64,000 nucleotides of DNA from a virus: positions 1 to 64,000 of IMG/VR virus record IMGVR_UViG_3300027763_002499; one strand, given 5' to 3'. A program made the position numbers and the translations under genes. The notes below the pieces were generated by a model. It had not been told where the DNA came from. It was given only the letters and a program-made list of their open reading frames with translations, and did no database searches. Within the stretch, counting starts at the first letter, position 1. Each line of letters starts with the position of its first letter. Of this stretch, positions 1 through 64,000 are shown piece after piece.

Positions 1-126
1 TAAAGTTCCAGCATCTGCCAGCCGTTGAATTTCATTTACAAGCTGATCAAGCTCTTCTTGTGTGCCATCAAAGTCATCAAATGCGCCGGGTGCAAATTGA
101 ATTTTTATTTTTTCTGGTTCTGTCAT
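1..126 (-). CDS. hypothetical protein, 5' part only (runs off window start)
   Basis: ATG at 126, open frame MTEPEKIKIQFAPGAFDDFDGTQEELDQLVNEIQRLA... to the window edge. Confidence 0.6.
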   Translation of the reverse strand, partial: MTEPEKIKIQFAPGAFDDFDGTQEELDQLVNEIQRLADAGTL

Positions 127-136
127 TTATTTCTTT

Positions 137-343
137 TTAAATTTCTGGGAAATTGAATTTTGTCCACGGCAATATTTGAGCCAAATATTCTTGATCCAAA
201 CAACTTGCCGCATCTGTGTATCCATTATTAATCAAAACCTGTACACAATCTTCAATAATTAATTGGGCAAATTTGTTACGATCCAGTAGACCTGTGGTCA
301 AATCAGTTGCCGCAAAAGAATTTATTAAAATTTTATTGTTCAT
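137..343 (-). CDS. hypothetical protein
   Basis: 68 aa ORF directly downstream of a TTGACA-17-TATAAT promoter; its 'DRNKFAQLIIEDC' motif resembles 771..974. Confidence 0.6.
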   Translation of the reverse strand: MNNKILINSFAATDLTTGLLDRNKFAQLIIEDCVQVLINNGYTDAASCLDQEYLAQILPWTKFNFPEI

Positions 344-351
344 GGTGATGT

Positions 352-380
352 ATTATAAAACATATTTAAAGCATTGTCAA
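352..380 (-). promoter_or_regulatory. sigma70-type early promoter
   Basis: TTGACA (380-375), 17 nt, TATAAT (357-352). Confidence 0.8.
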
Positions 381-781
381 GCATCTATTGCTTTTCGGAA
401 GATAATTTCTTGCCGGGCAAAGGCATCCTGTTCCCAAGGTTGATCCAAGTATTTTGTGCGTTTGGTATAACGCCGACCTGCCCAATAATGTGTTCCATTT
501 ACAGTCCGAAGAATGCCACGTGCCATTTGACGCACATGTACCATTTCGTGTGCAAGTGTAAGTCCAATATCTTTAATTGACATGCGTGGCTGTATTACAA
601 TAACATAACTGTCAATGATGTCCATTGGAACTGTCATGCCCATGCCTTCACAGTCGCTTTCCAGTCTAATTAACACTGCCTTACGACTGTTGGTCAATCC
701 CAATTGCTCAATCATTGATGGCAGTATGGCTTCTATAAATTTGCGCTTTCGGGCACTGGCGCCATCAACTTTAAATTCCAT
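377..781 (-). CDS. putative zincin-type metallopeptidase
   Basis: HExxH motif LAHEMVHVRQ, followed by YLDQPWEQDA. Confidence 0.65.
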   Translation of the reverse strand: MEFKVDGASARKRKFIEAILPSMIEQLGLTNSRKAVLIRLESDCEGMGMTVPMDIIDSYVIVIQPRMSIKDIGLTLAHEMVHVRQMARGILRTVNGTHYWAGRRYTKRTKYLDQPWEQDAFARQEIIFRKAIDA

Positions 782-974
782 TATTTTCTACTCCAAATGC
801 CTTGAGAATTTCTTCACCTAAGTTGTAGGTTTGATGGACATCGCCTTGATCAGCAAGCCCAGCACACTCACGTATAATCATGCGGGCAAACGCTTCTTTG
901 TCAAACCTTTGTTCCTGGCCGTTCTTGTCAAAATCTGTAGCATGCCAGGCCATTTCTTTGAGCTTTGGATTCAT
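771..974 (-). CDS. hypothetical phage protein
   Basis: 67 aa ORF, tightly packed with neighbours; FARMIIRECA motif. Confidence 0.6.
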   Translation of the reverse strand: MNPKLKEMAWHATDFDKNGQEQRFDKEAFARMIIRECAGLADQGDVHQTYNLGEEILKAFGVENNGI

Positions 975-975
975 T

Positions 976-1119
976 TTAAATTCCTGAGTGTAAAGGATTG
1001 CGTCTACGCAGATGTGCTAGTGCGGCTTCCTTGGTTTCAAAACGTCCACTGATAGGCGTTTGGTGTGCGCCACGCACAATGTACCAACCACCCAACAATC
1101 CGTTGTAAATGACTTTCAT
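976..1119 (-). CDS. small hypothetical protein (47 aa, not in ORF track)
   Basis: AAGGAA RBS; MKVIYNGLLGGWYIVRGAHQTPISGRFETKEAALAHLRRRNPLHSGI*; fills the gap between genes. Confidence 0.6.
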   Translation of the reverse strand: MKVIYNGLLGGWYIVRGAHQTPISGRFETKEAALAHLRRRNPLHSGI

Positions 1120-1128
1120 ATCAATTCC

Positions 1129-1212
1129 TTAAATTTTAGTAAGTATCCAAATCTTAACAGCAACGATCACAATGACCACTGCTACTGTTACAAGAATTTC
1201 TAAGCCTGGCAT
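1129..1212 (-). CDS. small membrane peptide (27 aa)
   Basis: MPGLEILVTVAVVIVIVAVKIWILTKI*; TGATG overlap with the upstream stop. Confidence 0.45.
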   Translation of the reverse strand: MPGLEILVTVAVVIVIVAVKIWILTKI

Positions 1213-1490
1213 CAATTGCTCCAAAATGCTTCGCTGTCAACACGGCAAGCCCAGGGAGTGTCAGCATCGATTTCCACTGGCACACCAGTCATCAAATTAC
1301 GAACTGTAATCTTAGGAGCACGATATGTATCTCGTGCAACAATATTGAGTTGGTCTTCACTCCAACCTGCTTTGTTACAGAGTCGTGTACGAGTTGCCTT
1401 GGCGGCACCAAATGTTTTGTATGCACGGGTTTTGTTAGGACCGTCTGTAACGATTAAACCAGTACCTTTGCTAACGATTACATAGCTCAT
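1212..1490 (-). CDS. hypothetical phage protein
   Basis: AGGAGA RBS before ATG 1490; in-frame upstream ATG at 1514 near the predicted TSS. Confidence 0.7.
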   Translation of the reverse strand: MSYVIVSKGTGLIVTDGPNKTRAYKTFGAAKATRTRLCNKAGWSEDQLNIVARDTYRAPKITVRNLMTGVPVEIDADTPWACRVDSEAFWSN

Positions 1491-1520
1491 TGTGCTCTCC
1501 TTTTTGCTTAACATGTATGT

Positions 1521-1585
1521 ATTATACAGTAATTTGGACCAGGTGTCTACCAAAATTTGGTTGTTTTTTGTTGTAATTTTACAAC
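1521..1585 (-). promoter_or_regulatory. early promoter with GTTG-N8-CAAC box
   Basis: TAGACA-17-TATAAT (1549-1521); palindrome GTTGTAATTTTACAAC at 1570-1585. Confidence 0.6.
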
Positions 1586-1905
1586 GAATTCAAAGCTGGT
1601 TGCATAACTGCAATCAGTTCACGCTCACGGGCATGGGCCGCGGTTTTACCACGTACCACTTCCAGCAAGTAAGGTGTAAAGCCTTCACGACCGTATGTAC
1701 GAAGTGCTTCACACAGATTCCAGTTCTTGCTTTCTGTATTAGCACGGCTCAAGTGACGGTTAAAACGTCCACGCACAGAGCTCAATGCTGAGCCATCAAC
1801 TACAGTGATACCAATGTAGCTGTCACCAGTAACTTCGCAAAATAATTCATATATTGCGTGGTTACGATCTGTACGGCGCTTGCGGGTTACTGTTTTGCTG
1901 TTCAT
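1579..1905 (-). CDS. GIY-YIG nuclease-like protein
   Basis: AIYELFCEVTGDSYIGIT (GIY-YIG), RFNRH, ERELI...PALN. Confidence 0.7.
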   Translation of the reverse strand: MNSKTVTRKRRTDRNHAIYELFCEVTGDSYIGITVVDGSALSSVRGRFNRHLSRANTESKNWNLCEALRTYGREGFTPYLLEVVRGKTAAHARERELIAVMQPALNSL

Positions 1906-1911
1906 GTATGT

Positions 1912-1940
1912 ATTATAGCCGCAAATTGGGCCTGCGTCAA
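1912..1940 (-). promoter_or_regulatory. sigma70-type promoter, probably leaderless
   Basis: TTGACG-17-TATAAT, ATG 6 nt downstream. Confidence 0.75.
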
Positions 1941-1996
1941 CCGTTTTCTGCTAAAAACCCTGATTTTTTCAGGGTTTTTTGACTCTTTTTAAGCAA

Positions 1997-2023
1997 TTTG
2001 TAAGGTTTGTAAGGTTTGTAAGG
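1997..2023. repeat. 3 x 9-bp tandem repeat TTTGTAAGG
   Basis: exact copies at 1997, 2006 and 2015 in a divergent intergenic region. Confidence 0.85.
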
Positions 2024-2129
2024 AAACTGTTGCATAAATGCAACAAATTTATCAATATTTTTGTTGCAAAAAGGTATAAATTATTGGGAAAATATTGACT
2101 AAATAAACTCATATTAAGGAGACAATTCA

Positions 2130-2420
2130 ATGAAAACCATTGAAACTACAATTTTTACACGCCCTGACAGTACACCAAAAGTCACATGGTTTAAACTATC
2201 AGAAGAACAACGTGCCGCTAGAAACCATATGAATGTGGCCATTGGTTACACTTTAACAAGTCCAACAACTCAGCTTGAAGTGATTTATTTTAACACAGAA
2301 GAAGCAATGGCTCAATGGAAAGCTAAACCAGAAGCTCAGGCAGTATTAGCCGCACGTGATGCTTATAATGCCGCAAATGGTATTATTGCATCAGCAACAA
2401 CTTCAGTTACTGTTGAATAA
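2130..2420 (+). CDS. small protein, paralog of 3256..3564 and 3580..3894
   Basis: AAGGAG RBS, TAAATA upstream; shared TRP...W...F...AQAV...YN.ANGI pattern. Confidence 0.75.
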   Translation: MKTIETTIFTRPDSTPKVTWFKLSEEQRAARNHMNVAIGYTLTSPTTQLEVIYFNTEEAMAQWKAKPEAQAVLAARDAYNAANGIIASATTSVTVE

Positions 2421-2436
2421 ACTTGATTGGTTTTAA

Positions 2437-3174
2437 ATGCAAAAAATTCATGTACTTGGTGTACCTCGCAGTGGATCAAATTATGTGTTTTCAATGATTG
2501 CCAATAGAATTGAACCCAAGACTGCATTATTGTACCCGGATAGATTTGCATTAAACCATCGCCTTTATCATGGGCATTCTGATGAAAAACGCTTAGAACT
2601 AATATCTCAGTCAGTTGACGATGTTGTAGCCAGCACTTCTGCTTTAACTAAATCTCACCCGGGCCATTTATTTTATTTGTCACATAATAATCTAATAGGC
2701 AAATTTAAATCTGCTGATTTTTATAATATTGTAACTGTCAGACGCGATTTAGTACAAAGTTCAATTAGTCATGCCCGCAGTTTTGCAACCAAAGAGTGGT
2801 TTAAATATGATTTAGCAAAAAAGCCACTTATAATTAGCCAAGAACAAATACATAGAAGCATTAATATTATTGTTATTTCAGTATTACAAATATTAATTAA
2901 TAAACTTGATATTAAATACAATGAAATTGTATACTACGAAGACTTAACAGGTAATATGGATTTGGATATTAAAAAATTAGCAGTCGCAAAGTATACCAAA
3001 TTTGGCGAAGCAAAAAAGAACGCATCTGACCCAGAGATTAGTCCTAATAAAAAAGAAACTATTTTAAACTATGACGAATTGGTAGAAACGTGTCTTGAAT
3101 ACTTTGAAAATTTTCGTGATGAACGGTTGACAGTTGTCAATGGCATTGCTGACATCAAGCTTGACATAAAATAA
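2437..3174 (+). CDS. sulfotransferase-family protein
   Basis: PAPS-binding loop GVPRSGSNY; K-S-H; RRDLVQSSIS; YYEDL. Confidence 0.75.
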   Translation: MQKIHVLGVPRSGSNYVFSMIANRIEPKTALLYPDRFALNHRLYHGHSDEKRLELISQSVDDVVASTSALTKSHPGHLFYLSHNNLIGKFKSADFYNIVTVRRDLVQSSISHARSFATKEWFKYDLAKKPLIISQEQIHRSINIIVISVLQILINKLDIKYNEIVYYEDLTGNMDLDIKKLAVAKYTKFGEAKKNASDPEISPNKKETILNYDELVETCLEYFENFRDERLTVVNGIADIKLDIK

Positions 3175-3255
3175 CTAAAGTAGACCGATTATTTTGTCAG
3201 TTTTGGTAAATAAAAACATAGCCTAACGCCAAACAGTTGGGTAAATTTTAAGGAT

Positions 3256-3564
3256 ATGAAAATGATTTTAACTTATAGAAAATTAACTCGTCCGGCTGCT
3301 GTAGCACCTGCTACACCTACTCCATGGACTAAGCTTACAAAAGAACAAAAAGCTGCCGCTAAAAAGATGGGCGGCGTTGCACACAGCTCTATCAAAGCTG
3401 GTGCAAATACAATGATTGAATTTGTTGCTTTTTCAAACGAAGCAACCAAGGCCAAGTGGGAAGCAGATGCGGCAGTTCAGGCTGTTTTAGCCACAGTTAA
3501 CACTCAAAACACGGCCAGTGGTATTAGTGCTACAGGTTGGTCAACATTAAATGTTGCCGCTTAA
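3256..3564 (+). CDS. small protein, paralog family
   Basis: AAGGA RBS; similar to 2130..2420 and 3580..3894. Confidence 0.75.
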   Translation: MKMILTYRKLTRPAAVAPATPTPWTKLTKEQKAAAKKMGGVAHSSIKAGANTMIEFVAFSNEATKAKWEADAAVQAVLATVNTQNTASGISATGWSTLNVAA

Positions 3565-3579
3565 TTAAAAGTAAATATT

Positions 3580-3894
3580 ATGGCAAGATTAAGAATTACA
3601 ACATACACAAGACCAGCGGTTACTGCGCCAGCAACTCCGGTTGATTGGTGGGACAAAACCAGTGGTGCAACACCAGCAGATAAGAAAACATTGGCCGGTC
3701 CAAGAGCATTGAATCGTGCCGCAACCACCAGTGGAAAAACAGACTACATTGTGTTTGAACTATTTAGAAATAATGCCGCAATGATGTCTTATGATGCAGA
3801 CGCCGCAGTTGTAGCAGTAAAGGCAAAAATTGCCACTTATAATACTGCTCATGCTATTACCAAAACTGAAGTTATTACAAACGTAGCTATGTAA
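3580..3894 (+). CDS. small protein, paralog family
   Basis: TAAATA immediately upstream; TRPAVTAPATP is similar to 3256..3564. Confidence 0.75.
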   Translation: MARLRITTYTRPAVTAPATPVDWWDKTSGATPADKKTLAGPRALNRAATTSGKTDYIVFELFRNNAAMMSYDADAAVVAVKAKIATYNTAHAITKTEVITNVAM

Positions 3895-3915
3895 ATAACA
3901 AATGTAAGGTTGAGT

Positions 3916-3938
3916 AAAATGGGCCAATGGCCCATTTT
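3916..3938. terminator. bidirectional intrinsic terminator
   Basis: AAAATGGGCC-AAT-GGCCCATTTT between convergent genes. Confidence 0.75.
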
Positions 3939-4240
3939 TATCGTCCTAAACCTTGTCGGTAAGCTTCATTTTCACGTCTGCGCTTTTCTTCTTCGTAACG
4001 TTGACGAGCACCACGTTCACATGCCATACGCTCACTTGGATGTGTATATGCCTGGCAGTTTGTGGCAACAATAACAACTTCTTCTCGTACTACAACCGGT
4101 CTATGATGAGGTTGAGCCATTGCTGAACCAACGGCCATGCCAACTATACCACCGGCAATGGCAGGACCTGCATGGCGACTGGCACATCCAGTGGTCACAA
4201 CAGACATGGCTAACATTAAGATTAAAACAAGTTTTTTCAT
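3938..4240 (-). CDS. glycine-zipper lipoprotein
   Basis: signal peptide and lipobox (TTGC); AIAGGIVGMAVG glycine zipper. Confidence 0.65.
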   Translation of the reverse strand: MKKLVLILMLAMSVVTTGCASRHAGPAIAGGIVGMAVGSAMAQPHHRPVVVREEVVIVATNCQAYTHPSERMACERGARQRYEEEKRRRENEAYRQGLGR

Positions 4241-4243
4241 ATT

Positions 4244-5077
4244 TTACCTTTTCTTTTGAAAATTCTCAACTATTCTATAGTTATAATTTAGGTCACCCTT
4301 ATCAACGTGCAATAGATAATCTTCGTACGTTAATTTTTTAGAAAATATATTCTTTTCAAATTTATTTATTGTGATGTCACTGGTATCACGCTTTTCAATT
4401 GCTTGATATATTAAATTGGCAAATATTTCGAGATTTTGATTGGAGAAATGATTGACCCTAGGATCAGACCCACAGCTTCTGACCCACTCAATATAAGAAG
4501 AACAATTTTTAATCTCTGATTCAGAGATGTCATTTAAAGGAAGTGTTACATGCAAGAAGTTTGATGGGGCTTGTTTTGGTAAAGGTATTGCTTTTTCCAA
4601 TGCCCAGCCACCCATCAAAACAACAATAGAGTCTGGAAACAATTCAGCACAATTGCGTATAGCATGCATGTAACATGAATGATTTATGTTGATTAAATCA
4701 AGGTCAACATTTGTAAGGTACCATTTCAAATGTTCTTTGTTTTCTTTTAACCATTTATGTCTGGGTAAATTTTCATCTATTAGGTCAATAAACATTGGAG
4801 CATACAATGATGCAGATTCTGGATATTGTTTTTGAAATTCAAAATGTACACGGCCAGGATTGGACAATGATAAAATAATGACATCACCATTTTTAATTTT
4901 ATTATCGCTGATGTCGTTGTAAAAATTTGACATACAAAACTCAGCACTGCTGGCTCGAACTGCCTTGTTAAAAACAGGTAGATTCATTTTCTTAGACAGC
5001 AAACGTAACCAGCCCAATTTGGCGTCGTGTTGATGTGGTGCAATGTAACTATCACCGTATGACAAAATTCTTTTCAT
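4244..5077 (-). CDS. SGNH/GDSL-like protein
   Basis: N-terminal YGDSY; late DPRVNHFS. Confidence 0.55.
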   Translation of the reverse strand: MKRILSYGDSYIAPHQHDAKLGWLRLLSKKMNLPVFNKAVRASSAEFCMSNFYNDISDNKIKNGDVIILSLSNPGRVHFEFQKQYPESASLYAPMFIDLIDENLPRHKWLKENKEHLKWYLTNVDLDLININHSCYMHAIRNCAELFPDSIVVLMGGWALEKAIPLPKQAPSNFLHVTLPLNDISESEIKNCSSYIEWVRSCGSDPRVNHFSNQNLEIFANLIYQAIEKRDTSDITINKFEKNIFSKKLTYEDYLLHVDKGDLNYNYRIVENFQKKR

Positions 5078-5140
5078 TTATTATATAGTTAGACTATAGT
5101 ATTAATGTAACACCTATTAGATTAACTGTCAATTGGTAAT

Positions 5141-5241
5141 TTGCTCACTTTGAGCAGAGTCTGGCGTAACCCTGGACCAGGCAGCAGCCGCCTGTTTGAC
5201 GCCATTAACCGTTGACGACAACGTGCCCTAAGGTGGGTTCT
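5141..5241 (-). ncRNA. candidate structured (pseudoknotted) ncRNA
   Basis: GC-rich intergenic stretch with stems CGUUG/CAACG, CAGGC/GCCUG, CAGGGU/ACUCUG, UGGCGU/ACGCCA (pseudoknot) and UGCUCA/UGAGCA. Confidence 0.55.
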
Positions 5242-5388
5242 TTAATGCTGACTGTATGGATTACGATACTTGTCGTAGCCATCCGAGTCGGGATATACGT
5301 AATAGATATCGGGACTATTCACTGGTTCTGCCAGTGGCTCAGCGTTTTGCTGTTGAAGGATTTGGTCCTCCAAATGTGTCTGTTCCAT
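5242..5388 (-). CDS. small protein (48 aa, not in ORF track)
   Basis: MEQTHLEDQILQQQNAEPLAEPVNSPDIYYVYPDSDGYDKYRNPYSQH*; GGAG upstream. Confidence 0.45.
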   Translation of the reverse strand: MEQTHLEDQILQQQNAEPLAEPVNSPDIYYVYPDSDGYDKYRNPYSQH

Positions 5389-5617
5389 ATGGATTTTCTC
5401 CTGTCATTTGTGGGCGGGCAAACCAAAGTTTGAACCAAGCGTCGGTGCCTGGTTCAATTTTGTGCTTTCTCATGTATTCAACTTTTTCAGCCGATGCATT
5501 TGTCAATGGGCTATCGCTACCAGCTACCTTTTTACCAGAGCCTAAGGTAATACCTGCCAGTTGACGTAGACGATCTATGTCAATTGCGCCGGGTTCTTCA
5601 ATGTCACGCATTTTCAT
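5339..5617 (-). CDS. hypothetical protein (LAGI motif)
   Basis: 92 aa; IDIDRLRQLAGI; KIEPGTDAWFKLWF. Confidence 0.65.
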   Translation of the reverse strand: MKMRDIEEPGAIDIDRLRQLAGITLGSGKKVAGSDSPLTNASAEKVEYMRKHKIEPGTDAWFKLWFARPQMTGENPYGTDTFGGPNPSTAKR

Positions 5618-5940
5618 TATTCTTTTGACTTCATATAATCACGTACAGTATCTAAGTAGTCAACTGCTTTGGTGATTTTTGCTTGCACCCATTCTGGCAA
5701 GTTTTCATCACTGTCTAATATACTACGTAATTCCATGGCGGCATCAGCGGCTGTGGCCAAATCTTGTTGGGCCATTTTGCCTTCTTGATCATACTCGCCT
5801 GGGTCATTTTCCCCTAGCGCAACAGGAGTACCTGCTACCGTAGTAGCATTCATAATACCAGCAAGCTTTTTAATGCGGCTAATGTCAATTGTTTGATCAA
5901 CATTGATGCTGGCCATTGATTCTTTAATTTGTTTTGTCAT
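5617..5940 (-). CDS. hypothetical protein (LAGI motif), possibly virion-internal
   Basis: IDISRIKKLAGI; LPEWVQAKITKAVDYL. Confidence 0.65.
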   Translation of the reverse strand: MTKQIKESMASINVDQTIDISRIKKLAGIMNATTVAGTPVALGENDPGEYDQEGKMAQQDLATAADAAMELRSILDSDENLPEWVQAKITKAVDYLDTVRDYMKSKE

Positions 5941-5982
5941 AATTTAGGTATTTGCTTGTATGTAGCAATATAAGTATTATTT

Positions 5983-6714
5983 ATGAGAAAACTACAAGTG
6001 CTTGGCATTCCTAGATCAGGAACAACGTATCTTTTTAAAGCAATATATCACCAAATTGCCCAGCCGTTTGATAATATCTTAAACGAAAGTTTCCACCCCA
6101 ACAACAAGCATTACAGGTCTTTTAACAGCGATGAAGTTTCTGGCGCCATTGACAGGGCCTTACAATCATGGTGCAATCCAGACCAATCTGCTGTGACAAA
6201 AACACATCCTGCACATTTGAATTATCTCAAAACAGCAAATCTCTTAGATAAATTTAAATCCATTGAGCCTTATACCATAGCAATAATTAGAAAATCAGTA
6301 GTTGATACAGCCATTAGCAATGCCAGGTCAACGCAAACTGGAGAATGGATTTCCTATAATATACAAGAACCAATATTGATAGATACTGGGCTGTTTGAAA
6401 AGTCTCTAAAGGCATCCAGCAGAAATCTAACGGATCTTGTGGAAAATAAATGGGCCTTGGTCTACGATGAAGTTGTGTACTATGAAGATTTAACAGGTGA
6501 ACCCGAGGTTGATGTTACAAAATTTAAAATTTATGATTCCGTGAACTTTGTCAAAAGATCCAATTTAAAATTGAATGTTAAAAGGTTCCCTGACAAACGT
6601 CTATCAATAACAAACTACAATGAATTAGTTGACATTGCTGTGGACTTTTATGCCAAATTAAATCATCCGCAGATTGAATTTGACGGTGAAGCAGTAAAGG
6701 TAAACCTGGCGTAA
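5983..6714 (+). CDS. sulfotransferase-family protein
   Basis: GIPRSGTTY PAPS-binding loop; NESF; KTH; YYEDL; paralog of 2437..3174. Confidence 0.75.
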   Translation: MRKLQVLGIPRSGTTYLFKAIYHQIAQPFDNILNESFHPNNKHYRSFNSDEVSGAIDRALQSWCNPDQSAVTKTHPAHLNYLKTANLLDKFKSIEPYTIAIIRKSVVDTAISNARSTQTGEWISYNIQEPILIDTGLFEKSLKASSRNLTDLVENKWALVYDEVVYYEDLTGEPEVDVTKFKIYDSVNFVKRSNLKLNVKRFPDKRLSITNYNELVDIAVDFYAKLNHPQIEFDGEAVKVNLA

Positions 6715-6724
6715 ACCAGGTTTA
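6701..6724. terminator. hairpin terminator between convergent genes
   Basis: TAAACCTGG-CGTAAA-CCAGGTTTA. Confidence 0.55.
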
Positions 6725-6815
6725 TTGTCATTTTCCAGTAGTTGGATACTTGGATAATTCTTTATCTTTGAACTGTTTTAATTCGTAAAAGTATAAGGCC
6801 AATTGTTGTAAAAAA

Positions 6816-6974
6816 TCATAAAACATAATTAGATCTCCTGTCGTACACTTGCATCCAGTGTTCTACTTCAGCGGCTGAGCTAGGTTGCTTACTTGCAATG
6901 AAACGTTCAATATCACTTTGACGTGGGTTCTTAGGAAATAAACGCTCAATTAAATTGAAAACTTTTAACAACAT
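6816..6974 (-). CDS. small protein (52 aa, not in ORF track), DUF3563-like
   Basis: MLLKVFNLIERLFPKNPRQSDIERFIASKQPSSAAEVEHWMQVYDRRSNYVL*. Confidence 0.5.
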   Translation of the reverse strand: MLLKVFNLIERLFPKNPRQSDIERFIASKQPSSAAEVEHWMQVYDRRSNYVL

Positions 6975-6983
6975 AGCTGACAA

Positions 6984-7199
6984 TTATTTGGTTAAACCAA
7001 ACATGCTAAACGCTGGCTTGGCAAAGGCACCAAATGCTTTTAGGTTTGCTTGGAACTGCTCAGTAGCAGATTCTGCTAAACTGGCGTTGGCCTTGGCTAG
7101 TGCCTGGGCATAATCAGTTGTGGCTGTTGCAACTTGTGCAACCAACTCTTTTGTCAACTGTTGATTTGATTCGATTGTTTTTGTAATTTCTGTAAACAT
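6984..7199 (-). CDS. phasin-like small helical protein
   Basis: Ala/Gln/Thr-rich amphipathic helix; strong AAAGGAGA RBS; TGC-rich palindrome upstream. Confidence 0.45.
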   Translation of the reverse strand: MFTEITKTIESNQQLTKELVAQVATATTDYAQALAKANASLAESATEQFQANLKAFGAFAKPAFSMFGLTK

Positions 7200-7300
7200 G
7201 CTTATTCTCCTTTAATGTTAAGCGAGTATTCTGATAGCCTCTTATGAGCACTACCACTAGTAGAAACACTATCAGTGTTTTCACTAGTATAACACTATAT

Positions 7301-7317
7301 ATGTTGCGGCGCAACAT
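7301..7317. promoter_or_regulatory. palindromic operator, PhaR-box-like
   Basis: ATGTTGCG-G-CGCAACAT, perfect 8-bp inverted repeat just upstream of a TATACT -10 (~7286-7291). Confidence 0.5.
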
Positions 7318-7351
7318 CATTCAAACCCGTTTTAACGAGTTTTACAGGAGT

Positions 7352-8365
7352 TTAGTGACCATTCACTAATTTTGCAAATTCACCACTGGCCAAGTTCTTG
7401 CCCTTGCTTTCACATTGAATATCAAACCACTGGCTAAAACCAGCGGCCCAGTCATTAACTGCTGAATTCCAGTAAAAGTCTGAGTGTGCTCTAAGCTTTT
7501 GCTTTTTGTAGCCTAGTGCCAGGAGATTGGCCATGGATGGGAGGACATCTCGGGCATGGCCAACGAGTACATCTTCGCGAGAAACACTGTAATGGCAAGC
7601 AGGACGCACACCACGCCAACTATCGATAACACGTTTAACACGGTCATCACCAGGCTGTATATATTCACCCGAGTTAATCCAATGATGGTGTATGTCAAGT
7701 ACAATTGGGCAGATATCAGCCAGTTGTAAACAGGTTTCAAGATTGTGTGAGTTTTCTTCATTTTCTATAGTTATGCAGTTACGGGCCTCAGGTGACAACC
7801 GATTATATACTCGGCGAATTCCGTCAGGCCCTTGTTGACCGGAAATGTGTACATTGATCTTAAAATCTTGAAAGGTTTGACCATAACCCATCCAGCGAGC
7901 CAGATCAGCATGATATTCAAATTCTAAAATACTGCGCTCTACAATGCCTTCATTGGCACTGGCTAACACACAAAACTGTCCAGGGTGAAAGCTCAGACGT
8001 ACACCCAGTCTACGTGCGGCCTCACCAACTGGAGCAAAGATTCTAGCACAATGGTCCTGTACATCTGCTTGTTTCCAAAAAGGAATCCAGTCTTCATGTG
8101 TGTAGCCTTGTAGCATTTCTGAACCCAGACGTACCATGCGTCTATGTTCTGGTAAGGTGGCCACACGTTCTACCAACAGCAAAGCCGCCCGAGCATTATG
8201 ATTCATAATGTCCCACTGACGCTGTTCAGCTTCCGACTTGTGTTCACGTAACCAGCGCATGGTAGTACTACGTCCGTTTAAGTCTCGATCCACTGCTGAG
8301 GGTTTTAGGCCAGCAACTTCGCTAGGATCATTGATCCACTTGCAACAAAAACCTACTCGACCCAT
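7352..8365 (-). CDS. uvsE: UV damage endonuclease UvsE/UVDE
   Basis: RLSFHPGQFCVL, INVHISG, TIENEE, VLDIHHHW, HYS, RAHSD, CESKGKNLA. Confidence 0.9.
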   Translation of the reverse strand: MGRVGFCCKWINDPSEVAGLKPSAVDRDLNGRSTTMRWLREHKSEAEQRQWDIMNHNARAALLLVERVATLPEHRRMVRLGSEMLQGYTHEDWIPFWKQADVQDHCARIFAPVGEAARRLGVRLSFHPGQFCVLASANEGIVERSILEFEYHADLARWMGYGQTFQDFKINVHISGQQGPDGIRRVYNRLSPEARNCITIENEENSHNLETCLQLADICPIVLDIHHHWINSGEYIQPGDDRVKRVIDSWRGVRPACHYSVSREDVLVGHARDVLPSMANLLALGYKKQKLRAHSDFYWNSAVNDWAAGFSQWFDIQCESKGKNLASGEFAKLVNGH

Positions 8366-8373
8366 AATGGCTC

Positions 8374-8565
8374 CTACCAATGACGTATTACGTTAGCACA
8401 AATAAAGAAACATGTAATTACATGTATTATAACCCAAAATGTCTTTAAGGTCAAGGCAATTCTGGCTTCTTTTCTTGTCAAGATGGGCACATCGGGCCTA
8501 TCCTCATCTGTATGTCCCATTAAATGACCAGTGGCTCTGGCCCAAATTTTTTCTAAACTATTCAT
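8374..8565 (-). CDS. small membrane protein
   Basis: 63 aa with C-terminal hydrophobic helix. Confidence 0.6.
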   Translation of the reverse strand: MNSLEKIWARATGHLMGHTDEDRPDVPILTRKEARIALTLKTFWVIIHVITCFFICANVIRHW

Positions 8566-8574
8566 AAAAATAAT

Positions 8575-8789
8575 GCCACGAAGCAGGGGAAACGAAAATA
8601 GTCAAATATCAAACGTCAAACATCTAGAATCAAACATACGCTTTTTGCTCAGATATACGATCAAACATCACTTTAATTATTTTATATCTGAGCAAAGCTG
8701 GATGAGTTAGTTTTCAAGACTAATTCAGTACTTGTGCATCGCATGAAGCGATACTATTATTTTCGCCTTTGCCCTGGACCAAGTGTGGC
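8575..8789 (-). ncRNA. candidate ~215-nt structured RNA with tandem heptamer repeats
   Basis: long-range closing stem (8575-8600 with 8758-8789), 14-bp perfect hairpin 8644-8696, two smaller hairpins, 5 x 7-nt NNUUUGA repeats at 8602-8636. Confidence 0.65.
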
Positions 8790-8792
8790 GGC

Positions 8793-9371
8793 TTAGTCTA
8801 GCCCAAGTTCAGACAGCACAAGTGCTACCTGTTCGGGTACTTCAATTTCTGTGCGGACATTGATACCGACCATTTCGTCCTTGATTTTGCGACGTCGACG
8901 ACGTATTGTTTCTAATTCTTTCTTTGCTGTTGCAATAGATTCAGCTGGCACAACGTTAACGTCAAGACTGTAATCACGACCGTAAATGCTAACTCGTTCG
9001 TTGTTGCTGTTGGCTTTTCGACTTTCAATTTCTGCGGCCAGCGCATCCAAGTTAGGACGAACCACAGCTTCACTAAATGCTTTTAAACGGGCCTCTGCAC
9101 TGGCCAACATTGCTTCTTCGGCAAGGTAATCTGTAATACCAACTTCTGCGTTCTTTTTAGCCACTACAGCACGTAAGAACTTGTTTGCGTTAAGCAACCG
9201 ACCAGCTTGTGCATGGTTTGTTTTTACCTTTGCCAGTTGTTCTTCTAAACGTGCAACAACATCTGTTTCAAACAAGCTGATTTTTACAGTTGTTTCTTCT
9301 GTGCCAAGACGTTTGATTTCGTCGGTGATGGTTTGCTGAACCACACTGGCCTTGCGTAGATTGATTTTCAT
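8793..9371 (-). CDS. coiled-coil protein of unknown function
   Basis: 192 aa, largely helical; basic RRRRRKIK patch; own TTGACG-17-TATACT promoter (9433-9405). Confidence 0.8.
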   Translation of the reverse strand: MKINLRKASVVQQTITDEIKRLGTEETTVKISLFETDVVARLEEQLAKVKTNHAQAGRLLNANKFLRAVVAKKNAEVGITDYLAEEAMLASAEARLKAFSEAVVRPNLDALAAEIESRKANSNNERVSIYGRDYSLDVNVVPAESIATAKKELETIRRRRRKIKDEMVGINVRTEIEVPEQVALVLSELGLD

Positions 9372-9416
9372 GGGATTCCTTAGAAGTTTAAGTGTCTATG
9401 TGTTAGTATAACACCA

Positions 9417-9869
9417 TCACTCATCATCGTCAAGTACTTCTGGCAATTTTGGTAAGATATATTGAGCAGATATTTTTAACAAGGGCAAGCCCAATGGATC
9501 GTTGGCGTTGACACGGCCCACAATGTCAAATTCCAATCCATTATTGCTGGCAATATCAACTGTGGCAAATATCCAGCGAGGTATATTTGCTGTATGCATA
9601 AGTTTAATATCCAATTGTGCGGCCATAGGATATCTTTTATATTGGTTAAAAACTGTTTCTAATATTGCATGGTCCAACAATGACAAAATGGCTCCGTTGT
9701 GTATGGAGCCAAGTTGATTCTTGTGAAATTGGTTGCTGAACCAGGCAAAACTGCCAGACATTTCATCAATCTTATACCATAATGGCATAATGTTGCCAAT
9801 GAAATCTTGACGCTTTGTTCCCCTATATGTGTACCCAAGAAGTTCAAATGCCCCGGGAGTATATTTCAT
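9417..9869 (-). CDS. PaaI-like hotdog-fold thioesterase
   Basis: NQLGSIHNGAILSLLDHA resembles the PaaI N-x-x-G-x-x-HGG...D motif. Confidence 0.55.
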   Translation of the reverse strand: MKYTPGAFELLGYTYRGTKRQDFIGNIMPLWYKIDEMSGSFAWFSNQFHKNQLGSIHNGAILSLLDHAILETVFNQYKRYPMAAQLDIKLMHTANIPRWIFATVDIASNNGLEFDIVGRVNANDPLGLPLLKISAQYILPKLPEVLDDDE

Positions 9870-11710
9870 GACCAGGAAGTTGTGCCGGAGATTTTAACCC
9901 AGATAAACGCATTGCCATCTGTGTAATCAGCATTGCAAATGTATAAATCAACACCATCAATGGAATAATCTCCACGTTTGTTAATGCTTGAACCATTAGG
10001 ACTGCTGGGTTTGTCAACCAAGCGTGTAGGAGTTGTGATAATACCAGTGTCTTCATTATAACTAATGCCACCTGTAGCACTTATTGAATGGCGGGCACGA
10101 GTTTGTGTAAAGTACAAGTTTGTTGTTCCGCCTTCGGGAATGTCAGCAGTACTTGGTTTGCTGGTTAGGTCTGCATAACTACCACTACGAGCAACTGAGG
10201 CTATATTAAGGTCAGGTTGATCGGCCAGGCTGTTATAGCTTCCGTTGAACAGAGTAGGTTTGTCCAGTAAATCATTATAACTACCACTTGTAGCAACTGT
10301 AGCAAAGCCAATGTTGCTTGTTTCTACACCATTTACAGAACTACCTGTAAATACAACATCCTCACCTGTAATTGTACTAGAATTAAAATCACTAACGCTT
10401 AATTTATCGTTAACATCTGCGGTAATTGTTGTTATAATTTCCACAGCATCGGCTATATCTGCAAGCTGTATGTTTACCCAATTTTGTGTTGCAACTTCTA
10501 ACACAGCCAATCTGTAATCAACCAAGGCATCTGAGTAGTATTTTTTACCACCAATTGCTGTACTTTCGGTTATATCATCAGTTGTAAGTCCCGACAGCGC
10601 AGATATAACTCGTGCGTTTGTAAAGTACAAGTTATTGGTGCCTTCTGTTAAGATATCAGTGGTCCTTGTCTCTAAAAACTCAGCAACTCTTTGATTTGTA
10701 TAATATTTGTTAGTGCCTTCGGTAATGTTAGTGGTTGTTGACCAATCTGGCCTGTTTGTTAAGTCGGTGTAGCTACCACTGAATAATTCTGGTCTGTTTG
10801 TTAAGTCGGTGTAGCTACCACTGAATAATTCTGGTTTACTTATTAAGTCTCCATAACGTCCACTGAATGCAACAGCTGACAAGTTTTCCAATGAATAACC
10901 ATAATTGTCCAGCATTGTGCCGCTGAAATCATCAACTGAATTGGTAACATCACCCCCATCTATATTGGTCGGGTCGTAGCTGTTGATAGCATTGTCAACA
11001 TATTCTTTTGTAACAGCTTGTTTGTTTGCTGTGATTTCTGAATTTAAATATACTGCATCAAACGTTGGCGCTAAATCATAGCTGATAACACCAGTTGAAT
11101 TATCATAACTCAGAAAAGATCCAAATGTACTAATTGCGTCACGTACTTTAGCATCTGTGTAATATTTGTTTGAGCCTTCGGCGATGTCTGTTGTAGTTAA
11201 TGTGACACTGCCAGATTTACTGTTAACAGAGGTAACACCGCCAACCACTGTGATTACACCAGTGGTGCTGTTATAAGAACCAGCACCTTCAACAGTTATG
11301 GCACTACGAGCACGACTATCTGTATAAAACTTATTTGTACCTTCGCTTAGATTTGTAGTGGTTTTGGTTGCAAACTGGGTGCTGAATAATGTATTAAAAT
11401 CGGCGGCCGAAACCTTTTGATTTATTTGTGCAATTATACTTGCGGCAAAATTTGGGTCATTTCCAATGGCAGTTGCTAACTCTTTTAATGTATCTAATAT
11501 AGTTGGAGCACCGTTTATAAGTGAGTTAACTGCTGAACTGATAGCCAGATTGACGTAGGTTTTATCTGCTAAATCTCTGTCTGATGTAACAGCATCAAAT
11601 AGTAAGTCGGCAGTGGTCTTTAGTGTTAGCCCAGATTGAAGCAAGATAAGTGAATCTTCTGTTCCAACACTACTGGCTGGGTTTAATTGGGAAATTTTTA
11701 CTATTGACAT
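9866..11710 (-). CDS. tail fibre/virion structural protein
   Basis: GAPTILDTLKELATAIGNDPNFA, repeated EGTNKYYT and SGSYxDLxxKP motifs typical of phage fibres. Confidence 0.75.
   Translation of the reverse strand: MSIVKISQLNPASSVGTEDSLILLQSGLTLKTTADLLFDAVTSDRDLADKTYVNLAISSAVNSLINGAPTILDTLKELATAIGNDPNFAASIIAQINQKVSAADFNTLFSTQFATKTTTNLSEGTNKFYTDSRARSAITVEGAGSYNSTTGVITVVGGVTSVNSKSGSVTLTTTDIAEGSNKYYTDAKVRDAISTFGSFLSYDNSTGVISYDLAPTFDAVYLNSEITANKQAVTKEYVDNAINSYDPTNIDGGDVTNSVDDFSGTMLDNYGYSLENLSAVAFSGRYGDLISKPELFSGSYTDLTNRPELFSGSYTDLTNRPDWSTTTNITEGTNKYYTNQRVAEFLETRTTDILTEGTNNLYFTNARVISALSGLTTDDITESTAIGGKKYYSDALVDYRLAVLEVATQNWVNIQLADIADAVEIITTITADVNDKLSVSDFNSSTITGEDVVFTGSSVNGVETSNIGFATVATSGSYNDLLDKPTLFNGSYNSLADQPDLNIASVARSGSYADLTSKPSTADIPEGGTTNLYFTQTRARHSISATGGISYNEDTGIITTPTRLVDKPSSPNGSSINKRGDYSIDGVDLYICNADYTDGNAFIWVKISGTTSWS
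10752..10835. repeat. perfect 42-bp tandem duplication in the fibre gene
   Basis: identical units 10752-10793 and 10794-10835 (PELFSGSYTDLTNR x2). Confidence 0.9.
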
Positions 11711-11711
11711 T

Positions 11712-12107
11712 TTATGCTATTATCCTTGTTAGAGTCACATGAATTGTATAATTGGTTAATGTACCTGTGTCAACACAATTAATGTTTAACGTTGAACCGT
11801 CGCATGTTAACTCAATGTCTGCTGAAAACTCTTCTTGGAACACATCTTCGATTTCTGTAACTGTAGTATTATTTATTGTGCCTCTTAGCTGTTTAGCAAC
11901 AATATCTCCTGCAACATTTTTTGCAATAACTCGCAAGTCATAGAATTCTATTCCTGCTACTTCTACTGGGTTGCCTTGTTTATCAAGCGCAAAAGAATCA
12001 CTGCTATTACATGTGGCTGTTAGTACAATGTTTCTTGTCTCTGCCCCACCAACACCAATTGAAAATTCGCTTGAGGTAGTACCGGCTGTATTATTAAATG
12101 TTTTCAT
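11712..12107 (-). CDS. putative virion structural protein
   Basis: beta-rich 131 aa ORF within the fibre operon. Confidence 0.55.
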   Translation of the reverse strand: MKTFNNTAGTTSSEFSIGVGGAETRNIVLTATCNSSDSFALDKQGNPVEVAGIEFYDLRVIAKNVAGDIVAKQLRGTINNTTVTEIEDVFQEEFSADIELTCDGSTLNINCVDTGTLTNYTIHVTLTRIIA

Positions 12108-14092
12108 TATATGTAAGATACCTCAACTCTGATATTTCCACTAGCTGTGTTGCTTGGGATATTTACAACAACATCTTGTCTTGAACTGGTAATTAAATCT
12201 GAATCAACCACATAAGTTCCTGTCTTGCTTGCACCATGTTGACTGTACTGCCAAACAGTATTAGCACCAACATCAATGGTAAAGTCTGGGGCATTAACTA
12301 AATCTTGTAGTACAGTTACACTTACATTTAAGATTCTTCGATCTTCGCTTACTGTACCAATTGTGGTTGTTGCACCCGGTAAGGCAACAACTTCTTTGAT
12401 TGTTCTAGCATCAACAGCAACACTGCGTTCTCCACCAACTTTGGTCCATTGTTGACCATCATATGTAAATGTAGCCCATTCGCCGTTGCCATCGTCAATT
12501 ACGTAACATTGATCACCGACCAACGAATTTAGTGCGTCTCGGGCAGTCGTGTTGGCCACTACCGCAGTACCGCTTGATCTGATACCTTGTTCAATGTTTA
12601 GTCCTAACGCATAACGTCCGTTTTGACCACTTAATACACCTGCTGTATCTAAGAAATTACCAGCAAAGTCTCTGATAGTTAGCGGGCCACCATCGGCGCG
12701 AATTAGACGCAATGCTGATGTTGTTGTATTTGCAGGCGTTATAGTTGGCAAGCTAGATGTAGAACCTGTACCAGCAAAGTTATTGCCATTGGTATCAGCT
12801 GTGATGTTAACAATAGTAATTGAGCCGCCGGCATTATTTCTAAGTTTAATATCGCTACCGTTGACTACACTGGCAACAATATCTGTGATTTTTGCCGCAT
12901 TAATATCCGAGACCATATCGTTTACGTCTGCAACACTTGGATCTCCATATGCTGCCGCTCCGCTTGTGGTTGTTGTAAAGTTAACAGTTGTTCCATTGAT
13001 ACTTGCGCTAAACGGGGTGTAACCAGCAATAATACCATAAGCACTACCCTGACCAGCAATATCGCTTACTACTTCTTTGGCAGCACCAACCTTGACTGCT
13101 GTAACCTTATGATTAGGTGTTTCTGCATTAATTAATTCTACAGCTTCGGTTACACCATATGTACCTGTGCCACTGGACAATGTTATTTGAATTCTATTAA
13201 TTTCTACTACATCGCCATCAGTTCCTTGAGGGTCTATGCCTGTACCTGTAGTTGATGTAGGAATAGCATAAGCAATTTTCATGTAAATGGGACGACGACT
13301 GTTGTCGTTGGTTGTTAAATCACCTGTACCATCTAAACTAGGATATATGTAATCTCCTACACTGCCAGGAAGTCCTGGCACAAAGTCAATAATACCATTG
13401 GCAGGACGCAGTATGAATTGATCAGGTCCAGGTCCCGGATAAACCACAGTACCAATGAACCTTCCAATATTGTTTGCATTACTTAAAGCAAAATCTTCAT
13501 TCTCAATACAAACAGCGTCACCTTGCTCAAAACCATGATTTTTTGTTTCTAACAAATAATTTGTCAGTGGGTTCATGTATTGGAACCTACTCATCACATT
13601 GGTAAAAAAGTCAGCACTAGCTTCACCTGGCAATGGGTCCAACATAGGGAAACCTAGTTCATTAATTTGGAAGAAGATGACAGGCCCCGGCGTACTGAAT
13701 AAACCAAAACCCGCAGGATCTCTAAATGTATTATAACGTAATCTATCTTCAACAATTGCTACAACTTCTGAATTGGTTTTAGAAATAACGCTGGTAATTT
13801 GTAAAACTTTACCATCACTGGCACCGGCCACAAAATCACCAACCTCAATGTCTTGTGCGTCAAACTTAAAAGGAGTACGTGTTAAATTACTACCATGCAC
13901 TTTTTCCGATACAGTAAAAGAAACTTCCCAGCGATAATATCTAGGATTAAGACCACCACTCCAATAAGGGTCATCGGCGCTGTTGGCATACGGCCAAAGA
14001 CTCAATGGTGTAACCGAATCGGCTGTACCAGAAAGTACTTTGGCGGGCTTGTTTAACCCAATAAAACTAGTTTTCCAAGCATTGATAGTCAT
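12107..14092 (-). CDS. putative tail/baseplate-associated structural protein
   Basis: 661 aa, Gly/Thr/Asn-rich, within the fibre operon. Confidence 0.6.
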   Translation of the reverse strand: MTINAWKTSFIGLNKPAKVLSGTADSVTPLSLWPYANSADDPYWSGGLNPRYYRWEVSFTVSEKVHGSNLTRTPFKFDAQDIEVGDFVAGASDGKVLQITSVISKTNSEVVAIVEDRLRYNTFRDPAGFGLFSTPGPVIFFQINELGFPMLDPLPGEASADFFTNVMSRFQYMNPLTNYLLETKNHGFEQGDAVCIENEDFALSNANNIGRFIGTVVYPGPGPDQFILRPANGIIDFVPGLPGSVGDYIYPSLDGTGDLTTNDNSRRPIYMKIAYAIPTSTTGTGIDPQGTDGDVVEINRIQITLSSGTGTYGVTEAVELINAETPNHKVTAVKVGAAKEVVSDIAGQGSAYGIIAGYTPFSASINGTTVNFTTTTSGAAAYGDPSVADVNDMVSDINAAKITDIVASVVNGSDIKLRNNAGGSITIVNITADTNGNNFAGTGSTSSLPTITPANTTTSALRLIRADGGPLTIRDFAGNFLDTAGVLSGQNGRYALGLNIEQGIRSSGTAVVANTTARDALNSLVGDQCYVIDDGNGEWATFTYDGQQWTKVGGERSVAVDARTIKEVVALPGATTTIGTVSEDRRILNVSVTVLQDLVNAPDFTIDVGANTVWQYSQHGASKTGTYVVDSDLITSSRQDVVVNIPSNTASGNIRVEVSYI

Positions 14093-14101
14093 TTTTTACC
14101 T

Positions 14102-17100
14102 TTATACACTGCTTAGTAAGAACTGTACCACGCAATGTGTTGTTTGTCCAACTCCGGCACTAGCACCTGTTACAGATTTAGGTAAACCTATAGTCATTGT
14201 ATTAACAGCAGGATCAAATGCACTAAATGCACTTGGACTTCCCGAAGATCCGCCGCCTACTAAGGTTCTACCTGCTGTAAATGTACTTGTTACACTAGTT
14301 AAAACATATGAGTTTGTTGCTCTTTGATAAGAATACACTTGTGTATTTAATGGAGCACATACGCTACCTGTAAATGTAAATGTTACTGTAGCAACCGTTG
14401 ATGTTGCAGTAGCAATAACTGCACTAATACCACCATTCAATACGTTAACACTTGATAAATTACCACTTGCATCATATTCAACTTGAACTGCGGCACGGAA
14501 TACACCAGAACTACCACCACCGCCACCACCGCTTGAACTAATAGTAGTTGGCGCCCAAGCACTACCATTCCAGGCCAGTGCTTGACCTGTTGTAGGTGTT
14601 GTGTCTGTAACATCAGCAAATGAATTTAAGTTACTTTGTCCTAAACGTGTATCAAAACGTGCATTTGTAAAGTATAAGTTAGTACCTTCGCTAACATTAC
14701 TAGTTGATGCATTTAAACTAAATGTACCAGTAGCACTGTTATAGCTCAACCCAGTACCAGCTGCCATTGCATTACGAGCAAGCGAGTCACTGAAGTATTT
14801 GTTTGTTGTACCTTGGTTTAAATTGTCCGTCGTCTTGGCTGCTAATCTATTATCCCAACGAGTGTTAGTAAAATATTGATTTGTTGAACCTTCGCTAACA
14901 TCATCAGTGTTTAAAACAACAATGCCTGTTTTAGCATTAACACTAGATACAGTACCACTACCACCAGCAACAGAACTAGGTGTCCAAGCACTACCTGTCC
15001 AGGTTAATACCTGTCCATTGGTAGGGGCTGATGTAACGGTATCAACGTCTGCCAACGCATTAATGCTCGATGCCGCAATACGTGTGTCGGCACGAGCATC
15101 AGCACGAGTGTTTGTAAAGTATAGATTGCTACCTTCAGTGATATAACTTGTGTTAGCACGATATTTGATTTGACCAGTTGTATCATCATAGCTGATCAGG
15201 CTAGTAATATTACTATCAGCAATAGAACTTAATGCTAATCTTGCTCTAGCATCGGTATAGTATTTGTTTGTACCTTCACTGATATCATTGGTTGTCACAG
15301 CATTTAATGCTGTTGTCATTGTAATGTTACCACTACCGTCAAAACTTGTTAAGCCAGTTACCTTACCACTTAAAGTTAAAGTACGAGCCGTTGTCCATTT
15401 GTTGGCCTTGTTAGCTAAATCGACTTCTAAATCATACCCGGGTTGTGTAGTATTACCAATTCCATAAACTTGTATTGTACCTGATTTATTATTGATTGTA
15501 TAACTGGTTCCTGTGGCACCTGTGGCACCTACGTCGCCTCGGTCGCCCTTGATACCCTGGGCACCTGTGGCACCTGTGGCACCTGTACTACCCTGTGGTC
15601 CAACCACATAACCTGCATTGATTGTTGTGCCGTCAGTTAGCGTAACCTGTAAGTATCCACCACTATCAACAACAACGCCACCGGCAGCTACACTACGACC
15701 AGCTGGGCCTTGGCTACCTTGTGGACCCTGTGGACCAACTATGCTACCTGCATTTAATTGACTAGCATCGTCTAGTGTAATAATTAAATTACCATTATCA
15801 ACTACAGCTTGTGCTACACTGATACCGCGATCACCTTTTGCGCCTTGGGCACCTGTATTACCAGTGGTACCCTGCTGACCTTGTGGTCCAATTACGCTAC
15901 CAGCATCAATTGTTGTGCTGTCTGTTTTTGTAATAATTAATCGACCGCTTCCGTTAACTAAAGCAGAGTTAAATCCAACGCCTGTTTGTCCTGTTTGTCC
16001 TGTTGCACCAGTATCGCCTTTGGCACCCGTGGCACCCGCGGCACCTTGCGGACCAACTACACTACCCACATTAATTGTTGTGTTATCTTGTTTGGTTAAA
16101 ACTAGTTCGCCACTGCCATTAACTGCGGCAGATTTAATACCTGATACATTACCAGCATCAACTACTGTGTTGTCACTTAATGTTAATTGTAAACGACCAC
16201 TTAATGTTACGGTAGCGGCACTGATTGATAAGCCTTGTAGGCCTTGAATACCAGTATCACCCTTATCGCCTTTGGTACCACTGTTATTAACTGGCACCCA
16301 TGATGTACCATTCCAACCTAATATTTGTCCACTAGCAACACCGCTAGTGTCAACATCAGTTAGTGCATTTAAGTTAGTAGTTGGCGCAGGAATTGCACTG
16401 ATACTGTCGTCAACATATTTTTTAGTTGCGGCCTGTAAGTTTTGAGTTGGAGCACCCGACAATGTCAATGCACCAGTCATTGTGCCACCAGATTTTAACA
16501 ATACATCTGTGGCAAAGTTAGGGTTATCAGCAAGTGCCGCAGCCAATTCGTTTAATGTGTTTAGTAACGTTGGGGCACCATCAACAATGTTACTAATTTG
16601 ATTGTTTACATAAGTTTGTGTAGCATATCCATTTGTAGTTAAGTATGAGCTAACATCATTGATGCCAATACCACCAGAGCCGCCGCCAACTGCGCTAATA
16701 ACACCATTGTTGATAGTAATAGTTGAACCATCAACTTTAACACCACCAAGTACACTTGCACTTGCTGTTGGCAATGTGTAGCTACTGCCGCTGCCTTCAA
16801 CTGTTACATTAGCAACACCATCAACTACTTCAACAGCGGCACCACTCACAAAGTTGATGCTAGTAAAGTTTCCTCGGTTTGAAGTATTTTCGTAAATTGA
16901 AATACTGTCAAGACCGCCTGTGATGGTAGCAACGTTATTTTGTATATCTACGCTTGGTCCAACAAAGTTTAAAGTTGTTGCAGTACCGCGTACCGTACCA
17001 TCTTCCTTAACTACTATACTGCCACCAGAGCCACCACCAGAGCCACCACCTATTCCAGACAGACTAATTTTTAGTTTACCAGTGGTATCATCGTATGATG

Positions 17101-17236
17101 TTTGTAGACCAATGTTAATATCATTGCCTACTTCAATTTGTTCAGCTACAATATCTTGGACGTCTTCTTCAGTGAGGCCACCGCCACCACCTATTCCGCC
17201 TTGTAGTTGTCCCCCTGAGGATGCGTTAATCGCCAT
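14102..17236 (-). CDS. collagen-like tail fibre protein
   Basis: several G-X-Y runs (GPQGAAGATGAKGDTG...), GAPTLLNTLNELAAALADNPNFA, EGTNLYFT repeats, YTLPTASASVLGGVKV. Confidence 0.8.
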   Translation of the reverse strand: MAINASSGGQLQGGIGGGGGLTEEDVQDIVAEQIEVGNDINIGLQTSYDDTTGKLKISLSGIGGGSGGGSGGSIVVKEDGTVRGTATTLNFVGPSVDIQNNVATITGGLDSISIYENTSNRGNFTSINFVSGAAVEVVDGVANVTVEGSGSSYTLPTASASVLGGVKVDGSTITINNGVISAVGGGSGGIGINDVSSYLTTNGYATQTYVNNQISNIVDGAPTLLNTLNELAAALADNPNFATDVLLKSGGTMTGALTLSGAPTQNLQAATKKYVDDSISAIPAPTTNLNALTDVDTSGVASGQILGWNGTSWVPVNNSGTKGDKGDTGIQGLQGLSISAATVTLSGRLQLTLSDNTVVDAGNVSGIKSAAVNGSGELVLTKQDNTTINVGSVVGPQGAAGATGAKGDTGATGQTGQTGVGFNSALVNGSGRLIITKTDSTTIDAGSVIGPQGQQGTTGNTGAQGAKGDRGISVAQAVVDNGNLIITLDDASQLNAGSIVGPQGPQGSQGPAGRSVAAGGVVVDSGGYLQVTLTDGTTINAGYVVGPQGSTGATGATGAQGIKGDRGDVGATGATGTSYTINNKSGTIQVYGIGNTTQPGYDLEVDLANKANKWTTARTLTLSGKVTGLTSFDGSGNITMTTALNAVTTNDISEGTNKYYTDARARLALSSIADSNITSLISYDDTTGQIKYRANTSYITEGSNLYFTNTRADARADTRIAASSINALADVDTVTSAPTNGQVLTWTGSAWTPSSVAGGSGTVSSVNAKTGIVVLNTDDVSEGSTNQYFTNTRWDNRLAAKTTDNLNQGTTNKYFSDSLARNAMAAGTGLSYNSATGTFSLNASTSNVSEGTNLYFTNARFDTRLGQSNLNSFADVTDTTPTTGQALAWNGSAWAPTTISSSGGGGGGSSGVFRAAVQVEYDASGNLSSVNVLNGGISAVIATATSTVATVTFTFTGSVCAPLNTQVYSYQRATNSYVLTSVTSTFTAGRTLVGGGSSGSPSAFSAFDPAVNTMTIGLPKSVTGASAGVGQTTHCVVQFLLSSV

Positions 17237-17260
17237 ATTATAATTCTCCTGTATATTCCG

Positions 17261-17632
17261 TTATAGGCTTAGGACCACTCGTTCGCAAGCACCTAGTCGA
17301 TCTGCTGTTTCATTTAAATAGCTTCTTAAAACTTTGGCTCTTAGGTACACAAAATTTCCAACTATGTTAAATGTTTCAACTTTGGTTTCAATGCTGTTAA
17401 CACTAAAGTATGTTGTACCATTACCCAATCCAATCGGAAACCAATCTGACTCTGCTGGATTGTCACTTAATGATGCTTCAATGACCAAGCGACCTTTAAA
17501 GTTTTTTAGATAAAACGCAACTGTATGCATTCCATCAGCAAAACCATAATATCCGTCGGCGCGAGTTGCTAGACCAGTTTGATCTAACATTGATGGGTTA
17601 CCAATGAGCATGTTTGTTGTCCTCATACTCAT
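17261..17632 (-). CDS. hypothetical structural protein
   Basis: 123 aa beta-rich ORF (GNFVYLRA) at the head of the fibre operon. Confidence 0.6.
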   Translation of the reverse strand: MSMRTTNMLIGNPSMLDQTGLATRADGYYGFADGMHTVAFYLKNFKGRLVIEASLSDNPAESDWFPIGLGNGTTYFSVNSIETKVETFNIVGNFVYLRAKVLRSYLNETADRLGACERVVLSL

Positions 17633-17636
17633 AATA

Positions 17637-17801
17637 TTATTCCTTAATTACTTCTACAACTACATCATCACCAACTAGCTGTTGTACAACTGCTTCTAAA
17701 TTAGATACAGTTTCTTCGCCAGCAAGAGTTCCTACACTTTGGTTATCCTTGTGCAGTTTGCTCAACTTGACTATGATTAGTTCTTCGTGTATTTTTGCCA
17801 T
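17637..17801 (-). CDS. small protein (54 aa, not in ORF track)
   Basis: GGAGG RBS; MAKIHEELIIVKLSKLHKDNQSVGTLAGEETVSNLEAVVQQLVGDDVVVEVIKE*. Confidence 0.7.
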   Translation of the reverse strand: MAKIHEELIIVKLSKLHKDNQSVGTLAGEETVSNLEAVVQQLVGDDVVVEVIKE

Positions 17802-17806
17802 GAAAA

Positions 17807-17835
17807 AAGCCTCCAACTATATTTAGCGGAGGCTT
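17807..17835 (-). terminator. terminator hairpin enclosing a TAAATA late-promoter-like motif and the RBS
   Basis: AAGCCTCC-GCTAAATATAGTT-GGAGGCTT followed by TTTT and ATG. Confidence 0.65.
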
Positions 17836-17855
17836 GGATTTTAGAACAGGCTTAT

Positions 17856-18485
17856 TTACACAGGACTTCGTATTCTTTCAAATCTTTCGATGAAATCTCC
17901 ACATTGTAGGCGCATCATAGCGGCATCTTCGGCACTGTAAAGATAAAGATGTAATGGCTGTCCCCATCCATAAATTCTAGGCAGTTTTTCAGCTCCTAGA
18001 ATAGTTTTTAGCAGTCCGGCGGCATGCCAATCGTTTTCATCAAGACCATTAACTGCGCCTTTAAATAACTCAACGCCGTTTTGCCTAAAATTTTCATTGT
18101 AATTAATACGGGCACGAATAGGAAAACGACCATACCATAATGTTTTTCTAATAATGTCATACCCATGCAATAACATTAAATCTTTGGCTGTGTCATTCTC
18201 TGGCTGCCAAATTTCAATAATAGAATGTTCAAATTCATCTAAGACTTTTTCTAGGTCTTCGACGGTGTTTAAGAATATGCTCAGATTTGATTCAGCACGA
18301 ATGCCAGCTTCGGGCATATTTTTACTGAACCAATCTTTAATTAAAGATATATTAACTCTTCGCTTATCCAAATCGTCCCTTTGCATACGATGACCATAGT
18401 ATGCATTTCGTGCAGGTTCAATTTTAATGATAACCTTGATTGGCCATTTTTTCCAAAACAGACGTTGAGTATGTTGTATTTTCAT
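17856..18485 (-). CDS. hypothetical protein
   Basis: 209 aa ORF coupled to the clpA stop (TAATG). Confidence 0.65.
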   Translation of the reverse strand: MKIQHTQRLFWKKWPIKVIIKIEPARNAYYGHRMQRDDLDKRRVNISLIKDWFSKNMPEAGIRAESNLSIFLNTVEDLEKVLDEFEHSIIEIWQPENDTAKDLMLLHGYDIIRKTLWYGRFPIRARINYNENFRQNGVELFKGAVNGLDENDWHAAGLLKTILGAEKLPRIYGWGQPLHLYLYSAEDAAMMRLQCGDFIERFERIRSPV

Positions 18486-20701
18486 TATGCAATTACTAAC
18501 TTCTCATCCGCACAAGTAATGTTGTGAATCGTAAATCCATCTTTGATAATACGTTTAGCAATTGGCAAACGAATTTCTTCATTGATCAATCGTTTCATTG
18601 GGCGAGCACCCATTGTCTCGCTGTATCCATGTGTAGACAAATAGTCCAAAGCGGCATTGTCATAGTTAATAGATTGACCTTGTTCAGACAATTGGTCTCT
18701 AATTTGCTTCATAAACTTGTCAGCAATACGATGAATAACTGATCTTTGCAAACGATTGAACTTGACCACAGCATCTAAACGATTGCGGAACTCAGGTGTA
18801 AAGAATCTCTTAACTGCTTCTTCGGTTGCACTATCATTCAACCCGCCACCAAATCCAATTACATTCTTTTCGCTGTCTGTAGCACCCAAGTTTGATGTTA
18901 AAATTACATAGGCATTACGAGCACTTACTTGCTTGTTATCACTGCCTGTAATAATACCATTGTCAAGTAAGCCAAGCAAGACTTGAATAACATTTGGGTG
19001 AGCCTTTTCAATCTCGTCAAACAATAACACACAATTTGGTACACGCTCTAATTCATTGATTAGCTTACCGCTACCAGTTTTACCCTCACCATAGCCAACA
19101 TAACCGGGTGGACTACCAATCAAGCTGGCAATTTTGTGTTGCTCTTGGTATTCACTCATATCAAAGCGCACAACTTCCATGCCCAGGCCTTCTGCCAATT
19201 GGTTAGCAAGTTCTGTTTTACCAGTACCAGTTGGACCAACAAACAAGAAGTTAGCCATTGGGCGATTTACCTCTTTAAGTCCCGACTTGGCAATATAAAC
19301 CATGTTCATGAGTTTTTCAATTGCTTCATCTTGCCCAAATACATTTGTACGCATACGGCTTTCAAGGTCAGCCACAGCAACATTCTTCTGCTCGCCCAAC
19401 TGCTCAATTGGCACACGAGTTAAGTCGCTTACTTCAGTTCTAATATTGTCTTTAGTTACTTCTGTACCGGCTTGAATGTTATTAACACGCAACCTAGACA
19501 TTGCCGCATCAATAATATCAATGGCCTTGTCAGGTAATTTCTTGTCCAGCATATACTTCATTGAGAGGTCAATTGCTAAATCAATTGCTTCTTCGCCAAT
19601 GCTTAGATTGTGATATTTTGCATACACCGGAGCAACTCTACGCAACATTACCTTGGTTTCTTCTACGCTAGGTTCGTTGACGTCAACTCTAGTAAATCGA
19701 CGCAACAATGCGCGATCTTTCTCAAAGTGTTCGCGGAATTCTTCATAAGTTGTACTACCAACACAACGAAGCTTGCCCTTTTCCAGGGATGGCTTTAACA
19801 AGTTAGCAACGTCCATGCTACCTTGCCCACCAGCACCAGCACCCATAATCATGTGGATTTCATCAATGAACAAGATTACGTCATCTCGTTCTTCTAATGC
19901 TTCTAGCACATGTTGCATACGTTCTTCAAAGTCACCGCGATATCTTGTACCAGCAAGTAATTTGCCAATGTCTAAACTATAAATTACTTTCTTTTTAAGT
20001 ACATCAGGAACTTCATTGCGGATAATAGCAACAGCAAGTCCTTCTACAATGGCTGTTTTACCTACACCCGGTTCACCAACCATGATAGCATTATTTTTCT
20101 TTTTACGAGTAAGCGTTTGCGCCAAGCGGAACACTTCCTTTTCACGACCAATTAAAGGATCAATAAGTTGTTTCTCGGCACTCTTGTTTAAGTTGGTTGT
20201 ATATTTGCCTAGAATCTTTTCACTGTCACGTTTTTTGGCTGTTTTACTTTCTTTACTATGTCCATCTTTTAATTTGCTAACATAATTAAGAATAGTTTCT
20301 TTATTAATACCATTTTTTGCCAAGAAGAAGTTAGCATGACTATTTTTTTCACTGGTCATGCTAATAAGCAAATCTAACGGCTCCATATGGCCGCGCCCAG
20401 TGAAGATTGCCTGTGTATATGCGCGATTAAAACAACGTTCCAATGTGGCTGTTTTGCGAGGCTTGGTTACGCCTTCAACACGAATGTCTTCCTGGATTCG
20501 TAACCAATCGTTAATCTCTTCTACCAAAGACATAACATCTACGTCGAGCTCGGTTAAGACATCTCGTATATCCTCTTCTTCAAGCATGACTCTTAAAATA
20601 TGCTCCAATGTAACATATTCATGCTCTCTACTAAGTGCGTCTTGGAACGCACGAGCAATAACTTCGTTGATACGATTGTTATTTTCTTGTTCTTGGGCCA
20701 T
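18485..20701 (-). CDS. clpA: ATP-dependent Clp protease ATPase subunit ClpA
   Basis: Clp N-domain (HEYVTLEH), two AAA+ modules GEPGVGKT and GPTGTGKT, FIDEIH, IGF loop, no ClpB middle domain. Confidence 0.92.
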   Translation of the reverse strand: MAQEQENNNRINEVIARAFQDALSREHEYVTLEHILRVMLEEEDIRDVLTELDVDVMSLVEEINDWLRIQEDIRVEGVTKPRKTATLERCFNRAYTQAIFTGRGHMEPLDLLISMTSEKNSHANFFLAKNGINKETILNYVSKLKDGHSKESKTAKKRDSEKILGKYTTNLNKSAEKQLIDPLIGREKEVFRLAQTLTRKKKNNAIMVGEPGVGKTAIVEGLAVAIIRNEVPDVLKKKVIYSLDIGKLLAGTRYRGDFEERMQHVLEALEERDDVILFIDEIHMIMGAGAGGQGSMDVANLLKPSLEKGKLRCVGSTTYEEFREHFEKDRALLRRFTRVDVNEPSVEETKVMLRRVAPVYAKYHNLSIGEEAIDLAIDLSMKYMLDKKLPDKAIDIIDAAMSRLRVNNIQAGTEVTKDNIRTEVSDLTRVPIEQLGEQKNVAVADLESRMRTNVFGQDEAIEKLMNMVYIAKSGLKEVNRPMANFLFVGPTGTGKTELANQLAEGLGMEVVRFDMSEYQEQHKIASLIGSPPGYVGYGEGKTGSGKLINELERVPNCVLLFDEIEKAHPNVIQVLLGLLDNGIITGSDNKQVSARNAYVILTSNLGATDSEKNVIGFGGGLNDSATEEAVKRFFTPEFRNRLDAVVKFNRLQRSVIHRIADKFMKQIRDQLSEQGQSINYDNAALDYLSTHGYSETMGARPMKRLINEEIRLPIAKRIIKDGFTIHNITCADEKLVIA

Positions 20702-20753
20702 AATTACCTTTTTAAGTTATGAAAATCTGCCAGCCTAGCATTTAACTATTTTA

Positions 20754-21563
20754 TTAAATTTTATTCAATATGTCAACAATTAGTCTGTTCTTATCTTCAG
20801 GATCGAGTCTTGGTATTTCTACTTCTACTTTAATAAAAGCATTGCCTCTTAGACTGGAGCCACGAATATTTAGCCCACGATTCTTGAGCCTAAGCTGGGT
20901 ACCAGGTTGAGTACCAGGGGGTATTGTAACTTCTATTTCTGATCCGCCAATTTCTTTAACAGTTATTGACCTGCCAAACATTGCTTCTAGGACATTGATT
21001 TTGTATGATGTTACTAAATCGTGATGACTGTTTGCGTTAATCTTCCAAACTGCATGTGGCATAATGTCCAATCTAGCATAAAGGTCACCTGGCGGTCGTT
21101 GTGGAAGCATTTGTGCTCCTCCGCCAGCATAGCGTATCTTAATATCTTTAGATGAACCAGCCGGAAAGGTTACGGTAATTTCTTTAACTGTTCCTTCGGG
21201 TGTTGTAAAATCTACAACTTTTGTAAATCCGTTGTGTGCTTCTTCCAAGGTTGCTTGTATACTAATTGTTATATCCGGATTCTTAACATCTTTTGCTTCC
21301 CAATGGAATCCAAAGTTTCCTGGATTAGCATGTCTGCCCATGTTAAAGAAATTACCAAAGTCTTTGAACCCACTGGCATTATTGAAAGACTCCTGTGAAG
21401 CCTGACCAGATGTAATAGCTTCGTATGCTTCTTTGATTTTTTTGAATTCATTTTCATCACCGCCGCGGTCAGGGTGATGTTTCATCGCTAGCTTCCGATA
21501 TGCTTGTTTAACTTCATCGTCACTTGCGCTACGTGTTAAACCTAAAACCTTGTAATAGTCCAT
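20754..21563 (-). CDS. dnaJ: DnaJ/CbpA-type co-chaperone
   Basis: J-domain DYYKVLG...KHHPDRGG; C-terminal domain IPPGTQPG; no Zn finger. Confidence 0.9.
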
Positions 21564-21596
21564 GTTGTTCAGTATGCCGAAGATACTGAGTGAAAG

Positions 21597-21881
21597 TTAT
21601 TTGACAGATTCAAAAATCTGCTTTTGATCCTTATACCACTCTTGCCATGCACTGGTTAATTCAGCACATTTATGGTATTTGGTATAGTTTTTAGTAACAG
21701 TAGTCATTAGCTCGCTTAGTTTGACTTCTTGCTTGCCAATTAGGTCTAGGTTACCGCACTCGGACATAAGTTCCGGTGGAGCCTCGGGAAACTGTCTAGC
21801 AACAGGCACTGAAACTGTCGCACAGCCAGTTAAGACCAATACAGTTGATGCTACAATTATTTTGGTAAAAAGTCTCGCCAT
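21597..21881 (-). CDS. putative o-spanin (Rz1-like lipoprotein)
   Basis: lipobox LTGC; Pro-rich FPEAPPELMSEC; overlaps the upstream membrane gene. Confidence 0.65.
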   Translation of the reverse strand: MARLFTKIIVASTVLVLTGCATVSVPVARQFPEAPPELMSECGNLDLIGKQEVKLSELMTTVTKNYTKYHKCAELTSAWQEWYKDQKQIFESVK

Positions 21882-22390
21882 GATTTCTTAGCCTTAGGCT
21901 CTGCGGCCTTGTTGATTTCGTTTGTTTTGATTGTGCTGTCTGCGCTTAGTACAACATCTTCAATGTTCTTACCACTAGCGCCAGCATCGTGTGCTTTAAT
22001 AGCGGCAGATGGTATTTTACAGTTTGCATCACTGGATGCTACTTCGCGGTCAATGTATTCTTTAACAACATCGCCTTTTTTCTCTACTATTTGTGTTCTT
22101 GTAACTATCTTGGTAACAACCTTGGTATTGACCTTGGCTGACTCTACTTTGCTTTCGGCAATTTTGTTTTCTAGTTCTGCTACTCTTGCTTTCCACTCGG
22201 TATCTTTAGCAATGCCACCTTCGTACCACACACCAAGTATAGTAAACAATACACCTGCAACTTGTATAGGTAATGAGTATTTGGCCACTACTGGTACCAT
22301 ACGTAATGCCCAACCTGTTAGAAGGGCCAATACACCTACAATTAAGATTAGGTGAAATACAAAATCAGGTAACCAGTTCAGTATCCACAT
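21857..22390 (-). CDS. putative i-spanin (Rz-like)
   Basis: N-terminal TM helices, coiled coil, C-terminal Cys; overlaps the lipoprotein gene. Confidence 0.6.
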   Translation of the reverse strand: MWILNWLPDFVFHLILIVGVLALLTGWALRMVPVVAKYSLPIQVAGVLFTILGVWYEGGIAKDTEWKARVAELENKIAESKVESAKVNTKVVTKIVTRTQIVEKKGDVVKEYIDREVASSDANCKIPSAAIKAHDAGASGKNIEDVVLSADSTIKTNEINKAAEPKAKKSWRDFLPK

Positions 22391-22398
22391 ATTGTAAT

Positions 22399-22620
22399 TT
22401 ATCCTTTGTGACGGAACATGATTCGACCTTTTGTTACATCGTAAGGACTTATTTCTAAGTCTACTAAATCACCAGGAATAATGGTAATTTTGTTCACACG
22501 TAACTTACCAGCCAAGTGCCCTAAAATCGAATGACCTGTTTCCAGTTCAACTTTAAATACTGCATTCGGAAGGGCCTCTACTATCCGCCCTTTCATTAAA
22601 ACGTTTTCTTGTTTTGCCAC
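22399..22620 (-). CDS. infA: translation initiation factor IF-1
   Basis: GTG start; EALPNAVFKVELETGHSILGHLAGKLR...GDLVDLEISPYDVTKGRIMFR. Confidence 0.92.
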   Translation of the reverse strand: MAKQENVLMKGRIVEALPNAVFKVELETGHSILGHLAGKLRVNKITIIPGDLVDLEISPYDVTKGRIMFRHKG

Positions 22621-22625
22621 AACTA

Positions 22626-23105
22626 TTAATATTTTGTTAGATTTTTCATACGCAAATACCAATCTCTACTTTCTGGAGGTAAAGCGTAAATCTTTGGATC
22701 TTGTATTATTTTATAGTTTAAATTCTCAATTGTCAAGTCATCTCGTTGTCCATCCATGGAGACAAACTTCCATTCTTCTGGACCTGTAACATGTTCAATG
22801 TCATTGACGATTTTCATAATCTTATCATTTATGCCAGGGATTCGTTTTAACTCAATATAAACATGGAACTTACCATTATCATCGCTGGCTTCGCTTACTT
22901 CTACATCATCAACATTGACCGGAGACCATTCTAAAAATGCACCCAAATCTTTAGCCGCATCCAAAGATGTGGTTTTAAAAGCAATGACTATTGTGCTTTC
23001 GTCGGTGCCCAATTTTGGTTTATAGCGATCAATTTCAATAAGTTGATCAACTGTGTCGCGAAGTTCCTCTGCGCGAAGATTCTCGTTAAGCTTGAACTTC
23101 TTCAC
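22626..23105 (-). CDS. hypothetical phage protein
   Basis: 159 aa ORF in operon. Confidence 0.65.
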   Translation of the reverse strand: MKKFKLNENLRAEELRDTVDQLIEIDRYKPKLGTDESTIVIAFKTTSLDAAKDLGAFLEWSPVNVDDVEVSEASDDNGKFHVYIELKRIPGINDKIMKIVNDIEHVTGPEEWKFVSMDGQRDDLTIENLNYKIIQDPKIYALPPESRDWYLRMKNLTKY

Positions 23106-23634
23106 TTGGTAGTTCTCCGTTCATGCTGTTATCTTCTTTTTGTAGACCTTGTTCACCATCTAGTTCTTCATCGTATGCTGATTCAATGCTGTCATAGTCA
23201 ATATCATCAGTGTCTTTGATATCTTCACTAACATCTAACAAGGTTTTAGGAATACGAATGTTAACCAAGTAAACCTTGCGTTTAATTGTTTTTGGTATGC
23301 GTTGTCCATCAACTGTGCTTACAATGTCATCTGGACCGCTTACCTTGCTAAATGTTTCTAACTCATCTTCGCCCATTTTAACCTTGCATCCGTTCTTAAT
23401 TAGGCGCATGGCAGCATCTGGATTTGGCATTAGTTTCTTTGGGTACATTAGTGTAAATTCTACCCAATGACGTTCAGTAAAGGGACCGTCAACAATTTCG
23501 CCTTTAATCCAGTTTTCATAAGAATATACATCTAAGCGGTCAAAAATACGATCGATTTCAACCAAGGTATCGATGACATTGGGACTACGGTGTATAGAGT
23601 CTAGGTTTTGATAGATTGTGTGTTGTTTTAACAT
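23086..23634 (-). CDS. hypothetical phage protein
   Basis: 182 aa, acidic tail; TAAATA just upstream. Confidence 0.65.
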   Translation of the reverse strand: MLKQHTIYQNLDSIHRSPNVIDTLVEIDRIFDRLDVYSYENWIKGEIVDGPFTERHWVEFTLMYPKKLMPNPDAAMRLIKNGCKVKMGEDELETFSKVSGPDDIVSTVDGQRIPKTIKRKVYLVNIRIPKTLLDVSEDIKDTDDIDYDSIESAYDEELDGEQGLQKEDNSMNGELPSEEVQA

Positions 23635-23806
23635 ATTAATATATTTAGCATATTACTGCCATAAACTAAGCCATCTTGACACTAGGTGTTAAATACTTTT
23701 GGTTCAACGATGAATCAACCCAACTGTTGGGTTGAAAGTCAAATTATTAATCAAGTCGATTTAATGCAATCAGCCCAACAACAATATCAATATTGTAAGG
23801 AGCAAG

Positions 23807-24562
23807 ATGAGAGCTAAACAGCAGAAACGTGCCCAACAGGACCGTAAAGCGGCGTTTAATGGTAACGCAGTCATCGATTTAAACCATTTTAGAGAGCATG
23901 AAGACAAACCTTCAAAGTATAAGAAAGTTGAAATTACTCCGCGTAATTTACGTCAAGAAGACTATCTTGCACACTTAGAAAATCACAACAAAAACATGGT
24001 GTTTGCACTTGGCCCAGCTGGTACAGGTAAAACACTCTTGGCCACATTGTGGGCTGTTAAACAGCTAAAAATGGGTGCAATTGATAGGATTGTTGTAACC
24101 CGTCCTGCGGTCAGTGTTGACGAACAACATGGCTTCTTACCTGGTGACTTGATGAGTAAGATGGCTCCCTGGACTCGCCCTGTATTTGATGTATTCCGCG
24201 AATACTGGAATTCTAAACAAATTGAGGGTATGATACAAGAAGGTGTTATTGAAGTTGCACCATTGGCCTATATGCGTGGCCGTACTTTTACTCGTAGCGT
24301 AGTGTTAGCAGACGAAATGCAGAACGCAACTCCAAGCCAAATGAAAATGTTACTGACACGTATTGGTGATGGTAGTAAGTTTATTATTACAGGCGACTTA
24401 GAGCAACATGACCGCGGTTATGAACACAACGGTTTAAAAGACTTTATGGAAAAAATGCTAGATAGTAAAAACGCTAACAGATTAGCAGTAGTGAAGTTTG
24501 AAATGAATCATGTTGAACGTCACCCTGCTGTAGCACAAATACTAGGTATCTATAACAATTAA
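23807..24562 (+). CDS. phoH: PhoH-family ATPase
   Basis: GPAGTGKT, TRPAV, GFLPG, PLAYMRGRT, DEMQN, LTRIG, GDLEQHD. Confidence 0.93.
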   Translation: MRAKQQKRAQQDRKAAFNGNAVIDLNHFREHEDKPSKYKKVEITPRNLRQEDYLAHLENHNKNMVFALGPAGTGKTLLATLWAVKQLKMGAIDRIVVTRPAVSVDEQHGFLPGDLMSKMAPWTRPVFDVFREYWNSKQIEGMIQEGVIEVAPLAYMRGRTFTRSVVLADEMQNATPSQMKMLLTRIGDGSKFIITGDLEQHDRGYEHNGLKDFMEKMLDSKNANRLAVVKFEMNHVERHPAVAQILGIYNN

Positions 24563-25155
24563 CCTGTTATAATCTTATAGGCCTGTGCCCAGTTATCAAT
24601 CCTGGGTACAGGTCCGTGATAAGAACGATTATGTTGATTGTTCATAAGCAATGGGTTTAGTCCATACTTGTAACCTAATTCAGCATTGCTTGGTTTGTCC
24701 TCAATCCAATAGTATCCTGTGTCTTGATAATTTTGAAGCTGAACACCCTTATCTCCATGCAATGGTAATACATAAAGTTCATCAATTACTCCGGGACCAA
24801 ATACTTTTTCAAAATTATCTTTGCGTAGACCATATGTCCAAGGATGTTCACCAGCAGTGGTAATTGTGATAATTTTCCAACCTTCTGCTTTGAAACGAAG
24901 CATATACTCTACGCTGTCTTTCCAAGGTACAAGGCCTCCGAAATCACTGCTTGAATTAAATCTTGCAATAAAATTTGTACCTTCATCTTGACTAACTCCG
25001 TATATTTTACCTACACTGTATTGATCTTCGGTGCCAGGTTTCTTGGTGTAACCTTGTTGCTTCATCCAACTTGTAAAACTTACTTCCCAATCTAACAACA
25101 CGCCATCTACGTCTGTGAGTAAAACTTTTTCCATTGTAATTTCCTTAATTTTCAA
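24559..25155 (-). CDS. HAD-family 5'(3')-deoxyribonucleotidase-like protein
   Basis: LTDVDGVL (DxD), WIEDKP. Confidence 0.75.
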   Translation of the reverse strand: MKIKEITMEKVLLTDVDGVLLDWEVSFTSWMKQQGYTKKPGTEDQYSVGKIYGVSQDEGTNFIARFNSSSDFGGLVPWKDSVEYMLRFKAEGWKIITITTAGEHPWTYGLRKDNFEKVFGPGVIDELYVLPLHGDKGVQLQNYQDTGYYWIEDKPSNAELGYKYGLNPLLMNNQHNRSYHGPVPRIDNWAQAYKIITG

Positions 25156-26084
25156 TTGTTACTTCTTGCCAGGCGTTCTAGTTCTACAAATGTAGCACTA
25201 AGATTAATTTCTGGATCTGCTGCCAAGCCATGATTTACCATGCCTTTGCGAATTAGCAATAGTGCCTGGTCTTGTGTATCCTCATTGGCTCCCCAAAGGT
25301 CTAAGTTGCGATACATGAAGCGGAACATGTCATCATATTCTTCAAGTGTGATTTGTTTGATGATTAAGTTACGTGCTTCACGTAACCTACCTTGACGGAA
25401 TAATTCTACCATGGCAATCTTATAATCACTTTCACTGTCTTCTACTTTTGCGGCTTCAAGTTTTCCACTTGTACTTCGCATTTGTACTGTATTAATTGCT
25501 TTACGCAAATCTGGGTAGCAGGCCTTTACATACATTTGTAAAGTGTCTGCATCAAGTTCAATACCTTCTGTCACAAGAATAGTAGCCAGTCTACGAGTAA
25601 AGTCTGTTTCGTCTAGCGTCTTAAATGAAATAGTCTGCAATCGACTGTGCAACGCTGGAATAATCTTGTTGGGATAGTTGCAAGTTAAAATAAATCGCAC
25701 ACCCTCATGATACTGTTCTAACATGCCACGCAAGATGCCTTGTGCTGGTGGTGTAATGTAATCAGCCTCATCTAGTAGCACCACCTTAAATGGCCCCATG
25801 CTCATTGTACTACAGAAGTTGTTGATCTTGTTACGCAAGAAGTCGACACCGTTATCACGACTTGCGTTAATGTGCAAAAACTCACTAGGGTCAACGCCCA
25901 GTTCGTTTACAAGTACCTTGGCCAATGTTGTCTTGCCAGATCCTGCTTTGCCTGCTAACAACAAATGTGGAATATATTGATCTTTGATCCAAGTCTGCAC
26001 CATGTGCTTCTGTTCGTTGTCAATCCATACATAATCATCTACGCCACTTGGACGATACTTTTCAACCCATAGTTCTTTCATCAT
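25152..26084 (-). CDS. sliding clamp loader subunit (RFC/T4 gp44-like)
   Basis: WVEKYRP, GKAGSGKTT, INAS, LLDEADY, FILTCNY. Confidence 0.92.
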   Translation of the reverse strand: MMKELWVEKYRPSGVDDYVWIDNEQKHMVQTWIKDQYIPHLLLAGKAGSGKTTLAKVLVNELGVDPSEFLHINASRDNGVDFLRNKINNFCSTMSMGPFKVVLLDEADYITPPAQGILRGMLEQYHEGVRFILTCNYPNKIIPALHSRLQTISFKTLDETDFTRRLATILVTEGIELDADTLQMYVKACYPDLRKAINTVQMRSTSGKLEAAKVEDSESDYKIAMVELFRQGRLREARNLIIKQITLEEYDDMFRFMYRNLDLWGANEDTQDQALLLIRKGMVNHGLAADPEINLSATFVELERLARSNN

Positions 26085-26347
26085 TATCCACCGTTAGTTA
26101 AAACCCACATAAAAATTTCTTCACCTTCAAGAAGCACCATTTCGTTTGCATATTTTAAACACTTAAATCTAAATTTGCGATCTATTAATTCAATCTCTAC
26201 CTTCTTGGGCGTAAATCTCAATACTTTGGCAACATGGAGGCCACCATCAGATACAGCAACATACTGTCCTTCTTTTAAGATTCTACCCAACAATTCTTTA
26301 TGAGTTGTTGTTGGATCAATGTGTTTTTGAGATTTTATCTTCTGCAT
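26084..26347 (-). CDS. hypothetical protein
   Basis: 87 aa; promoter TTGACA-17-TACAAT 5 nt upstream of ATG. Confidence 0.65.
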   Translation of the reverse strand: MQKIKSQKHIDPTTTHKELLGRILKEGQYVAVSDGGLHVAKVLRFTPKKVEIELIDRKFRFKCLKYANEMVLLEGEEIFMWVLTNGG

Positions 26348-26406
26348 GCTTTATTGTAGCAGATAGGATGCAGATTGTCAACGTTATTAGTTTTTAGTTT
26401 AACCAA

Positions 26407-26598
26407 TTACCAACTGTCAAAATCGGTAATGTCAACAGTTGTGTTTTTATTGTCAAACAGATCAAACGATACTTTTACAGTTGGACCTATGCCACTAGTG
26501 CTGGCACTGCTTATTTTGAATGCGTCTACTTCTTTAAAGTGTTCAGCAAGTTGAGCCAACTCGCGGATTTGCTTTTGCGTTAAGATTACATTTGTCAT
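26407..26598 (-). CDS. hypothetical protein
   Basis: 63 aa, ATGA overlap. Confidence 0.6.
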   Translation of the reverse strand: MTNVILTQKQIRELAQLAEHFKEVDAFKISSASTSGIGPTVKVSFDLFDNKNTTVDITDFDSW

Positions 26599-26828
26599 CG
26601 TGTTCCTTTTAGTGTTTCTAGCATAACTTCTTCACTGTGCTCTTGTAACCAATCTTCTTCGGGTGCAAATGTAGAACACTTTTTTAATTGACGCTCCACT
26701 TCCCAAAGAATTTGATAGAGCTTTTGTTTTTGTCCCCACTGGAAGTACCCATCCATGTAAGGGTCGGTGGCTTTATAGCCTATGCGTTGAATGTCCCAAA
26801 TGACATCGTTAATGCTTACGTCTTTCAA
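26595..26828 (-). CDS. hypothetical protein
   Basis: 77 aa, tightly packed. Confidence 0.6.
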   Translation of the reverse strand: MKDVSINDVIWDIQRIGYKATDPYMDGYFQWGQKQKLYQILWEVERQLKKCSTFAPEEDWLQEHSEEVMLETLKGTR

Positions 26829-26991
26829 ATAAACCTCGTACTGAGTTAATAAGGTTAAGGAATCTAGCTTTGAATGGATCGTTAATGATCTGTTCTGCTA
26901 GGCTAAGATGTTGTGGACATCGACCTTGCCTCCAGTCGCAAAGAGGAGAATATTCTTGTCTACAGGTTTTACACTTCGTCTGGCTCATCAT
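26809..26991 (-). CDS. small Cys-containing hypothetical protein
   Basis: CKTC...CDWRQGRCPQH. Confidence 0.55.
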   Translation of the reverse strand: MMSQTKCKTCRQEYSPLCDWRQGRCPQHLSLAEQIINDPFKARFLNLINSVRGLFERRKH

Positions 26992-27280
26992 CGCTTGCTA
27001 ATAAGATTTCGTTATTGTCAAGATGGACTAGCTTTAGCTTTTCGCCATTGTGTTCACATTCAAACTGGCGACTCCATCTACCATGTGCTACTAATACATA
27101 TTGACCAGGCTGTACCCAATCAATGTCTTCTCCGACTAATTTAACTTTTGCCCAGCGTGGTCGTACTCCATGGTCTTTACCGTTATCCGACTTTAGCACA
27201 ATACCGCCAGAAGATACACGTTCTCCTAGCCCAAGCAATTCAGCAAGAATTCTTTTTGGTAATGGTTTAATTTTACTCAT
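26969..27280 (-). CDS. groES: GroES-like co-chaperonin
   Basis: IKPLPKRIL...SSGGIVL...VKLVG...VQPGQYV. Confidence 0.8.
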   Translation of the reverse strand: MSKIKPLPKRILAELLGLGERVSSGGIVLKSDNGKDHGVRPRWAKVKLVGEDIDWVQPGQYVLVAHGRWSRQFECEHNGEKLKLVHLDNNEILLASDDEPDEV

Positions 27281-27659
27281 CTTGTTCCTTTAAGATAACT
27301 TCCATACTTCCATCTGAGTATGTGATTTCAATGGCAGGACCTTCGGGTGTATTGACTTCGGATTCTGACACAATTGTCACTGGTTCATTTACTGGAGTAA
27401 GGTCTTCGACAACAGGAGCATTTTTTACAGGAGCAATGTTTTCATCTGCTTTTAAACTAACACTTTGTTTCTCGTTAGATTTAATTACAGATGTAGCTCT
27501 GGAAATGGTCTGGCTTGGAATTTTAACATTTCCCTTGGCATCTATAATGTCTCCACGTGCATTCATTGAGATGTTGCTTACTGCTCTTACATTTCCGTTT
27601 TGTTCAACAAACGCGGCCATGTTAAATTCTCGTCCTCGATGTGTTTTATATCTGCTCAT
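27273..27659 (-). CDS. hypothetical phage protein
   Basis: 128 aa; MNARGDIIDAKG. Confidence 0.65.
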   Translation of the reverse strand: MSRYKTHRGREFNMAAFVEQNGNVRAVSNISMNARGDIIDAKGNVKIPSQTISRATSVIKSNEKQSVSLKADENIAPVKNAPVVEDLTPVNEPVTIVSESEVNTPEGPAIEITYSDGSMEVILKEQDE

Positions 27660-28126
27660 CTGATAAATTCCTCTATTCCTAAGTTATACTTAATTGGATT
27701 AATCTGGTGTAGTCCTACCAAATAAAGTAAAAAGGAACTAACAGAGCTTCCTCGACCTACACCCCACACAATTTTATTGTCTTTCATTACTTGAACCATG
27801 TAAATCATAAAACGCAACATATGAGTTAAGTTACGCTCTTGAAATAACTGTAGTTCTAATACAACACGCTCAGCTTCTTCCACTGTTGAAATCTTCTCAG
27901 CAAAGAATAAATCTAAATCTAAGTTTTGATAATGCTCGGGCATGGACCATTGCGTTACTGCTTCTTCTGGTGCAAGATCAATGCCAGGTGTGAATCTAAT
28001 GTCAAGACCTAGTTCTTTACATCCGCAGTCATACAATGACATAACCTCAGGGCTGACAAGTACTGGGCCGCTCTTGTCTTGATAAAGCAATTCAATAAGA
28101 TCCGAATCGGTCAATTTTACACTCAT
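27656..28126 (-). CDS. DNA polymerase III alpha (DnaE) fragment
   Basis: ERVVLEL...IVWGVGRGSSVSSFLLYLVGLHQINPIKYNL matches DnaE GRGS motif region; only 156 aa. Confidence 0.75.
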   Translation of the reverse strand: MSVKLTDSDLIELLYQDKSGPVLVSPEVMSLYDCGCKELGLDIRFTPGIDLAPEEAVTQWSMPEHYQNLDLDLFFAEKISTVEEAERVVLELQLFQERNLTHMLRFMIYMVQVMKDNKIVWGVGRGSSVSSFLLYLVGLHQINPIKYNLGIEEFIR

Positions 28127-28359
28127 TAGTTAATAATACTATCTTTAAAAGGATCACTGTCTTTGTCAGAATCCATTTTTCTCTTATAACCCAATTCCCA
28201 CATAGCATGTTTAATAGCTTCCATATGGGCATACATTTGATTCATAACTTCCTGGCTGGCACCAGCTGAATAGGCCGCATTATACTTTTTAGTAATTTCT
28301 GCTTGTTTAGTCATTAGTTCATCAAATGTCATTGTATAGTATGGTGCAAACATAGTCAA
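28126..28359 (-). CDS. hypothetical protein
   Basis: 77 aa helical ORF. Confidence 0.6.
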   Translation of the reverse strand: MTMFAPYYTMTFDELMTKQAEITKKYNAAYSAGASQEVMNQMYAHMEAIKHAMWELGYKRKMDSDKDSDPFKDSIIN

Positions 28360-28361
28360 CC

Positions 28362-28700
28362 TTAAAATGGCATAGAAGGTGAAAAGCTACTGCCACACCC
28401 ACATGTTGTTTGAGCATTTGGATTATCAATTACAAAGCGACTGCCTGTAATATCATCTTTAAAATCAATGACTGCTGAGGATAGATATTGCATACTCATT
28501 GAATCAACTAGAATCTTAACACCATCTTGTTCTAATTCAAAATCATCTTCGTTTTTTTCTTCGTCAAATGTAAAGCCGTACTCCATACCGCTACATCCAC
28601 CACCTTGTACAAAGATACGTAATGGTAAGCTTGCATTGCCCTCATCAATGGCAATTTCTCTAACTCTGTTGATTGCTGAATCTGTAATTTTAATTTGCAT
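28362..28700 (-). CDS. erpA: iron-sulfur cluster insertion protein ErpA (HesB/IscA family)
   Basis: [17 protein letters not shown]; [14 protein letters not shown]. Confidence 0.92.
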
Positions 28701-28701
28701 A

Positions 28702-28908
28702 TTATGACCTTAGAATAATTTCAATTATCTCTTCTTTTTTCTTACGACTGTTAAACACAATAGAGTGCTGATGTCCGTAAGCAATTACTTCTTTTTTAGT
28801 TAGCTGACTGAGGTACTCAGCATTGTGCATTGGCCTTACGACTAAAGTATCACTGGTGATAGCTTTATCGTTGTCAATTTGCTTGCCTAAAAAAGATTTA
28901 ATTGACAT
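28702..28908 (-). CDS. hypothetical protein, possible Rho-N-like helical motif
   Basis: [13 protein letters not shown]...RKKKEEII. Confidence 0.45.
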
Positions 28909-29188
28909 TTATATGTTCCCCATATATTAATTTAGCAAAAATAGCATCATGCTCTTGCTCGAACAACATATAAGGCTTAGATTCTTGGTTAGGTCCTGCT
29001 TCAAACGCCCAGCCGCTCCAACCATGTGACTTTTCAACACAATCATCAATCATGAGCCCGGGAATTCCATCACCCTCTAGCTGTATAGCCCATACCTGGC
29101 TTGGTTTATCAGAGTCAAGTACAGAAAACACTTGATAGAAGCTGGATAATGGCACGTTCTTGATCACGCAAACAAGTCCTCGTTCCAC
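28898..29188 (-). CDS. hypothetical protein
   Basis: 96 aa ORF. Confidence 0.55.
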   Translation of the reverse strand: MERGLVCVIKNVPLSSFYQVFSVLDSDKPSQVWAIQLEGDGIPGLMIDDCVEKSHGWSGWAFEAGPNQESKPYMLFEQEHDAIFAKLIYGEHINVN

Positions 29189-29667
29189 TCGCGATGGCCT
29201 TCGCGGAAAGCCATATTACTTTGTGTTTCTCTAACTTCAACCCGATAGCACCACAAGCGAGCCGCTTCACCTGGTCCCCACATCTCAGGAATATAAACTC
29301 CGTTAACATATTTGTACAACATGTCACTGAGACCTTCACAGCCTAATTTAGGAAGCACAACTACTTTTGCCATCTTCTTTTCTACTAACAAATTGTATGT
29401 TTCCATTTCCGGATCATCTTGCGCTACAATAAGTGTATGATCAAACTGGTCTTCTAACGTCTTTTTAAGTTCTTTAAGTCCTCCATAGTCTGCCGCCCAG
29501 TTACGAACGTCCAGATCATTGGTTCCGAAATAGAACTTCATGCTAAATGAATAGCCGTGGATTAGATTGCAATGGCTATCTGCTCTCCACTGTCGGTAAG
29601 CGCATGGAAATGCGTCATGGTACTCTTTTGTACTTGTGTATTTGTATACAACTGGTTGTAATGCCAT
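29164..29667 (-). CDS. queD: 6-carboxytetrahydropterin synthase / PTPS family
   Basis: SHCNLIHGY, DYGGLK, FDHT, GCE, VEVRETQSN. Confidence 0.85.
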   Translation of the reverse strand: MALQPVVYKYTSTKEYHDAFPCAYRQWRADSHCNLIHGYSFSMKFYFGTNDLDVRNWAADYGGLKELKKTLEDQFDHTLIVAQDDPEMETYNLLVEKKMAKVVVLPKLGCEGLSDMLYKYVNGVYIPEMWGPGEAARLWCYRVEVRETQSNMAFREGHREWNEDLFA

Positions 29668-29696
29668 CTTATTCTCCTATGTTAAATTATAGCATA

Positions 29697-29741
29697 GGCT
29701 TGCAGAATTTGTATAGCGGGATGAATGCCAGAAAGGCCGCT
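29697..29741 (-). ncRNA. preQ1-I-like riboswitch candidate
   Basis: AGCGG-loop-CCGCU stem followed by AUACAAAU and GCC able to pair with loop GGC; directly 5' of queD. Confidence 0.5.
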
Positions 29742-29751
29742 GTCATATTTA

Positions 29752-30336
29752 TTAACGATTTCTTAGTTCGTTAATACCTAATGCTTTAAATGCTCGCTGA
29801 ACGCCAACCAACTGACTCCAACAATCCCAAAGTGCGTGGTGAGCGGCTCCCTGTGGTCGTTCAAGTCCTGGTACAAGTGCATATAAAGTTCGTGCATCAC
29901 GGGCTTGCCAGTAGTTCCAAGCAACTCCACGTTTTAATTCTCTACTAAAGTGTTCAAGTATGTTCAAGTCAAATCCAGTGCCATTGGCCCATATTGCATC
30001 AATGCCTCCACACCACTTGTGAAAGTCTCGCAAAACATCTTGTATACTGTGCCTATCATCTTCAGCAAATGCTTCTGCTCTAACTTCTTCGTTTTGGTTA
30101 CCCCACCATGCTAATGTGGCATCATCAATAACATGATCTAATCCTTCAAAACTTTCAAAGCTAACACGACGATAAAATGTATCCATAGTCTCCATTGGAT
30201 TATCTGTGTCATCTGCAAAAGGGTTAAAACGAATTGCGCCAATAGTAAGCATTAAACTATTTGGCTTTGTACCAAGTGTCTCCAAGTCAACCATAACGTG
30301 ATTGCCCGGCGCTCGGATGTTCATTTCATTTGCCAT
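29752..30336 (-). CDS. DEDDh 3'-5' exonuclease
   Basis: VMVDLETLG, WANGTGFD, RDART, HHALWD. Confidence 0.85.
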   Translation of the reverse strand: MANEMNIRAPGNHVMVDLETLGTKPNSLMLTIGAIRFNPFADDTDNPMETMDTFYRRVSFESFEGLDHVIDDATLAWWGNQNEEVRAEAFAEDDRHSIQDVLRDFHKWCGGIDAIWANGTGFDLNILEHFSRELKRGVAWNYWQARDARTLYALVPGLERPQGAAHHALWDCWSQLVGVQRAFKALGINELRNR

Positions 30337-30505
30337 TGGTAACTTCCAGTTTCTTTAATGACCAAGTGCCATTTTTGTTGTCAATCCACTCTAAGGTATC
30401 ACCTTCTGCCCATCCTGTTTCTTTAAGAAAATCTTCTGGAAATGGCAATATAAGCTCTTCCGGATTATCCGGATTCTCTTCAACAGTGATGGTCCACGAT
30501 TTCAT
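30326..30505 (-). CDS. AbrB/MazE-like small DNA-binding protein (59 aa, not in ORF track)
   Basis: ELILPFPEDFLKETGWAEGDTLEW. Confidence 0.6.
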   Translation of the reverse strand: MKSWTITVEENPDNPEELILPFPEDFLKETGWAEGDTLEWIDNKNGTWSLKKLEVTNGK

Positions 30506-30723
30506 TTTATGTTGTTTCCGTTAAAGTCTTTTGTTGCAAGCATGTCGGGAATTTGAGTAGACATAGCTTCTAGTTCAAATCGATTAGGATAGTGTCGCAT
30601 TATCCAACGAGCTCGTTCTCGAATTTGTCCTGGCACCCGAGGAGTAACCTGCGGAATAAGTAAATCTTCAATAAGACGCATGCCTTCAAGCATAGCGCGA
30701 TAGCGTTCATCTGGCATTGTCAT
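30502..30723 (-). CDS. hypothetical phage protein
   Basis: MTMPDERYRA...TPRVP...RHYP. Confidence 0.65.
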   Translation of the reverse strand: MTMPDERYRAMLEGMRLIEDLLIPQVTPRVPGQIRERARWIMRHYPNRFELEAMSTQIPDMLATKDFNGNNIK

Positions 30724-30893
30724 TGTTCAATCCTCGTTTCAGGCACATCTGGCCTACTTATACAAAATTCACATTTTGGGTCATTACATGTTGACTCCAA
30801 CCACTTATTGCAAGATTTACAGTAATAGGCATCATACTTTTCTGAATATGATTTCTTTTCATTGCACCTACAGTAATTTGTATTCAAGTCCAC
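30720..30893 (-). CDS. Cys-rich zinc-finger-like small protein (57 aa, not in ORF track)
   Basis: GTG start; YCRC...YDAYYCKSCNKWLESTCNDPKCEFC. Confidence 0.55.
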   Translation of the reverse strand: MDLNTNYCRCNEKKSYSEKYDAYYCKSCNKWLESTCNDPKCEFCISRPDVPETRIEQ

Positions 30894-31723
30894 AGCGAAT
30901 CTCTTGCCTTAATAAGTCGAATCATCATAGCTTCATCTTCTTTTTCATAAGCGGCTTCAATTTTTTGTAGCAACTTATGAGCCTTGTCACTCATCTTTTT
31001 AAGTTCAGGTGTTTTGTCACTGCTAAAACTCAACTTGCCACCATTGGCAATGCGACTTGCTTCGCAATACTCAGTCCAACCACTAGCATCATACGGATCT
31101 GGACGATTACGATATGTAACAGTCCACCATGTGTATAGCTCTTTAATCTCTTGAGCACGAACTGCCTGTAGCGTGGGCTTACCATATTCGGGATGATCAG
31201 GCTCCAGCCAATCGCTGTTGGTTAAAGTCATTGCCCAATCGAGATGATCTAAACCTGCTTGAGGGCAACGCCATGTTCTCCAACGGAACCAGCCACTGGC
31301 CCAAAATGGAGGATTATACTTGGCACGAGCTTGTTCGTCGCCCCAAGCAATATGACTCCATGCAGTTTCTATCTCAACAAAGTCCACAAGCTCATTGAAT
31401 AAGCAAGGTAAAAAGCGGTTCCCTACGTCTTGCCACTGGCCAGGTTTAATATCTCGGGGATGAGCGGTAAGACCATGAGTGCGACTAACCCAACGGTTGT
31501 TAATGTAGTACTTGATATCATAAATTTTCCTTACAGGCCATGTTACAAAATCCTGGATATGTCCAAGTCCCTCTTCTGCCAACCAGTAGCGGAAGTTGTG
31601 CTTCATCTGTGCCCGAGTAGTCCAGTCATCCCATTCTTCAGCTGTGCCTGCACTTAATTTCTTAGTGCCGCGAAGCCAATCTGCAAAAGGACTGCATGAC
31701 CAGTAATGTGTGTGATGTGCCAT
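30884..31723 (-). CDS. Trp-rich hypothetical phage protein
   Basis: 279 aa ORF. Confidence 0.7.
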   Translation of the reverse strand: MAHHTHYWSCSPFADWLRGTKKLSAGTAEEWDDWTTRAQMKHNFRYWLAEEGLGHIQDFVTWPVRKIYDIKYYINNRWVSRTHGLTAHPRDIKPGQWQDVGNRFLPCLFNELVDFVEIETAWSHIAWGDEQARAKYNPPFWASGWFRWRTWRCPQAGLDHLDWAMTLTNSDWLEPDHPEYGKPTLQAVRAQEIKELYTWWTVTYRNRPDPYDASGWTEYCEASRIANGGKLSFSSDKTPELKKMSDKAHKLLQKIEAAYEKEDEAMMIRLIKARDSLWT

Positions 31724-32188
31724 TTATTCTTCTACCTTGTTAATTGTAATTCCTGCTTGCTTTAAAAATACAATGCCGGCTTCACTTCTATAATTATCCC
31801 GATAAAACACCTGTTTAATACCACTTTGGTATATCAATTTAGCACATTCAATACAAGGTGCATGGGTAACAAAGATTACTGCATTTTCAGATGACTCTGG
31901 ACTACGTGCTACCTTTGCAATGGCATTTGCTTCTGCATGAAGAACTTCAGGTTTGGTTACCAGTTCTCCTGTCTTGACTAGTATAGAACCAACACCATAC
32001 TCGGGCTGGATTTCAGTTACTTCATCTTCACAGTTGTTGTCCCAACCACTGGGCATTCCATTATAACCAATGCTAATGATCCTGTCATCTTTAACTACAA
32101 TAGCACCCACTTGCAGTCGTCTAGCTGTGCTGAGACGGGCATAAGTACCTGCCACTTCCATGTGTGCTTTGATGTATTTGGGTTTCAT
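31724..32188 (-). CDS. dCMP deaminase
   Basis: GYNG, VLHAEANAI, THAPCIECAK. Confidence 0.92.
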   Translation of the reverse strand: MKPKYIKAHMEVAGTYARLSTARRLQVGAIVVKDDRIISIGYNGMPSGWDNNCEDEVTEIQPEYGVGSILVKTGELVTKPEVLHAEANAIAKVARSPESSENAVIFVTHAPCIECAKLIYQSGIKQVFYRDNYRSEAGIVFLKQAGITINKVEE

Positions 32189-32242
32189 ACGATAAGTATA
32201 ACACTAGTTCTGACTAATGTCAACGGTAAAAGGGAATTTTGA

Positions 32243-32809
32243 ATGATTGTTTATATCCACGGCGCTAGTGCTACAGGTGAAAGTTTCAATTACATTCGCC
32301 AAAACATCAAAATTAAGGACCTTGTACTAGAATACTCGAGTTCAAGTGGTTTTGAAAACAATTTAATTAAAATGGAAAAGTCCATTGAATCATGTGACAA
32401 GATATTTTTTATTGCACATAGTTTAGGTGGAATATATGCGCTTCATTTGGCAAATCGTTTTGCAGGTGAAGTATTGGGTGGTGTTACTCTTAGTACACCA
32501 TATGGCGGCTGTATTCAAGCCGATTATGCAAAATACTTCCTGCCATTTAGCAGACTCATGCGTGACATTGGCACAATGAGTCGCCCAATGAGTGATGTAG
32601 CAAAAATTCCAGCCCCTAACAATTGGACCAACATTGTCACCACTGTAGGCAAGAGTCCTTGGATACTTGAACCAAACGATGGTGTTGTTACAATTGATAG
32701 TATGCGGGCCAGGCAAGACATAGAACTAATTGAAATGTCACTAAACCATTACGAAGTTGTGTTGAGCAATGATGTAATTAAAATAATCAAAGACCGAATA
32801 AAAAATTAA
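32243..32809 (+). CDS. alpha/beta hydrolase
   Basis: YIHGA, AHSLGG nucleophile elbow, STPYGG, NDGVV, NHY. Confidence 0.85.
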   Translation: MIVYIHGASATGESFNYIRQNIKIKDLVLEYSSSSGFENNLIKMEKSIESCDKIFFIAHSLGGIYALHLANRFAGEVLGGVTLSTPYGGCIQADYAKYFLPFSRLMRDIGTMSRPMSDVAKIPAPNNWTNIVTTVGKSPWILEPNDGVVTIDSMRARQDIELIEMSLNHYEVVLSNDVIKIIKDRIKN

Positions 32810-33144
32810 ACAATCACTGACTTTTCTTTGGCATACTTGAACAGATTTGTGCCCTTCTCTCTGACCGAATCTGCTACCACTTGTGGAGAGTCTGTCCACA
32901 TCTCACGCATGTCTTCGTACGTGAAATCATCTTCTGTATCATATGCCCATACTTCAGGAAAGCGTTGGTGATTAGCCTTGGCTCGCATGATCATCATGTT
33001 AACACGTTGACCTGCATGATCTTTTGGTTTCTTACCTGACAATATTGCTAACATGTCTTCCCCTTTAAGATCATCCCAAGGAATAAGGGTGTCAACTCCC
33101 AGTGTATCAAATAACACAATCCATTGTTTAGCCACGGATTTCAC
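32806..33144 (-). CDS. hypothetical protein
   Basis: 112 aa ORF. Confidence 0.6.
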   Translation of the reverse strand: MKSVAKQWIVLFDTLGVDTLIPWDDLKGEDMLAILSGKKPKDHAGQRVNMMIMRAKANHQRFPEVWAYDTEDDFTYEDMREMWTDSPQVVADSVREKGTNLFKYAKEKSVIV

Positions 33145-33322
33145 CTTTTAAAATTCTAAGAGCCCTTTCTAGATTCTCTACTGTTGGTTCAACCATTCTC
33201 ATGAGTGTATTTTCTGTAGACTCATCAAACACAGACAATGAAACTTTGTCATTTGACTTGTCTTGGATCAACAATAAAGCTTTGCGATCTAATTCGGTTA
33301 TCTTAAAAACAGTGTAAATCAT
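33128..33322 (-). CDS. hypothetical protein
   Basis: 64 aa ORF, ATGA overlap. Confidence 0.55.
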   Translation of the reverse strand: MIYTVFKITELDRKALLLIQDKSNDKVSLSVFDESTENTLMRMVEPTVENLERALRILKGEIRG

Positions 33323-33663
33323 TTTAATAATACCTCATCATCTTTTACAAGAATACCCTTTGCTCCAGGAAACCTTTTACCAAAGTTTTCATTTAATTCA
33401 TCAAATGTGTTACCTTGACAAACAAATTCATTGTTTGTTGCGTTATATGCAAATTGAATGCCATTGTGTTCTTCAATCTTGAGAAAAATAAACTTATTCC
33501 TTAAGTCTTCAATCTGTGCTTCAACTTCGTCTTGCATCTTTTTAAAATGCCAATTTGTCCAGAATATAAATATCCTCAGCAATAGAATGGAACCTAAAAA
33601 AATCAGTAGAATGTTGTCAGTATTATTAAGCATCTGGTGATGCCTTAATGTCCTTAATGTCAT
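33319..33663 (-). CDS. membrane-anchored hypothetical protein (start uncertain)
   Basis: N-terminal TM helix; FVCQGNT. Confidence 0.6.
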   Translation of the reverse strand: MTLRTLRHHQMLNNTDNILLIFLGSILLLRIFIFWTNWHFKKMQDEVEAQIEDLRNKFIFLKIEEHNGIQFAYNATNNEFVCQGNTFDELNENFGKRFPGAKGILVKDDEVLLK

Positions 33664-33937
33664 TAATGTCCTTAATGTTAATAACGTTATCTACTCGAAA
33701 ACTCCTCCACTGTTGTTTGTCAGTACAAAAAACGCTCATGACTTCCAGCTTGGGTTCTTTCTTTTTCTTACCCTCAACAATTGCCACCTGAGGTAATAAC
33801 GCAGGTTGCAAAGTACAAGGCATGGTACGCAATTCGCCATCAACCTTGGTAAAGGTAACCTCTACAATTCCTGCATTGAGTTGTTCACTAAGAACTTGCC
33901 TACGCTGTTCTATAGTTTCTTTATCAAACCAAATCAT
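33626..33937 (-). CDS. WYL_2/Sm-like domain protein
   Basis: VEVTFTKVDGELRTMPCTL...WRSFRVDNV. Confidence 0.75.
   Translation of the reverse strand: MIWFDKETIEQRRQVLSEQLNAGIVEVTFTKVDGELRTMPCTLQPALLPQVAIVEGKKKKEPKLEVMSVFCTDKQQWRSFRVDNVINIKDINDIKDIKASPDA
33643..33678. repeat. 4 x 9-bp tandem repeat (CCTTAATGT)
   Basis: copies at 33643, 33652, 33661 (one mismatch) and 33670, in a gene overlap. Confidence 0.8.
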
Positions 33938-33950
33938 TTAGTCCTCACTA

Positions 33951-34562
33951 TTAATTAAAAACATCATTAACAAATTGTCTATTGGAGTCGATTGATTCAT
34001 AGTCTTTCATTGCAGAATCTGTTACTCTAAATGCCCAGCTAGTTCCTGTTTTAGTTTTTTCAAAATAACCCGGACAATTTGCAAATCCTTTAACAGTGAC
34101 CCAAGGAAGTGAATTAGCATACTTTGGGTTGGATATTAAAATTGTTCTAGCCTCTTCATATGATTTTTTAATCTGAGATTGAATACAATCATCTGTGAAC
34201 TGGCAAACTTTTGCTTTAACTATAAAGCCAGGTTCACCGTTTTTAAAGTATACTCTATATTGCTGTTGAAATTTTTTGCAGACATTAGATTGCTCATATG
34301 GTGTATTACAAATTTCTTCATATGTCATAGAACCTACTGTGTGTGGAGCATCTGAATCTATGTTTCTTGTTTTAACTTCAACATCAACACCACTGATGTT
34401 AATATCGCATCCAGCACCCTTATTAACAGGATAACCATTTGAATTTAACACTTCCTCTACATAGCATCCAATGTTGCCGTGACTGCCGTTTCCATCTGCT
34501 TGCTTTGGTACTGGCATTCCAATTAGCATTTCATCAATTTTTAATTTTTTAACAACAATCAT
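33951..34562 (-). CDS. PD-(D/E)xK restriction-endonuclease-like protein
   Basis: GCYVEE...GAGCDINISGVDVEVKTR. Confidence 0.55.
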   Translation of the reverse strand: MIVVKKLKIDEMLIGMPVPKQADGNGSHGNIGCYVEEVLNSNGYPVNKGAGCDINISGVDVEVKTRNIDSDAPHTVGSMTYEEICNTPYEQSNVCKKFQQQYRVYFKNGEPGFIVKAKVCQFTDDCIQSQIKKSYEEARTILISNPKYANSLPWVTVKGFANCPGYFEKTKTGTSWAFRVTDSAMKDYESIDSNRQFVNDVFN

Positions 34563-34882
34563 TTCTGTTCCTTTACAATGTTATATAGTACGTCAAATTC
34601 CTTCTTGGCTTCTGCAAGGTTTGGATATTGCTTACAAAGCTCTTTGATAGCTTCTTCCTCTGCCCTCATCTTTTCAAACCAAACAATCATCTCTCTTAGC
34701 TTAGGTCCAACATTGATGTTAGCACTACCCTGTGGAATTGTTTGTGCGCTTCCATTAGCATCAACAACTTTATATTGTCTGCTGTTTGCGTCCCAATAAA
34801 GAGCACCACTAGCATATGGACCATTGTTAAAGGTTGATACTTCTAAGATGCCTGGATCAATACTATTGATATAATCTATCAT
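34559..34882 (-). CDS. hypothetical phage protein
   Basis: 107 aa; promoter TTGAAA-17-TATAAT 5 nt before ATG. Confidence 0.65.
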   Translation of the reverse strand: MIDYINSIDPGILEVSTFNNGPYASGALYWDANSRQYKVVDANGSAQTIPQGSANINVGPKLREMIVWFEKMRAEEEAIKELCKQYPNLAEAKKEFDVLYNIVKEQK

Positions 34883-34904
34883 AATCTATTATACACTACT
34901 TTGT

Positions 34905-35465
34905 TTAGATTTTCAAGTGTTTGAAATACTCAAAATGCTTTTCAAGTGTCCATGTTTCAGGATTAACCAGTGTACCATCATGAGTTTGGTAACTTGCCGA
35001 AAACACATTTGAGTAACGCTTGAATGGCAACCACATGTCTGGGGTATGGCTAGCCCAACCTGCATCCTTTAGAGCCATGTGTTTGGCACGACTCAACTTC
35101 ACAGTTGGTACATTAAGAGCTTGTTCAACTGTAATAATACTTGCTAACAACAAGTCACGAATACGGGCCGCCGGAATTAAATGCTCAAAGTCAGTTTCAT
35201 TGTCTGCACCAATCTCAACATAGTGAGCATCCATACCATCGCGTTCTTCGATACAGTACTTGTGGTACCTACGCAAATAGTAATCAATGTCGTTGCGAAT
35301 TTCACGCAACAATTGTTGATTATTCTTAACCATGAGGTATTCGTTAACTAAACGCTCAATATGTTTGGTGCAATGTTCTGCTACTGTTTTATAGGTAGCA
35401 GGACTACGTTTTGTCTTGCCGTAAACTGGAGCCGTAAAGTTTTCAAGAGATTCTTTTAAGTTCAT
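34905..35465 (-). CDS. hypothetical protein with HNH-like EHxxP motif
   Basis: TDFEHLIP; ATGA-coupled to the ParB-like gene. Confidence 0.55.
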   Translation of the reverse strand: MNLKESLENFTAPVYGKTKRSPATYKTVAEHCTKHIERLVNEYLMVKNNQQLLREIRNDIDYYLRRYHKYCIEERDGMDAHYVEIGADNETDFEHLIPAARIRDLLLASIITVEQALNVPTVKLSRAKHMALKDAGWASHTPDMWLPFKRYSNVFSASYQTHDGTLVNPETWTLEKHFEYFKHLKI

Positions 35466-36505
35466 AACCCCTCCGGAATCAATCCGTCAACAATATTACC
35501 TTCCTCGATACCAATCTTAGAACCTTCGCCATGGTATGGCAAATCAAGTTTACCACCATTACGAATATGCATTTCCCTTAGGAAGTTGCTCATTGCTTCC
35601 GGGGCACTCCAACTGGCACCAGGCCGAACGTGTGTCCATTGTAGTTTAGCACGACTGTGAACAAGCGCAGAGCTCTTAAAGGTTTTCTTAACACTGTCAA
35701 GTAAAGTTTTCATCCAACCAATAGGTAAAGATGCGGCCTCGGCTTTAGAAAGCTTGTACAATTCCAACAGGCCAATGTAAACACCTTGATCAATTTCTTC
35801 TTGCAAGGGAAACGCATCTTTGATAGTTGTAAGAATCTCTAACAACACTTTACCTTTCTCGTCAACTTCAATGCCCTTTTGTGCATACTTAAAGTGACTA
35901 AAGAAGTAGTCGTTCTCACCCCGTAGATTGTCACTTGCACGACTGCTCTTGTCTTGTAAGTCGATGCCTGCTACATCAAATTGATCTTGCATAGTTTTAG
36001 CGGCAACAACCTTTTTATCACGACTACCATTTTTATAACGTACTAGAGCATTACGGTGAAGGTCGCCTGGGGTTAGACGCTTAACTCCAGTGTCATTTAA
36101 TAATTCAAACGCATAACTTGCAAAGTTTGGATCTGTAGTGTCAACAATGGCACACGGCACTTGGGTGTAACCTAGTAATGCGGCCGACAAAGTGCGGTGT
36201 TGTGCATCATACAAATAAATCTTGCCATTGATGCGACATGCAGAACCTGGGCTACATACCCTTGGGTCCCACTTTTTCATAATGTTCATAACGTGTTTAT
36301 GAATAACATCACGCTGAACTTCATAGTCAATCCACAGGTCTTCAATCTCAACCATGGTGCTATGTGGGAATAAATGGACCAAAGCTTTGGCACGATTACG
36401 CCATGCTTCTAAGTCCTTGTCGGTAACTTCGTAATGTGCTTTGAGTTGACGTTCAACTTCAGCAACCACATCGGTAAATTTGCGTGTAAGACGCTTAACT
36501 GCCAT
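35462..36505 (-). CDS. ParB/Srx-like domain protein
   Basis: LWIDYEVQR...YLYDAQHRT resembles the YQR...DGQHR motifs of ParB/DndB/DUF262-type domains. Confidence 0.6.
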   Translation of the reverse strand: MAVKRLTRKFTDVVAEVERQLKAHYEVTDKDLEAWRNRAKALVHLFPHSTMVEIEDLWIDYEVQRDVIHKHVMNIMKKWDPRVCSPGSACRINGKIYLYDAQHRTLSAALLGYTQVPCAIVDTTDPNFASYAFELLNDTGVKRLTPGDLHRNALVRYKNGSRDKKVVAAKTMQDQFDVAGIDLQDKSSRASDNLRGENDYFFSHFKYAQKGIEVDEKGKVLLEILTTIKDAFPLQEEIDQGVYIGLLELYKLSKAEAASLPIGWMKTLLDSVKKTFKSSALVHSRAKLQWTHVRPGASWSAPEAMSNFLREMHIRNGGKLDLPYHGEGSKIGIEEGNIVDGLIPEGL

Positions 36506-36591
36506 TTGCTTTCTCCTTCATTACCCGACACAATGCGGGATTAGTAAAGTATATATTGTATTAAAAAATACTTAGTTTGTCAATTATTATT

Positions 36592-37032
36592 TTACCAACT
36601 TGCTTGATAATAAAATTCCCAACTATTCCAGTCTCGGGTGAACAGGTCTTGTAGCTTAGATTGGGTCTCTCTTAGATCTTGCCAGTACCAGTCATCAACA
36701 TCAGTACCACCAAAAAAGAAACCTGCATGTGGTGGTAATAGATCACGTGCCAGACTTGGATCATCTAGAACCAAATCAATCACATCAAGAAGCTTTTCAA
36801 GTTGTTCAAGGCTTACTTCAGTCTCCTGGCATTCGTCCCGACCATTTTGTACATTATCTACAAACCATTTGTGGATTGCATTGGCTTTGCGCCAGTACAT
36901 GGCTTCAATAATCACTTCCTTGATTCGCATGTGTTCAGGAAGCTCTGGCATGACCTGTTTGAGATTGTCAGCAAGAGTTTGATCGGTATGCCACAAGAAG
37001 CGTCGAGCATTCAAGTACATGTCCAGTCCCAT
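36592..37032 (-). CDS. conserved hypothetical phage protein
   Basis: MGLDMYL...YWRKANAIHKWFV...GFFFG...YQASW. Confidence 0.75.
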   Translation of the reverse strand: MGLDMYLNARRFLWHTDQTLADNLKQVMPELPEHMRIKEVIIEAMYWRKANAIHKWFVDNVQNGRDECQETEVSLEQLEKLLDVIDLVLDDPSLARDLLPPHAGFFFGGTDVDDWYWQDLRETQSKLQDLFTRDWNSWEFYYQASW

Positions 37033-37033
37033 C

Positions 37034-37126
37034 TTAATCTCCAAATGCTAGAATACAGAATACCAAAAACAATGCCCACCAGGGATGGCCAATAGCCGCT
37101 AGAATAATTACACCAACCCAGGCCAT
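37034..37126 (-). CDS. small membrane peptide (30 aa)
   Basis: MAWVGVIILAAIGHPWWALFLVFCILAFGD*; abuts the upstream stop. Confidence 0.45.
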   Translation of the reverse strand: MAWVGVIILAAIGHPWWALFLVFCILAFGD

Positions 37127-37300
37127 TTATACAGCACCAAGGTAAGGACTGTAAATTTCCTCATCTACGGTAACTACCGGCATTACCCAAGATTGCATCA
37201 CTGCATCCAATGCCGCAAAATCATATTGTGGCAACTTAGGACGAACTTTGCTGTTTGCACGAGCGGTGTGTTCTGTGTTTTTTTCGCGATTAGTTTTCAT
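37127..37300 (-). CDS. small protein (57 aa)
   Basis: AAGGAA RBS; MKTNREKNTEH...EEIYSPYLGAV*. Confidence 0.55.
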   Translation of the reverse strand: MKTNREKNTEHTARANSKVRPKLPQYDFAALDAVMQSWVMPVVTVDEEIYSPYLGAV

Positions 37301-37309
37301 GATGTTTCC

Positions 37310-37504
37310 TTATAGTGACTTAATGTGTTTAATAACTTCTTTTGCTTCTCTATACTCAGAATCTTCTAGCATTTGATTTTCATTTATTTCTGCTATCATT
37401 TTCCTGGCTATCATTTCTAAATTTAATTTAGATAATGGTCCATTGAGATTGTATGCCTGTATCCAACGAATCTTATATCCTTTAAGAGGATCGTTGTTTT
37501 CCAT
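37310..37504 (-). CDS. hypothetical protein
   Basis: ORF from ATG 37504. Confidence 0.55.
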   Translation of the reverse strand: MENNDPLKGYKIRWIQAYNLNGPLSKLNLEMIARKMIAEINENQMLEDSEYREAKEVIKHIKSL

Positions 37505-37505
37505 G

Positions 37506-37682
37506 TTACACCTTTTCACCTTCCTGCTTTAGGAATTGCTCATTACGACGTTGAGCAACACCTGCAATACTAGCAATGGCTCGAAAAATTTCTGCCTCTT
37601 GCTTGGTTGTCAAAGATTCAGTTTTAAGTCGGTTAATACCAAACTCAATGCGAGCAATGAGTTCTCGATTTGATACAGTCAT
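37506..37682 (-). CDS. small protein (58 aa)
   Basis: ATGA overlap; MTVSNRELIARIEFGINRLK... Confidence 0.55.
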   Translation of the reverse strand: MTVSNRELIARIEFGINRLKTESLTTKQEAEIFRAIASIAGVAQRRNEQFLKQEGEKV

Positions 37683-37819
37683 GCATCAACCCCTTGACTT
37701 TCAATCCAACCCAATACCAATTCAATTGGACACTCAAGCTCACTTGCAATCTGCTTCGGGCTCATGCCATCAATATACAGTTGCTCAATGTCCCAGGCCA
37801 AATCTTTCATCGTGCTCAT
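37679..37819 (-). CDS. small helix-turn-helix protein
   Basis: LYIDGMSPKQIASELECPIELV. Confidence 0.55.
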   Translation of the reverse strand: MSTMKDLAWDIEQLYIDGMSPKQIASELECPIELVLGWIESQGVDA

Positions 37820-38268
37820 ACTGTTTCCTTTTCTTCTTGGGCAATAGCATCTGTTAACGCTGTCAATGTCCGGCTCAATGGATGAGTGTTTTCGTATGTA
37901 GTACCGCAATACCAAACACCATCTTTGATAATGTAGTAATACTCTGCACCACAGTTGTCGCATTGTTCCAGAAACTCTGTGAATGTGTGTGCTACTTTAA
38001 ACTCTGCACCTGTTTCGCCACGGTCACGGCCGTAAAAAACAGTAATGTCTTCTGCTGGCTTTTCAAACGAGTGCTCAACACCGTCAGGAATCTCAATGTT
38101 GTTGCACAGACTTGACATGTCACCAAGTGCTACCAGGTGGTTTGCTTTAGAGCTGTCGTAGCTGTTTTCCAAGATTTTACCATTGTGAGCCAAATAGCCG
38201 TCCCAGTGACAGTAAACACTTTTGACTTTGTCACCGTGCATGACACCAATTCTTGAACGTGTACCCAT
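37816..38268 (-). CDS. conserved hypothetical phage protein
   Basis: AGGAG RBS; MGTRSRIG...YCHWDGY...FYGRDRGE. Confidence 0.75.
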   Translation of the reverse strand: MGTRSRIGVMHGDKVKSVYCHWDGYLAHNGKILENSYDSSKANHLVALGDMSSLCNNIEIPDGVEHSFEKPAEDITVFYGRDRGETGAEFKVAHTFTEFLEQCDNCGAEYYYIIKDGVWYCGTTYENTHPLSRTLTALTDAIAQEEKETV

Positions 38269-38300
38269 TTTAAACTCCTGTTTTGTTTGTGTATGTATGT

Positions 38301-38363
38301 ATTATAGCACTGAACCAATAACCCGTCAACCACCCGGGTTATTTTGTGTTGGTTTTAAGCAAC
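38301..38363 (-). promoter_or_regulatory. early promoter cassette with inverted repeat over -35 and GTTG-N8-CAAC box
   Basis: TTGACG-17-TATAAT; AATAACCCG-N9-CGGGTTATT at 38317-38343; box at 38348-38363. Confidence 0.75.
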
Positions 38364-38648
38364 AACTTCCAGCATGTTAGCAGGCACTTTCCACAAACCA
38401 CTGGTAAAAGAACCTGGTTTATTTTCGCGAATTGTAACATACTTGATGGCAATCTTTTCCACAGTACCAACCACAGGCTGACCGCGTTTGGTGCTGTTGA
38501 ATTTTACCTTGGAGCCCAAAGTCAGACTACGTTTGGTCTGGTCCATTAATCGAGCTCGGGCAAACTTGACAGCATCGATGATGCTGGTCAGTTCATCGTT
38601 TGTACAGTTGCCAGTGATGATGGCACGGTTGATTTCTTTGATATCCAT
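38355..38648 (-). CDS. hypothetical phage protein (SH3/KOW-like C-terminus)
   Basis: AAGGAG RBS; GSKVKF...GTVEKI...WKVPANML. Confidence 0.7.
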   Translation of the reverse strand: MDIKEINRAIITGNCTNDELTSIIDAVKFARARLMDQTKRSLTLGSKVKFNSTKRGQPVVGTVEKIAIKYVTIRENKPGSFTSGLWKVPANMLEVVA

Positions 38649-38662
38649 TTGAGTCTCCTTGG

Positions 38663-38806
38663 TTAAGCTTGATACATTTCTTGGGCCAATTGTTCAGCGT
38701 ATTCCTGTGCTTCCTCATAGTCATCTGTGCCAGTGAGCACTACATCACCATTGATGGTAACAGTATAAACGTTGAACAAAAAGTCAAATTCTAATTCATA
38801 ATCCAT
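38663..38806 (-). CDS. small acidic protein (47 aa)
   Basis: AAGGAG RBS; MDYELEFDFLFNVYTVTINGDVVLTGTDDYEEAQEYAEQLAQEMYQA*. Confidence 0.6.
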   Translation of the reverse strand: MDYELEFDFLFNVYTVTINGDVVLTGTDDYEEAQEYAEQLAQEMYQA

Positions 38807-38821
38807 TTGAGTCTCCTTGAT

Positions 38822-39055
38822 TTAACAGTAAAAATCTTCGCCACGATCGTAAGCACCAATCGCTTCGTAAACCACTTCACGAACCGCGGTGTCCATTGCT
38901 TCGCCAAACTTTTCGTAATCTGAGTCAGCCAAGTCACGCAGGTTTTGTTGAACCAAGGCCCAGGGGCTTTTGCGATGTGCATGGTATTCGATAATACCTT
39001 AATGGCTTGGATTACCAGCTTCGCTAAACATACCAAAACTTTGAACAACTTGCAT
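38822..39055 (-). pseudogene. small phage gene interrupted by an in-frame TAA (or an assembly error)
   Basis: AAGGAG RBS; MQVVQSFGMFSEAGNPSH*GIIEYHAHRKSPW...FGEAMDTAVREVVY...FYC*; TAA at 39001-38999. Confidence 0.55.
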
Positions 39056-39085
39056 GCCCGACTCCTTTTTACTGAACATGTATGT

Positions 39086-39148
39086 ATTATACGGTATTTT
39101 GAATAACCCGTCAACTCAACGGGTTATTATTTGTTGTTTTTAAACAAC
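39086..39148 (-). promoter_or_regulatory. early promoter cassette, same architecture as 38301-38363
   Basis: TTGACG-17-TATAAT; AATAACCCG-N9-CGGGTTATT at 39102-39128; box at 39133-39148. Confidence 0.75.
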
Positions 39149-39454
39149 GTATGAAGTGCCAGTAATCACATTGTAAACACGGGTACCAGCACCAAATTCT
39201 GCACGGGCTTCGAGCTTTTCTTCATCGCTTGGACCACGATAGTTGGCACGATAATTTTCCAAAAACTTACGAGTTTCTTGTGCTCGGGCTTCGTTGCTGT
39301 TAGCAACAACCAAACTATCAACCAAACCTGCTTTTTGGAATTCTTCTAACATGTCGTTAAAAGGAACTTGATCATTGCTGTTCCAACGCACTACTGGACC
39401 TGTAGCATCATTAGTTTCGTCAATGTAAAATTTGTCTGCGTATTTGTGGCTCAT
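39140..39454 (-). CDS. hypothetical phage protein
   Basis: AAGGAG RBS; EARAEFGAGTRVYNVITG. Confidence 0.7.
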   Translation of the reverse strand: MSHKYADKFYIDETNDATGPVVRWNSNDQVPFNDMLEEFQKAGLVDSLVVANSNEARAQETRKFLENYRANYRGPSDEEKLEARAEFGAGTRVYNVITGTSYVV

Positions 39455-39485
39455 CTTTTGCTCCTTATTACCTAACATACTTTGT

Positions 39486-39580
39486 ATTATAGATAGATCT
39501 GGACCAAGAGTCAACCACTTTTGTGAAAAACCCTACAAAAAGTAGGGTTTTTTGGGATAAATTTGTTGTTTTTTTACAAA
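39486..39580 (-). promoter_or_regulatory. early promoter, upstream hairpin and degenerate box
   Basis: TTGACT-17-TATAAT; hairpin AAAAACCCTAC...GTAGGGTTTTT like that at ~1953-1979; GTTG-N8-CAAA at 39565-39580. Confidence 0.65.
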
Positions 39581-39586
39581 AAAGTG

Positions 39587-39871
39587 TTAATTTTGGGCTT
39601 TTTTCTTCTTTTGTAAGTCCTGCATTTTTAAAACGGGTTTTTTTGGTGCAGATTTTGCTTTTTTTACTGTAAATTCTGCCCGCATATAATAAGATATCAT
39701 CTTCTTACGAATATTGTGAACTACATCTACACTATCATCATCAATGACCCACTGGTAAGGACAATGTGACCATTTCATTGTTTTTTCAAATGTATAAAAT
39801 AACTTACGATGCTCGGGATTATTTGCATCAAAGATGTAAGCTGGTCTAATAGCAGTAAAAGACTTAATCAT
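39587..39871 (-). CDS. hypothetical protein with basic tail
   Basis: 94 aa. Confidence 0.6.
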   Translation of the reverse strand: MIKSFTAIRPAYIFDANNPEHRKLFYTFEKTMKWSHCPYQWVIDDDSVDVVHNIRKKMISYYMRAEFTVKKAKSAPKKPVLKMQDLQKKKKAQN

Positions 39872-39883
39872 AAATTTCCTTTG

Positions 39884-40279
39884 TTAACGGCGCATCGTGC
39901 TAATGTCACGAGCTTCTTCATCACTAAAAATAGGCACAGCATTAGACTTGTGCATGGTACCGATACCCTTTACCTTTGTACCAGTATATTGCTTAATTGG
40001 AGTATTTGTGCTTGTACCTGCTTCACCAGTATTGCGTGAAGGAATATGACTAGAAGTTGATCTACCAGGCGGCGCACTCAAGGTATAGGAGAGTGGTGCC
40101 GCTGACATGGCCCGTCTGCGTTTCCGTTCTTCCTGTTCAATGCCCCAACGCTTTTGTAACTCGCGCCATTCTTGGTCCAACTGGCGGGCTTTTTGGGCCT
40201 CAGCGGCATTGCGAAACTTACGCTTGCCTTTCTGTTTGCCTGTTGTACTAAGCCATGGGCCTTCTAAATGCATACTCAT
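39884..40279 (-). CDS. conserved hypothetical phage protein
   Basis: YTGTKVKGIGTMHKSNAVPIFS...ISTMRR; GGAGG RBS. Confidence 0.7.
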   Translation of the reverse strand: MSMHLEGPWLSTTGKQKGKRKFRNAAEAQKARQLDQEWRELQKRWGIEQEERKRRRAMSAAPLSYTLSAPPGRSTSSHIPSRNTGEAGTSTNTPIKQYTGTKVKGIGTMHKSNAVPIFSDEEARDISTMRR

Positions 40280-40296
40280 AATAGGTACCTCCAAGA

Positions 40297-40497
40297 TCAA
40301 TTATAACTGTTATAGTCTGGAAAGTCAAAGAATTTTTCTAGAAAATGGCCAATGTTGCCATAAATTATAGCTTCTAGATATTCTTGGTCCTCTGTACTTA
40401 GGTTCACATCATTTTCAATGGCTTCGTGCATTTGCAGTAGCCAATGATTAATCATGTCCATGTGTACACTAGATTTTTCAAGCTTTTTCTTGATCAT
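40297..40497 (-). CDS. hypothetical protein
   Basis: TTGACA-17-TATAAT 6 nt before ATG 40497. Confidence 0.6.
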   Translation of the reverse strand: MIKKKLEKSSVHMDMINHWLLQMHEAIENDVNLSTEDQEYLEAIIYGNIGHFLEKFFDFPDYNSYN

Positions 40498-40571
40498 GTG
40501 TTTATTATAATGTATAATGAAGCAATTGTCAAATTTTTTTTGATAAGTAAACTTATACAACCTTTCAAGTT

Positions 40572-41129
40572 ATGATTGCATTAAACGCATACCCTGCACT
40601 ATTACTCAACGCCGATTTTCAACCGGTCCATATGCATCCATTAAGTACTATAAATTGGCAAGACGCTATTAAATCAGTCTTTTCTGATCGAGTGAATGTA
40701 GTTGCAGAATACGATGTTGAAATTCATAGTGCTACGCAAAGTTGGCGCTTGCCCAGTGTTGTGGCTCTCAAAGACTATGTCAAAAGAGACCAAACTCCTA
40801 CATTCAGCAGATACAATGTTTATCTACGTGACCAGTTTACTTGCCAATATTGTGGAGGAGAGTTTGAAGCTCGTCATTTGACATTTGACCATGTTATCCC
40901 AAGAGCACATGGTGGTATAAGTTCATGGCAAAACGTTGTTGCGGCTTGCAGTCCTTGCAATCACAAAAAAGGATCAAAGTTGCCAAATGAAGCCAAGATG
41001 TTCCCGATCAACAAACCTGTACCTCCTACTGCATGGGACTTGTACGCTAGGGGAAAACGTAGGCCTCAAAGTAATCTACACGAATCTTGGAGAGATTATC
41101 TATATTGGGATAGTGCTTTAGAAGCATAA
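40572..41129 (+). CDS. HNH endonuclease (McrA-like)
   Basis: RDQFTCQYCG...TFDHVIPR...WQNVVAACSPCNHKK. Confidence 0.9.
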   Translation: MIALNAYPALLLNADFQPVHMHPLSTINWQDAIKSVFSDRVNVVAEYDVEIHSATQSWRLPSVVALKDYVKRDQTPTFSRYNVYLRDQFTCQYCGGEFEARHLTFDHVIPRAHGGISSWQNVVAACSPCNHKKGSKLPNEAKMFPINKPVPPTAWDLYARGKRRPQSNLHESWRDYLYWDSALEA

Positions 41130-41140
41130 AGAAAAGGCTG

Positions 41141-41377
41141 TCAATCCGACAGCTTTTTCATCATCAAAGACTCGGCTTCGTCTTTTCTTCTTTCAGCTTG
41201 CGCTTCGGCCAACATTGGGACTGCTTGTCTTATAACCGTTAGCATGAATTCTTCACCAGCTTCCCTCATATGACTAAACTCGGGCTTTGAGCTAACATAA
41301 CAGTATTCACTGTCATTAAGCATTTCCTTTAATGCACCCATGATTAGAATTGAGATTTGTTTTTCCTTAGGTGTCAT
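41141..41377 (-). CDS. hypothetical protein
   Basis: start placed at MTPKEKQ to avoid overlap. Confidence 0.55.
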   Translation of the reverse strand: MTPKEKQISILIMGALKEMLNDSEYCYVSSKPEFSHMREAGEEFMLTVIRQAVPMLAEAQAERRKDEAESLMMKKLSD

Positions 41378-41400
41378 GTGATTAATGGCAATAGCAGGTT

Positions 41401-42006
41401 TTACCGGACTAGCCACTCCGAAACAGATTTTCCTCCAAGTTGCCCTGAAGCTGTTGATAATTTTTTCCATCGTGAGTTGCATACGCTGTTATCTCTAACA
41501 ATTACTCTACCAAGCAATACTACCAAAGCCCATTCCTTTCTTTCCCATCGAGGAAGATAAGGTTCAATTGGCTTGCCTGTATTTTTATATTCTTCACTGA
41601 GTATTTCTCTCATTAATGGATGTTTGGTTTGTGGGTTAATAGTATGATATACAGCATCTGGTGGTGGTACTGTACCGTCGGGAATACGGTCAGCTTCATA
41701 CCAATGTCTGAATCCTTCACTTAACCATTCTACCATTACCTGTTTTTCCCAGAGTAATCTGTTGGCACTATCCCTCAAGTGTTTGTTGTGCCACTCACCC
41801 GGTGAACCGTGTGTGATAATGGCCACTGATGTATTGTCTCCGCCAACAACGCCAATGATATCGCTAGGATCTACATCAAATGGTGCCCTGTCAGCTGGTA
41901 TTACTTTACCATCGTGTAACACGACTGTTAAACCAGCACGATCTTCACCTACAGGATTTCCATCCCACCATTCAAACATTTCAGAATAACCACTTGGTGC
42001 GCTCAT
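41401..42006 (-). CDS. stand-alone peptidase G2 (IMC autoproteolytic chaperone)-like domain
   Basis: GYSEMFEWWDGNP..EDRAG.TV; IIGVV; YLPRWERKEWALVVLLG. Confidence 0.65.
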   Translation of the reverse strand: MSAPSGYSEMFEWWDGNPVGEDRAGLTVVLHDGKVIPADRAPFDVDPSDIIGVVGGDNTSVAIITHGSPGEWHNKHLRDSANRLLWEKQVMVEWLSEGFRHWYEADRIPDGTVPPPDAVYHTINPQTKHPLMREILSEEYKNTGKPIEPYLPRWERKEWALVVLLGRVIVRDNSVCNSRWKKLSTASGQLGGKSVSEWLVR

Positions 42007-42560
42007 TTAGTTTCCAATTTTACGTTTAGTTCTTTTAAGACTTCCCTATATAAAGGTTCGCCTGCGGCAACTTGTTCCTTCCAAGTTTTGCCAGCGCCAG
42101 AATCTGCCGGATCGCTAATGTATTTCCATACTTCAATATCAATGCCTAGTTTATTTGCAGCCTTGGCCACACTGTAGGCCTCCATATCAACTACATCACA
42201 CTCAACACGAAGTTTGTTGGGTTCTGTAATAAAGATGTCACCTGATGCACAAGTCTTGCCTACGCCTGGCATGATAATCATACTTTCTGGATCATTAAAG
42301 TGAATGCCAGGTTGCATACCAAGTGCCATCAAGTTTACATCATGTTGCCATACAGTATTGATACGATGAACACCTGTGCCAAGTGTAATGCCACCAGCAG
42401 TGCCCATGTTAATAATACGCTTAGGATGATACAAGTGGCATAGGCGCATTGTGTTAATTGCGGCATTTACTTTACCTACGCCAATGCAATGTACATTAGA
42501 ATATTCTTTAAAAAGATTTGGCGCTTCGTCTGTGAGTGCAAATACAATTAGATCAGTCAT
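42003..42560 (-). CDS. MTA/SAH nucleosidase family (PNP_UDP_1)
   Basis: GVGKVNAA, INMGTAGG, SGDIF, VDMEA, KYISD. Confidence 0.85.
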   Translation of the reverse strand: MTDLIVFALTDEAPNLFKEYSNVHCIGVGKVNAAINTMRLCHLYHPKRIINMGTAGGITLGTGVHRINTVWQHDVNLMALGMQPGIHFNDPESMIIMPGVGKTCASGDIFITEPNKLRVECDVVDMEAYSVAKAANKLGIDIEVWKYISDPADSGAGKTWKEQVAAGEPLYREVLKELNVKLETK

Positions 42561-43110
42561 TTATTAATCCAAAAACACGAACACCTTTTTCTTCTAACAA
42601 CCGTTGTCCTGGTAAGAATGAGAGGTTAACCAATACGGCCACGTTCATTGAAGTATATGGGATAGCTAGGTTATTATGCAATAATTTACAAATTGCTTCT
42701 GCTGTGCCGCCCGTTGCAAGTACATCATCAATGATTAATATTGGGCGATTGCCAATGTTAGTGGTTGTTGAAAGTTCCAGGGTATCGGTACCATACTCAA
42801 GATTATAAGTTTGGCTCCACACGGCACCAGGAAGTTTACCTGGCTTCCTTACCACATGCAAAGGTAGTTTACAATGATTTGCAGTTGGAGCACCCCAAAT
42901 AAAGCCACGAGCATCAGCGGCAAAAATATCTTGTACATTGCAATCTTCAGCAACTGCTTTAAACCATTGTACACTTTGATCAAATGCAATTGGGTGCTGA
43001 CAAAGTCCAACTGTATTAAGATAATTAACTCCTGGCTTGGGCCAGTTAGAATATATTGGTATATGTTTGCGTACAGAGTCTGATGTTGTTGAAGTAAGAT
43101 GTGTTAGCAT
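42553..43110 (-). CDS. apt: adenine phosphoribosyltransferase
   Basis: WPKPGV, DARGF, RKPGKLPG, YNLEYGTD, IIDDVLATGGT. Confidence 0.9.
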   Translation of the reverse strand: MLTHLTSTTSDSVRKHIPIYSNWPKPGVNYLNTVGLCQHPIAFDQSVQWFKAVAEDCNVQDIFAADARGFIWGAPTANHCKLPLHVVRKPGKLPGAVWSQTYNLEYGTDTLELSTTTNIGNRPILIIDDVLATGGTAEAICKLLHNNLAIPYTSMNVAVLVNLSFLPGQRLLEEKGVRVFGLIND

Positions 43111-43170
43111 ACAACTAATTAGTATCTATACTTCCAGCATGTAAGATCAAAATCCTGCTAGGATTATAAA

Positions 43171-43866
43171 TTACAAAATCTTTACTCTGGTCAGTCTGGT
43201 TTCTTTTGTACCAAACTGATCATTACCATGTGCTTTAACAACACCAACAATGGGGAATTCTTCAGGTGAGTCGGGCCACATATCAACCATCATGCTACTG
43301 GACCAAAAATACATGTTAGTACCATCTGTGGCACGAACAACACTCCCTGGAAATGCTCGGCCCATATATTTTGCCACCACACGAACTTTTAGGTTAAGCT
43401 TTTGGCCGATTTCGCCTTGATGGATACTGGTACGTGCAACAAGGTCTAGCTCTTCCTTTTTGCGTTCTTTAACCAACTCCCTGCGATACCTGCTGGGCAT
43501 ACAAGCAAGATAAGCCAAACCCATACGAACATTAACTTTTTCTTCAGTGATCAAATTTAAAATCTTTTGATCAAACTCTGATATCTTGCCTGTAATGGCA
43601 TCCATGGCAATATATTGAAAGTGTTCGTTTAACTGCTGGGCTAACGCACGGTCTTCATCTGTAATATTGACCATGCCAAGTTTAACTTGGTCCGCAATAA
43701 TATCTCTGTTTGGCCTCAACTTAACATTGCCAGTTTCTTGATCAAGCTCAGCAAACTTAATGTATTGTCCGCCATTGATCCGATCAGCTAGAGCAACCAA
43801 GGACCAGGCATCAATGAGGGGAAGTACACCTTCTTTGAGGAACTTTGTCTTTTCTTGATTATCCAT
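43171..43866 (-). CDS. hypothetical protein, possible C-terminal OB-fold
   Basis: HQGEIGQKLNLKV...VKAH...ETRLTRVK. Confidence 0.6.
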   Translation of the reverse strand: MDNQEKTKFLKEGVLPLIDAWSLVALADRINGGQYIKFAELDQETGNVKLRPNRDIIADQVKLGMVNITDEDRALAQQLNEHFQYIAMDAITGKISEFDQKILNLITEEKVNVRMGLAYLACMPSRYRRELVKERKKEELDLVARTSIHQGEIGQKLNLKVRVVAKYMGRAFPGSVVRATDGTNMYFWSSSMMVDMWPDSPEEFPIVGVVKAHGNDQFGTKETRLTRVKIL

Positions 43867-43954
43867 TGTTGATAACTTTCAAATTGAAACGTTGATGTTT
43901 GCTATTATACCACAAACAAACAGAAAAGTCAATGGTTAATATGTTGTATACAAT

Positions 43955-44395
43955 TTACATAGAAATACACAATCTGATTCCTCTACTGCGAAGCTTTTCT
44001 TCCCAGGCAAAAAATGTTGTGTATCCGTGGGTCATAACGCCGTGATATTCCCATTCCCATTGATGGACCATTTCATGGGCCACTACAGAAATAAACTTTT
44101 TAAAATTGGGCCAGTGTTTTTGCAACCTTATGGCTTTTGTGTAATAAGGTCCCCAACGACTGCCGCGTTGTAGGCCTTCGCACTCTCCCCAGATTTGTCT
44201 ATGCTTATAATCCCTGACTATAATTTTAGGGATTGTAAGAGCATTACTAAAAACGGAAGAATTGATAGAATGATAGACTGTTTTGGCAAGATTTTCGGTA
44301 GCGACAAATGGACATTTTATGCCCATATTATTGGCCACCCCTACTAATTGATGTAGTTGGTATCGTGGAGACTGTTTTAGTTCTAAAACTACCAT
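43955..44395 (-). CDS. SprT-like metalloprotease
   Basis: VVAHEMVHQWE...HG..F. Confidence 0.7.
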   Translation of the reverse strand: MVVLELKQSPRYQLHQLVGVANNMGIKCPFVATENLAKTVYHSINSSVFSNALTIPKIIVRDYKHRQIWGECEGLQRGSRWGPYYTKAIRLQKHWPNFKKFISVVAHEMVHQWEWEYHGVMTHGYTTFFAWEEKLRSRGIRLCISM

Positions 44396-44483
44396 GTATA
44401 CTCCTGCCTGTACAGATAACTGTACTAGCTATTTAGTCATACATCTGGTGTTATAAACTACAGTTATAGGAAGCAATTAAAGC

Positions 44484-45095
44484 TTACTTTAAATACCGTT
44501 GTAGTGCTTGTTCTATATCAGTCCAATTGTTAAACTTTCGGATGCGAATATCTGAAAATTCATGGTTCCATGGCTGATTCATTAAAAATGTAGCATGCCC
44601 TGCCTGAGCACTGGCTATGGCTGTTGATTCAAGAGCAGTGATACAAATACTATAATCATAGCCTTTTAAAATTGGATAAAAATTTTCATCTTTGTGCATC
44701 ACATAGACATCGTTGAAAATACCAGGAAAAAGTAGTTCAAGATTTGCTCTGCGTAATATTGCCCTATGCATGTCTTTGCTTGCTCTACTGAAAGCAATGA
44801 TATGCCAACCTCGACTTTTAATTTTAGACAGTGCTGTATCTGCTCCTAGACATGGAAGGGTAGCACCCCATTGCCAAGAATATTCGGTAAATTCTTTAAG
44901 CCATAAATCAGCGTGTTCATCACTAACGCCTAGCCAGGATCCAAGTTTTTCCCTGTCAGATATTTTTTCTGAGGAAACTTTACTTAAACGATCTAGTCCT
45001 GCTAGCCATTTTACAAATGCAGTAAGCGTATCAAGACACGTATCGTCTATGTCGATGATTAACTTTGGTGGTAGTTCATCAGACGAGTTCAACAC
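44484..45095 (-). CDS. HAD-family 5'-nucleotidase-like protein (possibly degenerate)
   Basis: IDIDDTC; paralogous to 24559..25155; motif IV (ED) not evident. Confidence 0.6.
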   Translation of the reverse strand: MLNSSDELPPKLIIDIDDTCLDTLTAFVKWLAGLDRLSKVSSEKISDREKLGSWLGVSDEHADLWLKEFTEYSWQWGATLPCLGADTALSKIKSRGWHIIAFSRASKDMHRAILRRANLELLFPGIFNDVYVMHKDENFYPILKGYDYSICITALESTAIASAQAGHATFLMNQPWNHEFSDIRIRKFNNWTDIEQALQRYLK

Positions 45096-45384
45096 TAACC
45101 CCTAATGGGTGACCATTTGTTCTAGCAACCTGTGTAGACTCAAGTGCTTTTTGTTCAGCAACTTCGTAGCTATAAATTCCAGCAGTGCCTTTTCCTTTTT
45201 CATGTACTTCAAGCATGATTTTAACAGAAGCATCATGGCTGTGGTGAAAAATTGCTTTTAGCAATTCAATTACAAATTCCATAGGCGTAGCGTTGTCGTT
45301 TAAAATAACAACACGGTAACGTTCGGGCTCTTTTACTCCTACTATGTTTTCTGTTTTCTTAATTGTGTCTACTGCTGTGCTCAT
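45079..45384 (-). CDS. clpS: Clp protease adaptor ClpS
   Basis: YRVVILNDNATPMEFVIELL...MLEVHEKGKG.AGIY.YEVAEQK...GHPL. Confidence 0.92.
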   Translation of the reverse strand: MSTAVDTIKKTENIVGVKEPERYRVVILNDNATPMEFVIELLKAIFHHSHDASVKIMLEVHEKGKGTAGIYSYEVAEQKALESTQVARTNGHPLGVSVELV

Positions 45385-45413
45385 TTTAAAAATCCATATT
45401 CTATTTTTATTTA

Positions 45414-45437
45414 GTAAGGTAGCAGGTGCTACCTTAC
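45414..45437 (-). terminator. hairpin after hsp20
   Basis: GTAAGGTAGCA-GG-TGCTACCTTAC inverted repeat. Confidence 0.6.
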
Positions 45438-45443
45438 ATTATC

Positions 45444-45875
45444 TTATTCCTTTATTAAAGGAATTTTTTTAGGTTGTAGTTGGTCTGGAATTTGTTGTTC
45501 CAAATCAATGACTAACATACCGTCTTTGAGACTTGCTGTTTTTACTTCAACATGGTCAGCTAATACAAATTCTTGTTTAAAATTTCGTTTAGCAATACCA
45601 CGGTAAACAAAAGTAGTATCAGCAGATTCCTCTTCTGATTTCTTACCTTCTACAACAAGGATATTTTCTTGTTGAGTAACATCAATATCAGCTTCACTAA
45701 AGCCTGCGACGGCCATAGTGATGCGAGTAGCAGTGTCACTGATCTTCTCAACATTGATTGGTGGGTAAGTACTTTTACCTTGGGGGCTTGTAGCCATTAA
45801 GCGTTCGAGTTCATTAAAAATGTTATCGAAGCCGATACCAAAGTGGTGTGATGGGAATAGTCGCAGATTTGACAT
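45444..45875 (-). CDS. small heat shock protein (Hsp20/IbpA-like)
   Basis: YPPINV, AVAGFS, YRGIAKRNF, LADHVEV, DGML. Confidence 0.92.
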   Translation of the reverse strand: MSNLRLFPSHHFGIGFDNIFNELERLMATSPQGKSTYPPINVEKISDTATRITMAVAGFSEADIDVTQQENILVVEGKKSEEESADTTFVYRGIAKRNFKQEFVLADHVEVKTASLKDGMLVIDLEQQIPDQLQPKKIPLIKE

Positions 45876-45998
45876 GATATAGTCTCCTTTATTAAGCGAG
45901 TTTTAATTTGACAACCCCTCTTGGGCCTTGTCTTGTAATGCTAACCCTCATGGCATTAGCATTACAATTGTATTTATCATTGACATGAAAGTCAAGTA

Positions 45999-46274
45999 TT
46001 AAAATAACCTTTTTCTTGTACCTTCTCTTGCTGGTCTGCGTCCTTCAAGTTCATCTTTTTCAACCTGACGCAACCAGCGTCTACGGGCTTGATTTTCATC
46101 TTTTAATCTACGCACACATGGTTTTACATACTCCATGCGTTCGCGGACTTCTTCTAATAGGCCGCTTTCCTGAATTTTGTTCTTAAATTTTCTTAGAGCT
46201 TTGTCAACATTGCCATCCTTGACTTCTACTCTTGCTCCACCCTTTCTTGTGGAACTTGGCTTGTCTCTACTCAT
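45999..46274 (-). CDS. rpsU: 30S ribosomal protein S21 (bS21)
   Basis: [18 protein letters not shown]...[15 protein letters not shown]. Confidence 0.85.
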
Positions 46275-47509
46275 CTTGCAATGACTTCTTTATTTTTATA
46301 GATCATAACAGGCAAGTGGTCCTCCACTGCTTTTTCGTTGATTATGACTTTACTTAATCCTTCATGTGATAATTCGGGTAGATTAAACTGTGTTTTTAAC
46401 AGAATATTCTCAACAATGCTCCTGATTCCACGAGCGCCTGTTTTTTTAATAAAACCAAGTTTGGCTATGGCTTTTCTTGCTTCGGGTGTAAATTCTAGAG
46501 ATACCTTATCCATTTCAAATATAGCACAATATTCTTTTTCAATGCTATCTTCTGGTTCAGTCATAATTCTAACCAAGTCTTCAATCGACAATTCATTGAG
46601 AGTTGTTATTACTGGTATACGTCCCATGAACTCGGGAATCATACCAAACTTAACAAAATCGTCGGGTTCAACAGCAGACAACCACGAATCAACATTTTGT
46701 TTTGCTGATTCTACTGTAGCATTAAAACCAATTTTTACCCCACCGGTCACACGCTTTTTTACTTCTTCTTCGAGACCAACAAATGCGCCGCCAAGGATAA
46801 ACAGTATATCTTTTGTATTAACAATGTTTGCTTCACTGCCCGGGTGTTTACGTCCACCGTTAACTGGTACACGACACTCGGTACCTTCTATTAATTTTAA
46901 CAATGCTTGTTGTACACCTTCGCCTGATACGTCACGAGTAATACTTGCGCTTTCACTCTTACGACCTTTCTTGTCAATTTCGTCAATGTAGATAATACCT
47001 TTTTCAGCTTTCTTAATGTCACCATCGGCACTTTGAACAAGACGATGAATAATACTTTCAACGTCGTCACCTACATAACCACTTTCAGTTAGTGTGGTAG
47101 CATCAGCAACAGCAAACGGAACATTAAGGCGCTCTGCTAATTTTTTAGCAAGCAATGTCTTACCACTACCCGTTGGCCCAATCAATAGTACATTACTTTT
47201 CTTAATAAGATTGCCAAAGATGTTATAGTGCAATCTTTTGTAATGATTTCTAACTGCGACGCTCAGTGCAATCTTTGCTGAGTCTTGGCCAACAACAAAT
47301 CTATCAAGATATGATTTAATTTCACTAGGGGTAGTTGTATCGTTAAACTCAATGTTTTTATTTTTATCTTTGTCTGAATCCAATGCTTCAAGGCAAAGAT
47401 TAATACACTCGTTGCAAATGTATGCCTTGTCCCCAGCAATTAGTGCTTGGACTTCGTCCCTATGCTTATTGCAAAAACTGCAATAGAGTGATATTGACTT
47501 ATCCACCAA
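46271..47509 (-). CDS. clpX: ATP-dependent Clp protease ATPase subunit ClpX
   Basis: Zn finger CSFC...[41 protein letters not shown]. Confidence 0.95.
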
Positions 47510-47921
47510 AAGCTGCCTCTAATAATACAGGTAAGTTATCCAAGTCATCAAAGCAAGGAACGTCGATTGCATTGAGCAAAGCAACAAACTCGTCGTTACC
47601 ATCCTTCACATAAAATACAACAGGATTATCTAATTTGCAAAGTCCTAATGCCATGCGTATTTCTTGTTCAGTACAACTTGATGTATCAACAATGATTAAA
47701 TTACAATTATCAACCACATGCCAATACCAGACCCAAGCCTTTGGGTCTTTTGAACCTGATTCATTTACATAAAATGTAATTTGATTCTGAACTACCTTTT
47801 CAATTGTAGTTAGGGCTTTGTCTTGCCATTTTTTATCACTACCTATTAGACATATTGCAATGCCTCCACCAGGCATATACAATGTTGGTGGACTAACAAC
47901 ATAAACATTAGAATCGTTCAA
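47499..47921 (-). CDS. hypothetical protein
   Basis: 140 aa alpha/beta ORF. Confidence 0.6.
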
Positions 47922-47930
47922 AATACTTCC

Positions 47931-49280
47931 TTAATCTGATTTCTTTGGAAACACTGCTTGGAACCAGCCGCGACTGCGTTGCTGTTTAGCTAGTTCTTCT
48001 GCACTTGTCTTATATATTTTATCAATTTTACTTTCTGTTTGTTGCTCGGATTTGGTAGGAGCAGTCCATGCTTCTCCGGGAGTACCTGGTGGTGCAAATG
48101 TATTGTCTGGGGTTAGATAATCTCCCGGACGTTCTAAAGCATCATTGTCATTGACTGTGGATGTTTCAATATCTTTGTCAAATGCTTCAGACTTGGCACT
48201 ATCAACGGCTTCATTATATTCTTCAATCTCTTCTTCTGTTGAAGGATATGCTTTTATAGTATCTAATTCTTCAGCAGGTTCCTCTACAGATTGTACTACT
48301 GCTTCATTGGGTGCCTTAGTTGATGTATAGTTAGATGGGAATGGCCATAGCTTAGTATCGGGGATAAAGGGCTCAGGTACAGTTTTCTTTTCAATTGTCT
48401 CTTCTACAGTTTCATTATACGTTTCTGGTACAGGAGGTGGTGCAACAGTAGCTGGCAAACTTTCGCTTGGGCTTAACGGGCTGTTGCCCTCCTCTTCTCG
48501 TTGTTGGCGGAACCATTGGAAGCTGTACTGACTTGCTAACAATAAGATGACTGCTAATGGATCAAATACTGACACTATAATAATAATCACCCATGTCACT
48601 GCTTTTTCTAACACATTGGCGTCAGGATTGTCACCATAGACAAATGCCGCAATGTATTTGATAGGTCCTACTTCTGCTTCAACCTTGCGTACTTCAGCCG
48701 CAATAGGCGCTCGTTCTTCTCGTAGTCCTGCAATTGTTTTCTGCTCGGCTGTAATTTCAGCAAGAAGTCTAGTTCTTTCCTTTGCTTGGGATTTGCGTAT
48801 AGCAACGGCCTTATCCGCACCCGTTTCTGAAGTCGAGCGGCCCATGACTTGGTCCACTGCCTCATCGAGCTGTTTAAGTGCTTTGCGATTTGCATCTATG
48901 TTGTCCTGTGAAGTTTTAATTTTTTCATCATATACGGCAATTCTACTTTGTACATCGCCGCTTACCAAACTTTGATCACTGTGTGCTTTGCTCAGAAAAC
49001 CAAAGATACCCATGCTGGTAATAATCATTAGAATGGCCACTGCCATGCTCATGTATGCCTTAATAAAGAATGGGGCACGGGACCAGTTTAGTTTTAGCCA
49101 AATGGTAGCAATCAGTTTACTGATTTCAAGTGCTACACCCATAACAATAATAGGAATGACTGCGGCAGCAAAAATGCTTACTAAGCCTGCAACCGAATAG
49201 TATACGGCCACAACTGATATGCTAAGGCCGCTTATTAGTGCCAAGTAGGCAACTATTCTGTCAGATGTTTCAACTTTCAT
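47931..49280 (-). CDS. membrane protein with coiled coil and acidic Pro-rich tail
   Basis: 3 N-terminal TMs (ITSMGIFGFLSKAH), coiled coil, EVGPIKYIA, TM with FDPLAV. Confidence 0.75.
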   Translation of the reverse strand: MKVETSDRIVAYLALISGLSISVVAVYYSVAGLVSIFAAAVIPIIVMGVALEISKLIATIWLKLNWSRAPFFIKAYMSMAVAILMIITSMGIFGFLSKAHSDQSLVSGDVQSRIAVYDEKIKTSQDNIDANRKALKQLDEAVDQVMGRSTSETGADKAVAIRKSQAKERTRLLAEITAEQKTIAGLREERAPIAAEVRKVEAEVGPIKYIAAFVYGDNPDANVLEKAVTWVIIIIVSVFDPLAVILLLASQYSFQWFRQQREEEGNSPLSPSESLPATVAPPPVPETYNETVEETIEKKTVPEPFIPDTKLWPFPSNYTSTKAPNEAVVQSVEEPAEELDTIKAYPSTEEEIEEYNEAVDSAKSEAFDKDIETSTVNDNDALERPGDYLTPDNTFAPPGTPGEAWTAPTKSEQQTESKIDKIYKTSAEELAKQQRSRGWFQAVFPKKSD

Positions 49281-49621
49281 TCGTCCTCTTCCTCATACGG
49301 GGCCTGGAAGCTTGTGGCCAAACCCTGGTCTACTAATGCTTCATTAAGGTTAACCTTGGGTTCACCTGCTTCGTCGGCAATATATGCCCAACCTAGGACT
49401 CGGCCTAGTTTTGCTCGTTTTGTAATAATTGGTTCAATAACCAAACCATCTTTGCACAATTCAGTTAAGACAATTCGAACTTCGGTGTCTTTTCCTGAGC
49501 TTGCTACACCAAATAGTCTAATTTTTTGTTTGGTAAAAACATTGAAGCCAAGATCAAGTTCTACGTCTAGTGTGTCTGCACCGCGTACTTCAAGTAATCT
49601 AGCTGGATATAATCTTCTCAT
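49277..49621 (-). CDS. thermonuclease (SNase)-like protein
   Basis: DTLDVELDLGF...KIRLFGV...KLGRVLG...LNEALVDQGLA. Confidence 0.65.
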   Translation of the reverse strand: MRRLYPARLLEVRGADTLDVELDLGFNVFTKQKIRLFGVASSGKDTEVRIVLTELCKDGLVIEPIITKRAKLGRVLGWAYIADEAGEPKVNLNEALVDQGLATSFQAPYEEEDE

Positions 49622-50304
49622 TTTTCCTCTTTTGATTTTACTCTATAAAAAACATGGTTGCCAATTCGTTGAACCGAATCTTTGACTCGTTTCCATGCTG
49701 GTTGCCAGTTAATATATGTAGCATGGAAGTGGGTGGCTCCGTTAGTCGGATCCTCTATCTTGTCTGATTCATTGAGTACCACAAGAGCAACACCAACTGC
49801 CTGACTCCAAAGGAAGCCACTTGGCGATATAGTGTTTTTGTTGCACACCCACGAAAACTGACAGTTGCCTGCTTCACGCTGTTTAACTACTCCACATACA
49901 GTTTTTGCATAGCCTTCGTCTAATCTATTTAACGTAACTTTAGCAACTGCAACTTGTCCAGCAAGGCCTTCACCTCGACTTTCATAGTATACATTTTCTG
50001 CTAAACAGCGAACCTGTTTATCTGAAAGTGCTTCTTTTACTCCACCAATGTTATTAATATTAGTTTGTATTAAATTAAGAACGTCTTGCTCCCAGTGTTT
50101 GTTTTCGTGCAATACTATTTGTTTATCAAACCATTCGTGTATTGAGACAAGACTTATGTCTTGAGATTTTGAATTGTTTTTAACTTCTGCAGATGCTGTT
50201 GTAATAGACAACGCAAATGTCAGAGTCATTAAAAATACCGTTATTAGCAAACGTAAGGCCGCTTGCTTATACATGCCCGTGAAAAACTTAAGGGTCATGT
50301 GCAT
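49618..50304 (-). CDS. cell wall hydrolase (SleB/Hydrolase_2)
   Basis: CLAENVYYESRGE, VTLNR, TVCGVVKQ, CQFSW, DPTNGATHFHA, IGNHVFY. Confidence 0.9.
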   Translation of the reverse strand: MHMTLKFFTGMYKQAALRLLITVFLMTLTFALSITTASAEVKNNSKSQDISLVSIHEWFDKQIVLHENKHWEQDVLNLIQTNINNIGGVKEALSDKQVRCLAENVYYESRGEGLAGQVAVAKVTLNRLDEGYAKTVCGVVKQREAGNCQFSWVCNKNTISPSGFLWSQAVGVALVVLNESDKIEDPTNGATHFHATYINWQPAWKRVKDSVQRIGNHVFYRVKSKEEK

Positions 50305-50336
50305 GTTACACCTCCTTTCATAAGGATTACCTCCAG

Positions 50337-50855
50337 TCAGGCCTTTGACAATAAAATATCATCTAAGACTTCACCTGGGTTACTGTATCCATAATCAACC
50401 TGGGTGTAGGTTATATTATGCTTCGCCAGTAACGCCGCAATCCGTCGATCGACCTCAATGCTTGCATCAAGGTTATGCACACGGCCGCGATCATCGAACC
50501 ACGGGCCGCGCCCTAGAAATGCCACGTGATTATCGTAACGCTTCCAGAGTTCTACTACTACCCGCTCCCACTCTGCAGGATAATCTGCTGGAGCATAGAT
50601 AGCACTCAATAATACCGGGCTGTCGGTTATTACATAATCAACTTGTCCCGCAAGCCTGTGTATTCTTTGTACTTGACGACCGAATACATAAGCTTGATTT
50701 TCCAGCGCACAATGCCTGCCTTCCCAAACTAGGTCTTTAGCAACTTCCGTTACTAATTCTACATTCCACCCACGGCGTTTTGCTTCATGATACAAGCCTG
50801 ACGCTAAGGTGCTTTTACCTGCTCCTGGGCCAGCAATAACATTGATAACTTTCAT
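50337..50855 (-). CDS. NadR/Ttd14-type AAA_28 P-loop kinase
   Basis: AGPGAGKST, EVAKDLVWE, VITDSP. Confidence 0.75.
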   Translation of the reverse strand: MKVINVIAGPGAGKSTLASGLYHEAKRRGWNVELVTEVAKDLVWEGRHCALENQAYVFGRQVQRIHRLAGQVDYVITDSPVLLSAIYAPADYPAEWERVVVELWKRYDNHVAFLGRGPWFDDRGRVHNLDASIEVDRRIAALLAKHNITYTQVDYGYSNPGEVLDDILLSKA

Positions 50856-50894
50856 CTTATTATTGTAGCAAAATACTTATTGAAAGTCAAAGAA

Positions 50895-50917
50895 ATAGGG
50901 CACTCAATGTGCCCTAT
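50895..50917 (-). terminator. intrinsic terminator
   Basis: ATAGGGCAC-N5-GTGCCCTAT followed by a T-rich run on the minus strand. Confidence 0.65.
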
Positions 50918-50974
50918 CTAGCGGTGCCGTATTTGGCGATTCTTAATTTTTTAAAAATTAATTTGCCATTAACA

Positions 50975-51334
50975 TTATACTTTATCCCAATACATACGGT
51001 TATTTTGTTGATAAAAGAGGTCTTTCTTGAGTGCTATCATGTCATCGGGGGAAATTCTATACTGGTGGCCAATACCATTGTGATAAATTGAAATTCTAAC
51101 GTAAGCGCACGGAACTCTAGGTTCGGGTGTATGCCATTTAAGTTGAACAAGCCAGTGCTGGTTGGATATGTCTTTAACAAAGCCTTCTCCGGCATAATAT
51201 GTTTCGAGCATTTCTTGTAACACTGGTGTAGGCAGATTAAATGTTTGTGCGTATTGCTCGCTTACCATAATGGTAAGGTCAGATGTGCCTTTGTCTTTAA
51301 ACACATAAAGCTTGAATGTTTTTGAAAAATTCAT
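50975..51334 (-). CDS. hypothetical protein
   Basis: 119 aa. Confidence 0.55.
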   Translation of the reverse strand: MNFSKTFKLYVFKDKGTSDLTIMVSEQYAQTFNLPTPVLQEMLETYYAGEGFVKDISNQHWLVQLKWHTPEPRVPCAYVRISIYHNGIGHQYRISPDDMIALKKDLFYQQNNRMYWDKV

Positions 51335-51338
51335 TTGT

Positions 51339-52481
51339 TTACTGCTTTACAAAAATAATATTACCAAAGTCTGACATGATAGACCCGTTACGCTCAATGA
51401 TCCAATCTATCCACGTTGAATATCCATTTCTAGAATCTATAAAATTAGGATTTGAATATGCAATGGAACTGGTTTTATCTGCCAACGAAAATTTCTGAAT
51501 CCACACTCCCTTGTATAGGTCGCTTGCACCTTCAGAGCTTCCACCTGTTCTTAGAACATATATAGAATTTGTATTTTTAGAATATACAAAATCTAATACA
51601 ATCCTGGCTCCATCAACTGGGGGTATTACCATAGAAGGTGTACCAGTAAATTTATTATTACCGGGGTTTAGTTCAATCGCTGTTGGTTCAGCATAACCCC
51701 ATTCAATTGCACCATACACCAAATCAAATTTACCATCGTTGTTTACGTCAATGGCTTCAACTTGAAATACTGTTTTTTGTGTTGGTGGAAATGCATATTC
51801 ACTTGAGCGAACAAACTTGCCAGTCTTGTCATTTATATAAACAACCAGGCCATTGAATGTAGTAACAACAACATCAGGGTAGCCGTCGCCATTGAAATCG
51901 TTTGCACTGCCACCGTGATAAAAACCTGTGTCAGATTCCGATGCTGTAAGATAATCTGTCTTGTATCTACCATTGGATTGGCTTAACACAATACGATTGC
52001 GTTCTCCGGGAAAAGGCATAGTATCATATCCATGACAAACAATTACAAAGTCTAACACACCATCTTGGTTGTAATCTGCTGGTAGAACTTTCCTAGGATG
52101 GATACACATTGGAACAGATTCATCAACTATGGGATTTGTGGTCCACGATCCATTAACCTGTTTCCACATTGTTAATATTGCAGGAGGAGCATTGTTAGCA
52201 GTGTGACGATCCAAATAATAATTTAAGCTAGTGGTTATTAAACCTTGAGTATCATCATTATATTTGAAAAAGGAACGAGCATTAATTTGTTTATTTAATT
52301 GTAGTAGGTCTACATAAAATCCGGGATTCTTTGAGTTTTCGTAAGAACTTAAACTATATGTAACCTTTGCCGCGGGTGGTACTGGATCAACAACAGGAGT
52401 AACAGCCGCTTGTCCACCACCCCCGCCGCAGGCCACCAGTAGTGTTGCAAATAAACTAGCTAAAATTAGACGAAGTTTCAT
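51339..52481 (-). CDS. FG-GAP/VCBS repeat lipoprotein
   Basis: lipobox LVACGGGGG; DYNQDGVLD, DFNGDGYPD and DVNNDGKFD repeats. Confidence 0.8.
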   Translation of the reverse strand: MKLRLILASLFATLLVACGGGGGQAAVTPVVDPVPPAAKVTYSLSSYENSKNPGFYVDLLQLNKQINARSFFKYNDDTQGLITTSLNYYLDRHTANNAPPAILTMWKQVNGSWTTNPIVDESVPMCIHPRKVLPADYNQDGVLDFVIVCHGYDTMPFPGERNRIVLSQSNGRYKTDYLTASESDTGFYHGGSANDFNGDGYPDVVVTTFNGLVVYINDKTGKFVRSSEYAFPPTQKTVFQVEAIDVNNDGKFDLVYGAIEWGYAEPTAIELNPGNNKFTGTPSMVIPPVDGARIVLDFVYSKNTNSIYVLRTGGSSEGASDLYKGVWIQKFSLADKTSSIAYSNPNFIDSRNGYSTWIDWIIERNGSIMSDFGNIIFVKQ

Positions 52482-52543
52482 AAAATCCCCAAATTGGTTT
52501 AATATAAAGGTTATTATACTCAAATTTATGAAACTTGTCAAGT

Positions 52544-53350
52544 TTATTTACAAATGGCCCTCTTTGCGTTGGTCAAAGCACCAAAATCCACGGCCCACTC
52601 TGATCCAACAGCTAGTTCCTTGGCACCTGTTGGATATTCATATTTTACCCCGGCTTCCTTTTGTATTTGTGCAATTGGAGAACGGAATTTAGTAAGGTCA
52701 TTGCCTAGATTAACATATGGTTTGGTATGTGGGAATTTCCATCCAGCCATTTCCTTAGTAGCATTGTTAATTACAATTTTATAATAACCGTGTGGGACAA
52801 TAACCTTACCCGGACCTATAAATTCATCGCCTGATCCATAGAATGCACCTACATAAATTGTATAAGGTTGATTATGTTGTACAGCCCAACCACGAATACT
52901 AGTTTCTAACAATTTCCAAATACCACGATTTAGACTGCCGTGTTGTGGATACATGTTGGTCATTAGGAAACTTTCGTACTCTACTTGTTCACTCCAAGAT
53001 AAGTCACCATCTGGAGCGGCATGGCCCTTGTCATAGCCTGTACCAGCATAGTCATCTGGCTTTGCACCGTTGGGAACTGATTTGTCTGCTACAAAGGCAT
53101 TTGTGCGTGGCCAGCAACCTAATGCATTTTTTGGAAGTAGCGTATAACTTACATACGCTGGAATTTTAACAGGTGCATCATAAGCAACCAAATATGCTTC
53201 ACGGCAAATTGGTTTTGCATCTCTGGTTGTTTCAGCAAAACCATATGGGGCATGAACTTTACATGCGGCAAGTGGCAATGGCGCACGTTGTTCCCATGCA
53301 TGTGATATGTTAGCAAAAAATACAAGTGCTAAGACGAGTAATCGTTTCAT
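52544..53350 (-). CDS. secreted DNA/RNA non-specific endonuclease (NucA-like)
   Basis: signal peptide; GYDKGHAAP, ESFLMTNMYPQ..LNRGIW..LE. Confidence 0.9.
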   Translation of the reverse strand: MKRLLVLALVFFANISHAWEQRAPLPLAACKVHAPYGFAETTRDAKPICREAYLVAYDAPVKIPAYVSYTLLPKNALGCWPRTNAFVADKSVPNGAKPDDYAGTGYDKGHAAPDGDLSWSEQVEYESFLMTNMYPQHGSLNRGIWKLLETSIRGWAVQHNQPYTIYVGAFYGSGDEFIGPGKVIVPHGYYKIVINNATKEMAGWKFPHTKPYVNLGNDLTKFRSPIAQIQKEAGVKYEYPTGAKELAVGSEWAVDFGALTNAKRAICK

Positions 53351-53376
53351 TGGAAAATCCTTTAAAACGATACTTA

Positions 53377-54834
53377 TCAATATACTGGTATATTATGTAG
53401 ATTTTGAAATTTCAGTGCATCATCCCAGGTGTTTACCAAGGGCTCACCTTTGATGTTAAGGCTTGTATTCATTAATACAGGACAACCGCTTTTTCTGTTC
53501 CACTCTTCCAATAATGTTCTAAAAGTTATATTGTCATCTTTTGATACAGTTTGCACCCTACTTGTTCCATCTACATGACAAACTCCAGGCAGTTCACCGC
53601 TGGTACACTTTGCTACAAACTGCATATAAGGACTAGAGGACACAGGCATGTCAAAGTATGCACCAGCATGTTCTTTTAGTACTGCTGGTGCAAATGGTCT
53701 AAACTGTTCTCGCTTTTTAATAGCGTTCATTCTAGACTTGGCTTTGGGTCCACGCGGGTCACATAGTAGACTACGATTGCCTAACGCTCTTGGTCCAAAC
53801 TCTGCTCTGCCATTTGCTACTGCTACTACTTCTCCTGCCTGTAGACGTTTGACCACAGCATCAATGTCAAGTTCACGTTCAATATCTGTGCCAAGATAAG
53901 GATGCTTCCATGTCAAGTGCTCTTTGGTATGTACGGCAACTGCTCCAATAGCACTACCAGCATCACCAGGGTTAGGCATGATCCAAATGTTGTCAAAGAC
54001 TTGACTGCGAGCAAGCCTAGCATTGGCAACACAATTTAATGCCACTCCCCCCATGAACACAAGATTTTTGCTCTTGATATTCATGCTCATACCAATTACA
54101 GTTTCTATCAGGTAATCTTCAACTATGCTCTGAACACATGCGGCAATATCAAACTTATTGGTGTTTAATGGTGCAGTCCACCAACGACATCCGCGATGTA
54201 AGTTATGTCTTAGTTTAAAATCTGGTGCTTCAATATATTCAAAGAATTCATTCTTAATATGGTTTTTAAGAACTAGGTCAACAGAACCATATGCTGCCAT
54301 GCCCATAAGAATGTATTCTTCTTCGTTGGGCTTTAGGCCAACATAATCAGTAAATGCTGTGTAAAACAATCCAATGCTATTGGGATAACGCTGTCGCCAT
54401 TTACACTTTAATTTATTTGCCTGACCTTCCCAGATGCTAACAGTATCCCATTCACCAATGGCATCAACTACAAGTACTGCGGCATCACTGTATCCGCTTG
54501 TGTAGTATCCAGCTGCCGCATGACTATGATGGTGTCCAACAACCTCCATTGGCAAATTATCCAACCCAACAAGTTTGAGTTGATCTTGAGGATTTACAAT
54601 CCAAGGTCTTTGTCCCGAGTAAAGTCTACGCAAATTCTTAGACCAAGGCTTTTCAAACCATACAATTTGAGTTGGTTCGCCGTACTCACGCATTTCACGC
54701 ACCATGTTAACATCTAACATAGTATCGTTTTTCTTTCTGCTATAGCGTTCGCTGTGCCCTGCCCAGAGTATTTTATCTCCATCAATCAGTGCCATACTGG
54801 CATCATGATTCTGGGCAGTGATACCCAGAATCAT
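53377..54834 (-). CDS. carbamoyltransferase (NodU/CmcH/TobZ family)
   Basis: HDAS, ERYSR.K, HHHSHAA, DAIGE, MGMAAYG, GGVALN, EFGPRALGNRS, REQFRPFAP, HVDGTSRVQTV, NTSLN. Confidence 0.93.
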   Translation of the reverse strand: MILGITAQNHDASMALIDGDKILWAGHSERYSRKKNDTMLDVNMVREMREYGEPTQIVWFEKPWSKNLRRLYSGQRPWIVNPQDQLKLVGLDNLPMEVVGHHHSHAAAGYYTSGYSDAAVLVVDAIGEWDTVSIWEGQANKLKCKWRQRYPNSIGLFYTAFTDYVGLKPNEEEYILMGMAAYGSVDLVLKNHIKNEFFEYIEAPDFKLRHNLHRGCRWWTAPLNTNKFDIAACVQSIVEDYLIETVIGMSMNIKSKNLVFMGGVALNCVANARLARSQVFDNIWIMPNPGDAGSAIGAVAVHTKEHLTWKHPYLGTDIERELDIDAVVKRLQAGEVVAVANGRAEFGPRALGNRSLLCDPRGPKAKSRMNAIKKREQFRPFAPAVLKEHAGAYFDMPVSSSPYMQFVAKCTSGELPGVCHVDGTSRVQTVSKDDNITFRTLLEEWNRKSGCPVLMNTSLNIKGEPLVNTWDDALKFQNLHNIPVY

Positions 54835-56904
54835 TTAAATACCCTTCCACTTACTAACTGGAATGTCGCCGCCACAGTGGCAACGCAAACTATTACAGAT
54901 AACCGGGCGAGAAAAACTGTCCCAATTAATTTTATCAAATTCTTTTACAGAGCCAACAACACCGCCTACATCACAATTTCCACGTTTGATATGTCCATTT
55001 TGATGAATGAATAAACTTTCAGCACCAATGTTGCACAAGTAATCATAGAAGTTTGTCTGTCCTTTGTTGATTAGACCCTGAGGACTTGTTATGTTTTCAG
55101 TGGTGTTATCTTCAAAGGTTGCTTGGACAGGAGTTGCATGGAAATCTCTATATATTGGATTGGTTATTCTAATCAAATCAGCAGATGATCGACTTGGTGT
55201 TTCTTTAAATGTTTTAAAAAATTCAAGTTGTTCTTCGCTGTAATTAATTTTAGCCAACTTGGTCCTGCTTGCACCATACTGGTCGTCGATATAAACAATT
55301 TCAATTTTAGCAGTAGTTTTCTTTTTAAGTTTTTCAATGAACTCTATAGATTTATCCCAATGCAACGGATCCATCATAATACGAGCCGCAACTTGAGTTT
55401 CTAAACTGGCAATTTTAATTTTTTCCAACCATTCATCTGCTGTACCATTGGGAAACTCTTGTGCTGGATGAAAGCTACATGCCGCATAAGTCAGATATTT
55501 AAAATTATCTTTAATAAATCTTGGAGTACGCACAAGATTTGTAGTCATACCACCGGTACCACCAAGAGTGTGAATACGCTCAATCATCTCCGGGAAGAAA
55601 GGACTTAGCGTAGGTTCTCCACCGCTCAATGAAAATGTCAAATGCCGGTTCTTGCCATATTGTTCAAATAACCTGTCAAGGAAAGGAGAAACAACATCCC
55701 AGTTAAACAAATGGTTTTTTCCATCGTGTAATACTGGTGGGCAATACCTACAAGCATAATTACAAATGTCATTTAAGATCCAGGTAATGATTGCTTTGTC
55801 TTCATTCTTAATTTCAATGATCTTTTTAGCCTGGACTGGGATTGGAAACTTCCACTGCGGAATACGTGCTCTTGGAGTTTTAAATGCTGAATGCATTTGT
55901 ATGTTGTCAACAATCTGTACATCTTGGATGCTTTTAAATCTACTTAGGTCTTTCTTCAAGCCATGTGATGCAGAATATAATGTATCTCGTTGTTCACCTA
56001 GCATGTGCCCAATGCCCATATACCCATGGCGATTGTCTGGATGAGACCATTTGTGTCCTTGTATGCCATCAATGTTTAATGCTTTGAATTTTTTATATTC
56101 ATTTGTAAGTGTATATGGATCATAATCGTCATATACAAGATACGCGGCCATTTCATTAGACCATGTTTCCTGACGATAAAAGGCATTTTCGTCAACAGCT
56201 CGTTGGTCATTATCAGCAATAATGTGACTCATGTTTTTACCAAGAGTATTATAGCCTAGTACCAAGTCGCCAAATCTAAGCCTGTGTAAAAAGCTGGCTG
56301 CATCCTCTTCGGTAATTTCAAAATCAATCCTTGGATTGAAACTGATCAAAATATTGGCAGCAGAATAACTAGGTTCCTTTTTGCCTGATCCTCTTTTTTT
56401 AATAAACATTTCAGCAGTGTGAATAGCATCGTTCAACTGAATGAATGTACTGTGAAAATCCTCATTGAAGGTAATACCTGGCCAACACTTGGCTTCTGGG
56501 CTGTCTGCTGAAATGCGTTTATAAGCATCATCCCACCATTTTTGTGATAGCTTTTCGCTTAGACGTTCACCATAAATCTCATATTCCTCGTGGAGGTAAT
56601 TTAGTGCATCTTGATCGTGTTCTCGAAACATTGTCAATGGGCGGTCATAAAAAAGATTAATTTTTCTAACAATATTACTCAAACGCTCATCAAGATCCAA
56701 TCCTTGATAGGCCGCACTCCTTGTAAACTTAATGCGCTTTTCTCGAAAACTTTTCTCTCCGTAACGCATGTCTTCCATGAGCTTGACCCATTTCTTGGCA
56801 AGATTGGTATTGTACAGCTTATAGTATATGTCAAAAGGTTCCCACGTTGTTGTATCAACAAGCGTGAGCCGTACGTTTTTGTCGTTTAGATATTTTCCGC
56901 TCAT
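54835..56904 (-). CDS. radical SAM protein with N-terminal uncharacterised domain
   Basis: CNYACRYC, SGGEPT, C-terminal Cys cluster (CNIG...GNC...CNSLRCHC). Confidence 0.85.
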   Translation of the reverse strand: MSGKYLNDKNVRLTLVDTTTWEPFDIYYKLYNTNLAKKWVKLMEDMRYGEKSFREKRIKFTRSAAYQGLDLDERLSNIVRKINLFYDRPLTMFREHDQDALNYLHEEYEIYGERLSEKLSQKWWDDAYKRISADSPEAKCWPGITFNEDFHSTFIQLNDAIHTAEMFIKKRGSGKKEPSYSAANILISFNPRIDFEITEEDAASFLHRLRFGDLVLGYNTLGKNMSHIIADNDQRAVDENAFYRQETWSNEMAAYLVYDDYDPYTLTNEYKKFKALNIDGIQGHKWSHPDNRHGYMGIGHMLGEQRDTLYSASHGLKKDLSRFKSIQDVQIVDNIQMHSAFKTPRARIPQWKFPIPVQAKKIIEIKNEDKAIITWILNDICNYACRYCPPVLHDGKNHLFNWDVVSPFLDRLFEQYGKNRHLTFSLSGGEPTLSPFFPEMIERIHTLGGTGGMTTNLVRTPRFIKDNFKYLTYAACSFHPAQEFPNGTADEWLEKIKIASLETQVAARIMMDPLHWDKSIEFIEKLKKKTTAKIEIVYIDDQYGASRTKLAKINYSEEQLEFFKTFKETPSRSSADLIRITNPIYRDFHATPVQATFEDNTTENITSPQGLINKGQTNFYDYLCNIGAESLFIHQNGHIKRGNCDVGGVVGSVKEFDKINWDSFSRPVICNSLRCHCGGDIPVSKWKGI

Positions 56905-56924
56905 AAAGTCCTCAAATAATGTTT

Positions 56925-58157
56925 TTATATATCAAGTAATCTGGCATGCGTTGTGCCATGTAATTCATCTAGCCCGTTTACATAATCCAACATTTGTGGA
57001 TATAAATGGCTCCAATCTTCGCTATTCATAAATGATATTAGGCCTGTAAATCTAGAAACAAGTTTGTTATCAGGATGTTTATCTATATATTCTTGTAACT
57101 TCTTGGTAATTTTTTCTTTTTTGTCTGCAGGCAATGATTTAGAACACAGGTATGGTGGCCAGTGCAAAATGCCCAAGAAGAAAATGCCACCTTTATTGTC
57201 ACGTTTAATCTTTTCCAAATCTAAACTCATCATCCAATCTGCAAACTCTGGCAACCAGTTAATGTTTAAGGCCTGCACTGTACACAGTACCTTGACATGA
57301 ATGTTTTCTGGCAATTCACAGTAGGCCTTAAAGTTCTTTTCAATGGTTGCCCAATCGGCCGGATGACGAATATATGAGTTAACCCAATCGTATCCATCAA
57401 TACTGAGCATGAGTTCTACTTTTTCAAAGTGTTCCCACAGCTCGACAATTTCAGGACTATAAATTGTACAGTTGGTGTGATATCGCAATTCAATGTTCTT
57501 AGACAGTCCACTTTCAACCAAGCGTTTGATTAGTGTTTTGTGTTCTTTAATATAAAGAGGCTCGCCACCGCCAAATATAATATGTTTGATGTCTTTGGCA
57601 TGTGTAAAGAAATCATCCCAGAATTCTTCATTTTTATACCATTCAAACTTTTCACTGGCAAATGTTTCAATCTTATGCTTCCAATCATATCGAGCATCAG
57701 TTTGTAAACTATTGCTGAGTGTTTCTGCATCCTTGATCCACTTGCTGGAATCTTTGGGCCCACACATGACACATTGTAAATTGCAAGTATTACCTAGTCG
57801 TAGGTCCAAGGTTATAATGTCATGATTAACTGTGCCATTTTTGTTGGTGCCAGCAACTAAATTGTCAAGATATGTTGTGTCTAACTGTTGATACCAATAA
57901 TGGTTTTCATTTTGTCTATGACTTTTAATACCATTTGCTTCTTCTTTGTAGCAGGCTTCGCAAGCAGGAAACTTACGACCGCCAAGCATGGCCAGTCTGG
58001 CTTCTGTAAAATGATTACTGTTCCATATCTTGGTCCAATTGCTTGTATTTAAATTTAGACCACTGGTCTTGGCCACACAGCATAACAATGCTGAACCGTC
58101 GTTATAAGTTGCCGCATGTATCCATGGGAGAATACAAAATGTATCAGATTTTACCAT
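56925..58157 (-). CDS. radical SAM protein with N-terminal twitch/SPASM-like Cys motif
   Basis: FCILPW..CC..CEACY; CNLQCVMC; GGGEP; SIDG. Confidence 0.88.
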   Translation of the reverse strand: MVKSDTFCILPWIHAATYNDGSALLCCVAKTSGLNLNTSNWTKIWNSNHFTEARLAMLGGRKFPACEACYKEEANGIKSHRQNENHYWYQQLDTTYLDNLVAGTNKNGTVNHDIITLDLRLGNTCNLQCVMCGPKDSSKWIKDAETLSNSLQTDARYDWKHKIETFASEKFEWYKNEEFWDDFFTHAKDIKHIIFGGGEPLYIKEHKTLIKRLVESGLSKNIELRYHTNCTIYSPEIVELWEHFEKVELMLSIDGYDWVNSYIRHPADWATIEKNFKAYCELPENIHVKVLCTVQALNINWLPEFADWMMSLDLEKIKRDNKGGIFFLGILHWPPYLCSKSLPADKKEKITKKLQEYIDKHPDNKLVSRFTGLISFMNSEDWSHLYPQMLDYVNGLDELHGTTHARLLDI

Positions 58158-59448
58158 TAATGAAATCCACTATTCTCGAGTCAAGAACTGTATAGTCCTG
58201 TTTCCTTGCACTATCCAGGCTCTTGGTGTAAACTTGTAATCGTGCAAGTTGTTCTTGCCAATCTTCTGCTCTTGTTTGCTGTAGTAATCCTATTATACCA
58301 TTAACGCTGTTCTTTGTCAAGTCATGAACATTCCATGGCATCTTTTTATCTCTATAATCTGTTAACATTTTTAGAGCAGTGGCTCGCAGACTATCTGGTA
58401 GTATGTTCACATTCAAATGATGTGGATGTATGTTGATTAATAAATCAACAAATATCTTCTTACTGTATTTCTTGTTAAGTTCGTCAACCCAGGTCAGTGT
58501 CTCGACTAAATTAAATACATTGTAAACTTGTACCGTTGGAGTAACGCCTAGCTTAATGTTAGGTAATGCGGCTAGTTTTTCAACATTGACTTTGAGCTGG
58601 CTCCATTTGCTAGGAGGACGAATGTATTCGTTGACAGCACCAATGCCATCAAGACTTGCGTTAATGTTAATTTCATCAAATTGGCTAATCAAGTCTGTAA
58701 ACTTTTGATTTACGTTTGTACAGTTGGTATTAAAGAATAACAGTATATCCTTTCTGCCTTGATCAATACACTCCTGCATAAACTTAAAGTTATGCTCAAT
58801 CAATGTAGGCTCTCCGCCTGTCATGTAAACTTTTTTAAGATCTGGAATTAATTTTATAACCTGGTCCCAAAGCAAATCGCTTTCAAACCATTCCTGGTTC
58901 TTCATTACAGCTTCGGGGAACTTGCCAAATGTCTTGCCCCAAACCTTACTATACTCGCTGTCTGCAATTACAATGTCCTTGTGTTCTTTAGCAATCTGAC
59001 TAGAGTTCCAGGGATTGCACATGCGGCATTTTAAATTGCATAGATTGCCTAATCGCAGGTCTAGATATACAATATCCTTGTTTACTACGCCTCCGTTCAT
59101 CTTGGCAAATCTTACTCGTTGTTGTAGTTCCTCTTCTCCGAGACGCCAAGCCCATTCATTGTTGGCATGCATGCGATTGCTTTCACGACCTGATTCCTCT
59201 TGTAGGTAGCATGTACTGCAACCCTCAACCCGATCACCTTGTATCATAGCAGTACGAATGTCTCGCATGTCTTTGCCATTCCATGCGTGTTCTATAAACT
59301 GGTCCTGGATTGTAAAAAATTTACCATCTTCTTTTTTGAGTTTGTTAGCAGAACCCTTTACCATACAGCAATAACGAACTGTGGTATCGGTATTCACCAT
59401 CATACTAACAAACGGGATGGCACAAAATGTATTTGAAATTGGTTTCAT
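58144..59448 (-). CDS. radical SAM protein, paralog of 56925..58157
   Basis: FCAIPF..YCC..CSTCY; CNLKCRMC; TGGEPT; SLDG. Confidence 0.88.
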   Translation of the reverse strand: MKPISNTFCAIPFVSMMVNTDTTVRYCCMVKGSANKLKKEDGKFFTIQDQFIEHAWNGKDMRDIRTAMIQGDRVEGCSTCYLQEESGRESNRMHANNEWAWRLGEEELQQRVRFAKMNGGVVNKDIVYLDLRLGNLCNLKCRMCNPWNSSQIAKEHKDIVIADSEYSKVWGKTFGKFPEAVMKNQEWFESDLLWDQVIKLIPDLKKVYMTGGEPTLIEHNFKFMQECIDQGRKDILLFFNTNCTNVNQKFTDLISQFDEININASLDGIGAVNEYIRPPSKWSQLKVNVEKLAALPNIKLGVTPTVQVYNVFNLVETLTWVDELNKKYSKKIFVDLLINIHPHHLNVNILPDSLRATALKMLTDYRDKKMPWNVHDLTKNSVNGIIGLLQQTRAEDWQEQLARLQVYTKSLDSARKQDYTVLDSRIVDFINGKI

Positions 59449-59489
59449 TAAACTAAGATTTAACTTTAATAGCTTTACTTAGTGGTTTT

Positions 59490-59513
59490 AGACTGGGCAG
59501 ATCTGCCCAGTCT
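59490..59513. terminator. 24-bp perfect palindrome, probable terminator hairpin
   Basis: AGACTGGGCAGATCTGCCCAGTCT is self-complementary. Confidence 0.55.
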
Positions 59514-59514
59514 T

Positions 59515-61011
59515 TCAAGATGTGCGAGATTCTTCTTGAGTAACTTGGTCTCGCCAAGTGTAATTTAGTACCTTGCTTGCAATTGTGTTGTTATTAAAAT
59601 CAACCAATTCCATCTTGTAAACATCATCATAGTTAAACAGATCGAGCATGATACTTTCGGTACTATCGCTGGAATCCCAATCGCTTCTTATTATTTGAGC
59701 CACTGGGATTTTACCAATGCTGGTAAACTTACTTTCTGGATCAACATTTCTTTCTCGTAACCAAGGAAACATTTTGTTGTTTAAATTATTAATAACTTGC
59801 GTTTGTAAATCACGGCTATGTTCTTTTAAGAACATTACATTACATTCACCGCTAAGGTAACGTAAACCACTTATATTCTCATCGTGGATCTCGCCATCTT
59901 TGTCGTGATAGGCTTCAATTGGTGTTTTTCCAAGTTGGCAATAGTGTAAAAATACATCACCAAAAAATTCATATTGTGTAAAATTGTCAAAGTCGCTTTC
60001 AACGAATTTGTAACGCCTGACTGGCATTGCAGGGAAAAAAACATAAGAACTCCAGAATCCTTGTCCAATTTTGTTTTGTCTGCAACCTTCTATTTCATGA
60101 CATAGGTTATTGAGTTGTCTAATTGCAAACATCACGGGCAATGTTGCATTGGCAAAATACTTGGCTGGATTCCATACTTGCCCTATCAATAGCTCAAAGT
60201 GATGATGAATCTCATTAAGAATCTGTTGATCCAGTGTTACAGGATCAAAGAATTGTGTAATGTTATATAACGGGCGTTTTTCTTCATCACTACCGTCAAA
60301 GTATTCATTGATTGTGTTTACATACTTGTTTAATTCACTGCACAATGCTGGTATATTTCTTGCAACAGGACTGTTATCTGGGTACTGCCAATTTTGCAAC
60401 ATAAAATTCTTTTCAAATGTAGCATTGTCATCTGCCAAATAGTCATTGTGACAGCATCTTGCCCATTTTTGTGCAATAAAAGATGTATTAATTCTAAACC
60501 TTACTTTTTTTGTTTGGTTGTTGGCAACTGACCTGAAAGTCAATTGAAATTCATTGTAATTGGTATTCTTATATGCATTGCCGATTTTTTCTACGGTAGA
60601 ACCATCTGTGGTAATTTCTGAACTAAACAATCTGGCCTGGCGCACCTGTTCAACATGGTCATAGTCTGCCAACCAAAGAAAGTTGTTTACATGGCATTGA
60701 GATTCTAGGTCATCAAAAAATTCCCGGCTGTCAGCAATAAAGAAAGACTTGTATATACTGTTACAATATGCCCAAAATTCGTCAAATTTCTCCCTGCTGT
60801 TGAAATAATGAATTAGGTTATCAACTTTGCCGTTGGGACTTGCCAACGCTTCTTTAATAAAGTTGATTTCACTTTCAGCATCGCATAAAAAAATTAAACG
60901 AGTATTTGAGGCCTTTTGCAAGGTTGCAAAAGCCAACAGTCCGGGTAAAGATATACCATAGACATAATAGTTTTCAACATAGGTTTCGGGATTTGTAAAT
61001 TGTGTCAGCAT
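59515..61011 (-). CDS. hypothetical protein; C-terminal domain homologous to the N-terminus of 54835..56904
   Basis: LNEIHHHFE, QLNNLCHEIE, FGDVFLHYCQLGK. Confidence 0.75.
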   Translation of the reverse strand: MLTQFTNPETYVENYYVYGISLPGLLAFATLQKASNTRLIFLCDAESEINFIKEALASPNGKVDNLIHYFNSREKFDEFWAYCNSIYKSFFIADSREFFDDLESQCHVNNFLWLADYDHVEQVRQARLFSSEITTDGSTVEKIGNAYKNTNYNEFQLTFRSVANNQTKKVRFRINTSFIAQKWARCCHNDYLADDNATFEKNFMLQNWQYPDNSPVARNIPALCSELNKYVNTINEYFDGSDEEKRPLYNITQFFDPVTLDQQILNEIHHHFELLIGQVWNPAKYFANATLPVMFAIRQLNNLCHEIEGCRQNKIGQGFWSSYVFFPAMPVRRYKFVESDFDNFTQYEFFGDVFLHYCQLGKTPIEAYHDKDGEIHDENISGLRYLSGECNVMFLKEHSRDLQTQVINNLNNKMFPWLRERNVDPESKFTSIGKIPVAQIIRSDWDSSDSTESIMLDLFNYDDVYKMELVDFNNNTIASKVLNYTWRDQVTQEESRTS

Positions 61012-61014
61012 AGA

Positions 61015-61116
61015 TTAATAGATAAATGGGTCACGCTTTTTCAGCTCTTTGAGTCGTTTTCTGTAGCGAATTTCGCCTTTGATTTTTTCAATAATATTTT
61101 TAATAAAATTCCACAT
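61015..61116 (-). CDS. small peptide ending in DPFIY (33 aa, not in ORF track)
   Basis: MWNFIKNIIEKIKGEIRYRKRLKELKKRDPFIY*; AGGA RBS; fills the intergenic gap exactly. Confidence 0.65.
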   Translation of the reverse strand: MWNFIKNIIEKIKGEIRYRKRLKELKKRDPFIY

Positions 61117-61127
61117 TGTGTTTCTTC

Positions 61128-62018
61128 CTATAGTGAATATTTGGAGACAAAGTAATTATACACATTGTCGGCTGCTATATCGTGTATATATTCCATGACA
61201 TGGCCGCCGATCCTGGCCACTGCCTTGTTTGCATCTTGTTTTTTTGCAATATCTTCTAAGTCTATTAGGTAGCCAATATCTAATTCTTTGTAAAGCTGTT
61301 GTATTGCCCAATTTATTGATGATGGCGGTTCTCTAGATCCTGCCAATTCAACTAACCAATCTGGGGCCATTTCGGTGACTGATCTTACAAAATACAGTTC
61401 AATCCCTTTGCTTTGGCAAAATGTTTTTAGCAATAAATTAGAAAGCAACCACTTGTGTAACCGCACATCTTCATGTTCGTGCATTATCGCAGTTTTGCGT
61501 ATAGCATCAATTTGTGTACCAGTGCGAGCAGGTTCATTGCTTAACAAAATAGAAGACCAATAATTAACTGTTTCGTTAAAGTATTGAATCCTATTGACAC
61601 TGGTAGTTCCAATTAAGAAAATTACTCGTTTGCCTTGTGTTCGCCCGTGTTTTGTTTCGTTTAAGTATTGGTCAATAATTTCTCTGTTGATCCATTCTTG
61701 GCTTGCACCACCGCATGCATAATTATGTACAGTACATTTCACACCAGGGTGGTTAGAAAGTCTCATTGCAATTTTAGCAGGATAGGCCCTGTTACGGTTT
61801 TCGTTCATTAGACTATCTTGTTGTTCCCGGGTAAGTTTGGTATTATTTTTACGTTGAAACCACGCCTTTACCATATTCTGTCTATTTACTTTGTTGTCAA
61901 TTCCTCGCCACTCATTGAACGTTATATCTTCATGACCAACATTGGTGTAAAATAAATCATCAGACAGCTCTTCGCCAGCTGTAAAGCTATCACCACATGC
62001 AAAAATTACTATTTCCAT
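61128..62018 (-). CDS. SGNH/GDSL-like protein
   Basis: CGDSFTAG, NYACGGAS, GGH. Confidence 0.65.
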   Translation of the reverse strand: MEIVIFACGDSFTAGEELSDDLFYTNVGHEDITFNEWRGIDNKVNRQNMVKAWFQRKNNTKLTREQQDSLMNENRNRAYPAKIAMRLSNHPGVKCTVHNYACGGASQEWINREIIDQYLNETKHGRTQGKRVIFLIGTTSVNRIQYFNETVNYWSSILLSNEPARTGTQIDAIRKTAIMHEHEDVRLHKWLLSNLLLKTFCQSKGIELYFVRSVTEMAPDWLVELAGSREPPSSINWAIQQLYKELDIGYLIDLEDIAKKQDANKAVARIGGHVMEYIHDIAADNVYNYFVSKYSL

Positions 62019-62032
62019 TTAATTCTCTTGCT

Positions 62033-62920
62033 CTATAATGAATACTTAGCAACAAACTCGTTGAAGATTTTATCAGCAGCCATATCATGTATGTATTCTA
62101 CAAAGTGGCCGCCGGGTTTGACAATATGAGCATTTTCATCTTGTTCTTTGGCAATGTCTTCTAAGTTTATTATATAATTAATGTCTAGTTCATCAAACAG
62201 AGATACAATAGACTGTCCAATAAAAGATTGTTTCTCGCCAATTGCAATAGGGTTGACCAAGTTTTCAGGACCAAATACTGACCTTACAAAATATAAATCA
62301 ATGCCTTTACTCTGACAAAATGTTTTTAGTAGTAGATTACAAAGCAACCACTTGTGTAAACGTGCATCTTCATGTTCGTGCATTATTGCAGTTTTACGTA
62401 TATCATTAATTTGAGGTGTGATGCTATCTGTTATGTGCAACATAATAGAAGACCAATAGTTAACCGACTTACTGGTACTAAAATATTGAATCCTATTAAC
62501 ATAGGTAATGCCAACTAGAAAAATTACTTTTCTGCCCTGTGTTCTTCCGTGTTTTGTTTCATGCAGGTACTTGTCGATAATTTCCCTGTTTATCCATTCT
62601 TGTCCTGCGCCGCCTGCGGCATAATTGTGTAACACACATTGACCATTCAATTTTTCAGATAGTTTTGTATATAATTTAGCAGGATAAGCCCTTCTTAAAT
62701 TCTCTGCTTCTAGATTATATTTCTGCTCTGCGGTTAGTTTGTGATTATTTTTATGCTGGTGAATTGCTTGTATACGTAACGTATTACTTTTTTGACTTTC
62801 AGGATCTATCCATTCTTGATGTGTAAGATTACCAAGTCCCGAATCGGGGTAAAACATATCATCGGCCAACTCATCACCAGCAGTAAAACTATCGCCACAA
62901 GCAAAAACTACCAGTTCCAT
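62033..62920 (-). CDS. SGNH/GDSL-like protein, tandem paralog
   Basis: CGDSFTAG, NYAAGGAG, GGHF; long identical stretches with 61128..62018. Confidence 0.65.
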   Translation of the reverse strand: MELVVFACGDSFTAGDELADDMFYPDSGLGNLTHQEWIDPESQKSNTLRIQAIHQHKNNHKLTAEQKYNLEAENLRRAYPAKLYTKLSEKLNGQCVLHNYAAGGAGQEWINREIIDKYLHETKHGRTQGRKVIFLVGITYVNRIQYFSTSKSVNYWSSIMLHITDSITPQINDIRKTAIMHEHEDARLHKWLLCNLLLKTFCQSKGIDLYFVRSVFGPENLVNPIAIGEKQSFIGQSIVSLFDELDINYIINLEDIAKEQDENAHIVKPGGHFVEYIHDMAADKIFNEFVAKYSL

Positions 62921-62923
62921 GAT

Positions 62924-63661
62924 TTACATTATTGCTTTTAAACTATCTAATACAATTTGATTGAATGGATCGCGGGCACCGCCATGACTGATCATGTGAA
63001 TTCTAGGTGTGTCACTGTTGTTCCAGACTGAGTGCAGGTTTCCAATATCTACCAAGCAGGCATTGCCTTCATTTTTAAAAGGAACATAACCCTTGCCTTC
63101 CATTTTAAAATTACAACCCGCTGGATTGTTCAATGCTACATTAATTGGCAACAAGAAGTGTTCATTTCGATCCTTATGTGGCTGAATGTAACCGTGTGGA
63201 TCTAACCACATGTAACGTAGTCTGTGATATCTGTGATTTGGAAACACATCGAGGAAGTATCTTGTTGTTTCGGGACAACGTTCGGTTATCTCGCCGCACC
63301 AATGATAATTGATATCATCAATGGTTTTACCTTTGTTATCTTCATATGCTTCCCAATGTCCAGTTCTGTCCCAGGCCTCACCATGCAAACAAATACTCTT
63401 CCATCCTTTATTTGCATATTCTGGGTTTTCATTTGGATGTGTTCTGTGCATCTGGAAAAGATCTTCCATGGCAAATGCTTCACGCAACATGTCTGCAAAC
63501 GGTGCACCTGGAAGAATCAGTGGCAAGTAAGGCCACCCACTTTTCATAATGATCCAATCAACCAATTCATGTTCATGCTCAAACTTTGGTAATTCTACTT
63601 TTTTAAAATCCATGGTCCATGGACTATCATTGAAAAATTCTACAATTGCTTTTGGTATCAT
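62924..63661 (-). CDS. Asp/Asn beta-hydroxylase-like 2OG-Fe(II) oxygenase
   Basis: IQPHKD (HxD), HSVWNNSDTPRIH; ATGA overlap at 63661. Confidence 0.75.
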   Translation of the reverse strand: MIPKAIVEFFNDSPWTMDFKKVELPKFEHEHELVDWIIMKSGWPYLPLILPGAPFADMLREAFAMEDLFQMHRTHPNENPEYANKGWKSICLHGEAWDRTGHWEAYEDNKGKTIDDINYHWCGEITERCPETTRYFLDVFPNHRYHRLRYMWLDPHGYIQPHKDRNEHFLLPINVALNNPAGCNFKMEGKGYVPFKNEGNACLVDIGNLHSVWNNSDTPRIHMISHGGARDPFNQIVLDSLKAIM

Positions 63662-64000
63662 TTTATTACATTTCCTAGGTGTGTCCAACCAGATATGCCA
63701 GAGCTTGTTGTTCCACATACTTGTATGCTGGTATTATTTAATCGTAGTTCCTGTGAAAAAGAATCATACACTGACTTTAACCACGCTGGTTTAAAGTGGC
63801 GTAGGCTTGCCTCAGTGTAGAAACTATTACTGAACCAAATTAAATTATTGCCTGGATGTTGACGCATATCAGCAATCAATTCACTGCGATCGTAATACAG
63901 GTTAGTCTTTAAGAATCTATGCTCAAGTGCTCTGTATCTGTTCCATATGTCTAACCAGGCGGATTCTCCGCCAAATACTGCAATGGTTTTTTCCCACTCA
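63658..64000 (-). CDS. hypothetical protein, 3' part (continues beyond window)
   Basis: frame open from the window end (EWEKTIAVFGGESAWLDIWNRY...) to TGA at 63658. Confidence 0.65.
   Translation of the reverse strand, partial: EWEKTIAVFGGESAWLDIWNRYRALEHRFLKTNLYYDRSELIADMRQHPGNNLIWFSNSFYTEASLRHFKPAWLKSVYDSFSQELRLNNTSIQVCGTTSSGISGWTHLGNVIK

What the first reader, a model, noticed from the sequence alone, without database searches (positions are those of the whole stretch)
8575..9433. Coiled-coil protein followed by a structured RNA with tandem heptamer repeats: candidate undescribed protein-RNA module
Seen: a gene with its own promoter (TTGACG-17-TATACT, 9433-9405) encodes a 192-aa helical protein with a basic RRRRRKIK patch. 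Three nt after its stop begins a ~215-nt non-coding stretch whose ends pair: GCCAC/GTGGC, CAGGG/CCCTG and CGAAAATA/TATTTTCG (8575-8600 with 8758-8789). Inside are a perfect 14-bp hairpin (8644-8657/8683-8696) and two smaller hairpins (8703-8727, 8736-8754). There is also an unpaired run of five 7-nt units in exact register: UGUUUGA UUCUAGA UGUUUGA CGUUUGA UAUUUGA (8636-8602), plus a sixth UGUUUGA in the big hairpin loop. This is far more structure than a terminator needs in such a tightly packed genome. Inference: an oligomeric protein binds the repeats of its cognate RNA. Analogies are TRAP-like wrapping, a type III toxin-antitoxin-like pair or a protein-sponging RNA. I do not recognise it as a named family.
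Basis: partly seen in the sequence, partly recalled or inferred. Interest (0 to 1): 0.82.

Follow-up and report, generated by a model that had tools for sequence, protein, structure and literature searches.

The report
Phage UUG-heptad RNA with partner protein
Directly behind a small phage gene lies a real, conserved, folded RNA of about 225 bases that shows a UUG every seventh base; RNA and gene travel together in many large phages and probably form an undescribed RNA-protein particle whose job is still unknown.

Summary
Window 8574-8798 (- strand) encodes a ~225-nt structured RNA: 44 homologous loci keep it, 39 of 53 base pairs show compensatory changes, 90.3% of cells pair against 36-45% in slid controls. 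It matches no Rfam family. Its hallmark is a single-stranded run of five heptads, U(U/A)G plus four freer bases, and a sixth UUG in the long hairpin loop. New here: the gene's last codon and stop codon form a covarying helix with the RNA. A model built from RNAs lying UPSTREAM of 30%-identical homologues finds this RNA, 56 of 59 loci of a further clade, and Caulobacter phage CcrColossus; there is one copy per genome. The ~190-aa protein has no Pfam, PHROG, NCBIfam, PADLOC or PDB relative. Best reading (0.55): gene and RNA make one particle in which protein copies read the phased UUG triplets, as HutP reads UAG-N4. It is not a described VIPR system (7-nt not 5-nt units, no sequence link, spacers not hypervariable). 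This scan had already reported the same module on at least 14 other genomes; I reached it independently and agree.

The parts
9405..9433 (-). sigma-70-like promoter of the protein gene (TTGACG-17-TATACT)
   Evidence: Consensus scan, 10 of 12 matches, TG before -10. Nine such sites in 2.8 kb against 6.2 expected, so weak on its own.
8793..9371 (-). gene of the 192-aa partner protein (unnamed viral family; N-terminus MKINLRKA, basic RRRRRKIK patch, conserved C-terminus)
   Evidence: ORF. 151 relatives at E<=0.001 among 717 candidates. 733 50%-identity clusters at E<=0.001, nearly all 185-200 aa. No Pfam, PHROG, NCBIfam or PDB match.
8574..8798 (-). the structured RNA as a whole (about 225 nt)
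   Evidence: Conservation starts in the last codons and stops sharply after GUGGCA. Model R1 scores it 217.1 bits and finds a single copy in the 90.5-kb record.
8777..8798 (-). helix P0: last Asp codon plus stop codon (8798-8792) paired with 8783-8777; its loop holds the 5' strand of P1
   Evidence: 7 pairs, 100% paired in 43 distinct sequences. TAA to TGA covaries with U to C in 6 sequences, GAC to GAU with G to A in 1.
8575..8789 (-). closing helix P1 (8789-8785 with 8579-8575)
   Evidence: 98.1% of cells paired, 2 of 5 pairs with changes on both sides.
8582..8780 (-). helix P2 (8780-8779 and 8776-8772 with 8588-8582)
   Evidence: 96.7% paired, 4 of 7 pairs with changes on both sides. Its two outer pairs compete with the 3' strand of P0.
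8590..8769 (-). helix P3 (8769-8767 and 8765-8758 with 8600-8590)
   Evidence: 91.6% paired, 7 of 11 pairs with changes on both sides.
8736..8754 (-). hairpin P4
   Evidence: 7 of 7 pairs with changes on both sides, 81.8% paired in a MAFFT alignment that is poor here.
8704..8726 (-). hairpin P5
   Evidence: 6 of 7 pairs with changes on both sides, 92.5% paired.
8640..8698 (-). long hairpin P6 (8698-8683 with 8657-8640, AA bulge); its 25-nt loop 8682-8658 carries the sixth UUG motif
   Evidence: 13 of 16 pairs with changes on both sides. The loop motif UGAURUUUGAU is nearly invariant in 44 sequences.
8601..8639 (-). single-stranded tract of five heptads, U(U/A)G plus N4
   Evidence: Triplet columns nearly invariant and spacers variable. 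Mean pairwise difference 0.109 at triplets, 0.336 at spacers, 0.500 at synonymous sites of the gene.

Best explanation
Window 8574-8798 (- strand) is a member of an uncatalogued, virus-only class of structured non-coding RNA. It is co-transcribed with, and functionally tied to, the ~190-aa protein encoded beside it. Shown: the RNA is a closed multi-helix scaffold (P0-P6). The scaffold holds out a single-stranded tract of five phased U(U/A)G triplets, 7 nt apart, next to a long hairpin whose loop carries a sixth UUG. Shown: the same RNA class sits on the same strand next to homologues of the protein down to about 30% identity, either behind the gene (this window, Caulobacter phages) or in front of it. 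Inferred: several copies of the protein bind the RNA, one per triplet, as hexameric HutP reads UAG-N4 or TRAP reads GAG repeats, giving a particle of fixed stoichiometry that acts in trans. Inferred: because the stop codon lies in helix P0, a terminating ribosome must open P0, P1 and P2, so the scaffold closes only on untranslated or processed RNA. What the particle does is not known. In other clades the module lies inside tRNA arrays and often holds an RNA polymerase omega-like gene, which points to RNA or transcription biology.
For: A real RNA. In the window clade 44 of 44 unique loci with enough flank keep the element; one (L044) lacks the P4/P5 arm. 39 of 53 pairs change on both sides, 90.3% of cells pair, 0 of 500 shuffles reach this, and slid controls give 35.8-45.2%. 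RNAalifold finds 24 of 33 pairs compensatory. One family across clades. Model R2, built only from 12 upstream-type RNAs, hit 56 of 59 loci of a further clade just upstream of the gene; the 3 misses have under 90 nt of upstream sequence. It also hit window-clade downstream RNAs (L005 6.7e-5, L009 3.3e-4, L011 9e-4, L012 2.6e-3, L052 0.011; 5 of 22 searched). Further hits were CcrColossus 2.8e-5, CcrPW 6e-3, L094 1.2e-3 and L179 7.8e-3. R1 aligns heptads on heptads in L079 and L075. Family alignment: 45 of 50 pairs change on both sides, 92.9% paired, but it is fitted to the model. Linkage: one copy per genome, beside the gene, in 4 of 4 whole records of 238-353 kb. In the window clade the next gene downstream differs between loci while the RNA stays (sequences). 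Triplet reading: UUG is fixed and spacers drift at about the synonymous rate. Five heptads recur in distant clades. Expression hint: a 217-nt contig of a freshwater metatranscriptome (depth 17.4) covers 8587-8789 plus 15 nt of the gene's end. The protein family is 91-98% viral in the Atlas clusters. Genome collections gave 0 hits and 1 MAG contig in two scans.
Against: Adjacency on one transcript is also what a cis-regulatory element would show. The protein has no recognisable RNA-binding domain. R2 reached only 5 of 22 window-clade loci with default filters. Neither model gave a clear hit in L092, and L069-L073 gave only partial R1 hits (L071 0.0094, L069 0.64), so the claim of linkage in every clade rests partly on reading those flanks by eye. 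The RNA contig comes from a relative about 90% alike. Contigs show neither ends nor strand, DNA can be present in RNA libraries, and contig ends may simply mark where conservation stops.
Confidence: 0.55

Rival explanations
1. The RNA works without the neighbouring protein. It acts alone, like the RNA-only assemblies GOLLD and ROOL, or it binds or sponges a host factor that recognises phased UUG. The protein is only a co-transcribed neighbour.
For: No RNA-binding domain is detectable in the protein. In one clade the module lies in tRNA islands, and in L105 a GOLLD RNA lies 1.4 kb away (RF02032, 198.8 bits). GOLLD and ROOL lie near tRNA islands and have no known protein partner (passages of 10.1101/2024.12.08.627333).
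Against: Gene and RNA stay adjacent and co-oriented from 94% down to about 30% protein identity while their order flips and all other neighbours change. Mere neighbours would be expected to separate.
Confidence: 0.17
2. It is a cis-acting element of the protein's own mRNA: an autoregulatory operator, or a stability or translation element. It sits in the 3' UTR in some clades and in the 5' UTR in others.
For: It is always on the same transcript as the gene. The stop codon lies inside helix P0. In upstream-type loci the RNA ends about 25 nt before the start codon.
Against: A scaffold of 220-250 nt and seven helices, conserved in architecture while moving from 3' to 5' of the gene, is far more than known operators need. 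In half of one clade an omega-like gene separates the RNA from the protein gene (27 of 54 loci). A regulatory role would not exclude a particle acting in trans.
Confidence: 0.1
3. It is a transcription-riding particle, nut/N-like or put-like. RNA and protein modify host RNA polymerase so that it reads through terminators or highly structured tRNA arrays.
For: In upstream-type loci the order is promoter, RNA, (omega-like gene), protein gene, then tRNAs. The omega-like ORF is PF01192, 53.3 bits against a cut-off of 26, and is present in 27 of 54 loci of that clade plus L088, L089 and L091. The protein has an arginine-rich patch. In L001, L015 and L043 the RNA is followed by a hairpin plus T-run and a new promoter (read by eye).
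Against: No boxA or boxB-like element was identified or tested. The own 90.5-kb record has no tRNA. In the window the RNA follows the gene and the next ORF starts 9 nt after it, without a terminator. Resemblance to lambda N/nut is recalled, not tested.
Confidence: 0.1
4. It is a gapped guide RNA of a VIPR-like kind. Protomers hide each UUG and expose the four variable bases (20 in all) to read a DNA or RNA target.
For: The logic is the same as in VIPR: a phage-encoded ~195-aa protein beside an RNA of fixed triplets alternating with variable bases, with the RNA upstream or downstream of the gene (10.64898/2026.04.26.720920, section 4; SUSP1 locus located). Spacers are the only variable columns in an otherwise invariant stretch of the upstream clade.
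Against: Spacers are not hypervariable: 0.402 against 0.418 at synonymous sites, and 0.336 against 0.500. There are only 5 units of 7 nt, against 9-16 units of 5 nt. There is no sequence similarity to either protein of the SUSP1 locus (hhalign probability 0.1-0.2%). No gapped complement exists in the own 90.5-kb record apart from the gene itself; two 4-mismatch hits against about 0.6 expected.
Confidence: 0.06
5. It is a DNA-level element (iterons of an origin, a partition site) or a type III toxin-antitoxin pair.
For: Short direct repeats next to inverted repeats. The + strand folds nearly as well as the - strand.
Against: Compensatory changes keep pairing, including 126 G-U cells that are strand-specific (my sum). 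Orientation relative to the gene is fixed in all clades. No toxin family was found. The repeats are 7 nt, not the 30-40 nt that I recall for ToxI-type antitoxins.
Confidence: 0.02

Closest known systems
HutP with the hut terminator RNA of Bacillus subtilis (PMC2425495; passages read)
   Same: A protein oligomer reads triplets spaced 7 nt apart: XAG repeated three times with four-base spacers, and in-line cleavage at U498, U505 and U512. The triplets are fixed and the spacers free. There are six triplets in all for a hexamer; here there are five in a row plus one in a hairpin loop.
   Different: The triplet is UUG (UAG in one unit of the window). The tract is framed by a closed ~225-nt scaffold instead of lying in a terminator. 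The protein is not a HutP relative: no Pfam family reached its cut-off for any of the proteins scanned. It is a phage module, not an operon leader. Binding is not shown.
VIPR systems: Vipr protein plus vrRNA (bioRxiv 10.64898/2026.04.26.720920, sections 4 and 20 read; 10.64898/2026.04.26.720927, abstract only)
   Same: Phage-encoded. A small protein (195 aa in the SUSP1 locus) lies beside an RNA in which a fixed triplet alternates with variable bases. The RNA may lie before or behind the gene. In VIPR the protomers polymerise along the RNA and sequester each triplet.
   Different: Period 7 (UUG/N4, 5 units) against period 5 (GGY/NN, 9-16 units; variants NNNGG, YNNNG and NNNNG are all 5-mers). 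The RNA is a closed multi-helix scaffold, not a repeat tract with a 3' tail. Spacers are not hypervariable. There is no sequence link. The RAMP fold could not be tested.
TRAP with the trp leader (from established knowledge; mentioned in PMC2425495)
   Same: A ring-shaped oligomer wraps RNA by reading many phased triplets.
   Different: TRAP reads eleven GAG/UAG triplets with 2-3-nt spacers, is a different protein family and acts as an attenuator. Nothing here shows a ring.
GOLLD and ROOL RNAs of phages (10.1101/2024.12.08.627333, passages)
   Same: Ornate phage-encoded RNAs of unknown function near tRNA islands. In clade A4 this module sits inside such islands, and in L105 beside a GOLLD.
   Different: They are much larger (about 600-800 nt), have no protein partner and form RNA-only cages. 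No Rfam GOLLD or ROOL match exists in the window.
Ro protein with Y RNA (rsr-yrlA loci; recalled, not tested)
   Same: A protein gene with its partner non-coding RNA encoded right beside it; the ends of the RNA pair into a closing stem.
   Different: The protein is not a TROVE protein. The only YrlA row in the Rfam scans was a chance-level one on a tRNA of L092 (25.4 bits against a gathering score of 69).

Membership tests
VIPR (Vipr + vrRNA) | vrRNA made of 9-16 tandem 5-nt units, a fixed GGY (or related) triplet plus NN | tested here: not met
   Units are 7 nt, U(U/A)G plus N4, five in a row. The definition comes from sections 4 and 20 of 10.64898/2026.04.26.720920. The supplementary type tables could not be seen.
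VIPR (Vipr + vrRNA) | the protein is a RAMP (RRM core, G-loop, thumb) | not testable with these tools
By sequence only: hhalign of the family profile A3 against the 195-aa and 146-aa proteins of the SUSP1 locus gave probability 0.1-0.2%. This says little, because RAMPs share little sequence.
VIPR (Vipr + vrRNA) | the variable positions are hypervariable between close relatives | tested here: not met
   N4 sites differ at 0.402 against 0.418 at four-fold synonymous sites (12 sequences), and at 0.336 against 0.500 (44 sequences). In close pairs the values are 0.14 against 0.24-0.25.
VIPR (Vipr + vrRNA) | phage-encoded, with the RNA in the intergenic space next to the protein gene, on either side | tested here: met
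   Atlas clusters are 91-98% viral.
HutP / hut RNA | the protein belongs to the HutP family | tested here: not met
   No Pfam family reached its cut-off for the window protein or for the other family members scanned. The PDB profile search gave only chance-level rows.
HutP / hut RNA | triplets 7 nt apart (triplet plus 4-nt spacer) | tested here: met
   The HutP spacing comes from PMC2425495.
HutP / hut RNA | the triplet is XAG and the sites lie within a terminator that the protein opens | tested here: not met
   The triplet is UUG, with UAG in one unit of the window. No terminator-like site was found on the - strand within 8574-8798.
Type III toxin-antitoxin (ToxIN-like) | a toxin endoribonuclease family next to an array of long RNA repeats | tested here: not met
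   PADLOC gave no toxin hit in 6 family members, only one weak TIR row (E 5.5e-4) in 1 of 6. The repeats are 7 nt inside a scaffold. The length of ToxI repeats is recalled.
Any Rfam 15 family (incl. GOLLD, ROOL, tmRNA, YrlA, 6S) | a match to a covariance model | tested here: not met
   0 matches at gathering score in the 64-kb window. No row over the RNA at E<=1 in L096, L097, L098, L075 and L092, nor at E<=0.1 in five A4 loci.
lambda N/nut-type antitermination | boxA/boxB RNA elements and Nus-factor dependence | not tested
   Considered only from gene order and the omega-like gene. The resemblance is recalled.

The most novel reading that the evidence does not exclude
The particle is a second, independent kind of noncontiguous nucleic-acid reader. 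Protein copies clamp each invariant UUG and expose the four bases between them, 20 positions in all and framed by a rigid RNA scaffold, to recognise a gapped DNA or RNA target. This is a 3+4 code beside the 3+2 code of VIPR. It would be used by giant, tRNA-rich phages against rivals or to steer host transcription.
Probability: 0.08. Interest if true: 0.95.

Novelty: categorically new. Interest (0 to 1): 0.8.

Why it matters
If gene and RNA do form a particle, this is an unrecognised ribonucleoprotein carried by many large phages: 733 protein clusters at 50% identity, from freshwater jumbo phages to cultured Caulobacter phages. Phage-encoded RNPs are few, and each one found so far (CRISPR-like guides, VIPR, the phi29 packaging RNA) opened new biology or tools. 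The phased-triplet tract on a closed scaffold is a simple, testable design. CcrColossus and CcrPW infect a standard laboratory bacterium, so the question can go straight to the bench. The stop codon buried in a covarying helix is an unusual link between translation of the protein and folding of its presumed partner RNA. In other clades the module sits among tRNA arrays, with an omega-like gene and GOLLD RNA nearby. It may therefore help explain what these unexplained RNA islands of phages do.

Tried and rejected
Known RNA family: rejected.

Terminator or 3' stabiliser: rejected. There is no U-run, seven covarying helices are present, and in other clades the RNA lies upstream of the gene.

Leader of the downstream gene: rejected. 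The downstream gene differs between loci while the RNA follows the protein gene.

Small ORF in the region: no ORF of 40 aa or more on the - strand within 8575-8790, and the substitutions are compensatory.

Extra copies: none in the own record.

Protein name: Pfam, PHROGs, NCBIfam, PADLOC and the PDB profile search gave nothing above cut-off. phrog_25230 (unknown function) appeared weakly in 4 of 10 distant members. The DIP1984/DUF6847 lead is seen only as 19% of members of an Atlas cluster at rank 7 and is not among the 25 Pfam families listed.

Cultured relatives: only CcrPW and CcrColossus (4 records of 2 phages).

DNA similarity of the window to the phage collection: none.

RNA evidence: one metatranscriptome run held 0.04 of the words. 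Two contigs lay on 8587-8789 and 8708-8753, and nothing lay on the coding part. I draw no conclusion from the parts without cover.

Folding energy as a test of strand: not informative.

Gapped-guide test on the own record: negative. It was not extended to public collections, because that would have meant typing joined patterns.

Literature: searches found no description of this RNA or protein. The 7-nt-period cluster in 10.64898/2026.10.21.760802 is a different element: fixed tetramers, a reverse-complemented second array, Patescibacteriota, no protein (passages). For 10.64898/2026.10.15.759431 I saw only the listing. Supplements of all papers were closed and may list VIPR variants that I could not see.

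Structure prediction, complex prediction and the Atlas structure search gave no result, so nothing is said about fold or oligomer.
Full report
WHERE THE WINDOW COMES FROM. The window is the first 64 kb of a 90,548-base virus record that CheckV rates 27% complete, so it is a piece of a jumbo phage. Genes upstream of the finding are tail-fibre-like (PHROG tail families). Downstream lie a small conserved ORF (8374-8565, phrog_1679) and a UvdE-like endonuclease (7352-8380; PF03851, 102 bits). The record holds no tRNA (aragorn) and no Rfam family at gathering score in the window.

THE OBSERVATION. The stretch folds far better than shuffles (z -5.0 for 8560-8800; z -4.78 for 8574-8798). So does the opposite strand (z -4.22), so energy alone does not decide the strand.

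CONSERVATION AND COVARIATION. Sixteen viral loci and 78 metagenome loci encode relatives of the 192-aa protein. I removed 17 duplicate flanks and 5 flanks shorter than 260 nt, which left 66 unique flanks. Of these, 44 including the window belong to the clade with 56-94% protein identity. All 44 carry the element, and L044 lacks the P4/P5 arm. Conservation begins in the last codons of the gene and ends abruptly after GUGGCA. What follows differs between loci: a small MNSLEKIW-type ORF, another small ORF, other genes, or a hairpin with a T-run and a new promoter before the UvdE-like gene (read). For a six-helix structure that I drew on the window sequence, 90.3% of 2206 cells pair and 39 of 53 pairs change on both sides. 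No shuffle of 500 reaches any of the five measures, and sliding the partners by 1-3 columns drops pairing to 35.8-45.2%. RNAalifold on its own finds 24 of 33 pairs compensatory. By my sum of the table, 126 cells are G-U pairs, which fit only the - strand.

A HELIX OVER THE STOP CODON. With 12 more bases on the 5' side, the last Asp codon and the stop codon (8798-8792) pair with 8783-8777 in 43 of 43 distinct sequences. Six sequences with TGA in place of TAA have the matching U-to-C change, and one with GAU in place of GAC has G-to-A. The 5' strand of P1 lies in the loop of this helix. P0 and P1 therefore form a pseudoknot or alternate, and the outer two pairs of P2 compete with P0. Inference: a terminating ribosome must open the closing helices.

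THE HEPTADS. The tract 8639-8601 is a triplet-plus-spacer array rather than a 7-mer repeat: U(U/A)G is nearly invariant and the four bases between triplets vary. The upstream-type clade reads UGUGGN followed by five UUG-N4 units. The same five are seen in L120, L091, CcrColossus and the window clade. In clade A4 three units, an inserted hairpin and, read by eye in L109, two more units make five. The loop of the long hairpin holds a further UUUG in each clade I read. Mean pairwise difference in the upstream clade is 0.011 at triplets, 0.402 at spacers, 0.119 in the rest of the RNA and 0.418 at four-fold synonymous sites of the gene. In the window clade the values are 0.109, 0.336, 0.298 and 0.500. 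The spacers are thus roughly neutral, not diversifying.

ONE RNA FAMILY, ALWAYS BESIDE ONE PROTEIN FAMILY. The protein family is large: 733 clusters at E<=0.001, 193 at 1e-10 and 15 at 1e-30, nearly all 185-200 aa. It is viral (Atlas clusters 91-98% viruses; genome collections gave none and one MAG contig).

In the clade with 30-32% identity (L074-L090) the flank downstream of the gene holds a tRNA or a gene on the other strand. A conserved structured region with the same order of parts lies upstream, behind a TATAAT box: closing helices, small hairpins, a long hairpin, five heptads, then the 3' strands of the closing helices. Model R1, built from the window clade, hits these upstream RNAs over their full length (E 0.005-0.01 in 55.8 kb with filters off) and aligns heptads on heptads.

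Model R2, built only from 12 upstream RNAs, finds 56 of 59 loci of a further clade (A4) just upstream of the gene at E 1e-8 to 1e-23, or as 5'-cut partial hits. The three misses lack upstream sequence. R2 also finds L091 and L088, five window-clade downstream RNAs, CcrColossus, CcrPW, L094 and the MAG contig L179, always on the gene's strand and directly adjacent. The family alignment shows 45 of 50 pairs with changes on both sides. It is fitted to the model and so leans towards it. In four whole records (353, 238 and 282 kb, and CcrColossus at 280 kb) R2 finds exactly one copy, beside the gene; the record of L081 was not held. Weak points: L092 gave no hit with either model, and L069-L073 gave only partial R1 hits. 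For those loci I rely on reading G/U-rich repeats inside a closing stem.

CONTEXT IN OTHER CLADES. In clade A4 the module sits inside arrays of 7-16 tRNA genes in 6 of the 7 loci scanned; the seventh, L102, shows 2. L105 has a GOLLD RNA 1.4 kb upstream. In 27 of 54 A4 loci with 300 nt or more of upstream sequence, and in L088, L089 and L091, an RNA polymerase omega-like ORF (PF01192) lies between RNA and protein gene. A second conserved, apparently structured stretch follows the gene in 11 of 15 A4 loci sampled.

WHAT THE PROTEIN IS. It is unknown. No family in Pfam, PHROGs (only weak phrog_25230, of unknown function), NCBIfam, PADLOC or PDB sequences was found. Six columns are invariant across 32 diverse members (L5, R6, A8, R67, N74, N171), and the N- and C-termini and a basic patch are conserved.

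COMPARISON WITH WHAT IS KNOWN. HutP reads XAG triplets with four-base spacers on both faces of a hexamer (PMC2425495, passages). The spacing is the same as here; the triplet, the protein and the setting differ. There, a phage RAMP protein polymerises on an RNA of GGY/NN pentamers and exposes NN as a gapped guide for DNA. I located the SUSP1 locus (KT454805.2, 27499-29511, - strand; a run of twelve NNNGG units) and compared its two proteins with the family profile. No similarity was found. Period, unit number, RNA architecture and spacer variability all differ. I therefore do not file this under VIPR, although it may work in a related way.

EXPRESSION. One freshwater metatranscriptome holds a 217-nt contig (depth 17.4, about 90% alike) that spans 8587-8789 plus 15 nt of the gene's end. 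It shows that the sequence of a relative is present in an RNA library, and no more.

EARLIER NOTES OF THIS SCAN. After I had reached the reading above, searches showed that follow-up agents reported the same module on at least 14 other genomes, with the same verdict. My tests agree with them.

VERDICT. A real, conserved and uncatalogued structured RNA is obligatorily linked to an uncharacterised viral protein. Most likely the two form a particle in which the protein reads phased UUG triplets (0.55). Its function is open.

Noticed in passing
L104:3074-3400, L109:3074-3360 and 9 further A4-clade loci: A second conserved, GC-richer stretch of about 230 nt follows the partner-protein gene directly and precedes a tRNA-Met. 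Visible compensatory changes occur in a GUCUAGGGC...GCUAGAC helix. No Rfam match at E<=0.1. It is present in 11 of 15 loci sampled.
   Followed up: partly
L105:655-1119: A GOLLD RNA (RF02032, 198.8 bits against a gathering score of 150), with a tRNA-Lys inside it, lies 1.4 kb upstream of the module within a tRNA array.
   Followed up: no
L104:2275-2517, L091:2751-3008 and 28 further loci: A phage-encoded RNA polymerase omega-like ORF (PF01192) is wedged between the heptad RNA and the partner-protein gene.
   Followed up: partly
L092:2982-3065: ARAGORN calls a tRNA with a four-base anticodon (gtag) inside a phage tRNA array. It could be a frameshift-suppressor-like tRNA or a miscall.
   Followed up: no
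L075:3580-3653: A tRNA-Gly gene starts about 10 nt after the stop codon of the partner-protein gene in the clade whose heptad RNA lies upstream.
   Followed up: no
window 8374-8565 (-): A small conserved ORF (63 aa, phrog_1679, E 3.4e-7) starts 9 nt after the RNA's last base, with no obvious Shine-Dalgarno sequence. Related small ORFs take the same place in other loci.
   Followed up: no
window 9866-11710 (-): A tail-fibre-like protein of 614 aa with internal near-repeats (SGSYTDLTNRPELF twice) and hits to many PHROG tail families.
   Followed up: no
window 7352-8380 (-): A UvdE-type UV endonuclease homologue (PF03851, 102 bits; phrog_8420) in a jumbo phage. In L001, L015 and L043 it follows the RNA directly, behind a hairpin plus T-run and its own promoter.
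   Followed up: no
L097:4606-4660 and L098:4594-4640: In the two Caulobacter phages a hairpin of unrelated sequence in each phage lies between the stop codon and the conserved RNA. It may be a variable insert or a processing site.
   Followed up: no
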